A DNA stretch of 55,305 bases, filler included, from Diploschistes diacapsis (lineage: Eukaryota), in NCBI GenBank assembly GCA_023645945.1. It is 5 parts of 5 records of this genome, joined end to end, with 100 filler letters (N's around TTAATTAATTAA, not from the genome) between each part and the next. Parts side by side here need not be neighbours in the genome. Positions count along the whole stretch, not along the records: positions 22,185 to 33,163 come from JALAIB010000867.1; 4 more parts are not named here. One strand, written 5' to 3'. A model generated the notes under the pieces. That model saw nothing but the letters and a program-made list of their open reading frames with translations, did no database searches and was not told the origin of the DNA. Position numbers and translations under genes: made by a program. Numbering within the stretch: position 1 is the stretch's first letter; every line of letters begins with the position of its first letter. This document shows, piece after piece, positions 1-55,305 of this stretch.

Positions 1-480
1 ATATTATTAACCTAATATTACCGAATATAAATACTATTATTTAGGCATACTTGAAGGATCCTTTTAACGTTAAAACGATATTCAAATATTTCGGTAATAA
101 AGGCTATAATAGTTTAAAGACAAAAGAGGTTAAAGAAATAACAAGGGCAAAAGAGAATAAAAGAAAAAGAACTCGTTTGAGACTGAGGTCTAAGGCGAAG
201 CTCCCTGAAGAGGAAGCTGTATCGGATATTTCAGACTTTTTAGAAGGAGTATACGAAGATGCAATGCAACCGAATTAGGGGGAGTGTGAGAAGGAGAAGG
301 AACGGAGGACATGATTAGTCATACAGAATATATATAATCCGCTTACAGACATCTCTTGCAGAGAAATACAATCCTTCTTCTCAATCAAGACATAACTTAC
401 ATTATATATTGCGAACTTAATTGTAACTCGCTAACGAAGATTGATTTTCTAAATAATATTCCCTGCGCAAGTTTTGGGTT
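1..480. repeat. AT-rich, TpA-rich degenerate segment (possibly RIP-mutated repeat or gene remnant)
   Basis: Much more AT-rich than the rest of the contig, with many TA dinucleotides. ORF 51-278 has no recognisable motif. It sits at the contig end. Confidence 0.4.
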
Positions 481-803
481 ACCGGTTACCGATATCATGA
501 TAGTCAATTACCAGCCCATTCCCTAACGCGACGTCTTTCGAACTTCGGAAACATCCCACCATGTGCCATCCTAAGCCGTTGCTACTGAGCTATTTTGAGT
601 TCTACTCGACTGACTAACGTAGCTAATGAAAAAAAAGCAGGCGCTCGCCCCACCCACGGGATATACTAACCATACTCTGTCTGCCCCTCGAAGCCAAACA
701 CAAAAGAATCTTCAAGTTACACAGAGCATTAAGCGACCAGCATGGTAGCTCCAAAGCATGTTGTATCCTTATCCGTATTAGACTCTAGCTAAAAGAGTCT
801 TCC

Positions 804-1703
804 CTAGCTCGCTGACGGTTGCTTCTCCTAAGGCTGATCAAATCCTGTAGAGGAAACCCACTTCGCCTCCGTCGGCACATTTCACGTCGAGTCATACGCC
901 CATGTGCGCCAGCTTGAGCTTCATACCAACCCGTGATCGGGAACGGGTCCGCTTGTAGTCTCGCTTACATATATCCAGTTTAGTTCAAATAATGGCACAA
1001 TGCGCTTAGCGGTACTAAACTGGCGCTTTATATCACGTGCTCCCTCACCCTGCTCAAAGGGACCTAAAAACCTCCTCTCCATTCTTCAGCGCGCGCACAA
1101 ACTTTTGACACGTGCCCGTCATCCTTCATCGAGTTGATAGCCATGAAAAGCTCCCCCATCCCATATCGCCGCTGTGTGTGCCCTCGTAGTCCTGCACGGT
1201 CTCGACGGGGAGCTCTGCTGAACCGCACGCGGCTTACCAGACAAGGTCCGTCCGAGCCTTCGATTCGACGAGCCGGACTTTGTTCTTCATGCTGATCCAT
1301 GGCTGTTTGGTCAGTATGGTGTGAAAATGGAGCTAGTCACAGCGTGCATGTAGAAAAGGCCAATTTTGGGCGCTTTACCAGGTCGCTGTGCATAGCCAGC
1401 AAATTATGCGCAGCAGCTGATCATTTCGGCAGTCCTCTGCTCCAGCTCTTCGGGCTTGACACGTTAACGCTTGCTTCAGCTCTGATGGACTGGCGCCGAG
1501 AGCGACGGTTGTCAGTAAATGGTGTACGATATGGTTGTGGCCGCCAACGTCTCTGAAGAAGATGTGATGTTCGTCATGATTTTTCTGCAAGAGTTGATTC
1601 GCCGATCCTAATGCATCCGGACAACATTGATACTTCTCCTGCTACATGGAACCCAACAGTCCGGAGTCCGATTGGTTGTTGATTTTCAATGCAATATAAA
1701 CAT
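804..1703 (-). pseudogene. Questin oxidase / anthraquinone ring-cleavage enzyme (MdpL/GedK/AflY-HypA family) pseudogene
   Basis: Manual minus-strand translation gives the family blocks [92 protein letters not shown] and KLAHM/AYDST..KWV..GFDQ. They lie in different frames with in-frame stops and a large internal deletion near 1465. Boundaries are approximate. Confidence 0.85.
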
Positions 1704-1990
1704 GTCTTGTAAGGTAGTTCTACAAGACCTCCAGTGAGATGAGGATACCCAGTAGTGCAGAGATTCCGCATGCAAAACATGCTCTTCGGGCATGATCCTC
1801 GCAATCTAGACTCGGCTAGTGTTCTTTTAGTAGACCTAGCAAATGTGCCCAATCTACGGTATGGCTGTGTTCAAGTCAGCGACTCATCCGCGATACACGG
1901 TAGACGTAACAAAGGCGCACAAGTCAATTGACTACTTTCATTGTCGAGAGTTTGGCACAAAGCCTGTCCGTTGAAGCTGTTCTGAATATG

Positions 1991-2784
1991 CTAAGTAGAT
2001 CCCGAGGATGGTAGATAAGAATGAGGCCATGGAAAGAAGTGTCTTACAAGCCCTAACAGGATAGTCACTGGCGTTCCGCCCCACGGAAACTTCGCTTTAC
2101 CTCCGGTGTTGACCACACTGACATTCTTCATGTCGTACAAGCCCTGCTCATTGTCCGCCGCTTCAGCCATTGCTGCAGCTGGATCAAGATTGTAAATGAA
2201 GGACGCCTCCTCATCGATATCAAGCTTATGCCCTCTCTGCTTGTCGATGGACAAACCCGCCGGCTTGATGGAGATGGTCGATACCCAGTCCTGCTGAGAT
2301 CGCAAAAACCGCTCCGCTACCCTTAGGTCCTCATAGACATGCGAGACGGCCGCGAGTATGATGGATCGGAACCATCAGGGCGTTTTGCGACTGATGAGAT
2401 CGTCCAGGGAAGCGAAAGATACTGAAACGATCTTTGGCATCGAGAACGAGCCTGGTTCTGATTTCGTTTTGATTTTCTCCAAGAAAAGGATGACACTATG
2501 GGCTACATCCGTACCGACATGGTATCCTGGTATGTTGTCGTTTATTGTTGTGGTGAGGAAAATAACTTGACAGCCGCAGACGCAATCAATAAGCAGATCT
2601 ATGTTTTGGAGCTGCCCTTCGAAGACCCGTACTCTCTTGTTCTCCGCCACTTCAGGTATAAGACGTAGAAGCTTTGGCTTGTTGCGGCAATAGGCGTGAA
2701 TGGGAGACCAGTAGACTGGAGCAGCACTTGAATAGGAGAGGTACCGCAATTGCCTGTAGCTCCAATAATAGCATGACCGGCCAT
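1991..2784 (-). pseudogene. NAD(P)-binding oxidoreductase of the MdpK/GedF/AflX family, pseudogene
   Basis: Reads MAGHAIIGATGNCGT, then a frameshift near 2705, IHAYCRNKPKLL..TINDNIPG..RKTP, a TGA at 2375-2377, then [46 protein letters not shown]. This is collinear with A. nidulans MdpK as I recall it. Confidence 0.88.
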
Positions 2785-3195
2785 CTCTTTGATATTATTC
2801 TTCTCTGTTGAGGATCGCTAACATCCAGATTGATATGGATTACGAGGATGAGACAGTCGGTTTATTGCTCTTGTCAAGTCAAAAGATGACGTTCGACATC
2901 TGTACCTTTGCTAGGCAGATCTCGCTCCATCTCTCCCGAAAACCGAGGCACACATGCAGGTTCGGATTTCTTGCAGCTGGTATTTCTGACTCTAACACAA
3001 AGCGACCTAGGTAAGCCCGTGATGGTTTGTCTCGCTTCGTTGGGAGCTTCCAAGGGGTACTACAGGTCGTAACTTCATCTTAAGCTTGAAATCAGAAGGC
3101 GTTTCGATGTTACAACAATGGTCTTTGAGACTTTTCGGAGCGGCTACTGGCTCGCTGGCACGAGTTTCGAGCTGCCCCGATCATGCTCACCCGCA

Positions 3196-3980
3196 TTACC
3201 AAGGATAAACCCCCGTATTATGCAGCAACTTCCCATCCTCATCATCTCTCTTCCCTTCGATGATTTCAATTAGCGGGCCCACCGCGTCCCCTACCGGCTT
3301 TGCCCCATTCTCCTCAGTATTGTGCGGCCCCAGATTACTCACCGTGAACCCCGGATCAAATAAATGCACCTTGAACCCGAGCGGCTTGTACTCGACAAAC
3401 CTGGCATACCGTCACCATATTCAGCGCCGCTTTACTGGCCCGGTACTGCACCTCCTGAGTTTTATAAATCGGCGAGCTGGGCTCCAACCGCCGGTTGATG
3501 CTGCCCGCCCAGAGGCGATGTTGACGAATTTTGGCGCCGCCAAAGTCTTGAGAAGCGGTGCAAAAGCGTCGACCACCACGGCGGGGCCCGTGGCATTCGT
3601 GTCGAAGCATAGCCGCATCTGCTGCCGCAGTGTCGCGTCAAATTTCGCGACGGCTGCGTTGTTGATCAGAGTGTCGAGCCTGTTGTGCTGGACCCGGACG
3701 TGCTCGACGGCGGCAGAGATGGTGCTGTCGTCCGTGACGTCAAGGTGAAGGACTTCTGCGGAGCCGGAAGGGTACCGGGAGTGCAGCGAGGAGAGGGCCA
3801 CGGCGCGAGCCGAGAAGGACGTGGTAGGTGCCCTTGGCAGCAAGCTGGGTGGCGAGCTCAAGGCCGATGCCGCCACTTGCTGTGGGGGAGTGGGTTAGCT
3901 TGAGAATGTTTTTAGAGGGCTGGGGAGTAGTGGAACACACCGCCTGTTACTAGGACGAGGGTTTTGGCTGCTGCAGCCAT
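3196..3980 (-). pseudogene. Short-chain dehydrogenase/reductase pseudogene (resembles SDRs of tetrahydroxanthone clusters)
   Basis: ATG at 3980 and intron 3880-3940 (GTGTGT..GCTAAC..CAG). Motifs TGASGGIG, LDVTDD, LINNAA, YRASK and the C-terminal DPGFTVSNLG..GKRDDEDGKLLHNTGVYPW*. Three frameshifts near 3805, 3505 and 3400. Confidence 0.85.
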
Positions 3981-5649
3981 GGCGGGAGACGTTTGAGCAG
4001 GATGTTGAGTATGAAATTGGGTTTTTTGGAGGAGGTACGGACGATTAATAACTCAGACGAGACTGATGAATCTGTATACGCATAATCCACCACACAACTG
4101 TCAGTGGGTAGCTATATTTAAAAGTCCTTGCAGATCGCCTGTCCTGCGCTACTCGTTTCTGTCTGTATCCCGATTTTAGTCAGCATCATCGGTTTTAAGT
4201 AGCTAGGACGGCTTGACTGGATTCATCCGAGCGGACTAGGGACGAGGAAGTCTGTTGATTGTGTCTCGCTTCAGTTAAGACGCAAACGAAGCCTGCTGGT
4301 GATACAACCTATGGATCATGCAATTCGCGACCTCCCGCCGGAGTCTGTTCGCTCCCCGCTCTTTGTATCCGGAGTTTTGAACAAAGTTCATGAACTAGAT
4401 GGACGACAAAATGCAGCTCTATCGTTATCGCTTATCCTATGTCTTGACTATCGCAGAACCGGTTAGAAGTAGCCCTGCATTAGTAGGCTCGTTACACCTA
4501 CTAAGCCCATGAAGGATTTTCTTTGGAATACCCTGTGTGTTGTCCAATGTGATCCATCAACTAAATCACTCAACATTGTTCCTGGGCTATTTTACAAGGT
4601 GGGAAGATTTTCGATCGAGTTGATGCCAAAGAAAGCCATTTAAGCGCTAAGCGCTAATGATGCTGCGTGAAGGGGGTTACACAGCCAAGCTCATTCGCGC
4701 ATCTCACCAACTTACCCACGTTCAGCAGATACAAGCTTCCCGCGCTGTACACTCGTGCTTCTTCCTTGTGCTCAGCGGCCACGATGTGGAGCACCTCTGG
4801 GTCAACATCCCAAGTGCTGAGCCTTCCGCTCGGCGCCGAGGACGCCATAGCCATCAACAAAGGGTACGAGTTCGACCTCGGCTTCCTACACAACTTGGTC
4901 AATAGGGCCAGCTACGCTTCGTAGGGGTCACAAGACGTGTCACTTCTTGGTGATGAGCTGTTTCGACTGGGTTGCGCCGCGGATAGCGATTAGGCCGCAT
5001 GAGAAGGAGCACATGGTGGCTTGGAAGGTCCAGGGCTCAGAGAGGCACAGGGAGGCGCGAATGGGTTCAGCTATGTGCAGTTAGGGTGAGTGCGGTAGTG
5101 GAGAAGGCGACAACGATTTGATCTTGAAGTACCTCTTGATCTCTGTCGCACCTGTTACCTGCACTTCCCCAATAAGCTTTCTCATACTCCATGTCTGCGA
5201 ACCTAGCATTGTACTGCTATGATTCAACCTGGAGACTTCGCTCCAGAGCCCTAAGTGCAAAGATTCACACTGTTAAGCATGTGGGTAAGAACATGCATGT
5301 GCCATTCCCCCATTCTCAAATACCCGCAGCAAGCAGCCATGCCCACGACTCCGGTCAGCACCAAATAACACTAGCGGACGGCGTACAGGTTCCGTACATC
5401 GTCGAACTCTAACAGACTACTCCAAATACTATATAGGTAGCCTCGTTCTCCTTCCACGATCTGCATTTAGTTTGACATTATAAAGGAACAATATCCACCG
5501 ATAAAAGTCTCATTCCTACCTCAAACCTGAGCAGCAGCAGAAGCGCCCATCCGCCTCCAACTTCCATCTGCGCCTCGAATCCACTTTAGCCCCCATTTCT
5601 TTCTTTCGACTTCCGCACGTAAAGTCAACTGACGGTCCCCACTATCCCG

Positions 5650-6730
5650 GCTCCAAGCCAGAGATCATCAACGCGCTAGCCACTGGCTCCTGGCGGAACG
5701 ACACTGCCCTCGCTAAGCAGGAGATGGAATTGCTGTATGCCTTGAACATCGCGGTACAGCGCCTACCTATCACGGCGAGGGAGCCGGAGGTGAGGACGTG
5801 TGCTTTGGGGGGACAGGTGGGAACGGATTGGATCGTCGGTTGGAGCTTTTTGTTGTTTTGCGTACGATTTCCCGGCATACCAAGCCATTCCCGCGCACCA
5901 CGAACTGAAACCACGGAAAACTACCACGACGGCCATTCTAGCTTGGTAACCCTACCGAGTTGGGCTTTTAGGAGTTTAGCCGGCGCAGTCGGGACATATG
6001 GAAAGGTTTCATGTGGAGATTGGGTGAGGAGCATTGGGAATTTAAGCGCTAGGGGAGAAATATGTAAAGAGGCAAAGGGAACAGGACAAATAAAGAGCCG
6101 GTTGAGGGTAATGGTAAGGAAGAGGGTAGTAGAGTGGCGCTTGTGGATGTCGGAGAGTGAAAGCGATAGAGTTTGGAGGCAGTGAGGGGAGAGTGACCGG
6201 GGTTTTAGGGGAGCATGCTTGCGATGGATTTGCCGAAGGTGGTGCGGGATACATGGAAGAAGGGGGTGCGGGGAGGTGGATGGACGTTGTGCAGGGCGCT
6301 TCTTCAAGGGAATTCCGGTCAAGGGTGAGTGTCTCTCTCTTGCGATGATGGGCTTTAAGTGAACAAGCTACTAGCTCTCCTGCTTATGTGGACGAGGTCG
6401 TTTAGATGGGGCTCTTCTCGCTAACGCGACTTCGGTGCGAAGAAGGCTTCAGATATGCTATTTCCGCCACATCCATTGCTGGACGCCGGAAGAGTGCATG
6501 GTCATCCTTATAAGGGCAAAGGAGGCCATAGACGACGGCTCGCGGCTGGCCATCACGGATGTGTTGCTGCTGGACGTGGACTTCCTAAGGGATATGGTGA
6601 TACAGAACCGCAAAATAAAGAATCTGGGCGGGTGGAGGGGTCGAAGACACAGTGGAGGTAGATGATCGAGGAGGCGTGGCTGGGGATGCGGAAATTTTGG
6701 ACAGATGGAAATGGACCGGGTACGCAACTA
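5650..6730 (+). pseudogene. Heavily degraded SAM-dependent O-methyltransferase (Methyltransf_2-like)
   Basis: Fragments VALVDVGE*KR (DVGGG motif), AMDLPKVV, YFRHIHCWTPEECMVIL..GSRLAITDVLL and IEEAWL..RKFW occur in the expected order, with many stops and frameshifts. The 5' limit is uncertain. Confidence 0.6.
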
Positions 6731-7389
6731 GGGCATAGGGGGTAGAAGCCTGATTGATGGCGGTAGGCAGTAGAGATTGAGGCGGATGATGCCTTTTGGT
6801 TCACGTATTCAGATGGTGCTCCTCAATGAGACAATCAGAGAGTCTTGAGCCTACCATATTCAATGCAGAACATAAAAAGCGTCTAAGTTGCTCGAGTCAC
6901 GTCTCTAAGACATTTCACACAACCTTTGATGCATCTCAATGTAAATACGGGGAGTACTTCAGCACCCCAGCCCTCTGGACATTGACCTCATCCCATACGA
7001 ACTCGTCTTAGTGAACCGTCTACTTTTAGGCTTGTACTACTAAAACATCATAGAAAAAACAACATCAGTGTCGCAATTACGCACATCAAGAGTCTACAGG
7101 ATCAATTCCCTCTAACACGGTAGTACCTCGAGAACATCATTTCGCGCCTCTACCCTTCCCAGCACTTGACAGATGAATCCAGTAGGTTTTTGATGAGCAT
7201 CGTGATGCGAACATGCAGGAATGGGAAAAGAATTAAGCCGCACCTGGATACAATTCTAAGGTGCATTTCTTGCGCTGTGTGCAAACAGATAAGGGGGGTA
7301 GCTTATAGAAACTTGAGCAGACTATTTTGAGGGCTAAGAAAATATCGGGGCAATATATAACTTATTGTAGGTTGGTTTTCCCATCAAAA

Positions 7390-7472
7390 TCCGATATGGT
7401 GTACCGGTGAGCATATCTGCCTTTCAGTAACGAGTTTCGCAGAAGAACGGGGTTCGACTCCCCGTATCGGAA
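7390..7472 (+). tRNA. tRNA-Glu(TTC) with an 11-nt intron (7427-7437)
   Basis: Acceptor stem TCCGATA/TATCGGA, anticodon stem TCTGC/GCAGA, loop CT-TTC-A[intron]C and T-loop GGTTCGACTCC. A downstream T-run at about 7480-7485 fits a Pol III terminator. Confidence 0.93.
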
Positions 7473-8898
7473 TGCTTACTTTTTCATCAATAGTTTTTAC
7501 CACTCCCTCTATCTTTGCCTTTTTACTTCTCCCCAAACTCGAGATAATTTTTTGTCACACAAAACTGTCCAATCTCTATACTCTACAGAGTCAGTGTACA
7601 GAGTTGGAGTCGGTAGTCAACATTTGGCGGTCGAAACGCTGGCTTTGGAGGTAGCTAGAGTTTCTCACAATCGGTAGTTAAGGGAACCGGAACTCGGTAC
7701 CTTCGACTTGGGATTCGGGATTCTGGATACAGATCTTGGGGGCACTTAGAGCATAACACTGAGCGTCGTTCACAGTAAAAATATACACTGAAAATATCTG
7801 TCGACACATGTAGGACACGAGGGAGTTGGCTTAAGGACGCTCGTAAAGGCTGATTACTCTTCAATGTATACGAAGATAATGGTGCATTTGTAAATGGACT
7901 GCCTCTACATTTCGAGATGCTGGTAGTGGTGCCTCATGATTATCTTGTAGAGACATCTCACCTTTGTGCTTGCTGCTACCAAGCGAAGGAAGAGTTTCCC
8001 ACTACCGCGAGGATAGGAAGAATTTGGAGCGGCTAGCTTTGGTCGGAAACGTGGTGTTGAGTTCTGGAGCTTGCGGGCTGGTGCCACCGCCTTGAAACAA
8101 AGTTGGAAAACCCCCAATAGAAGAGCTCGAAAGCAGGCTTAAGCCAAAAGCCTTTCCTGGATCGATGAAAACGGCGTATTACTTCATAGCCGCTTTGTAT
8201 AGCCAGTCAATTACGTATACGAGGGTAAATCTTCGATTCTAGAGATTCGGGTTTATAGTAGTACCCAAACGAAAGTCGCAGGAGTCGTTACCCAAACTGG
8301 CAGCACGCAAGCCAAAGAGCACACGGAATGAGAGATATGCGCGACGGTGGTGCACAGGCGACTCACACTTCTGTGCTTAGCTGTGAAAATCTGAAGTGTT
8401 GGAGTTTTGATGGATTGAGAAACACAGTTCGATTAAGAATTACAAACAAGGGTGCAGGCTGATGGCTTCGAACAGAAGATTTAGCAGGAAAGCGTAGAAT
8501 GATGATACACTACTTATTGTGATGCAAGGCAGCAAAGCACATATTGTAACAACAATAGTTATAGCAGCTTACACAAATGGAAGAACAAGCGCTGTGGACT
8601 GTGACCTATACTTCGTGAAAAGAATCAGCTAATGCCTGATTGCCAGGAGGTTCTGCTCACATCCAAAAAGCTGGAGATATCAAACATGAAGTTGTTGTGT
8701 GAAATATAGTGCTTCCGGAAAAACCACTTTGCCGGCCAACTCCAACAACAAGGTAGGACCCTGGACTAGCTGAACGTTGTCTGCTTTGCCGTCACGGCCC
8801 GCACAGAGTTTAGTTTACGCAGCCTGTGCCTCGCCTTCTTCACAGTGGTTGTTCAAGCATTGTTTCCCCTATATCTCCCAGGCCATCTACGTTCAGTG

Positions 8899-10409
<1,511 letters not shown>

Positions 10410-10719
10410 TATGAAGTCAAGGTTAGGCACTTCTTGTGTATCCGTGGTATAGTTGGTGGGTCCGATATTGGGGCGCTGGCGCTGGAATTGCTGCCTAGAT
10501 CTTGGGGCTTGCAAAAGAATGGGACAACAGAACAACTAGAATTAGCGTTATAAGTCTAATCAATGTGCAGATGACCTTTGATATAGACACGCATGCAGTA
10601 CTCTCCATCAACAACTCATATTCGTATCAAATTTCCCTCATAACCGCAACCAAGCTATCAAGAGGCTATTGATTGCCGCCACCAATCCACCAATCGACTC
10701 CAATGCCATGGATTTTCGT

Positions 10720-10898
10720 TTATGATCGAGGCTTTTCCTTCTTCTCCTTCCACAACGCCGACAGACCCACACCAGAAACCTTGACCACCTTGAACCGCAC
10801 ACCGGGAATATCACCCTTGGCTTTACCCTTCCGACCGAACCCAGCAAGCAGGACCTCGTCGTTTTCGTCCACAAAGTTGAGACAACCGTCGTTCGGCA
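10720..10898 (-). CDS. RPS23: 40S ribosomal protein S23 (uS12), last exon only; 5' part lost at the contig end
   Basis: [52 protein letters not shown], preceded by a CTAAT..TAG acceptor. Confidence 0.95.
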
Positions 10899-10998
10899 CT
10901 ACAGCACACAAAGTCATTAGCCTAAACGCTTTCAACCCTCATCCTCTCTCCCTTTCCCTCTTCGCCGAACATCAACCTCTCCCACCCTTCTCCTCCCC

Positions 10999-11098
10999 NN
11001 NNNNNNNNNNNNNNNNNNNNNNNNNNNNNNNNNNNNNNNNNNTTAATTAATTAANNNNNNNNNNNNNNNNNNNNNNNNNNNNNNNNNNNNNNNNNNNN
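10999..11098. other. Artificial contig spacer (N44-TTAATTAATTAA-N44)
   Basis: Exactly 100 bp with a six-frame stop linker; identical at four positions. Confidence 0.98.
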
Positions 11099-11131
11099 GT
11101 GGAGAGATGGAGGGAGGGGGCGAGGAGGGTG

Positions 11132-11175
11132 TGGTGATGGTCATGGTCATGGTCATGGTGATGGTCATGATGGTT
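11132..11175. repeat. (ATGGTC/ATGGTG)n hexamer tandem repeat
   Basis: gtggtgatggtcatggtcatggtcatggtgatggtcatgatgg is directly visible. Confidence 0.8.
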
Positions 11176-11572
11176 GTGCTGAGGGGAAGGAGAGGGAGAT
11201 GTTTTGGTTCGCCGATTGGTTGGGTGATCGGGCTATGCGAGGTTTGGAGCAGAGAGGAGAGTGGTGAGAGAGTGCTGGATGAACGCAGAGGAAAGGGGGA
11301 AGAAGTGGTGATGTGAAGGAGGGCTGGGCTAGTAGGTGGTCGGTAAGATAGTAGTCTTCTGTATACTATTGAAGTGCGTCGGTCAGATCAGCATATTCTA
11401 GAATAGCGGTAGCGAAACAGCTTTGGAACAAGCATTATTACAATGCTTTATTTGGTCTACAAGTACAGCACCACGAGTAAACATCCAAGTATTCTACAAG
11501 AGCGGCGAAACGAGAATTTTCCACATCAAACTCCGCCATCCCTGCATCATCTCCCCTCCTTTCCCTTCTCCG

Positions 11573-14500
11573 TTACGTCTCCCCAAAGTCCCAATGCTCC
11601 CTCATCTCCTCCCACCCCTCAACCTCCCCGCGCCTACACTTCTTCGCTACAGCCCTCATCCTCAACTTCCCCTCCCAAATCTCCCAATTGTAGGCCCCCT
11701 CCACCACCCCTAAGCACCGCGTGCACATGCTCTCCTCCAGGTTCGCATCCGTGGGCACGTTGTACTTCCAGCACCGCATGCACTTGTCCGCAGCCGGCGC
11801 GTAGACGTCTATAGCCGTCCTGCGAAGCTGGCCGTCGGGCGAGGTGTAGCTGTGGGCAGCAGAGTACTTCCAGGGCGCGTCTTCGAGGGCGAGAGGGGGA
11901 TTGGGAAGGATGTTCGAGGCTGCGCATGGGGCAGGGGCGGTTGTGTCTGGTTTGGAGTCGGTCGGAGTATGGGTATAAAGTTCCACGCGCGACACGACGA
12001 GGATGTCTTCGAGGTCGCGAACACGACGGAGAAGAACTTCTCGGAACGGGTCGATGGCCCCTGGGGCCGTGGGGGCGTCAGGGAGGCGGATGGCGACGAA
12101 GCATTGCAAGGAAGAACCCAGTTGCTTTTTCTTGCGGCCGATTTCTTGGGTTGTGTTGACGGTGTCACTGAGGGCGGAGAGGTAGGGCATGTCTGCTTCG
12201 AGGACTGGGTCTAGCCAAGGGCCGGTTATGGCGCGGTATTGCTCTATAACGTTGGACCCATGCATCGTTTTGACGGGGTGAAAACCTCGATGTTGTGCGG
12301 GCAGGTGGTCGAGAGCTTCTTCTATAAGGAGGGGTGTGATGGGGTAGAGGAGATGCAAGAGGTTCTTGAAGATTTCCCAGACGACGAGCTGAGCGTTGAT
12401 GCGGGAAGGGGACTTTGCAGCGGAAGCGTATAGACGGTCTTTGACGGTTTGGAAGTAAAAGGATGAGAAGTCTGTGTTTATATAGGAAAGAATGGCCGCT
12501 GCGGCACGGTGATACTCGAATTTTGAGTAGGCGTCATGGACGGCTGAGGAAAGATTTCGGAGGCGGATCAGAGCCATTTGATCTGTAGCGCGTAGAGAAT
12601 CGAAGGACGCTCTTTGCTGCGGTTGATGCGTATCTAACAGACCGAGTAGAAGCTTGAACGTCACGCGAAGCTTGGTCATGTTTATATTGACGGATTTAGC
12701 GACCAGCTTGCCAACTTGGATATCATGGGAACAATCGCTACTTGCGACCCATAGGCGAAGAGCATCCGGCCCAAAGCCTCTATGCGTCAATTTCTTGTCT
12801 CTCAGGTTCCTGACAGGAGGTGCCAGTTTGCCCTCGATGATGTCGTTGGGCGAAACCACATTACCCTCAGACTTGCTCATTTTTTTACCCTTGCTATCGA
12901 GGGTGAAGCCATGGGTGACGAGCGTCTTGAATGGGGCAACTGGGGCCGGCACACGAGACCCTATCTGACTCGCAATTTTTGTGAGAAGAGATGATTGAAA
13001 CCACCCACGGTGTTGGTCTGTTCCCTCGAGATAAACATCTGCGGTAGGGGAAGCTTGTCCACCAAGCTCTGAGCCGATTTCTTGCCAGCTTGTGCCACTA
13101 TCAAACCAAACATCCATCGTCTCCTTTCCACGTAGAAAAACGCCATCATCTCTTAGGGCCGGCAATACCCAAGACTGGTCGGTCTCGTCATCCACCCACC
13201 AAGCCCCAGTGCCCCTCTCCATCATGACCGAAATGATGTGTGATATGCTCTCGGCCGTCATGATGGCTTCGCCAGTGTCTTTATCATATAGGGCAGGGAT
13301 GGGTACGCCCCATGCTCTTTGCCGGGAGATACACCATTCGGATCGCCCGCGCACAAAGCTCGAAAGCCGGTCGTGTCCGCCATCTGGAACGAATCTTACG
13401 CTATGAAGACTCTGCAGGGCACTCTCGCGGATATCACTAAGATCAGCGAACCACTGCCTTGTAGACCGTATAATGACTGGCGTTTTTGAACGCCAGTCAT
13501 AAGGATATTTGTGCTTGTACGCCTGCTCGTTTATCAAGTAGCCTCGGCCGCGAAGCAGTTCTAGAACAGCATGGCTTCCTGGATCGAGGACACTAAGTCC
13601 GCCAAGGAGCTGTGGCTCATCTGGCAATACTTCTGTAGTAAACCGACCTTGGTCATCCACTGGAGCAAAGGGCTCGATACCGTATTCTTGACAGAGCTTG
13701 TAGTCGTCCATACCGTGGCCCGGTGCCACATGCACAAGTCCAGTCCCAGAGTCAGCACTCACGAAGTCTGCATGGAAGACAGGTTGTGGCGGCGCCTGCT
13801 TTGAGAGCAACGGATGGCGATATTCCGTCCCAACCAGTTCGGATCCGAGGCAAGTTCCCAGCACGCGGTCTCCGAGGTCTTCGTTCACTATTTTCCCAAA
13901 TTCGCTCAATCTTGTCTTTGCGACTAATAGAGTACCATGCATTGGGGAGCGAACCACGACGTATTCGAGCTGCTTATGGACGGCGATCGCCTTGTTCGCC
14001 GGTATAGTCCAGGGCGTTGTCGTCCATATGACTGCATTGACAGCATCTTCGGTGTGTTCTAACTGCTTTTTGAGTCTCTTAGGAAGAGTCACCATGGGAA
14101 ATTTCACGAAAGCCGCAACTGACGTATGGTCAGCATTGTACTCGAGCTCCGCTTCGGCCAGCGCGGTCATGGTAGACGGCGACCAATATACTGGCTTCAG
14201 CCGTCTGTAAATCTGTCCATTCTTCACCATGTCCTTGAAAATCTCCAGCTGCCGCAGCTCGTACTCTTTATCCATCGTCGTCCACGCTCTGCTCCAGTCC
14301 GCCATAATCGCCCATTTCCGAAAGTCATGCTTTTGATCTTCGATTGCATCTCGAGCTAGCTTCCGCGCATGCGCTCTTACTTGCAGCGGTTTCGATGGTG
14401 TGGTAGACGGTCGCGACTGGAGGGCCTTGAGTTCGATGGGGAGACCATGGCAGTCCCAACCCGGGCGAAAGTGAACTCGCCGACCTTTCAGTACCTGGTA

Positions 14501-14746
14501 GCGGCATGTAATATCTTTGAGTATTTTGTTCAAGGCGTGGCCAATGTGCAGGGTCCCATTCGCATATGGAGGTCCATCGTGGAGAACAAATGCAGGCCCG
14601 CGCCCAACTTCGCGCTGCCACGCATAGAGTTCGTCAGTACATCTTCGATTGTATAGTTTCAGCTTCTCACTTTCTCCAAGGAAGAAGCGAGCCGGGAATG
14701 TGGACTTGGGGAGACGTAGAGTTGGACCCCATGATGTGAAGGACAT
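11573..14746 (-). CDS. ISM1: Isoleucyl-tRNA synthetase, mitochondrial/bacterial type; first in-frame ATG at 14746, with the frame open to 14866
   Basis: HDGPPYANG.LHIGH, PGWDCHGLPIE, IWTTTPWT, WCISRQRAWG, EGTDQHRGWFQS, KMSKS and the C-terminal Zn finger KCMRCW..CTRC. Confidence 0.95.
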   Translation of the reverse strand: MSFTSWGPTLRLPKSTFPARFFLGESEKLKLYNRRCTDELYAWQREVGRGPAFVLHDGPPYANGTLHIGHALNKILKDITCRYQVLKGRRVHFRPGWDCHGLPIELKALQSRPSTTPSKPLQVRAHARKLARDAIEDQKHDFRKWAIMADWSRAWTTMDKEYELRQLEIFKDMVKNGQIYRRLKPVYWSPSTMTALAEAELEYNADHTSVAAFVKFPMVTLPKRLKKQLEHTEDAVNAVIWTTTPWTIPANKAIAVHKQLEYVVVRSPMHGTLLVAKTRLSEFGKIVNEDLGDRVLGTCLGSELVGTEYRHPLLSKQAPPQPVFHADFVSADSGTGLVHVAPGHGMDDYKLCQEYGIEPFAPVDDQGRFTTEVLPDEPQLLGGLSVLDPGSHAVLELLRGRGYLINEQAYKHKYPYDWRSKTPVIIRSTRQWFADLSDIRESALQSLHSVRFVPDGGHDRLSSFVRGRSEWCISRQRAWGVPIPALYDKDTGEAIMTAESISHIISVMMERGTGAWWVDDETDQSWVLPALRDDGVFLRGKETMDVWFDSGTSWQEIGSELGGQASPTADVYLEGTDQHRGWFQSSLLTKIASQIGSRVPAPVAPFKTLVTHGFTLDSKGKKMSKSEGNVVSPNDIIEGKLAPPVRNLRDKKLTHRGFGPDALRLWVASSDCSHDIQVGKLVAKSVNINMTKLRVTFKLLLGLLDTHQPQQRASFDSLRATDQMALIRLRNLSSAVHDAYSKFEYHRAAAAILSYINTDFSSFYFQTVKDRLYASAAKSPSRINAQLVVWEIFKNLLHLLYPITPLLIEEALDHLPAQHRGFHPVKTMHGSNVIEQYRAITGPWLDPVLEADMPYLSALSDTVNTTQEIGRKKKQLGSSLQCFVAIRLPDAPTAPGAIDPFREVLLRRVRDLEDILVVSRVELYTHTPTDSKPDTTAPAPCAASNILPNPPLALEDAPWKYSAAHSYTSPDGQLRRTAIDVYAPAADKCMRCWKYNVPTDANLEESMCTRCLGVVEGAYNWEIWEGKLRMRAVAKKCRRGEVEGWEEMREHWDFGET

Positions 14747-16239
14747 GCTTTGAATCCATGCAGATCTTACAGAAGAAAAACCGATCTTTTTAATTAGCAA
14801 TGTTCTCGGAATTAGCCGAGGCTCAAGAGCTTGAAGCTTGGGGAGAGCTCCAATGGTCCTTGACAGCTATTATGAAGGTTGTTTGGACTCATAGGGCTTG
14901 CTTTTGAATTCTTTACATGTTATGTTATTAAGATATACAAATATGGGCTGGCTATCGTTTGATTATGGAAACACAAATATTAATGAACCGAGAGAAATAA
15001 TATGCGAAGCTCTATATTCGACGATACACTAGATACCTTTATCCTAACTTCAACACGCCAATCACAATCGAAGCTTCCATTAAATGAGCTGTACATTTAC
15101 TGCTACTCTTTGTTATAACGGAGGATCATAGTCTTCTCAGCAACAACACATAGCTCTGGCATCCGTAGATTTACAAAAGACCAGCTTGCACAGACCCGGC
15201 TTGAGTGCCGATGACCTGGATACCCGTAGAACTCGAAGTCAGCGCCCAAACCTGTTAAGAGTCGGCCTCATCAAACATCTGGGTGGGAAATGAAGTTGAC
15301 GGCCTCATAGCTGGTCAAAGTCTTGTAATTTGTGGTGTACTGCACCTACTGGACAGATTGCCACAGCTGGGTGAGGTTGATGGGCGCAGCCTTGCAGGCT
15401 TCGAGGCCAATGTTGCTCGTGATTTTCTCGTACTCGAACGGGACTAGACAATGGGCCGTTGGGGGTTTTAATGACTGGCCTGGATGTAGTTGGTGTATCT
15501 ACTTGTGATAGCAGCCCGTGGCGCCGCAGAACGGACTTGCTCCTGCGGCGAAATAGCTAAATAGGTGCTGCAGCGGAGAATCTGAACACCATTATCATCA
15601 CAACAGAAGACACTTTACACAAAGTAATTAAAAGCGCGTAGAACAGCTTGAAAAGAGAAAAGGAGTATCCGACAACGCCCACATATGAGGAGAAATGTTG
15701 ATAGTGCAAGCCTTTAGCCACACGCAGACAAGGAATCCGGTCCTCGGGGTTCTTGGGAATGCTCTGGTCCATATAACCATACAATACAAAGTCCCCCCCA
15801 AGCAAACGATGGACCGAAGCTGGCGAGCGCCATGTAAGATAGGCAACAGAGGACTGGAGTTTATGCTTTTAGAGCAAACTTTAATCGTAGATGTCTCATG
15901 GAGTGGGAATACTAAAGTATACCCCCTGTGCTTGGGTGAGACCACCTATAGGTCACGTTCCATATGAAGCACCATATGGCGCCAGCGATGCCAATAAGAT
16001 ATAGAAATAAGAAACATAACAATGCATGTAGTGGGTATATCCGTACAGTACTATTATTTTACATATTTTGGCTACAATTGTATTCTTGAATACCTTACAG
16101 GATATGAATTTTTACCGCCCTTGTTGAAATGTCTCTATGCTAATAATGACTTGCAGTGCCATAGGACTCCCTGGGATATCTCTTGTGCAACCTTGTCCGT
16201 CAATGCATGCCATCAAACGCCTGCACCTACCTGGCCCAT

Positions 16240-17876
16240 TCAATATACCGTCAAACAACTAACTGCGTCATTCTTCAGAACCTCAAATAACAGGCCAGGG
16301 AATCCGTAAAGGTCCGTGTTTCCTAAGGTGGCTTTCGACGCACCCTCTATTCTTACCGAGTCCATGCTTTCCTCCCATCCACCTAGGAGCTCTATACTGC
16401 TTCCAGGGCTGTCGCCCCAGCCTCTGTTGAGAACCATATGCTTCTGAGTGATGGCTCTACCGTCATCATCGGCAGGAGTGTTCCGCCATATATCTTTCAA
16501 AGAATGCAGAATATCAGAGAATGGCGTCTCGGAGTCGAGAGGACCATTGGGGCCCTGGACTTGATCTTGGTCCAATACCCAGCGACTCCTTCGATGTCTG
16601 TTGAAAGCATGCGAGCCAGGTATGTTCCCATGTAATAAAAGTTTCGTAGCGACAAGCTGGTTTCCGGGAACAGACCGCTCAATCGGTTTTTGATCTTGCG
16701 TGCTGTCCTCAGTTCTTTTCGACTCGGCCGAGTTTCTCAAAGACGGATTAAGCGAGGGTGAAAGGATTGAGGGGTACGACACAAAGATGTCAAAGCCGTG
16801 ATCGAAGTAGTTGTAGAAGCATTCGACGGCAAGGGTGCCACTGCCTTCAATTATCGCATCTTCATCTGGGCTCGAGTAATCCGTGGCTGTACTGATCGAA
16901 GAACGATCGGTATCAGAAATGGATCCAAACTGCCCGGGCGAGCCAGGGTTCAGTGGAGTGTTATCCGAGTGGCTAAACGTTCGATCTTTGTGTATCGACA
17001 ATCTTCGATCATGCTTACGGTAAATAGCGTCTGGAGGCCCAAGGTTCGTCACGAGATCTTGGGGTGTGCTTTCACCTAATCGCAGATGAAAGGCAGGAGA
17101 GCTACGTCGCCGCATCTCAACCTGGCCCTTTCCCTGGATAACAAGAAGCTCGATCCCGTCAGGACACGATTCCTTACTCCGCCCGCTGAGAGCAAGCGAC
17201 CGCGGATGTGGACAAGTCCGTGTAAACAAATCCTGTCGAGCCTCCTCCCAAGACGACCCATTGAAGATTGACAGACTATTAGCAGGGGAGGTTGCGGGAG
17301 ATGAAAGTACAGAAACAAAGTCGGCGTTCTTGGGCCAACGATGGGCTGCGAAAGAGAATGCGATTCCGGGGTAGGAAAGAACGTACGTCCCGGAGTCCTG
17401 AGGTTGACTGGAAGACGCGTAGAACTCGCCGGCGAAGGTAGGCCCAAATAGTTTACTGTAGATGTGACGAAACGCAGGGCCATTGGCCTCGGACGCTACA
17501 GCTGCGGCACCGATTGGACTAGCATTCTCCGGTACCTTTACCAGTTCTATGCCCTTGTAGGTCAGGGATGTCTTGGTGAAGTCGATGACCTCGATAAGCC
17601 TTAGTCGTTGGTCAGGTCCGTCAAAGCGAAGCCGAAGCCCATTAGAGGGGAGATTGAGATTTATCGGAGCATGTATAGGCTGTTCTGGCGCATACTCAAG
17701 GTTGATGGTTGGGAAGACATTCGGCTGGGCTTTCAGGCGAACAAGTACGTCCCTTAGTGAGCCTCCAAGTACTACAAAACAATTAATATATACTTTTCTT
17801 GAAGCTTGGATTCCTTACACAAGAACCCAAGGCCTTTCCCTGGATTTATAGGCAGTGATGGCCTGCTTTGAGCCAT
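16240..17876 (-). CDS. UPF0183 / PHAF1 (C16orf70-like) protein; exons 17876-17819, 17771-16240
   Basis: PGKGLGF|LLGGSL, NGLRLRFDGPDQRLRLIEV, FGPTFAGEF, YVLSYPGIAFSF, TPQDLVTNLGPP, FYNYFDHGFDI, KLLLHGNIPGS and LYGFPGLLFEVLKN. I traced the frame by hand and it is continuous upstream of the listed ORF. Confidence 0.88.
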
Positions 17877-18337
17877 ATAAGCTGTTCCTCACCAGCTGTA
17901 GCTGTTAGTTAGCCAGGTTCAAGAACCACAATGCTCAAAGCTGCGTTATTGCTCTAAATATCATTTATCAAAGCTTTTAATACCGAGAATATAGTGCAAA
18001 CACAAACACAGATGAACCAGCATCGTGTTGCGTTGTAGAAAGAGAGAAAGCCAAGTCAGTCATCACCACGAGTAGTATCATCCGCCCTGCAAGTGTGATC
18101 CAGACTTGAACCCCACGTGCCATTAGGTACTGCCAAGCCCTACCTGCCAAACGCAAATGATTGGCTCGTTTAAGCTCAGAGTAAACAAGACTAAACGTTG
18201 TTTACTTTGATGCTGGCCGCCCTTCTAGCCATCTTCAACCTCATGATGTTTTAATTTGTATCATTGCAGCTTCCACTTTCCCGAGGTCGTCGGCTCCCAT
18301 TCTTTCCGCGTTTGGCTGTGTTGTGCTCTTCTGCAAG

Positions 18338-21300
18338 ATGCCGCAACCAATGCGTGCCCCAACTGGGGTTCCTCTAAAACGAGCCGTATCTACATCAGCG
18401 CGACCTCCAGCGACGAAGGCTGGCTCCTCTGCTCCTCCACTGAGCTTGAACCGCTATCGAGCAGGAACAACATCACCCACACACAGCATTGCCTCCTCCC
18501 GTCCTGTGACCCCTGGTGCAGGCGTTAAGCGCAAGCAGAGAGAGAGCGAGATGGAAGGGGGTGAGGAGACGAATATACATGTCGTTGTGCGGTGTAGAGG
18601 AAGAAATGACAGAGAAGTTCGGGAGAACAGTGGCGTGGTCGTTGCCACTGAAGGCGCGAGAGGAAAAAGTGTGGAGCTATCCATGGGGCCGAACGCCCTC
18701 AGCAACAAGACCTACCATTTCGACAAGGTCTTCTCTCCGGCGGCTGATCAATCTATGATCTACGACGATGTTGTGTCCCCTATCCTAGATGAGGTACGCT
18801 CTGTATTAGGATCTATAGGGCTTTCTAATTAGGTTACAGATGCTCAAGGGATTTAATTGTACAATATTCGCGTACGGACAAACAGGAACGGGGAAAACAT
18901 ATACAATGTCAGGGGACATGGCGGATACGCTCGGATTATTGTCCGATGCAGCTGGTATTATTCCCAGAGTTCTATACTCTCTGTTCCGAAAGCTTGAGAA
19001 TGATGAGGCTGAGTGTTCCATCAAATGCTCCTTTATCGAACTCTACAACGAAGAACTAAGAGACTTACTTGCTGTGGAAGAAAACACCAAGCTCAAGCTA
19101 TTCGAGGATGGGCAAAAGAAAGGCCATAGCACGACATTTGTACAGGGCATGGAAGAATCGCATATCAGAAGCGCTCAAGAAGGTGTGCAGCTTCTGCAGG
19201 AGGGTAGTCATAAGAGACAAGTTGCAGCCACAAAGTGCAACGATCTCAGCTCGCGGAGTCACACAGTATTTACCATCACCACTTACATCAAGCGGACGAC
19301 CGACACTGGAGAAGACTTTCTGTGCTCTGGAAAGCTAAATCTTGTGGATCTTGCAGGAAGTGAGAACATCCAGCGCAGTGGTGCAGAGAACAAGCGCGCC
19401 GCTGAGGCTGGCCTTATTAACAAGAGTCTCCTGACCCTTGGGAGAGTTATTAATGCTTTAGTCGATAGGGGCTCCCATATTCCATACCGAGAATCCAAGC
19501 TCACGCGCCTGCTGCAAGATTCGCTAGGAGGTCGCACCAAAACTTGCATAATCGCAACTATCTCACCTGCTAAGTCCAACCTCGAAGAGACCATTTCAAC
19601 ACTAGACTACGCTTTTCGGGCGAAGAACATTAGGAACAAGCCACAGATGAACCAGATGATCGAGAAGAAGACGCTCCTTCGGGAATTTACGGCAGAAATA
19701 GAGAAACTCAAGAGTGAACTGGTTGCCGCTCGGCAACGTAATGGTGTTTACTTAACCAATGAAATCTATGAGCAGATCCAGATAGAGAGCGAATCGAGGA
19801 GGATCTTGTCAGAAGAACAGAAGGCGAAGATCGAGACAATGGAAGCAAGTCTGAGGAACAAGGTTCAAGAACTCTTCAGCCTAACAAATAACTTTGCCAG
19901 TCTCAAGAAGGACCACGAATCTCTCAAGATGGCACTTGACGACACAAGCGATGTTTTACAGAAGACGGAGATGGTTCTGGCGGATACAAGGAAGAACCTG
20001 GCCGAGGAAACAATCTTGCGTGCCGCTCATGAAGCCACAGAAGAAGAGCTGAATGTCAAGGGAAAAGAGCTTATTTCAACCTTGGGTAGGACTGTGAAGG
20101 ACGTCGATGGCCTGAGAGCCAAGGTCAAGAGGAAGTCTGACGTCCAAATGCTGAACCGCACAAAGTGGCAGTCTTCCCAAAGTCAGATCTCAGACGTCAC
20201 AAAGGCTGTGGAGAGCAAAGTTGAGGAGTTTCAGACATCCCACAAGCATTTGGTGGAGGGTCTTGCATTGAAGCTGCAGGAACATGTTCGCAGAGAGCTG
20301 GAGAGCTTTGCGAAGCAAAACTCCTCGACTAAAACTTCTTCTCAAGCGTTTCGAGACTGCCAGGATCAAATTACAGAGCAAGCGTCCAAAGGTCGAGACG
20401 AAATGAACGGTGTGCTGGAAGAGATCAAAGTTCTGCGGGAAGATGTCAAAGAGAAGGTGGGTGAAGGACTTCAGGGCCTGTCAGCTGCAGCTGGCCGGAT
20501 CTCTGCTGGTGTGATTGAGGAGCTGGATCGATTTCACACTCAGGTAAGCGAGCCTCAGCCTCCCCCTTATCTGGTGCTAACGGCTTGTAGCTCAACAACT
20601 CTTACCGCTCGATAGGGAAAGACATGAAATGCATATTCGATGACCTTACCAGGCACTTGAAGGCACAGAAGGCCGAAGCGGAAGAACTTCGGCAACAGCT
20701 CACCGCGGCTACGACCTCGGCGGCAGAGTCGGGAGAACGTCTCTCGATAAGGCTGGAGTCTTGTCTGGAGGAAGAACGTCAGCAAGCAACAGTAGATAGG
20801 GAATCTCTGGTGTCTCAAATCACCACATTGATTCAGACCAACGGTGTTGCTCAAGAACAACGTTTCTCCAATAAGATTAACGGCATACGGGACGAAATGG
20901 CTGTAGCTAAAACTGAACTGCGGACGGCGGAGCAAGAATATTCAGTGTCAATGGACCTGTGGTCTAAGAAGGAGAATGATCTGGTGGACGAGGTTTTGAA
21001 GTCACGGGAGACTCTCAAGAAGAAGCTCCAGAAAGACTGGGAGACGGTAGAGAAACACAGCACTTCGATCGAATCGACCACAAAGTCCGTGCATGGCGAG
21101 ACCGTCCGCATTGTCGAGGCTCAGATGAGAGACATGGCAATTCAGATGCAGGCCCTGGACGATTTCGTGACGCGAGCGCGGAACCACAACGACAAACAGC
21201 AAGCCTCGCAGTCCAAGCTCTTCGACAGACTCTCTTCCACTGTTTTCGACTCGTACGATGCAACAGAGCGCAGCACTGAATCCTCCAAACGAACTCTCAA

Positions 21301-22054
21301 CACCTTCAACGCGGACCTCGCCACCACGCACTCTTCACTCGCCTCATTACCTCCAACCTTAACCACCTCAGTACAACAGCCCCTCGTCGATCTCCGCGCC
21401 TCCATCCTCTCCGCTCCCTTAACAGAGTACACCACAACGGGCACCACCCCCCAAAGAACAAGCTACGCCTACCCCACCACTCTCCCCCGCACAAAACCCC
21501 ACGCCGAGCTCCTCGGCAAAGCTCCTCCCCCAGCGTCCTCGGAGCCCCAAAGCAGCACCATCCTCGACGTCCCCGACCTCCTCGACAACCCCTTGCCCCT
21601 CTCGCCCAGCAAACCCACCATCTACACGGACTCGCACGCCCCGGCCTCCATGCCGCGGCCCGCGACCGCCGACCCCGCCGGCCTGCGCGAACTCTCCATC
21701 AACCTGACCACCAACGCCTCCTCCCCCGTGCGCCGCAGCGATCCCTCGTCCCTCTCCTCTCTCCCGCGCTCCGCGTCTGCGGACAGGGACAGGAACAGGG
21801 ACAGGGACAGGGAAAACCGGACGGAGGACCTGGGCAAGAGCCTGGCGCTGGCGAGCAGCCTCATGGGCCCGCCGCCGCTGAAGAGGGTGGCGACCGACGG
21901 CAATGCGGTGGGGAGCAGGTTGCCGAAGGGGAACGGGAACGGGAAGGCTGGGGCGGGGAGGAGCGTGGCGGAGGGGAGAGACAATGCGCCTGCTGGGTTC
22001 GGTGCGAGCTTGGGGGGTGGACGGAGGCTGCGGAGCGGTGCGAGGGGGTCGTGA
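18338..22054 (+). CDS. bimC: Kinesin-5 (BimC/Cin8/Eg5 family); exons 18338-18793, 18840-20543, 20591-22054
   Basis: NIHVVVRCR, FAYGQTGTGKT, SSRSH, LNLVDLAGSE, HIPYRESKLT, a long coiled coil and the BimC-box-like TGTTPQR. Both introns are canonical. Confidence 0.95.
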
Positions 22055-22084
22055 GGCTTTTTGTTCGTGTGTGGTGGGGTGGGA

Positions 22085-22184
22085 NNNNNNNNNNNNNNNN
22101 NNNNNNNNNNNNNNNNNNNNNNNNNNNNTTAATTAATTAANNNNNNNNNNNNNNNNNNNNNNNNNNNNNNNNNNNNNNNNNNNN
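22085..22184. other. Artificial contig spacer
   Basis: N44-TTAATTAATTAA-N44. Confidence 0.98.
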
Positions 22185-22330
22185 GCCTAGTATATACGTT
22201 TGCGTCGTAATATATTTCATATATAAAACGCATATAAATTATTATAAGAACTAAATATGAGCTAAACGGTTTAATAACCTATATTATATGCGCTGAAAGA
22301 GCGGCGCAATACCTGTTTCGGAGTCAAACT
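22185..22330. repeat. AT/TpA-rich contig-end segment (RIP-like repeat remnant)
   Basis: tagtatatacg..tatatttcatatataaaacgcatataaattattataag is strongly AT- and TA-rich compared with the flanking DNA. Confidence 0.4.
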
Positions 22331-22824
22331 GTGATAAATGGTTATTCTACTATACTAAAACACCCGCTTACCGGCTTCCCTTTTGCCTTGGGCGTCTCTC
22401 CTGGAATCTTTCACTCACCAAACAATAGGCCCGGACTATGTCCACGACACTGCTGCATTTCACCTTGTAGTAGCATCATGCACGACCCAGTTCTACCTAG
22501 CCCCTTCATAATGTGATTGGCTTATGAACAGACCTTCATGCAAGAATTCGGAGAGCAATACAGCGTGATCAGCTCCATTCCAATGAGGCCGAAAGTGCAC
22601 TTTGAGATTGAAAACAATTGGGGTTTATCGCTTTTCTCACATTTTTACGTTTATTTCATTATATTGGAAACACTTGGGCCCCGGCTATCCCACTTCCTCG
22701 GTGTTTTCTTCTTCAGGAAAGGGGAGACTGACTAGCATTGTTGAATCGCGTTATTCCTCTTGAGCTTTGACTGAACTGTCTTACGAGCTGTCCATCCAAG
22801 CAAAGCTTATAACTTTCTTCAACT

Positions 22825-23798
22825 ATGGCACCTGTAGAGCTTCCTTGTCAGATCCACGTTAAGAAGGTCGAAGACAGCGACGGCGACAGTGGACAGACAC
22901 AGGAAGCGACGATCCTCTCTGTTGGAGACTGCCCTGATATAGGAATCGAGATACGCACACGCTGGGCGGCTGAGCTGATGAAGTGCTTTGCGCAAACTCG
23001 GGAACCTCGCACTTCTATCCGACCATGGGATTTTGTTGCCAGATTAAATGGATCTATCGAGTCTCTACCGATGCCGGTATCAGAAGATAAACTCTGCAAG
23101 GGCTATCCCGCTCGCTTCCAGATACCGCCAAGCACCTTACATGGGTTTGATCACGAGGAAAAGGTCAGAAGAATGGAAATGTTCGCAATGGCTAGTCTGC
23201 TCTACGAGATCATGTCCGGGAGGAAGCCGTTTGAGGGATTGACCGACAAGGAGGTGCAGCATCACTTCATCAATGGTGATTTCCCCGATGACGCCGCTGC
23301 TTTGCCCAACTCAGCATTTATCCTGTCGGGTTGGAGTGAGGAGTTCTCGCAGGAGCTAGCAAGACAAGGTTTGCCAGATTGGAGACGTCTTTCAGAAGCT
23401 TCTGACGATTCATAGTGAAAACACAAGATGTCAGCCTTTTCCAAGCCACGAGTGAATATGTCAGAGCCCATCCAGTGCGAGCTGGTCTGCAAATATTGGG
23501 CCTTACTGTCTCTACTCTATCCTTCCTGGCAGTGCCGGTACTTGGAGCTGTCGGATTCACTGCTGTAGGACCAGCTGCCGGCTCTGCTGCTGCAGCTTGG
23601 CAAGCGTCGATTGGGGCAGTCCAGGCTGGTAGCCTTTTTGCTTGGTGTCAGAGTGCGGCGATGGGCGGAGCGGCTGTGAGTAGTATACAAGCTGCTGGTA
23701 TCGCTGGTACGGCACTTGCAAGAGTGGCCGATGTTCCAGGGTTGGTAGAAACATTTAAGAGATGTTTCCGTACCCCGAACCGAGGACTGCAACTTTGA
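22825..23798 (+). CDS. Degenerate protein-kinase C-lobe fused to an IFI6/IFI27 (ISG12)-like membrane domain; exons 22825-23368, 23416-23798 (308 aa)
   Basis: Exon 1 has EMFAMASLLYEIMSGRKPFEG..F..GDFP (kinase subdomain IX-X-like) but no GxGxxG, HRD or DFG. Intron GTTTGC..CTGAC..TAG keeps the frame. Exon 2 has LGAVGFTAVGPAAGSAAAAWQASIGAVQAGSLFAWCQSAAMGG. Confidence 0.75.
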
Positions 23799-24206
23799 GA
23801 TAGTTAATGCAACGTCACAAGAGCCTGAAGAGATGCAAAAAAGATGTCTTTCATCCACCGTATCTCAAAGAGACCTCCTCTAGAGACCCGAGTGCCGAAC
23901 TGCGGTACATAGCTAGTCATTATGTAAAGGCTTCTGTCGTTGGGCTAGGCTTAGCGAGTGAGTTGAAGGTTTTTCTGTTACCCTGGGTCATATTAGGCTC
24001 TAGCCTGGGCGTCCACGTGACCCAAGTTTGGTAGAGTTTATTATCTCCACAGATAAATTCGGGTGAAGCATAGGCACTGACCCTAATGCCACGTCACCTT
24101 GGTACTAGCTACGCTAGGGTACTAGCACCCACGTTAAATAACTCCAACAACATCGTCAATTTCCCTGACTTTAACGCCGTGCCTTTCAATCCCGTAACCT
24201 GCGGCC

Positions 24207-24824
24207 ATGGAGCACCATAACATTCTATCAAACAACGGTACAAGGGAGAGGTTGCTAGCAGTATTGGCCCTGGTAATCGAGACTTCACTGGTAAGCCAAA
24301 AAAGATGAACGCTCTTACTTTACTTCACGGCCGTGGAATCTCAGACTGAGAATGCTTCGTATTTAGGGAGATTTATTCGAACTCTGCTTCAGTATTATCT
24401 TGCCATTCTGGATAATGCCAAGTTATCTCACATCCTTGACCGTCTTGGCGACTTCACCGCTTTTGTTGCCAGCTACGTGCGCAAGCATCCGTGGGAAACG
24501 GCATTCGCTCTCCTTAGCATTCTCAGCCTAACGATGGTTCCTGTCATACTACCCGCAATAGGCTTTTCTGTCATAGGACCGGTCGCTCAAAGCATAGCGG
24601 CTGCGTGACAATCCTCGATCGGAATCGTGGCTGCCGGAACTCCGTTTGCTTTCTTGCAAAGTGCCGCTATGGGTGGATCAGCCGCGGGTTTGTTTTATGG
24701 TGCTGGTGCTGCAGGACTGGCTGTATTGGCGGGTAAGAAAGCTGCTGACTGGGCGTTCAGATGGTGGCGTAGGGAAGAGCGACAAGGTGAGGGAGGCCCA
24801 GGCAATGAATCTGGCTTGATATGA
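24207..24824 (+). pseudogene. Second IFI6/IFI27-like gene with one in-frame TGA (24606-24608); predicted exons 24207-24290, 24345-24824
   Basis: LPAIGFSVIGPVAQSIAAA*QSSIGIVAAGTPFAFLQSAAMGG aligns to the upstream paralogue, with the stop in place of W. The frame is otherwise intact. Confidence 0.75.
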
Positions 24825-25149
24825 AGAGCAACGCCGGGTTAGAGGGATGAATAATGGTAAGAAATCAAAATTTAATGCTGGCAGTAAGGCTCCCATTTTA
24901 CCTGTTGCGAAGCCGCGGCCAGGGCCTACCAAGCCGGTACTAGAACAAAAAACTAGTGAGCATTTAGCCGCTGTGCCCGAAACGAGGCTACCAATCAATT
25001 TGCCGCTCATCTTGGATTGCTTATCTTGATGTGACCGCCCCCGCATTGTCTTTATTGCCTAAGATGTCCCACAGCTTCATCACCTCCTTTCCGGTCTCCC
25101 CACCTTCTCCCATCCTCCATTAATCACAACTTCGTTGTGAACCTTCGAT

Positions 25150-27685
25150 ATGGTGTCCAAACCGTTCTATACAGATGCCCTAAAGGGGCTGTGTTCTAAG
25201 GATCAACTGGACCTATTGGACTCGGTCGACTATCTCCGTTCGCAAGGCATCAGTCATTATGTCTCGTTGCCACAGATCATCGTGTGCGGCGACCAGTCAT
25301 CCGGAAAGAGCTCTGTACTGGAAGCAATTTCTGGTGTATCGTTTCCGACTAAAAGCAACTTGTGCACCCGATTTCCGACAGAATTGGTCCTCCGCAAGAC
25401 ATCACACGTCGGTGTCAGCGTTTCAATCGTCCCGCATCATTCTCGCAGCGAGTCCGAGCAGCTCTCCCTTGGTAGCTTTCACGAAAACCTAAATGGCTTC
25501 GATGGGCTTCCAACTCTGATTGAGAATGCAAAAGCAGCCATGGGGATCTCCACACATGGCAAAGCTTTCTCGAAAGACCTCCTTCGTATTGAGGTCTCAG
25601 GTCCCGATCGGCCTCACTTGACTATTGTGGACCTTCCTGGACTGATCCATTCGGAAACAAAACAGCAGTCTGCCTCCGATGTCGATCTTGTACAAGACGT
25701 CGTTCAAACCTACATGAAAGAGCCAAGAAGCATCATTCTCGCCGTGGTTTCGGCGAAGAATGACTATGCGAACCAGGTCGTGTTGAAGCTCGCCCGCGTT
25801 GCGGACAAAAAAGGTAATCGGACGCTGGGCGTCATCACAAAGCCTGATACTTTGATTCCGGGTTCTGAGAGTGAAGCCATGTATGTCTCCCTTGCGAGAA
25901 ACCAGGACGTAGAGTTCCGTCTTGGATGGCATGTGTTGAAGAACATGGACTCTGAAACAGGAGAGTGGTCTTTGGTGGATCGCGACGTCAAGGAAGAGGA
26001 ATTTTTCTTGCAAGGGATATGGGAAGAACTCCCTCGATCGCTCTTAGGTGTCGATAAGTTACGAAGTCGGCTCAGCAAGGTCCTCCTTGGACAAATCGCC
26101 GCCGAACTACCCAGCTTGATTGACGAAATTGAAATCAAATCCAATGCTTGCCGCAGCCGATTGGATAAGCTTGGGGAGCCTCGAGCTACCTTGGACGAAC
26201 AGCGGCGCTATCTACTCTATATTAGTCAATCGTTCCAGTCCCTGGTCAAAGCCTCTGTGGATGGCACCTATAATGATCCGTTTTTTGATAACGCAGAGTC
26301 CGAAACTGGGTACCAAAAGCGTATCCGCGCCGTGATTCAGAATCTCAACCTGGATTTCGCAGAGCACATGGCTAGACGAGGTCACCGTCGCGAGATAACC
26401 AATTCGAAGGATACGACTCGCGTCTCTATCGGTGTTGTTCCTATTACTAGAGACGAATTCCTTGACCATATACAGCGATTGATGCGGAGAACGAGGGGTC
26501 GAGAGTTGCCCGGGACATTTAATCCGATGATAGTGGCAGATTTATTCCTGGAGCAATCAATTCCATGGGAAGCGATAACCCGGAGCCACATTGACAGGGT
26601 TTGGAAGGCTGCCAAAGATTTCCTCAGTCTTGCAGCCACTTACATCGCCGACGCCGCAACCTCTAAAGCACTATTCCAGAAGATCTTCGAGCCTGCTTTG
26701 AATCAGCTATTGGAAAGCTTGAACGTCAAGACCACTGACCTGCTAACGCCGCATCAGAAAAGTCATCCAATCACTTACAACCATTACTTCACCGAAACTC
26801 TCCAGAAGGTCCGTAATGAACGAAGCAAGAATGAATACTCCAGAGTCGTAAAGAATTTCTTTGGAGTCTCTAGCCTTGAATCAAGCGTCTATATGAACCA
26901 GCATCAAGACCTTAATCAGCTCGTGACAGCTCTTGTGCAAAGCACAGAACCGGACATGAACCGCTTCGCATGTTCTGAAGCTTTAGATTGTACGGAGGCG
27001 TATTACAAGGTCATATCTTCTTATATTTTATCCTTCCCCTACTTTCAACAACCTCGGCTGACCCTTTTGTGTACCCTTACAGGTTGCTTTGAAACGTTTC
27101 ATTGACGACATCGCTATCGAAGTCATTGAAGCCAAGCTTTTATCTCCGCTCGGCGATGTCTTCTCACCTGTAGCTGTGTCCGCCATGCCTGCTGACCTTG
27201 TAACCCGCATCGCTGGTGAATCTGAGGAGAATCGTGCCCAGCGTGAACAGTTGACCAAGCAGCTGGACGTCCTTACAAAAGGCTCTGATACCTGCAAGCG
27301 GTTCATGGGCGTCAGACTTCTCGGTAAGAAGGCACTCGGCGTGCCCCTCTCTCAGCTATTGCTAATGTATTGGATAGATTCGGATGATGGCACGATTCAA
27401 CTGGACCTCAAATCCAGCTCTGCAAACAACAATTCTAGCATCTTCGATATGGCGTCTGATGACTCGTCCCAGGAAGACGTCAGATCGTTGTCGGACAGAT
27501 CTGTCAGCTGTAGAGTCTCACCCATTGGCGTATGGGAGTTTGGGAGCACAGAGGCAAAAGATAGCAGCGTCACTCCAGAAGCCGATATCGTAGAGACACC
27601 ACCGGAAGAGTTTTTTTCTTCTTCTAAGAAGAAATCTAAGAAGTCGAAAGTTTCGGCGAAAAAGGCTATCTTTGAAGAAGCCTGA
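25150..27685 (+). CDS. Mx-like dynamin-related GTPase; exons 25150-27009, 27083-27323, 27378-27685
   Basis: LPQIIVCGDQSSGKSSVLEAISG (G1), CTRFPTE (G2), DLPGLI (G3), TKPD (G4), RGRELPG stalk, AYYK|VALKRFID GED, then an acidic and Lys-rich tail. Confidence 0.92.
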
Positions 27686-28689
27686 GCGGCTGCAACGCCT
27701 AGTTGGCGGCATAGTGTCGATCTACTCATACTCTAGAGATTCTATACTGGTGGTTGGAGTATTTGGCCTTACTAATTGATCGAGGGGGAATGCATCATGC
27801 CGAAATATTTGAGGAAATTGAAGAGTGGTGTCTGAATGGATGGGATATAAAGGGAAACACGAAGATACATGGTCCGCTAGCTCAACTGCTTCGCTTCTAT
27901 TACTACTCTTACTTCTTCATTTTACGTATCATGTCTTCCGAGGCCTCAAGGAGGGAGCAGCCTGCTTTGAAAACTGACGCCTTCTGCTGTGTCTCCCGTG
28001 CACCACATCGATGTTACATGTCCCTATCCAGCAACTGTTGCATCCTCCCCATCTTTACCCTACAGTCACAATTAGCTCTGAGCAGAGAAGTTCCGTCTTT
28101 TCAGCCTTGATAGTCTAGAAGGTTCTCAATTCATGTCTACCTGGCTCACGGAAGCTGCTATGTACGATCTACTTCAATAACGGTAAGAAGTGGGCTTCAG
28201 GTCAGGCATAGAAAGGTAGACACAAAAAAAAAGTAGCGCTCTTTTGACATGGAGCAGTATCTTCTACTAAGGTAAAGGGGAGAGGATTGGATTTATCTTC
28301 TCCTCATACGCGGGGGCCTTGTACCATCTACCACGGCCGTTACTGATGCGATCCTAATAGCCTTGCATATTGGTGATATGCCTCGGACAGATACGGCTTT
28401 TCCTTAGCGCGATTCTTGCACTACTGACCGAAGACCGTATTATTATTCGTTACTGTCCTCGAAGAAGCAGCACGCTGTGGTCTGTTGTCACCACGCAGGT
28501 CGTGATCGCTTAGCCCTGGGTTCGCCTTATCAGGGGGCAGGTTTCCTCCTGGGCCCCGACGAGAGTGTATCTTATCACGCTTACGCGCTTTCCCCTTAAA
28601 ACCTATAAGTCGACAAGGTTGCTTTCGATGTTACGCCTCACGATCCGTGAAAGACCTCAAGCCGCATCCTCCCCGTCAGGGGTTTCCAA

Positions 28690-30000
28690 GCCTACAGTGC
28701 ATCCACGATGGAAATGGCGAAGAAGTTGAAAACCAGACTACCGCCGCAGACAACACTATGATACGTCCCAAGCATCATCAGCGCTCAGGGTTGGTACCTG
28801 GCAGACGATGGCCCAATGAAGGGCGTAGAAGACGTTGGAAATAAGCGATTGGTACACATACCAGCGCGGTCGGGTTGCGAGGAATATTATAGCAAGTTGC
28901 GTAGAAAAATAGCACCATTTTGGAATATGAGCATGATGCCCGGATGTAGAAGGAGATGGCGCCTTACCAATGGATAGCCCGCCACATATGCGCCATGATA
29001 CCTGCAACTGTAGCAGAGCCACTGAGATACGACGCAAGCAGGCGACCGCCAGAGATTGCCAGAAAGATGCGAGGAGAAACTTCGACAATGAAGGCGATCA
29101 TTAACGACGTCAACGCAGGCTACACGACCCCTATCACGTGCGGACGTGCCATCTTTTGATTTGGACTCTCGACTCCCATTTCACGCCTCCAGCATGATCA
29201 ATGAAGGCAAGCGAAGCAGCTTTCCAGGGCCTGGACGGGGACCATGAAGGCCCCAACGAATCGTGTTAAGACAGCCCAAGCAGTGGCGTAATCGGAGCCC
29301 ATGGATATAACGACATGCACAAGCCAAAGATTGAGTGCGTTCCTTATGGTAGACTCAAGGAACGTTATGATGCCTGGTCGCAGACGCATCGTGGATCCAC
29401 GTAGACTTGAGATTGTCGCGCCTTTCAGCGCAGCAGCGGAGCTTTGGGATCGGGGTAGTTGTCACGTACACGAAATAGATCATTCCAGCAAAGGTTGAAG
29501 ACATGGAATTCTGAAATGACGAGTAGGTCCAGTAAGATATTGATCGCAAATTTGACAGAGCTAACTTCTCTATAGCAGAGCTGAGACAAAGGAAAGAGCT
29601 CAGGCGTACTTACGTCAAACTGGCACTTCGGCGTTCCAGCAGGCACGAATCCCTTGTTCATCATGCGACACGCATCTCTGCCGTGAGACACAGATCCCGT
29701 TTCATCCCCGATATGGGGCTGTGGCCTCTGCCATGTTCTCGTCTTTTGGGAGCATCGCATAGCGGAAATGAAGTTTGAAAAGCATGCCTCCTCACATAAT
29801 TCTAAGAAGCTTTAGTTATGTCAATACCTCTCATCCGGGCACTATCAGACCAATCTGCTATCTGCACCTCTGCACGACTTCTATGCACGCAATTGTCCAT
29901 TGGCAATCATCAACTTAGCTCAGTACTCTACATCTTATGTTCGGGATAAGATGCGATGAAGTAAGCGTTCCCATCGCCGACGGCATAAATGGACTCATCA
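28690..30000 (-). pseudogene. Degraded fungal MATE-like multipass membrane protein
   Basis: Fragments [96 protein letters not shown] and WAIVCQV are spread across frames with stops. Ends are approximate. Confidence 0.7.
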
Positions 30001-30819
30001 CTACCTTCGTTACGCCAAGTAATTCTGGTCTGACCTGCTTCAGCAAGACAAGATGGCGATGGCAAACATAGACCGAGTTCTCGTACTCCAAGCACCAGCT
30101 GCCTGGACCCAAAATACTTACTTCCTTACCACTATCTAGAACCATATCGGCCGCTCCGCTATCTCTCCTTTCTATTTCACCTTACCGGCCGACCAACGTA
30201 GGCCAGGGTTGACTTCACCGCAATACGCAATGAGCGGCACATCAAGGATTTTCGTATTCGAACCCATTGTGAAGACCACCCAGTACTGTTTGGATCTAAT
30301 ACGGACCGTCGATCTAAATTGGCCATGTGCTTCTTGAGATAGAGAATCTCTCTCCATAGGCTGGCCTTACTACCTTGTGGGCACGCTACTTGAGAATTGC
30401 ACGGTTGGGGATACCACGAAATAATTGCGTTTTGGGACGTCTCTATGTCGTTTTCTACACCCTCCCTTTAAACGACACACGAAAGTAAGCCTACATGCAA
30501 TAGGTTGCTTCCGAGCATGAGAATCGTTCCATATTTATCTCAACCAGTTGGTTAACGAATCCGAAAAGTCTCTAATGTCGAATCCATCATGATGACTGGC
30601 GTAAAAAGTCACCGCATTTGATTGGATCTGCCGGGCTTGATTTCTGATAAAAAGCGCTCACACCATCTTTATTGATGAGGCAAGTCAATCAGCATTCTAC
30701 CGACTAGCTGTCACCCCCACTTTGTAGACACAATGGTATCTTACCCTCAGTAGGGCGCTATTCTATTATTCTATAATATCCGCGCCATTCGATGTATTCA
30801 ACCTAAAGCTACTTTCCAA

Positions 30820-32103
30820 ATGGATGCTTACCCTCCACAGGTCAACAAAAAGCTTTGGAATCGATTCTATGAGCCTTTGATACTCTTGCTGGCTTATGGA
30901 AAATCACAGGGGAAGCATGTCAAATCCGACGAGGCATCATCTGAAACGTGTATTGATGGCAGCAACAAGACGCTGAACAAGAACTTGCTTGACGAGCTTG
31001 CATATATATGCGATTATTCGCCTAGTGGAGATACCGTGTCTGCAATTGCGATACAGGATGGCCCAGGTTTGATCTATTGGGTGGCCGCAAATACCAGCCA
31101 AGGACCTAAAGTCAAGCCTTTTCTCTCCGGCATCTTACAGCTACTTGGCCAAGTTTATAACGCAAGCGATGAGCAGCTTTCTACGTTGAAACATCAAATT
31201 TCTGACCGCGCAATAGTGTTCTCGGCCCAGAAATTGCGGCGTTATAGGTTCATGCTGAAACGTACGATCAAAACATGCATCCCAAGACTATTGGAAGGAC
31301 AAAGTGAAGTAGGTCGTATTGACATGCCAAAACTCGAGGGTTTCTCTATGAGTCACTGATTCATTGATCAAACACTAATGTCTATTACAGAAGCAAACGC
31401 TCTGAAGGACTGGCTTGTTTCATTGTCTGACTCGGATTTGGATCTCCGTTGCTTTTGCCGACTATGCTACGGAGCTAAAGGCTCGGTGCTTTTGAAAGCA
31501 GTCGAACAGAGGGCCAAAATTAGTAGCATACACGAAGACGACACTTCGTATGAAGCCGGGTTTGGCCGTATTCGACATTTTATCGGTCGTATAGGGTCGC
31601 ACCTGAAAGCCGCACGGGTTTTGGTGGAATTTGGGAGGCACTACCCTCAACTATTTACGGGCTGGTCGATTGAGATTGCCACACAACACCTGGGCTTCAC
31701 ATCACCGTCATATAGGGGGAAGTCTTCGATCAACGGCATAGTCAACCGAATGGTCACAGATCCCCAGGCCTGCCAATATTATCAAAATGAGCTCCAATCC
31801 CAGGACGTGAAATTTCATCTTTGATTAGAAAAACGCATTCGAGATGAGTACCAAAACCCAAAATTTAAGCTGAGGGTTCACGCAGAGATTATCCTTTTAG
31901 ATCTGTTTCACCGGCAAAACTTCCGGGTTTGGGATAGGATTCGGTATATCGGTGTTAGTAAACCATCGTGTTTCTTATGTTATCGGTACTTTCAGGCCCA
32001 TCCATTACAGGTTCAAACATCGGGCTGTAGTAATAACCAGGGACATTTTGGACTTCGATGTCACCTCATGATCGGACAGACATTATACCGAAGCCGAGAA
32101 TAA
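30820..32103 (+). pseudogene. OTT_1508-like nucleic-acid deaminase with an in-frame TGA at 31822-31824; intron about 31304/31313-31390
   Basis: N-terminal RFYEPLILL..LDELAYICD..GDTVSAIAIQD..YWVAAN, middle IRHFIGRIGSH. After the stop and in the same frame: RVHAEIILL (31873-) and YIGVSKPSCFLC (31945-31980), the Zn-deaminase HxE and PCxxC-type motifs. Confidence 0.82.
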
Positions 32104-32349
32104 GGCGGATCAATCCTGGCATCATCCCATCAACCACCATCGACTCTATAATTACGATGGTATCAAACCTGGCAGTCTCAACATATAAGCTGATCCTACA
32201 CATAATCAACAGTAAGCTGCAAGATGGCCAAGGACTCACTAATGACCTACTAATGACCAAGACAGCCAATATCGCATCCGATCCCGAGTCTGCTGTGGCC
32301 ATTAACTCTTTCTTCACCACGAAAGTCATCATCCTATAATCCTCAATCG

Positions 32350-32980
32350 AGCAGGTTATATGCCGAACGCCCGTAAGAACCTGATGTACGAGAGCTTAAA
32401 TGCTCCTTATAATGCGTCTGATCACCGAGCCATGGCTAATCGCACGATATATACTCGAGCATGCTCCGCAAGCAGTATTGGGCCATCCGTCTCCGCTAAG
32501 GCGCCGAAAGGGGATCCGTTATCTTTACGCGGCACTCCTTGAAAATTTCCGAAATTATAATCGTATCGTCGATATTTTAAAAGGTGCTTTTCATAAGCAT
32601 TATAAGGATGGCGAGTCGTGAGTAGAAATTTAGATCGCTTTTATAAAAGTCCTACCGATTCTAAATAAAATTACTACCCGAATCCATTCCGCAAAAGAGT
32701 TGATAAAAAAATGCGAACTCCCGGAACCCGATAAATTCTTTCACGAAATCGTTTTTAAATGGGCTATACCCGAGAAATATGTGCTACATGAGGTCTCCTT
32801 ATAGACCTTAATGGAACGTGAGCTTCAAAAGCATTACTTTTTATAACCGTCCACTACGGAAGTACGACGCTATACCGCGAAAGAACTCCAACCCTGGGTT
32901 TCTTGGCACGAAAGTTGGAGCTAGAGCCCCTCTGAACTGGGTCTCTCACCAGCTTTTTCATGCACTCCGGATCATCCCAC
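32350..32980 (+). pseudogene. Stop-riddled (RIP-like) remnant of a fungal hypothetical-protein gene
   Basis: Long protein-like frame EI*IAFIKV..RIHSAKELIKKCELPEPDKFFHEIVFKWAIPEKYVLHEVSL*TLMER..YFL*PSTTEVRRYTAKEL. The stops are mostly TAG/TAA and AT content is elevated. Confidence 0.5.
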
Positions 32981-33163
32981 TACTTTAGGTCAGTATCAAT
33001 GAAGTCAGGCAGCGGAAGCAGCAAGTCCTAACGAAGATGTTTCAAGGTACTAACCATTCACGCAGCTCTGCCTGCGGAGATTAAACGAGTTCGGCGACTC
33101 GCTCACAATGTCGGCTCCATATCAACCTTCCATTCTCCCTCCCCAACCACCACCTCAACCCCC

Positions 33164-33263
33164 NNNNNNNNNNNNNNNNNNNNNNNNNNNNNNNNNNNNN
33201 NNNNNNNTTAATTAATTAANNNNNNNNNNNNNNNNNNNNNNNNNNNNNNNNNNNNNNNNNNNN
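33164..33263. other. Artificial contig spacer
   Basis: N44-TTAATTAATTAA-N44. Confidence 0.98.
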
Positions 33264-33512
33264 AAAGCCCCCTCCTCCGCGCTCGCCGCCCGCCAACGCG
33301 CCCGCTTCGCCTCCGCGGCAACGAAAGCGAAGGAGCGGGAGATGAAGGCGGAGAAGCAAGCGGAGAAGGACGGGGCGGTGAGGAAGATCAAGGAGAGGCG
33401 GGAGAGGGTGGCGGAGCGGAAGAGGTGGGAGGAGATGGAGGCGAAGATGCACCGGAAGAGGGTGGACAGGCGGAAGAGGAGGGAGAAGAGGAACAAGGCG
33501 CTCAGGGCTTAG
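33264..33512 (+). CDS. CGR1: rRNA-processing protein Cgr1, 3' part (5' truncated by the contig end)
   Basis: ATKAKEREMKAEKQAEKDGAVRKIKERRERVAERKRWEEMEAKMHRKRVDRRKRREKRNKALRA*. Confidence 0.85.
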   Translation, partial: KAPSSALAARQRARFASAATKAKEREMKAEKQAEKDGAVRKIKERRERVAERKRWEEMEAKMHRKRVDRRKRREKRNKALRA

Positions 33513-36049
33513 GGGTTTTTGTTTGGGAATAGGCCAGTGGGGGAGAAGACGGTGGAGATTGTTGTTTTGGGAAGGAGGTAGGAAAAAAAGGGTGGGAGAT
33601 GGTATGAGACGAGAGATAGGTGGTTGGATGCGGGAAAACGGGGGCTTTTCACGAGCTTGTGGAATGAAAAGTACATGCGAGGACTACGGGGCGGCGCAAG
33701 GATCGGTGGTGCTCAAAACTGCGGAGCGTGATGTGTGCACCATTTTTGAAGGACTTTGTTGATGATAAGGTTGGCGACATGCTGCCATACATTGCTCTGC
33801 GGAATTCGGCTTCCGCAGCAGGGCACAACGTCACACAAACAAAGCAGAAGCAGCCGATGGATCAACAGTGAGAACATTGGGCGCGCAGGAACAGCATCAA
33901 CATCGTATGCAGAGAACCGAGCCTCAAATCTCTTGCGTAGGCTGATTGCCGGCATGGTACGCAGGAAAACCGATCTATCTAAAACACAACAATATGCAAT
34001 CAGGCCTTGCATATTGCACGGACGTGGCTAGCTGCTCGTCAACTTTGATAACTGCCGATCCGCATCTGAACAAAGGTCCTCTGTGTAGCTTCCACTCCAG
34101 CAGAGGGCGGGTAGCTGCTCGGGAGCTTCATGAACTGCCGAGTCACATCTGATCAGGGTTCGTCTGTGTATCCATTACTCTAAAGTAAACAGCAAAGTCA
34201 AGGCGATTCCTGTTCAGTGGAAAGTTGCTTTAGTCGTAGACCCCATAGAACGGAAGACATCAATATTAACGTAGCTTGGTCGTTCATTCACATTAGCGTG
34301 CTCCGTACGTGGAAACGTCGGCCTGACAGCTCCGCCAATCGAGGTTCGAGCGTCAACCAGCCTTGGATAAAGCCCAGATGGAGGGAGCGACAACATATAG
34401 TTCGGCCGATAGTGGTCTGAGGGGAGACTCCTTGGGTGGAACGGCAAAACTTATCCTGATATGGACATCCAGTGGGAGGAAGATGCGGTACAAACCCTTG
34501 CTGGCACCGATAGATAAGAGAAAATAATCAAGAAACGGTTGAACAAGGTGTATACTTCTATATCAAGCAAGTAGCACGACTTCGTTCCGACACCGGCCGG
34601 CGGAGAACTGCCAGCGCTTTGACCAGGTACCTACAGGGGTTTGAACTTTCAACAACGGCCAGTGTGCATCACATCCCACGTCCCACTACGCATCGTGCGT
34701 CTTCAATGCCTGCATACGATACTTTCGTAGATGCGAGGCTGGCGTGCATCTGCCGTGTAATCAAGGAATGTGACCCATGCCGGAGAAATATTGACAACCG
34801 AACCTTGTGCTAAATAAAGGTTGAAGAGTGACGTTGCTGCGGTCATTGAAGTAATAGCGTAGGACTTTGAGTAGAAGAGCTTGGGAAGGAAGCGAAGACC
34901 GTTTTTGCTTGATATCCACAAGAATGGAGCAGAATGGAACAAATTAGGGAAGCAGCTTTATCTACGGAGAGAGCCCCGTGCTGGCTGCATTTTCCCCACA
35001 CCCACTGCCTCTGGAGATTGATCTCTTTGGACAACGGCCGTGGAGCGTGCATCATTTTACTATCCCAGTACCAACGGACTTGCATATGCAGTGATGGCGC
35101 GCGGGTGTGAAGAATGGAAGCAATGCAGATCAAAGTTGCTCGAAATGATTTTTCTAGGAGCTGCATATAATATATTATCCTGTGTATAACATATTATCCT
35201 ATCCACTCTCAAGTTGCCGTAGTCAAGCCACCCCCACTACAAGTTACTAATCTGTGGCTGTAACTTTCGTAAGGGCCCCCCATAACTAAGTTAGTTAGTT
35301 GTACCCAGCCCAACCTCAAGTCCTTGTCTTCGTTCTTGTAGCATTCCCTGGTAGTAGTCAGCTCACACAGCCTAAGAAGAAAGTATGAATTGAGCGTTAT
35401 GGGCAGTGTATATATATGTATATTATATTATATTATATTATATTCTTATCATCGAGTGAATCGACTTGACTTGACTTTGACTTGACGCAGGTATCCCCCC
35501 GGTGTCGAAGCCTGTGCCCAACAACCTCCGAGTCCCCACTCTCCTCCCACTCTTCTCCCACTTCCAGACCCACGTTCGCATAACCGAGATGCATGTCAAA
35601 CAAAATATTGAGCAGTGTGTGAAACTTCCCAGTCTGTAGACTGTAGGTACAAGTACTGTAACCCCAAATCTTCTTCCCCACATAACTTAAGGTTCAGGCA
35701 AATCATTACTTATTTCGTAAGCTCGCCTTGCCCCCAATCCTTCCTTTAACTAGATACCTCTTCTTTTTTGCTTGACTTACTTACCCACTTCTCTCTATAA
35801 CTACAACTTTCTATTTCGGCTTCATCTTCTGCTTCTGACGCCGGTAGCTCTACATAGGCTCACACAAAAGCGCATATCAACGCATTTTGCAGTCTACTCA
35901 TTCATATAATTTCCATTTCACCACTAAGATATTGAGAGCCTTACCATACATTTGTCTGATGAAGTTGTCACAGCTTTGTTGCAATTGGGTTTTATTCTGG
36001 GCGGGACTGGGCCAATAAACCTCGTTTTGCCTTGACCATTCCCCTAGTA

Positions 36050-37838
36050 ATGGCCGAGGTTTTGAGGATTTCGCCAACTCACGAACCTCCTTTCCCGTCA
36101 GCCGGTCTTCGAAGAACAGCATCTCAAACTTGCTTTTTCCTCGACCAATCTTCACCATCCCAAACAAACAGCTCCGAAAACTATGCTCGTAGATGCTCGA
36201 GCTCACTTTCTTCCTCGGCCCCCTCCTCTCCCAGACTGGCCAGCCAGGACCTCCTGAGCTTGCCATCCTGCTCTTCCACACCAGCAAGCAGCTTGTCGCT
36301 GCGAGACCAATTCTGCCTTGATGAAGGGGACGGAGTTCAGCCATTTTCATATTTTCATAACCTTGGAGAAGATTCGTTGGACGAAGAAAATTCTACTCCA
36401 TCTAATTCTCCCCCCAGATCCTCCCATCAAGAGCTTTCACATTACCTTAGGGCTCTGGACACACCTAACCCGGCTTTTAAAAGCCGACGTTCGGCGGGCG
36501 ACGACTTGGCTGTGGAGGAGCAACCTTCTCGACATGTCGACTATCTGTCCCACGAGTGGGAAGAGGATGAAATACGGTCTTCGTGGAGGCATGTTGTTGG
36601 AAAGAGAAGGGTCCTGGACAATTGGGAAAGGCTGGAAAACGCTTCATGGAGAACATGGGCCAAATCTAGAGGGCGCCTGCTGACCATTTCTCCGGAAGCT
36701 TTGAATTGGTAAGCCAAGCGGCGTTACACAGCATTTGCACCATATGCTAAGCTTCAAAAGGATGAAAGATCACGACGTGACCTGGCTTTACGGCCCTTTG
36801 CAGCCTGGTCGAGTAAACAAAATTGGAGTGGCTTCGCTCGGTTCGACCACGCGTCTTTCGAGGATGGACTCGTTCGTCGCAAAGAAGTCGATCCTCAAGA
36901 AGCGAAGCTTATCCGAGGCAATGCTGCAGCGCTCGCTGTCAAGTTCGACACTTGTCAGACAAGCTGTTGATTCCATCGTATCCCAAGGGCCACTCTCCGC
37001 GAGAAATCGGCCGATACTGGGCTCCAATGCTATTGAAGAAGCGTCGAAACTGGGGAAGATGCCATTTTCGACCCCGATTCAGACGCCCACTCGAACCATG
37101 AATAGCTCTTCTTCTTCGTCTGGTGTACACACGCCCAGCGAAAGGCGCCATATCCACTTCAGCGAAAAGGTCGAGCAATGCATTGCGATCAACAAGGACA
37201 CCTATTATGATCAAGAGGGCGAATGGCTTGATACTATTGTGGTGCCGGATTCCGACGACGATGGTGCATCGGACGACGGGATACTTATGATGAAGGCCGA
37301 AAGAGGTAAAGAGCGAAGATTGAGCTCCTCGCGAAGTGGAACGCCTCGACCGAGCTTCAGCAGCAGTGACGTGGGTCAGAAGACCATAGCGATGCTTCCA
37401 GCTACAAAACTCAGGGGCGATACTCCTGAACCGCCGGAGCCTTTCAATTCTACCCCCGGGCTTTGGAACCCTCGGGCACCCCTTACCAAATCATCCTCTC
37501 AGGAGACTTTGAAACCTTCGCGTCCTTCCTCAAACTTTCTCCTAGACGAGGAAGAGGATCTTGCTGCCAGCAGGCAACTCTCGTTGCCATTCTCACCAGA
37601 AGCCTCCCGGCCGCCCTCCAAAGCCAAACATGTCTCAACATCAGCCGGCTCGATGGTTGACGAAGACCAGGAGATGGAATCAAAAGGGCTGAGACGAACA
37701 CCTTCCGGAATGTTCATGCCCTACGATGAAAATGAAGAAGACTACACAAATCCAGGCCTTTTCGGTAAGGTCATCGACACCGTCAATACGGCCAAGGACA
37801 TCGCACATGTCATATGGAACGTTGGCTGGCGACGTTGA
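36050..37838 (+). CDS. Reg1/Hex2-like PP1 regulatory subunit (DUF1752); exons 36050-36708, 36761-37838
   Basis: PSRHVDYLSHEW..IRSSWR, RLENASWRTW, LNW|MKDHDVTWLYGPL, KSILKKRS, RHIHFSEKVEQCIAI (RVxF-type PP1 motif) and VDTVNTAKDIAHVIWNVGWR-type C-terminus. Confidence 0.9.
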
Positions 37839-38337
37839 AGGAAGGTGCGAATGCTTCCTGGAGTTCTAATACTTATTCAACCTGCTCCTAGACATTTACC
37901 TCGAAGCATCTGTTCCTCAGCTTCGTTCACAGAACGAAATTTATCACGCATAATGATCACGAATCTACATACTTGCCTCACGGCATTGGCTCCACGAATC
38001 GTTTGGACACACCCTACAAGAGCTCTAATTAGTCATGCATTTGTTTTTAGCTTGGCGTTGTGGATATGTCTCTCGAAGCATAGGCTCCAGCGGTGAGGCC
38101 TGCTTTCCTGAGTTGAACTTAGCATGTGTCGGGTTAACGTGCGTGAGAGGCAAACGGCCCTGCGCTGGAGGAAAAGAAACCGTACCCAACTGCGAGCTTG
38201 AGTTTAGTTTGGTACTTGGCAGACCCTAAAGATACCCCTTGGAAGCAAGTAAACAATATCAGTTTTTACGAACAAGACTTCCAGTTGATTATGTAATTTG
38301 CATTCTGATCTCAAAAATATCACGACTGATACAATCT

Positions 38338-38382
38338 CACACACACACACACACACACACTCTCTCTCTCTCTCTTTCTCTC
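38338..38382. repeat. Compound microsatellite (CA)n(TC)n
   Basis: Directly visible. Confidence 0.95.
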
Positions 38383-38849
38383 TTGCGGATTGACGTGATC
38401 CAAGTTCGAGGCGATATCGGAGGGGTGGGGAAAATCTCGCGACAAGAATTTCTGTGTATCGAGTCTATCGGTTAGCTTGACATTAGCCGAATGAGTTTGT
38501 CATCATCTCCCATAGCCAAGCCCTAAAAAAACCTTTTCCACAATAAGCGGGCCGTTCGACCAATGGTGGTAACATTTTCTAAATACTACCAACTCTTTCT
38601 GATCCTCTTCAGCCTACACCGACCTAAGCGGCGTTCTTGCCAGATGTTGCATCTTGCTCACCTCGATGATTCACGGCTTGTAGCGCATTGGGCCAAAAAT
38701 TCGTTTAGGTGTTGACCCTGCTTTTTTGGTCCGACGCCGGCCTGCAGAATGCTTCAGCGGTGGCCTCCAGTACATAGGCCGTCCTCACCCTGAGAAGGAC
38801 GGCCTTCTTCGCCCTTGAGGGTTCCCCAGAGGAGTCACGACCCGGCAAA

Positions 38850-39908
38850 ATGTCGATGACTGAAATTGGAGGGCCACAATTTTCTCTGCTAGACGCAGAG
38901 TGTCATGCGCTTTTGCCAGTAAAGTCTGCTGTGCCAAGTCAGAGGATGGAGGCCTTGAAGGACATTACCTTTGGCTCCGTATGAGCCCACATTTGTCCCA
39001 TCCATATGGCCCAACATGCTTATGTTGCGCAGATTGCAGGAATCACTGGCAAGCTCTTCGAGTATCCCTTCGATACGGTCAAAGTGCGACTCCAGTCGCA
39101 GCCAGAAAACCTACCACTCCGCTACTCGGGGCCGATAGATTGCTTCAAACAGGCGTTACGATCCGGTGGCTTCAACAGTCTATACCGAGGCGTTAGCGCC
39201 CCTCTCTTCGGCGCTGCCGTCGAAACGAGCAGCCTCTTCTTCAGCTACAGGCTGACGCAGAAGGCGGTTTCAGATACCCTAGGGCACAACAAAGAGGAGC
39301 CTTTGCCTTTGAGTGCGCTCGTAGCTTGTGGAGCCATCAGCGGCGGTTTCACTAGCGTGCTTCTCACACCCATCGAACTCGTGAAATGTCAAATACAAGC
39401 TGAGCCAGGGAAGTTGCTTGGCCAACCGAAGAATCCTTGCTCGGTCATTGCCTGTGTCTACAGGCATCATGGTGTCGTAGGATTCTGGAGAGGTCAATTT
39501 GGGACACTGATACGAGAGACCGGTGGATCGGCAGCGTGGTTCGGGAGCTATGAGGGCGTCACAGCCTTTTTCCGGAAACAGCATTCCCAACACCACTCTC
39601 TTCCTCTTGATGAAAGGCTCCAACCTCTACCAATCTGGCAACAGCTCCTAGCTGGCGCGAGCGCTGGTGTAAGCTACAACTTCCTGTTCTATCCAGCAGA
39701 CACCATCAAGTCTCGAATGCAGACCGAAGAGGTGGTGTCCTCGCTACGTGGCCAAAAACCTTCATTCTTGGACGTCGGCCGAGCCTTGTGGCGACAGCAA
39801 GGCCTGAGTGGCATGTACAGAGGATGCGGTATAACAGTCGCAAGGTCCGCTCCGAGCTCTGCCTTCATATTTGCCATTTACGAATCTTTACGAGGCTACT
39901 TTGGCTAG
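38850..39908 (+). CDS. Mitochondrial carrier, ornithine-transporter (ORT1/Arg-13/AmcA) type; exons 38850-38978, 39033-39908
   Basis: KDITFGS|IAGITGKLFEYPFDTVKVRLQ, PIELVKCQIQ and PADTIKSRMQ (three carrier repeats); RETGGSAAWFGSYE. Confidence 0.9.
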
Positions 39909-41865
39909 AGGTCAAGAAGCAAGGCGTCTGGCGTGCCACCAATAGGGGCAACAATTATCCCATCCGCTTGGAAGCAGGGAATGTTCGGAGCATCTCCGGT
40001 GTTATCAAGCTCGGTTTGATTGAGCAATATTCATGCATATTGGTACGGACTGGCCGGCGATAGGGCGTTATAGACGGATGGATGACGTACATAAAAAGCA
40101 CGACACCTTTCAATGGAGGTTTTTCAAAAATGGAATCTACTCAGTACCAATTTGATACTGAACGGGAATTTTGACGAGTCCTGCTTTCAACGGGATGGCA
40201 TATCTACCAGAAATGCTCCACACTTTTCACTCAGGTAGACTTACGGTAATGCCTCAAGCAGCAGCATCACCCATCGAAGTGTTTCCGCCGTCATTTATTC
40301 TTGCGCTACACCTGCCACCTACTTCCTACAACTTACCACTTAGGCTAGCAATCGAAGTACTAGTATTGAGTAGCTGTATACTACTCATAGTGGCAGCTAT
40401 GCCTGCTTTGAACCGCACAACTAACCTCTGAAGTCTCTGACTGACTAGGAAGTCGCATTGCTCGACATGATTAGGTACCAGCCCATATATATATATATAT
40501 ACACAAAATTGGCTCGGTTCTTCATCCAAGCGACTTCGGATTTCTTGTGGCTCTATGGTCTTTTGGAACCTTTAACCACTATTAGACGAATCACCCAAGA
40601 TGAAATTCAATTTGGCAATTGACCCCCTAACACTGACAAACGCGGGAGAAATACACCACTCTACTTGGGGACCGATCAATACCTGAGAATGCAATTTCTG
40701 GCTGGAAACACTATGCGGAAAAGCTCCAAAGCTTGGTAAAGAAGCTGGCGTACCACAAAGCGATGGAGCCAAATCTCCATCAAACCGTTTAACACACCTG
40801 CGGCAAGCAAGAACAAGGCTTACCTCCAGCGGGATTTCGTTGCGCAAACACTTTGTATGATCCTTCGTCACGCAGTCATTGAAAGTCCGTCACTCACACT
40901 GTCTCATCTTTAGTGGTTTCTCTACACGGTACCGCCCGCCGCAGCCAGGAGTAACTTGTCTACTCAGGAGAAGGAGACGTGGAATGATGTCATGAGCCGG
41001 GCTATTATGACGGCGGATTTAATTTTGGACACCATGCCTGGCATGTTGGATATGATGGTCAGAGTACTTATCCCGGACAACGGGGTGCCCAACCTAGCTT
41101 TGGTGAGGAAATCAAGGCAATCGCAAGAGACCTCAAGTCCTAGCATATCGGGCATGAATAAGGGGCGATAAGCAAGAATTCTAGAGATTTGGCGAGGAAA
41201 AAGTCGGTCATTGAGGACAGCGCTCTAGGAAAAGAGCGGTATTAGAGACAGGAAGCTCATCTACGATTCGGTTCGCCTCTCTTATCGACCTTTAGTTTAT
41301 GTCCCCTGCAAAATCTGTTCTCTATGGAATATCGAGCATGAAGCTTTTCCTACTGTTGCACACTTGATATCCCCAATACAAGGAATTGCTTCGTGCTCCC
41401 CAACAACTGCAGGTAGTCCCTATTAAAGTGGTTGCCACTCTGAACAATGGAGGATCCAGGTTGGTTGAAATTTCATTCACTCAATCCGAGAAGATGGCTC
41501 TGAAAGGTTCTTGCCAGCATCGAGCATCCCCTACAATTTGGTGGGCCATTGCTACTAGTTGCTTTTGTCGAGCTCTGCCCTCGGCCCTTTCCGTAAACTT
41601 ACCTTGCTAGTCACGGCAAGAGCAAGCCGGTTGCTAAGATATCACTGATCCTTCTACTCATTTCACGTCTCTGTCTCTTCTGCTTCCTCTAATATATCTT
41701 GCTACGCGGCCCCATTGTTGTCACTATTCATTGAAGTATTAGAAGCAGACTTTAGTAACACTCGTTTCAATCCCTCTAAAGCCACCATCTCTATTTCCTA
41801 TCGATGCCTCACTATCGTTAGCTCGCTTCTTTTGGGACAATCCAGCCTGCTACACTGTCGCTTCT

Positions 41866-44220
41866 ATGAAACGATTCACCAAAATTTCACTGAACACGTC
41901 CCCAACCAAGCGAGCAACCATCTTTGGAGCGCTCCTACTCTATGTCGCGGTTATCCTCCCGCTAATCACTGCGATCGTGTTGCTCATAAAGGGTATTGAG
42001 CCTCATACCTCCATCCTCTGGCGCCTTACTTTAGCTCACCTTACCGTTCTGTTCTACTGCCGTATCTGCTGGGCTTCCTTGGATTTGGTCAAGGTAGTCT
42101 ACCTACAATGGCAGTATACGGGCTCTCACAAGGTACATGGAGCATTTTCCACGATTCTGTTATGGTTTGCCTGGGCTGGTATGTCGGCTGCGTGGGGAAC
42201 GCAACTTAAAAGCATGTGGGACGCTCATCCATCTTGGAGGCATCAGGTACATACCAGTAATCGTACAAAGTTTATTTTCTTGTTCTCCGGATCCTTGGTC
42301 GCTTACGATACTTACCTATTCTTGACCTTGGTTGGGAAGCACTACCCGTCGAAGTACCAGCAACCATCCGTGGCCGAACTTGCTGATTGGCTTGAAGTGA
42401 ACGCTCTCGGTGTGCCTCGGCCGGAAAAAGTCAAGAAACCAAAGGTCGATTCGTGGACGATAGGGCTGTTGAAGCATACCGGGTCAAGGTTGATGATAGC
42501 GTGCCTGTGCCTCGGCCTAGGATTGAACATCATACTCATTGTACTGGGCAGCTCTGAACGGTTACAGTTGAAGGTTAAAGTTTCCCCCTTCGTCCTTTCC
42601 TTCCTGGGGCTGATTCTCCTCCTCTACACCTGGGCGAATCTTGTCCTCGTGTTTGGAACGAAGATGCAGTGTAGCCGTTCGCTGAGGCTGGCAGCTCATA
42701 CAGCGGGTGCTTCTCAAGGTTGTCTCCTCATTACATCAACCTACGGGTTACTGCAGTCCAACTATGGATTAGAGCTTGGAGCATATGGTCTCTCAAGCTC
42801 GTTAAACGTCTTCGCCTGGCTTCAAAGGATCCTGGTGACCCTACTTCTACTCGCAGCCCTATGTGACTTCTGGATTTCGAATCACAGGGAGCACCGTCTG
42901 GTTCGGAAGTTCGCTGAAGCATTGAAACAGCTTCGTGGTAGCATTGGACAGTGCTTCGGCAGGCTGAAGCAGCGCCGCTCGGACGCTGATAATGCCGACA
43001 TTGAAGCAACGCCTCAGTTAGACGGGACTGCTGAAAACCGAGGAGATTGTTCGCCTCAGATATCCGGCACTGCAACGCTTTCGGCTCTAGCCGCACGTAT
43101 TAGATTGTCTCGCTGGAGGGCTTCCAAAAGAGAAGTGAAGGCACAGAGCGACAGGAAGTCACCAAAGCACAAGTACGCCGACGAGATGGAAGTAGTGGTT
43201 GGACTCTTCGCCCTTGTTTTCCTCATCGGCGTGTTCTCAGTGCTCATCTTTACGTTGACGACAAAAAGTTCGCCGATAGATAAGAAGAACGCTGCTCACA
43301 TCGCGAACATGGTCGCACTGGTCGTCGTCGGTCTCCTACTGGCCGCCACAATTGCCGGAGGCCTTGTCCGACTACGGCAGACACGGTACTCCACGGAGGA
43401 GCTTTCGAGACGAGACTCGCTCCTCGCACCTAGCCTAGTGAAATCGCGCAGGGAATCAATACCGGCCACAGACATGTTCACTTTCGAGCACAATTCCGTA
43501 TACTCGACGCAGACGCCAAGAAGCCGCTTCATGAGCCCCGCCATGAGCGGCGCTTCGTCTCCCATCAGGAGCCCTACAAGATCTCGCCGCGGCACAACGA
43601 CGGTCGGATGCCGGGCCCCCCAGATCGAAGAGCAGGACTTTGCACCCCACCCCAGCATCTCCGAGGCCGTCTCCGCCGCTCTCCTCAACCGCAAGTCCAC
43701 CGTCGGCCTTCCTCCAGCAGTGCACGCGCCCATGACGCGAAACGCAGCCGTCCATCCCACGGGGCAGGAACCACCCCGCGCATTCGGCGCGCCCACGACA
43801 GCTCTCGCCGACCCAAGTCTCGGACCACCGAAGCGCAGGCCCACCGTGACCTTCGCCCTGGACGGCAGATCCCCCAGCCCGCCAGACGAGCACGAAGACG
43901 AGGCCGACTGGGAAACAACCTCCAGCTCCACCCACCCCGGCGAGCAAGCATCTCCCCACGCGGCCATAGCTGCTGCAGCAAGGATGCGGTCGCACTCCCT
44001 GGACGGCAGCGCGGAGGAGGCTGGGCTCATGGAAAGAGGGGGCGGAGATGGCAAAGAAGGGGGAGGGAGGAGCTTCCCGCTGTCGCATGTCGAGGTGGGG
44101 AATGGGATGCATACTGTGCGGGCGCCGAGGAGACAGCCGCGCTTGAGCGTGCTGTCGGTTATCAAAGAGGACGGACAGAAGAGGTCCGGGGCGGAGGAGA
44201 AGCCGGGGGGGCCGCTTTAG
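41866..44220 (+). CDS. Hypothetical multipass membrane protein (784 aa) with a disordered Ser/Pro/Arg-rich C-terminal tail
   Basis: Uninterrupted 2.35-kb ORF. About 10 hydrophobic stretches in three groups, then a low-complexity tail. No family recognised. Confidence 0.75.
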   Translation: MKRFTKISLNTSPTKRATIFGALLLYVAVILPLITAIVLLIKGIEPHTSILWRLTLAHLTVLFYCRICWASLDLVKVVYLQWQYTGSHKVHGAFSTILLWFAWAGMSAAWGTQLKSMWDAHPSWRHQVHTSNRTKFIFLFSGSLVAYDTYLFLTLVGKHYPSKYQQPSVAELADWLEVNALGVPRPEKVKKPKVDSWTIGLLKHTGSRLMIACLCLGLGLNIILIVLGSSERLQLKVKVSPFVLSFLGLILLLYTWANLVLVFGTKMQCSRSLRLAAHTAGASQGCLLITSTYGLLQSNYGLELGAYGLSSSLNVFAWLQRILVTLLLLAALCDFWISNHREHRLVRKFAEALKQLRGSIGQCFGRLKQRRSDADNADIEATPQLDGTAENRGDCSPQISGTATLSALAARIRLSRWRASKREVKAQSDRKSPKHKYADEMEVVVGLFALVFLIGVFSVLIFTLTTKSSPIDKKNAAHIANMVALVVVGLLLAATIAGGLVRLRQTRYSTEELSRRDSLLAPSLVKSRRESIPATDMFTFEHNSVYSTQTPRSRFMSPAMSGASSPIRSPTRSRRGTTTVGCRAPQIEEQDFAPHPSISEAVSAALLNRKSTVGLPPAVHAPMTRNAAVHPTGQEPPRAFGAPTTALADPSLGPPKRRPTVTFALDGRSPSPPDEHEDEADWETTSSSTHPGEQASPHAAIAAAARMRSHSLDGSAEEAGLMERGGGDGKEGGGRSFPLSHVEVGNGMHTVRAPRRQPRLSVLSVIKEDGQKRSGAEEKPGGPL

Positions 44221-44241
44221 GGTAGGAGTGTAAGTCTAGTG

Positions 44242-44341
44242 NNNNNNNNNNNNNNNNNNNNNNNNNNNNNNNNNNNNNNNNNNNNTTAATTAATTAANNN
44301 NNNNNNNNNNNNNNNNNNNNNNNNNNNNNNNNNNNNNNNNN
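44242..44341. other. Artificial contig spacer
   Basis: N44-TTAATTAATTAA-N44. Confidence 0.98.
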
Positions 44342-46269
44342 TTCTAGGGGTTCTGGCCGTCAACGCCAATTTTCCAACCGGATCTGTTAATTTCCTCAAC
44401 GACTGGAAAAGACATAGTCGTGATGATGGACGCACAAAAGTGTGTGGCCTGCAGTGCAGTGGTGGCTCAATATGATTTCCACGGCCTAACGTCTCAGGTA
44501 CGAGGGAGGGGAGAAGTCACCAGCAGGTTAGCGCCGGAAAACGGACGTGAGGGAAGCCGAGAGAAATATTGCCCCCCACACTGTGCTTAAATATATGCAT
44601 ATAAATGGAAATGTATAGAAAATATCCGCTACATTCAGGTGACCCTGTGCGTCCCGCAAGTGGCCCCCCCTTGGTTGGCTTTTCTTATTGGAGTTCATGA
44701 AAAAGGCCTTGTGCCAATAGCTGTGCTGCCCCTGCATAGGTGCTTCGCATAGGCCCATGGACGTTGTTGTAACTTTTCAAAGATGCATGCATATATTCTG
44801 GCGCAGGAAGAAAGCGTAGATAGAGATTGGGGAATCTCCAGCTTACATAATACTTGGGCTGCCTCCCAAGTTGAAATGCAGTACAACTGTAACAGAAACA
44901 GGATGATGATGGAAACAGTGCAGATTCGCAATCCCCGCCGTCCACGTGCGTGCTAGACAAAGCTGAGTAGCGATCAGCGGTGAGAAGCTGAATATTGTCC
45001 CAAGGCCTTGGTTTTGGGGGCCGGGCACAACGGCCCCACACTATTCAAGATCTTCTTCTTCCTTCTTTTCAATTTGCAGCTCAGTAAGACACATTAGCTT
45101 CAGCTTGCCACGAGAGAACCGGTTAGAATTGCCCCCAGCATGTGAGACAATAGTGATGGGGACCTTTGCTTTTTTGTTTCTGTTTCGTCCCTGCCTTGGC
45201 TGTTTCCGAAATGGGAATGGGATGCTCCAGTTCTCCTCCATTCGGACGTGGCAATTAAAGGTAGGAGATAAGAAGCAAAACCACCAACCTTGATGCACGC
45301 AGTCAGTATCCATCCTCCTGCGCCAACAAAAAGAGACAGATACAATTTCGACCGGAAGTTCGGTCATACGAGCCGAGCCGGTTTCTCGAATAGCCAATAT
45401 TATTGCCATCTATAACCTGCACTTTAAGCGAGCATGCATAAGACACGTGGGTATTAAGCGAGCTTGCTTCTCTCTCCTCGCCCCCTTCAGACACACACAC
45501 ACACCCCTTCTAGTAAGTAGTCTCCGACGTCTAAACTTGCCCTGGTGCCCCCTCCCTACTTACCTATTCTATTACCAATCAGCAACTCGCTGCTAGGCTC
45601 AACTGGCCAACTCTCCCCATGCCATGCTGTGCACGGCTGTAGTTCCCCCCCCCATACCTCCCTGGTCATGTAAGCTTCCTCAGTCCTCCAAGTAAAACCA
45701 CGCCGACAGCACCAGCGGAGAAACCACAGAGCCGAGGTTAAGCCCTCGTACCTTGTGCACTTATTCAAACCATTTTTTTCCATCCAAGATATATATATAT
45801 ATATACTCCGCGCCATCCACCGTGGAAAGCTGCAGTGCTATTTGGGAGAGGGACACTCTACTACATTGCTGGTATTTGGCGGAGAGGGGGTCGGGTTTTG
45901 GTGACAGCAGAGCGCCGGCTTGTCGGAACCGATTCACACTAATACTGATAAGCAAGTGAAGCCCTGCCATCATCCTCTGCTCGCGAGGCCTTGCTATAAC
46001 TCTAGTATCTAACATGCCCCGTCGCAAGGAGCACGATAACTCCGTTGACACTGAACCATCTATGCCCTCTGTATCAAATACCGCTTTCCCTTCCCCTGTA
46101 AATATCTATTCGAGCAAGCGAGCAAGCGTTGCAAGCACGTGTTCCCATCCCACAAACATGCCGCTACCATGGACACCCGCATTACATCAGCAACCACAGC
46201 CAAGTGGCCAGTGCATTGCCCACAGCGCACTGGCTCCATTCCCGTCAGATCCCAAAAACCCATTTCCCC

Positions 46270-49156
46270 CTAATACGCAATCCTCTTCGCCCTTTTCAAA
46301 ACCTCCGCCGGCAGCTCGCTTTCCTTCACAAGGCCGAGCTCCAGCAAGTCGCCCCACAAGAAAAGCGCCCTGTCTTGTGCGTAGGCTAGGTAGTCGAACT
46401 CGGCTTCATCCTCTTCTCCTTCCTCCTTTCCATCTCCTAGACCCTCTCCCACTCCATCTTGCCGCTTAGCATCGAGGTTACCGTCACGTGGCGGCCTCTG
46501 TGCCTCAAGCTGCTGCTCCATCTGTTCGACCTGCCTCTCCCGCTGCTCAGCCACACCCTCAGCACTTCCACGACCAACGCCGCCCAGCAGGTCCATCGGC
46601 CTTTTTGGCGAGATCTGGCTCCCACGGCTTTGCTTGGCCGCTTCCCGGCGTCGGCCTTCTAATGCTTCCTCCATGCCCTGGACTTTGGCCTGCACGATTC
46701 CCCACGCGGTCCACAGTGCGGAATTGGCAACCCGCCAGAGACGCGTATCGGCTACCAATTTCTCGACCTGCTTCTTTAGGCCTGCGTCCCGCGCTGCTTC
46801 CTCCTCCGCGTACGAGTAGTTAGGTGGGCGTCTGGCGTCGAGGTTGAAGGAAGCGAGTGAGGTTGAGAGGGGAAGGGAAGAAGATCCGGTACGGGCGAGG
46901 GTCGACGGGCCGTCACCCGTGGCACTTTCGCTCCTGACCAAACTGCCGTCGACTGAAGAAGCAATAGACGGAGTAGCTAGTCCCGATGCTGATGGAATGC
47001 CGGGGCGGTGCTGAATGTAAGCCTTTATGAACCGACGCTGCTCCTCGAAGCGTGGGTAGGCAGCTACGTTGCAGGCCCACGGCGCGGAGGAATGGTAGTT
47101 GTAACACCACTCCGTGAAGTGGTTTGCAAATTCTAGCCCGGGGGTATTAGCGTTTGCGTATTCGAAGTCGATGACTACGAGCTGCTTGTGCTCGTTTGAA
47201 GGGTGGAGTAGGGGAGATTCGCCGGTTGGCTCGATGCGGAGGATGTTGCCGTACTGAGCCTAAGGATGGCATAAGCAATGTCAAGGCGAGGTAAAGACAG
47301 CTGCGAAAGGAAAGTAAGGTAGGAGAAGAAGAAGAAGAAGGGAGGGGGGGGAGGATCTGTTGACAGCCATACATCGTTATGGGCAAAGACGAGCTCATCT
47401 CGAACGCCTTGCTTGCCGTGGTACTTCGCGTCCAGCCACTTGCGGTAGTTTTCCACTGCTTTGCGAAACGAGGCCCATGGGACGCCGCAGACGAGACCTC
47501 GTAGTCTCCAAAGGTCGGCTTTGGATTTCGAAGCTTTCGTCTGCAACATGATTTGCTCGTCGAGCCATGACGTGATCTCTTCACAGCGCTTCACCCACTT
47601 ATCCCAGTTCTGCCAAACCAGGGGTCCAGCGGAGCGTTCCTCGTTGGTCAACTCAATGCCATCATGCAACTCACGCATACGCTTGGCGATCTGTTTCGAT
47701 ACCTCCGGATGCCTAAGGTCTTTGGGTGTCAAAGGACTTGCATTGAGATATTGTTCAAAGCGACCATTGAGGAAAGTGCCCAGAAGACGAGGTCCGATCT
47801 TCTTTCGAGCAAGTCGCTTCAAAATCTCAAGCTCCTTCTCACGGTCAACGAGGTGTCCAGCTTGAGGACCATATATACGAAGCAGAAGTTTTCTTCACCA
47901 TTTAGCGCAGCAAACTTAGACTTTAAGCGAACTTACATTGGCCGCCTCTTTGGTAGGTAGGTTACTTCATTCCCCGGTTCGGGCATCTCAGGTAGTGTTG
48001 CGGGAGGTGAGACCATGTAGACTGCGTTTGTTAGTGCACCGCTGATCCTCTGCAACCCGATATCGGGCCCACGATCAAGCGCTACCCTCCTCCAACCTTT
48101 AAGGCGTAAAGTATGGGTAAGTCGGATGATTTCGCTCTTGAAGTCCAGCCAATCTTTCCTCTCTTCAGCATTCGCGTAACCAACTGTCCGCGAGTTATCG
48201 AGCACTACCTCTGTGCTTGGGATAATCGGCTCGCCGTCATGATACTCGGTATCGGACGGATGTCCATATGAAGGTGCTTTTGCTAATTTCTTCGACGAGG
48301 ATCTGCGCTTGAGTAAGCGTTGTCCTTCCTTCTCCAGGGGTCTTGTGAGCCGCTTGGCCAGGGCTGAATGTTCTGCTACGATTTTCTCTAGTTTTTGAAG
48401 CGCTAAATCTGCATCTTCTGAAGCTAGTACTTTGTAAGCTCTTCATGTATGGTTCCTTCTACTCTAGCTAAATACCTACCTCTAGGCGGAGCCGCTTGCA
48501 GACGATTCGCCTTCTCTTCTCGTAGCCATGTTGATACTTGCGAAAGAAGATGGCTGTGGGGGTCATCTAAGTCACACTGGTCAAGTTCTGCTGAAGTATG
48601 TCCGGCTGGGAGGAGATTGGGGCTCTTTGTAAGTCCGTGGCTGGAGAACTTTGGAAGTTGCTCGAGGGAAGGTCTATCATGCCGTCCACTTAGCCTCTTC
48701 GCATTGCGAACGCGGTGGTACTTTGTGCTCTGCGATAAAGAGTTACTGATGGGTTCTCCAAGCTCAGAGTTAATGGTTTGAATGCCCTCTGGTTCCGCAA
48801 TCGTTACAGCTGTTTGAAACGCCATGTAAGCTACCTAAGCAGAGAGAACAGATGGTTGAGGTTATTTGACCTATATGGAAAGGCGAATCTTGGAGATGGA
48901 AGTGACGGGAGGCAGAGTGATATAGCAGAGGCATGACTTTCATGTGGAAGGAAATCTAACAAATGCGACCGTGGCGCCTCAAAGTATGGGAAGACAGAGG
49001 GAGAACATGGCAAGCAATGAATATTGGATGATGGCTATTGGATAGATAAGACTGTGGAATAGTATTCCAATAAGACAACTCACCTTTGGGCGTCAACATG
49101 GCTTTCGGCCTCGCATCACTTGAAGATCCATCTGCTATCATCTTCCCGTCTGCCAT
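46270..49156 (-). CDS. CKI1: Choline/ethanolamine kinase; exons 49156-49084, 48809-48480, 48423-47937, 47892-47373, 47259-46270
   Basis: HTLRLKGWRRV, ISGALTNAVY, KLLLRIYGP, NGRFEQY, VFAHND|AQYGNIL (Brenner motif), VIDFEYA, FANHFTEW and FDYLAYAQDR. I traced four GT-AG introns that preserve the frame. Confidence 0.92.
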
Positions 49157-49283
49157 GTTTGATATAGACGCACATTACCAAACCTAAGGACTGCAACAGG
49201 ATGCTGGCAGATACAGACAGCAGGAGCTGCAAAGCAACCCTGAGTTGCAGAGAAGTGAAAAGAGAGAGTTGTTGTTGGCTGCC

Positions 49284-49313
49284 TTGTGAAGTTGTGAAGT
49301 TGTGAAGTTGTGA
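49284..49313. repeat. (TTGTGAAG)x3.5 tandem repeat upstream of choline kinase
   Basis: ttgtgaagttgtgaagttgtgaagttgtga is directly visible. Confidence 0.8.
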
Positions 49314-50036
49314 CGAAGAGGGTTATACTAGTCGTACTCTAGTCCCTTTATAGTCAGTCCCTTATCGGACCCTTGAGCTACAGCTCTTGGGCAGGGTTGA
49401 AGTCTGGCGTTTGAAGGACTAGTTAAAGACTTGAAGTGAAAGCTTTGATCGACTCGGGGCTCTGCGAAGAAATGCAACAAGGCCACTATCAAAGTCAAAG
49501 TGTCATGTACGTTATGTGCAGTCCCACGTGTCTATGGAGGAGGTACATTTATCCACCCAAACAAGTGGCTCCGAATCAGAATCTAGGACCTGTTCCATAC
49601 CATACCACGTAAATATATTTATAATCGTGTGGCATCTTCAAACCAGAAGACCACAAGAAGTCGAGGTTGTCATGATAGCAGTCGTAGCAAACACCCATAT
49701 TTGATTAGAAGGCTGTTGCTGTTAGTCATATCCAAGTACGCATGTTTCTAGGAGAATGAAGTCCAAGTAATATATTGTTGCTTGTCAAACTGTGCACTCC
49801 TTTCAATCCATGCCAATTGAGTTCCTGAAACTACTCTTATATATGTGGTTCAGCATGTAACAGTGAATGTAGTAGTAGTGCTCGTATTGGGTGTGGCTAA
49901 GTGGCTATGTCTATGTAGGACTCAACTGGGGAAATTGCTGCGGAAAACCGCATGTACTTGATCCTGCTATACAGGGGCAGGCTTCAGTTATTCACTTCAT
50001 TTACGCTGCAAAGTCCTGGAAATACGAATTCTCAAG

Positions 50037-52158
50037 ATGAGCGAGACGGAAGAGACCCAACAACAGTCTATTCAAGCTAGAATTGCGGCTCTGAATCTAG
50101 GCCAAGTCGGAAGAGGTGCTGGTAACATAGTCACCTCAAAGACTAGCCAGAGAGCTCCACCACCAAAGCCTTTGCTCGACCGTACAGTGTCCGCATGCGC
50201 ACCTAGCGCGTCTTCAATTAGCAATGGCATCGGTAACGAGCCAAATGACCCTCCTCGAACTGTCCTGCCTCCTCCCGACATCAACGTACGGGCAGCTCGA
50301 ACCAGCAGCTCTTCAAAACCTACCCCTCCCCCACGACTACCGCCGCGACGAGAGTCCACACAACAGCGGCCAGTGCCAACATTGCCGCCCCGAAGACCTT
50401 CCGGGCTGAGTCGTAAAGAGTCTCAGGAATCAGTGTCTTCCGTTGTGTCTTCGGTGTCTGCACTGTCCAATGGCACTGCTCGAAGCTTTGCATCTCGGAC
50501 CCCGTCCATGGACGGCTCGAGAATGCTGGCACCGGTCTACGACCCAGCGAGTCTACCGTCTTTGCCCCCTACTCGAAGAGACCAACAAGACGGAAAGACA
50601 AGTCCTACACCGTCACCAACCGCAAGAGCGGCCCTTAAGGCAACAAAATCAACGAGCTACATAACTACAAAGGAGGTGCTGCCTCCTCCCACAACCCCAG
50701 ATCTACCTCAGAGACCGGGTCAACGCAGTATATCTCCAAACGCACCATCCTTGCCTTCAAGACCTACCTTGCCTCAAAGAGCGCCCACATCCGAAGCACC
50801 TCCTCCACCAGCATATGCAAGACGTCTTCCACCTACAACGATACCACCCATCAAATTACGATCCGAAATTGGGCCTACAATACCCTCTCGACCGAGTTTC
50901 TCGTCTGAAGCTTGTAAGAGCAATGGCACTGACAAAACGCCCCCTCCAGTGCCGATGTCAACCAGGCCGGACCTTTCTAAGATTATGGGTACGAAGCCTA
51001 AAATATCCGTGTCTAAACTGGGGAGTAGCCCAGCGAACCAGAGCACTGCGCAGGCATCTTGTCTAAAATGTCGCGATTTCTCCGGTCCGGACAATCACGC
51101 AGCACGATTTCCCAGACAAAATGTTCCGTCGTTAGACTGGCTGGCCAATCAGCTAACAAATCCATTTCCCTCGTTCACTGACAAGGCCCGCTCGATCTTC
51201 GCATGGCTGCATCATAACATCGACTACAACGTGGAAGCCTTTTTCAACAACGCTGTGAAACCGTCGACACCAGCTTCTACACTGGAGACGGGCCTTGCCG
51301 TCTGCGAGGGCTACGCCAGCTTGTTTACCGCACTGGCAACCAAAGCAGGCCTCGAATCAATCGTCGTTGGAGGTCATGGCAAAGGTAAGCTTGCAGCTAC
51401 GTATGCCGATGGGTGTTCTAATGAAGATAGGGTTTGGGATTCGTGCCATTCTACCGGGCGAGCCCATCCCGCCAAAGAGCTCAAACCACGCTTGGAATGC
51501 CGTCAAGATTGACAACGGAGAGTGGAAACTGATTGATCCCTGCTGGGGTGCCGGGCATGTCGAAGGCGCTGGGCGTCCGTACCAGCGCAGCTTCAATCCA
51601 ACCAAGTTCACTGAGACCAACGAAGAGTTTGGGCTTAGCCATTTCCCCAGTGACCCAATGCACTTCTACCGTGCTGACGGTCGCATTCTAACATGGGAGG
51701 AATACATGGTAGGGGATCAGCTTGGGGAGGCTGTCAGACTCTGCCCGCAAAAGGATGAAGGCTTTTCGAACACAAGCTTCGTTCCGAAGCAACTCAAGAT
51801 TTCTACGTCGCCTTCCGCACATGCCGGTCCGACGGTGCGCTTCATGTTCGAGAGGACGTGTCCACACTGGGATCCGATAAAGAACGGCAAAGGCAAACCA
51901 TATCAGTACATACTATGCGTGGGAATACCCGCTTCAGGGCCTGCCAGGGACTTGATCCCGTTCGATACGAATGGGAAGTTCTGGTGGGTGGACGTTCCCG
52001 TAGAGGCCCTAGGTGCCCCTGGAGAGAGGATCACGTGCGCGGGAGTGGACACAGTCGGTGGGCAGGATGCAAGGGGTTTATCCAAAGAAGAGTGGCTGCT
52101 TGCCAAAGGAAGAAAGGGCATGTCGTGGAAGAGTTTTGCAAATTGGGAGCTGGTTTGA
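50037..52158 (+). CDS. Transglutaminase-like (KY peptidase/Cyk3-related) protein with a Pro-rich N-terminus; exons 50037-51384, 51431-52158
   Basis: CLKCRDFSGPD.HA, KARSIFAWLHHNIDY, AVCEGYA (Cys), GHGKG|FG, HAWNAV (His), LIDPCWGAG (Asp). Confidence 0.9.
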
Positions 52159-53235
52159 GATGGCTTTGGGCAGGCCCATTACTTGTAATGAAGCTGACAA
52201 GATGCGAGGCGCTCTTATTTATGAAGCTTCCTGGTAAAACGACAGCTTCTCTGGTCAGATCCAAATGGGACTAATATTCATTCCAAGTCTGTCCCGTGCT
52301 TCAGGAATGCCATGACTAGGGGATACTAGTGGCGATCTGTTGAGGCTACTATCCTGTACTGATACTTGGCTGCGTACGCAATTGAATGAGATCCACAAAA
52401 CTCATCATGTTGGCAAACATCCCACAGGCATCTTACATATGCCTACTCTGAAGATGTGTACTTGAATCTCTTTCTATCCCTCCCTGTTGGATGTTTCATT
52501 ACAGGAAATCCCCAGCCCCAGTTATAGTCAGTTCTTTTGCCCCACGGCGCTTTTGAGCCGACGGAAGTCCGAGCGAGCCTGTCCTGGACTGCGAATGTCT
52601 CTTAGAGATTCTTCTAGTTGGGAGTTTTGTGCGTTCACGCGGTCGTCGGCGTGCATCTTTATCGGCCTGAATGAGCGGCAAGCGCCATCTAAATCTACCC
52701 GTGGGAGACGGACCCCCTGGATCTTCTTTTCACTCCATACTTTCGGGCCTCTTGAGTCTCTCTCGGAGCGTTGGCGCGCGCTCTTCGTAGCCTTCTCTCC
52801 CAACAGCCTCTCTTAGGACTCAAAAAGATGGCCAATTAGGCGAAATGTCATCCCGCAGCGACAGGGTGGCCTGAGAAGGCGATTTTTTAATTCCGGACGA
52901 ATCAATGTTATATTCGCAGAGGGATAGTAAACGGACCAAGGCTGAGTTTTGATGACTGGAAGGGTGATAGCAGCGTGGTACTGCAAATCCTTTGTGAGAG
53001 CGTCAAGAGGAAAATTAAAACAGTGCAGGGACGGACACTCATATCGCTCCCATTTGGCTCGCCCTACGCCAGTAGCAGTACGGTGGCCGCCTACAACCCT
53101 ATCATTCCCTCAAAACCTCTCTTAAGCATAGTCAACATCTCAATCGCAATTTATTGAAAAAACCTTCCCCTGCCCACAGCGAACGCCCACATCTCCGCCT
53201 GTAGTTGCATCAACTTCATCTCCCAAGCACACATC

Positions 53236-54874
53236 ATGGCTCGCCCGCGGCGAAAATCATCAGGCCTGACGGGCGATCCTCGTGGTGACACAGGAGGACC
53301 TGCTGTCTCAACCCTAGAGCCTATGCCCACGATCGTCTCTCCACCCCTCTCACCAGTGAGTATCGCGCATAAGCTGAGATATTGCGTCAGAAGCTGAGAC
53401 ACCGCCAGCGCCCGTCCTCCGGTTTCGTTCCACGACCCTCGAAACGACGAAGAGTCCGATCCTACATCCGTCGGTGGAAAATCTATACCTTCAAACACAC
53501 CTGGGTCAACCCTCTCATCGTCATCGCCATCGTTCTCCTTTTCTACGCCGTCAATCCCACCGAATCCAACCCTCTCCACCGCGCTCTCTTCCTCAGCTAC
53601 CCCCTTCCCCGCGGCGACCCTCTGATACCCTCCCATGCCCGCAATGATCCCGACGTACCTACGTACTACGGCAAAGGTCTCGCCGACGTTACCTTCGTGT
53701 GCTTCTACATCGTCGTCCTCTCCTTCACGCGCGAATTTCTCATGCAGCGCTTCATCCGCCCTGTCGCCATACACTACGGCATACGCTCGCGCGCGAAGCA
53801 GTTCCGCTTCATGGAGCAGGCGTACACGGCCATGTACTTTTCAGTGTTCGGACCGTACGGGATGTACGTGATGAGCCGGACGCCTGTGTGGTACTTTAGC
53901 ACGCACGGCATGTACGAAGGCTTCCCGCACAAGAGCCACGACGGCCTCTTCAAGGCATACTATCTGCTGCAGGCCAGCTACTGGGCGCAGCAGGCGATCG
54001 TGCTGCTGCTGCAGCTGGAGAAGCCGAGGAAGGACTTTAAAGAATTGGTGGCCCACCATATCATCACCTTGTCGCTCATCGCCTCGAGTTATCGCTTCCA
54101 TTTCACGTACATGGGGATCGCAGTCTACATTACACACGACATCAGCGATTTATTCCTCGCCGTAAGTATCTTGCTCCCCGTCATCCATAAAATCCTCCCT
54201 CCCCGCTCGCTCACTCGAACACCACCCTTGAAGTCTTCTCTGTCATTAACTCATGCTTCCTCTCCCAGTCCTCCAAAACGCTCAATTACCTCGACTCCCC
54301 CATCACGGTGCCCTACTACACCTTCTTCGTCGGCGTCTGGATCTACCTGCGCCACTACATCAACCTCAAGATCCTCTACAGCATCCTAACCTCCTTCACG
54401 ACCGTGGGACCCTACGAGCTGAACTGGGAGACGCAGCAGTACAAGTGCTCGCTCAGCCAGGCCATCTCCTTCGCCCTGCTCGGCATCCTGCAGCTCATCA
54501 ACCTCTTCTGGCTCGTGCTGATCCTGCGCATCGCGCTCAACATCTTCATTAGGGACGACTCGACGGACACGCGGAGCGAGGACGAGGACAGCGCAGCGGA
54601 GGAGGAGAGGGACGATGCGGCCGTCCGGGCGGAGAAGAGGGAAGTGGTGGACAAGGCGAGGATGGCGGTGGGTGGGGCGGGAGGAATGAACGGGAAGGTA
54701 GGCATGAACGGCAGGCAGAAGGCGCCGCCGCCGCCGTCGAACGGCTTCTCGAGCGCGCTCGACAGGGAGCGGGTGCTGAACGGGTCCGCGGTCGAGAGCG
54801 CACCGGGCACGCCCCAGTCGCCCACTGCGCGTATGGGCAACGCCCACGTGGAGGCGGTGCTTAAGAGGCGGTGA
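53236..54874 (+). CDS. LAC1: Ceramide synthase (Lag1/Lac1 family); exons 53236-53355, 53391-54161, 54269-54874
   Basis: YGKG..D..FV.FY, RFMEQ.YT, Lag1 motif [48 protein letters not shown] and DTRSEDE. Confidence 0.93.
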
Positions 54875-54974
54875 GGTGGGGAAGGGAGACGGGGAGATGG
54901 CAAGAGAGTAAACCAGGGTTGAGATGGGGAGAGATGACGAGAAGAGGAGGAGGAGGAGGACTAGGTAGATCCTG

Positions 54975-54998
54975 TGGATGGATGGATGGATGGATGGA
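54975..54998. repeat. (TGGA)n microsatellite
   Basis: tggatggatggatggatggatgga is directly visible. Confidence 0.9.
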
Positions 54999-55305
54999 GG
55001 GATCGAGGAAGGGACGAGGAGATAATCGCGGGGGTATGTAGGAGCCATGTAAGAAGGCACGCATCAGGTATGTTCTGCAACTTGTACACAGCAAAGTTTT
55101 AAAGGCACGATGTATATGCTAAATTCATTGTCTATCTATCCATCCATCCATCTATCTATGTCATGGTGCCCCCCGCCAAGAGGGAAGGCGATGCGGGAAA
55201 TCGAGGCAGACGGGTCCCAGTCGGGGACACACATCCATGCACGGCGGCGCCGGGTGGGGAGATAGCTGTCGCTGTTGTGGCATACGCCTAGATACCCCCC
55301 CCCTC

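What the first reader, a model, noticed from the sequence alone, without database searches (positions are those of the whole stretch)
22825..32103. Candidate fungal 'ISG-like' defence/cell-death island: two IFI27-like genes, an Mx-like dynamin and a toxin-type deaminase
Seen in the sequence: one contig with AT-rich or degraded ends and no housekeeping gene carries, all on the + strand, a pseudokinase-IFI27 fusion, a second IFI27-like gene, an Mx-like dynamin only about 325 bp further on, and an OTT_1508-like deaminase. Established knowledge: in animals IFI6/IFI27 (ISG12) proteins and Mx GTPases are interferon-induced antiviral or apoptotic effectors. OTT_1508 deaminases belong to the toxin-deaminase superfamily. 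Fungal accessory regions and Starship elements often carry such conflict genes. Inference: the tight IFI27-Mx linkage may be a recurring functional module for mycovirus defence or non-self cell death, which I do not know to be described.
Basis: partly seen in the sequence, partly recalled or inferred. Interest (0 to 1): 0.78.

Follow-up and report, generated by a model that had tools for sequence, protein, structure and literature searches.

The report
Decaying fungal antiviral gene cluster
A lichen-associated fungus carries relatives of animal interferon-induced antiviral genes side by side, but half of the cluster is broken in this strain, and related fungi place changing sets of defence genes beside the same Mx-like gene, so this looks like a turnover hotspot for antiviral genes rather than a fixed two-gene machine.

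Summary
The four genes are real: two Ifi-6-16 (IFI27) domains, an Mx-like dynamin and an OTT_1508 deaminase on one 11-kb contig of a lichen-metagenome fungus. Only two are intact: the kinase-remnant/IFI27 fusion (308 aa) and the Mx-like gene (802 aa). The second IFI27 gene has a stop at an invariant Trp plus frameshifts, and the deaminase has a stop and has lost its 3' end. The proposed fixed IFI27-Mx module is not supported: an IFI27 gene lies near the Mx relative in 1 of 54 independent loci, in another arrangement. What recurs is broader. Ten of 54 loci carry a defence-type neighbour: OTT_1508 or SsdA deaminases (5), HET, CHAT, Dicer, viperin, zf-3CxxC. The parts are known: MxF (PMC11789081); virus-induced 6-16 genes and OLD deaminases in Neurospora (PMC7648066, PMC12754623). 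Best reading: a decaying piece of a mix-and-match antiviral hotspot around an MxF gene. No matched null and no RNA were available, so shared accessory-region residence remains a serious rival.

The parts
22185..33163 (.). The contig that holds the finding (10,979 bp), bounded by assembly linkers
   Evidence: N44-linker-N44 spacers at 22085-22184 and 33164-33263; one 10,708-nt record of run X1 (possible source) covers 22248-32935 without differences
22185..22330 (.). Multi-copy repeat at the left end
   Evidence: Doubled depth and many loose ends in X1, X2, X3
22825..23798 (+). Gene A, intact, 308 aa: kinase C-lobe remnant fused to an Ifi-6-16 (IFI27/ISG12) domain; exons 22825-23368 and 23416-23798
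   Evidence: Open spliced frame; PF06140 E 1.5e-11; 97 longer homologues with PF06140; kinase fold matches
24207..24824 (+). Gene B, IFI27-like pseudogene in this strain (single-exon ~198-aa ORF in relatives): frameshifted N-terminal stretch with a stop, small deletions, TGA at 24606-24608, frameshift near 24772
   Evidence: PF06140 E 1.4e-8 read with X; alignment to P0219; X2, X3 and X4 read G at 24608; X2 differs by indels at 24242, 24262, 24398, 24772
24984..24999 (+). Conserved CCAAT-containing element about 165 nt before the Mx-like ATG; candidate promoter site of the Mx-like gene itself
   Evidence: Found with up to 4 mismatches upstream of 13 related loci, all in or near the window's clade; no second copy in the window at up to 3 mismatches
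25150..27685 (+). Mx-like dynamin (MxF-type), intact, 802 aa; exons 25150-27009, 27083-27323, 27378-27685; acidic low-complexity tail
   Evidence: Open spliced frame with G1, G3 and G4 motifs; Pfam; best solved relatives human MxA/MxB E 1e-34, then Drp1 1e-29, Vps1 1e-25
30455..30571 (-). Relic of a second, decayed Mx-like gene (stalk fragment, inverted)
   Evidence: tblastn E 5e-6 and profile E 1.3e-6
30820..32037 (+). OTT_1508-like (OLD-type) deaminase pseudogene: intron ending near 31390, TGA at 31822-31824, intact HAE...CxxC motif after it, 3' part lost
   Evidence: PF14441 E 3.5e-15; the stop is not at a conserved Trp; homologues run 81-262 aa beyond CxxC in nearly all cases; X2 and X3 have loose ends at 32036-32038 and X2 has no cover of 32067-32432
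32038..33163 (.). Unrelated DNA that replaced the deaminase 3' end, with a repeat near the right end
   Evidence: No Pfam hit in six frames; 32963-33120 is 91% identical to L034:7431-7587

Best explanation
The contig is a decaying piece of a mix-and-match antiviral/conflict hotspot centred on an MxF gene. The Mx-like gene with its own promoter element is the stable part; defence genes of several families are gained and lost beside it independently. Shown: the domains, which genes are intact, and the changing neighbours. Inferred from relatives: each gene acts on its own under a shared dsRNA/virus-induced programme. MxF would be a GTP-driven oligomer acting on viral replication complexes or membranes. 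The IFI27 domain would be a membrane-inserting growth-arrest or cell-death effector, with the catalytically dead kinase C-lobe as a regulatory lid or decoy. The OLD-type deaminase would edit RNA. In this strain only gene A and MxF can still work.
For: All three families have a published link to fungal antiviral response or Mx orthology. 10 of 54 independent Mx-like loci have a defence-type neighbour within the fetched flank: OTT_1508 deaminase in L001/2, L013, L003/6, L079; SsdA-type deaminase in L034; kinase-like/IFI27 in L042-44; Dicer and zf-3CxxC in L014; viperin (NF038283, 252.9 bits over cut-off 180) and zf-3CxxC in L074; HET in L006 and L035; CHAT in L068. In the 5-row clade that holds the window's gene (SH-aLRT 99, quick tree), 4 of 5 have a deaminase nearby, of three different kinds (window vs L001 28% identical; SsdA another family), so this is repeated recruitment and not one inherited block. 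Three independent OLD neighbours in 0.485 Mb give P 0.009 or less if genomes hold 3-30 copies per 35 Mb (the density is my assumption). All 5 independent deaminase/IFI27 events lie within 4 kb, which is 55% of the flank (P about 0.05). Turnover is visible: two broken genes and an Mx relic here, and stop-riddled Mx copies in L015, L036, L046/48/49.
Against: No matched null: the background is an assumed uniform density, and accessory regions concentrate such families anyway. 44 of 54 loci show no defence-type neighbour, although many have short flanks (35 of 54 have 4 kb or more on one side), and several sit among transporter and metabolic genes (L008, L023, L067, L080). No MxF has a tested function. 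The labels HET, CHAT, zf-3CxxC and SsdA were counted as defence-type after seeing them. The upstream element is not shared with the neighbouring genes in the window, so co-regulation has no sequence support. The IFI27 domain is modelled with pLDDT under 50.
Confidence: 0.55

Rival explanations
1. Shared residence only: these fast-evolving families pile up in accessory or mobile regions (for example Starship cargo), and their closeness says nothing about an antiviral programme.
For: Repeat at the contig end and rearrangement; a DUF3435 recombinase gene lies about 3.4 kb from the Mx-like gene in L001 (that this family is the Starship captain is recalled); the Mx clade is 82-85% identical across named fungi of four other classes, as mobile cargo could be; many copies are decayed; neighbours differ at every locus.
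Against: The neighbours include specifically antiviral families (viperin, Dicer, OLD, 6-16) and cluster within 4 kb; no captain or transposase on this contig.
Confidence: 0.27
2. One reading: the two proteins work as a pair and travel together.
For: Single contigs bridge gene B and the Mx-like gene in X2 (about 97% alike) and X4 (largely 80-90% alike); a second, differently arranged IFI27 fusion lies 2.5 kb from an Mx relative in L042-44.
Against: 0 of 38 loci with the tandem arrangement, 1 of 54 with any IFI27 gene; P 0.04-0.34 under assumed densities; 0 of 5 genomes with adjacent tags; no shared contig length between 143 Mx records and 173 IFI27 records (weak test); no PF06140-dynamin fusion among 97 longer homologues; gene B is lost here while Mx stays intact.
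Confidence: 0.1
3. A non-self recognition (heterokaryon incompatibility-like) cell-death locus with strain-specific alleles.
For: HET and CHAT genes near Mx relatives in L006, L035, L068; strain-private loss of two genes.
Against: No HET or NLR gene on this contig; the differences between strains are loss-of-function lesions, not divergent allele classes.
Confidence: 0.05
4. An OLD-type editing switch: the deaminase corrects the premature stop of gene B by A-to-I editing, as OLD does for zao in Neurospora.
For: The stop of gene B sits at an invariant Trp, and OLD enzymes correct Trp-position stops in neighbouring genes.
Against: The stop is UGA with G before the A, while OLD corrects UAG and favours U at -1; three other runs have the Trp codon in DNA; gene B also has frameshifts; the deaminase itself is broken twice; no C2H2 zao-like gene on the contig.
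Confidence: 0.03

Closest known systems
Fungal MxF proteins (Langley et al. 2025, PMC11789081; section 6 and passages read)
   Same: Dynamin GTPase closer to human MxA/MxB than to Drp1 or Vps1; variable copy number and turnover
   Different: The passages read do not discuss genomic neighbours of MxF; placement in MxF1 or MxF2 was not tested here
Neurospora dsRNA/virus-induced gene programme, including 6-16 family gene NCU04490 (Honda et al. 2020, PMC7648066, passages and supplement hits; Choudhary et al. 2007 not held, its listing of Mx homologues is recalled)
   Same: Same gene families (6-16/IFI27; a 3'-5' exonuclease also turns up beside Mx relatives in L034 and L079)
   Different: There the link is co-induction; here it is physical clustering, with no expression data
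OLD-ZAO system of Neurospora crassa (commentary PMC12754623, parts 1-2 of 3 read; the primary paper not seen)
   Same: OTT_1508-like deaminase with HxE...CxxC in an antiviral-looking neighbourhood
   Different: No zao-like zinc-finger gene, no editable UAG target, enzyme broken in this strain; orthology with OLD-1/2 not tested
Animal ISG12/IFI6/IFI27 family (PF06140; IFI27L1, PDB 2LOQ)
   Same: Gly/Ala-rich hydrophobic motif passes the Pfam cut-off and aligns to IFI27L1 (E 0.017 and 0.071)
   Different: Gene A carries an N-terminal kinase C-lobe remnant; this fusion is a widespread fungal family, with a tandem double form in Trapelia
Prokaryotic defence islands (recalled)
   Same: Unrelated defence genes in changing combinations at a high-turnover site
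   Different: Eukaryotic, separately promoted genes; enrichment not yet shown against a matched null

Membership tests
Ifi-6-16 / ISG12 family | PF06140 score above the curated cut-off | tested here: met
   44.4 and 34.9 bits against 29.1
Ifi-6-16 / ISG12 family | Sequence or structure match to a solved member (IFI27L1) | tested here: inconclusive
   2LOQ at E 0.017 and 0.071; the domain is modelled at pLDDT under 50
Ifi-6-16 / ISG12 family | Induction by infection; membrane location and cell-death activity | not testable with these tools
   No RNA holder listed
Active protein kinase | N-lobe Gly loop and Lys, catalytic HRD Asp, DFG | tested here: not met
   Family profile aligns only from the catalytic loop on; the HRD Asp and DFG positions are replaced; Pkinase 12.7 bits against 31.7
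Kinase-fold remnant (pseudokinase) | Kinase C-lobe fold | tested here: met
   Homologue P0003 modelled at pLDDT mostly 87-98 over residues 1-180; all listed Foldseek matches are kinases, best E 5e-4, TM about 0.3
MxF | Dynamin GTPase and middle domain with intact G1, G3, G4 motifs | tested here: met
MxF | Closer to Mx than to Vps1, Dnm1/Drp1, Mgm1 | tested here: met
   Ranking of solved structures: MxA/MxB 1e-34, Drp1 1e-29, Vps1 1e-25, Mgm1 1e-22; a ranking, not a tree
MxF | Placement in clade MxF1 or MxF2 with reference sequences | not tested
   The tree holds no reference proteins
OLD (OTT_1508-like deaminase) | PF14441 with HxE...CxxC and GxxK before CxxC | tested here: met
   motif definitions
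OLD (OTT_1508-like deaminase) | Intact reading frame | tested here: not met
   Stop at 31822-31824 and loss of the 3' part after 32037
OLD-ZAO system | Adjacent C2H2 zinc-finger gene with an editable UAG | tested here: not met
   No C2H2 motif in six frames of the contig; DNA beyond the breakpoint at 32038 is foreign, so a lost neighbour cannot be excluded
Starship element | DUF3435 captain and element boundaries | tested here: inconclusive
   None on the 11-kb contig; no genome held; a DUF3435 gene lies near the Mx relative in L001
Fixed IFI27-Mx module (proposed) | Conserved adjacency beyond close relatives | tested here: not met
   0 of 38 tandem, 1 of 54 nearby; 0 of 5 adjacent locus tags

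The most novel reading that the evidence does not exclude
Filamentous fungi have antiviral defence islands anchored on MxF genes, where homologues of interferon-stimulated genes (IFI27, viperin, zf-3CxxC), Dicer and RNA-editing deaminases are exchanged like cassettes. Unknown genes beside MxF, such as the kinase-remnant/IFI27 fusion, could then be mined by guilt-by-association as new fungal antiviral or cell-death effectors.
Probability: 0.35. Interest if true: 0.8.

Novelty: new variant of a known kind. Interest (0 to 1): 0.5.

Why it matters
Each family here is already tied to fungal or animal antiviral defence, but MxF has no tested function and little is known of fungal antiviral effectors beyond RNAi. 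If MxF neighbourhoods are truly enriched for defence genes, the neighbourhood method that uncovered bacterial anti-phage systems becomes usable in fungi, and the widespread pseudokinase-IFI27 fusion is a first candidate. If not, this is an ordinary decaying accessory locus.

Tried and rejected
No whole genome is held, and the records behind the loci could not be searched for a within-contig background. No RNA holder listed, so splicing, induction and editing are untested. Scans of prokaryote genomes and viral contigs for the fusion family and the Mx-like gene found no relative. Editable-stop idea for Mx relatives: single TAG-at-Trp stops occur in L025 and L045 at different positions, the rest look like RIP-type decay; rejected. 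Editable stop in the deaminase: not a Trp position; rejected. Shared promoter element among the clustered genes: not found. No Pfam family in 27700-30750 or 32038-33163; no convincing repeats; no strong RIP signal by index or by the balanced changes against X2. No solved relative of the deaminase family. Whether the deaminase stop is private to this strain could not be read: 1367 rows were not shown. The careful tree did not finish; one search is the quick tree. Paper searches found no description of IFI27-Mx or MxF-neighbourhood clustering or of the kinase-IFI27 fusion; the library lacks most subscription papers, Choudhary 2007 and a 2012 review were not held, Honda 2025 was not seen, PMC10051545 was seen as a listing only, PMC5640708 and PMC10512228 gave nothing relevant, and one supplement file of PMC7648066 could not be read. 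No complex prediction was run, since no binding is claimed.
Full report
Setting. The 55-kb window is five unlinked contigs joined by linkers; the finding lies on the third, 22185-33163. No genome is held. The best holder of the DNA is a lichen metagenome run that may be the source, and the closest named relatives of gene A and of the dynamin are lichen-forming ascomycetes. The other four contigs carry ordinary genes such as a tRNA synthetase, a kinesin and a mitochondrial carrier, and none has an IFI27, kinase-remnant or OTT_1508 match.

The genes. Pfam confirms two Ifi-6-16 domains, Dynamin_N with Dynamin_M, and OTT_1508_deam, all above their cut-offs. Gene A (22825-23798) splices across a 47-nt intron to an open 308-aa frame, as full-length homologues do. 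The search for longer relatives of its second exon gave 97 clusters with PF06140 among the 8000 candidates scored, most about 300 aa long, from lichen fungi, Leotiomycetes, Geoglossomycetes and one basidiomycete; none carries a dynamin domain. The N-terminal part is a kinase C-lobe remnant. The family profile aligns to kinases only from the catalytic loop on, without the HRD Asp or DFG. A model of homologue P0003 is confident over that part and matches kinases only. The Atlas holds the fusion as an unnamed cluster of 107. The dynamin (25150-27685) gives an open 802-aa model with intact GTPase motifs, and its best solved relatives are human MxA and MxB, ahead of Drp1 and Vps1.

Two genes are broken. 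Gene B has TGA at 24606-24608, at a Trp invariant in 28 of 28 aligned homologues. Runs X2, X3 and X4 all read G at 24608, and X2 differs by indels at 24242, 24262, 24398 and 24772. Against the single-exon 198-aa homologue P0219 the window's N-terminal part is frameshifted and holds a further stop. The deaminase has TGA at 31822-31824, at a variable non-Trp position, before an intact HAE...CxxC motif. It stops matching its homologues at 32037, where X2 and X3 continue with other letters. A relic of a second Mx-like gene lies inverted at 30455-30571.

Close relatives keep the order. One X2 contig and one X4 contig each bridge gene B and the Mx-like gene, and an X4 joint links the flank of gene A to that of gene B. 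No shown record bridges to the deaminase in X4. So the tight pair is older than this strain, but this is inheritance, not recurrence.

Test of the proposed module. One metagenome scan with the dynamin kept the best 80 of 118 confirmed loci, which fall into 54 clusters at 95% DNA identity besides the window. Profiles for the IFI27 domain, the kinase remnant and the deaminase were run over all 80 loci in six frames. IFI27 occurs in 1 of 54 clusters (L042-44): a divergent kinase-like fusion 2.5 kb upstream on the other strand, 44% and 52% identical to genes A and B over the domain. None of the 38 clusters with at least 1 kb upstream has the tandem arrangement. In 5 of 5 named genomes with both gene types listed the locus tags are far apart (only the best 120 of 5199 dynamin hits were listed). 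Contig lengths of 143 Mx records and 173 IFI27 records share no value (a weak test). The fixed module is not supported.

What recurs instead. Pfam was run on 278 of 312 ORFs of 130 aa or more picked from one locus per cluster, plus 4 added ORFs. Defence-type neighbours appear in 10 of 54 clusters: OTT_1508 deaminases in four (L001/2 and L013 share one orthologue, 83% identical; L003/6; L079), an SsdA-type deaminase in L034, the IFI27 fusion in L042-44, Dicer with zf-3CxxC in L014, viperin with zf-3CxxC in L074, HET in L006 and L035, CHAT in L068. In the quick tree the window's gene sits in a supported 5-row clade, of which 4 have a deaminase nearby, of three kinds. Three independent OTT_1508 neighbours in 0.485 Mb are unlikely under an assumed uniform density of 3-30 copies per 35 Mb (P 0.009 or less), while one IFI27 neighbour is not (P 0.04-0.34). 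The five independent deaminase or IFI27 events all lie within 4 kb (P about 0.05). Against this: the densities are assumed, a uniform null ignores accessory compartments, several labels were counted after the fact, and 44 of 54 clusters show no such neighbour. A CCAAT-containing element about 165 nt before the Mx-like start is conserved in 13 related loci whose further upstream DNA differs, and has no second copy in the window. The Mx-like gene thus looks like a self-contained unit with changing neighbours.

What is known. Langley et al. name fungal Mx orthologues MxF, uncharacterised and variable in number (PMC11789081; section 6 and passages). Honda et al. 2020 report that the 6-16-family gene NCU04490 and a 3'-5' exonuclease, first found as dsRNA-induced, are induced by viruses in Neurospora (PMC7648066; passages and supplement hits). 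That the 2007 dsRNA study also listed Mx homologues is recalled; the paper was not held. OTT_1508-like deaminases (OLD) are virus-induced A-to-I editors of premature UAG stops in neighbouring zao genes and favour U at -1 (commentary PMC12754623, parts 1-2 of 3; passages of PMC13327615). Iyer et al. define the clade and its fungal expansion (PMC3239186, passages). The OLD model suggested that gene B's stop might be an editing switch, but the codon, its context, the frameshifts, the relatives and the broken enzyme all argue against it. Ten library searches found no account of clustering around MxF or of the kinase-IFI27 fusion; the library is incomplete. Earlier notes of this scan, unchecked, reached like conclusions for an NLR beside an MxF gene and for other IFI27 loci.

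Verdict. The IFI27-Mx pair is not a recurring module on present data. The best reading (0.55) is a decaying piece of a mix-and-match antiviral hotspot around an MxF gene, in which each product acts separately; the steps from domain to antiviral action are inferred from relatives, not shown. Shared residence in accessory DNA is the main rival (0.27). Novelty: new variant of a known kind. Interest 0.5, rising to 0.8 if enrichment holds against a matched null.

Noticed in passing
window 10999-11098, 22085-22184, 33164-33263, 44242-44341: The window is five unlinked contigs joined by artificial linkers; nothing across them is synteny.
   Followed up: yes
L074:744-1718 and 8090-8590: A viperin gene and a zf-3CxxC gene lie 8.3 kb and 1.4 kb upstream of a distant Mx-like gene. 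That zf-3CxxC is the RTP4 domain is recalled.
   Followed up: partly
L014:1-3425 and 13255-13827: A Dicer gene upstream and a zf-3CxxC gene downstream of an Mx-like gene.
   Followed up: partly
L034:8295-9974: An SsdA-type deaminase domain gene abuts a 5'-truncated Mx-like gene, next to a weak 3'-5' exonuclease match; L079 also pairs a deaminase with a 3'-5' exonuclease.
   Followed up: partly
L001:3440-7504: DUF3435 recombinase gene converging on an intact OTT_1508 deaminase, 1.2 kb from an Mx-like gene, with ankyrin repeats beyond.
   Followed up: partly
L007:7038-8381: Multi-C2H2 zinc-finger gene divergent from an Mx-like gene; any relation to zao was not tested.
   Followed up: no
protein P0015 (Trapelia coarctata, 772 aa): Tandem double form of the kinase-remnant/IFI27 fusion.
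   Followed up: partly
one search hits: The Mx-like clade is 82-85% identical in named Pezizomycetes, Leotiomycetes, Lichinomycetes and Geoglossomycetes; strong constraint or horizontal transfer, not tested.
   Followed up: no
The closest named full-length relatives of the deaminase are from Orbilia (44-56% over the query), a distant class; patchy distribution.
   Followed up: no
L015, L036, L046, L048, L049: Mx-like copies with many Gln-to-stop and Trp-to-stop changes, as RIP would give.
   Followed up: partly
run X4, window 24015-26210: Several contigs and higher summed depth over gene B and the Mx-like gene than over gene A or the deaminase; only one shown record bridges the two.
   Followed up: no
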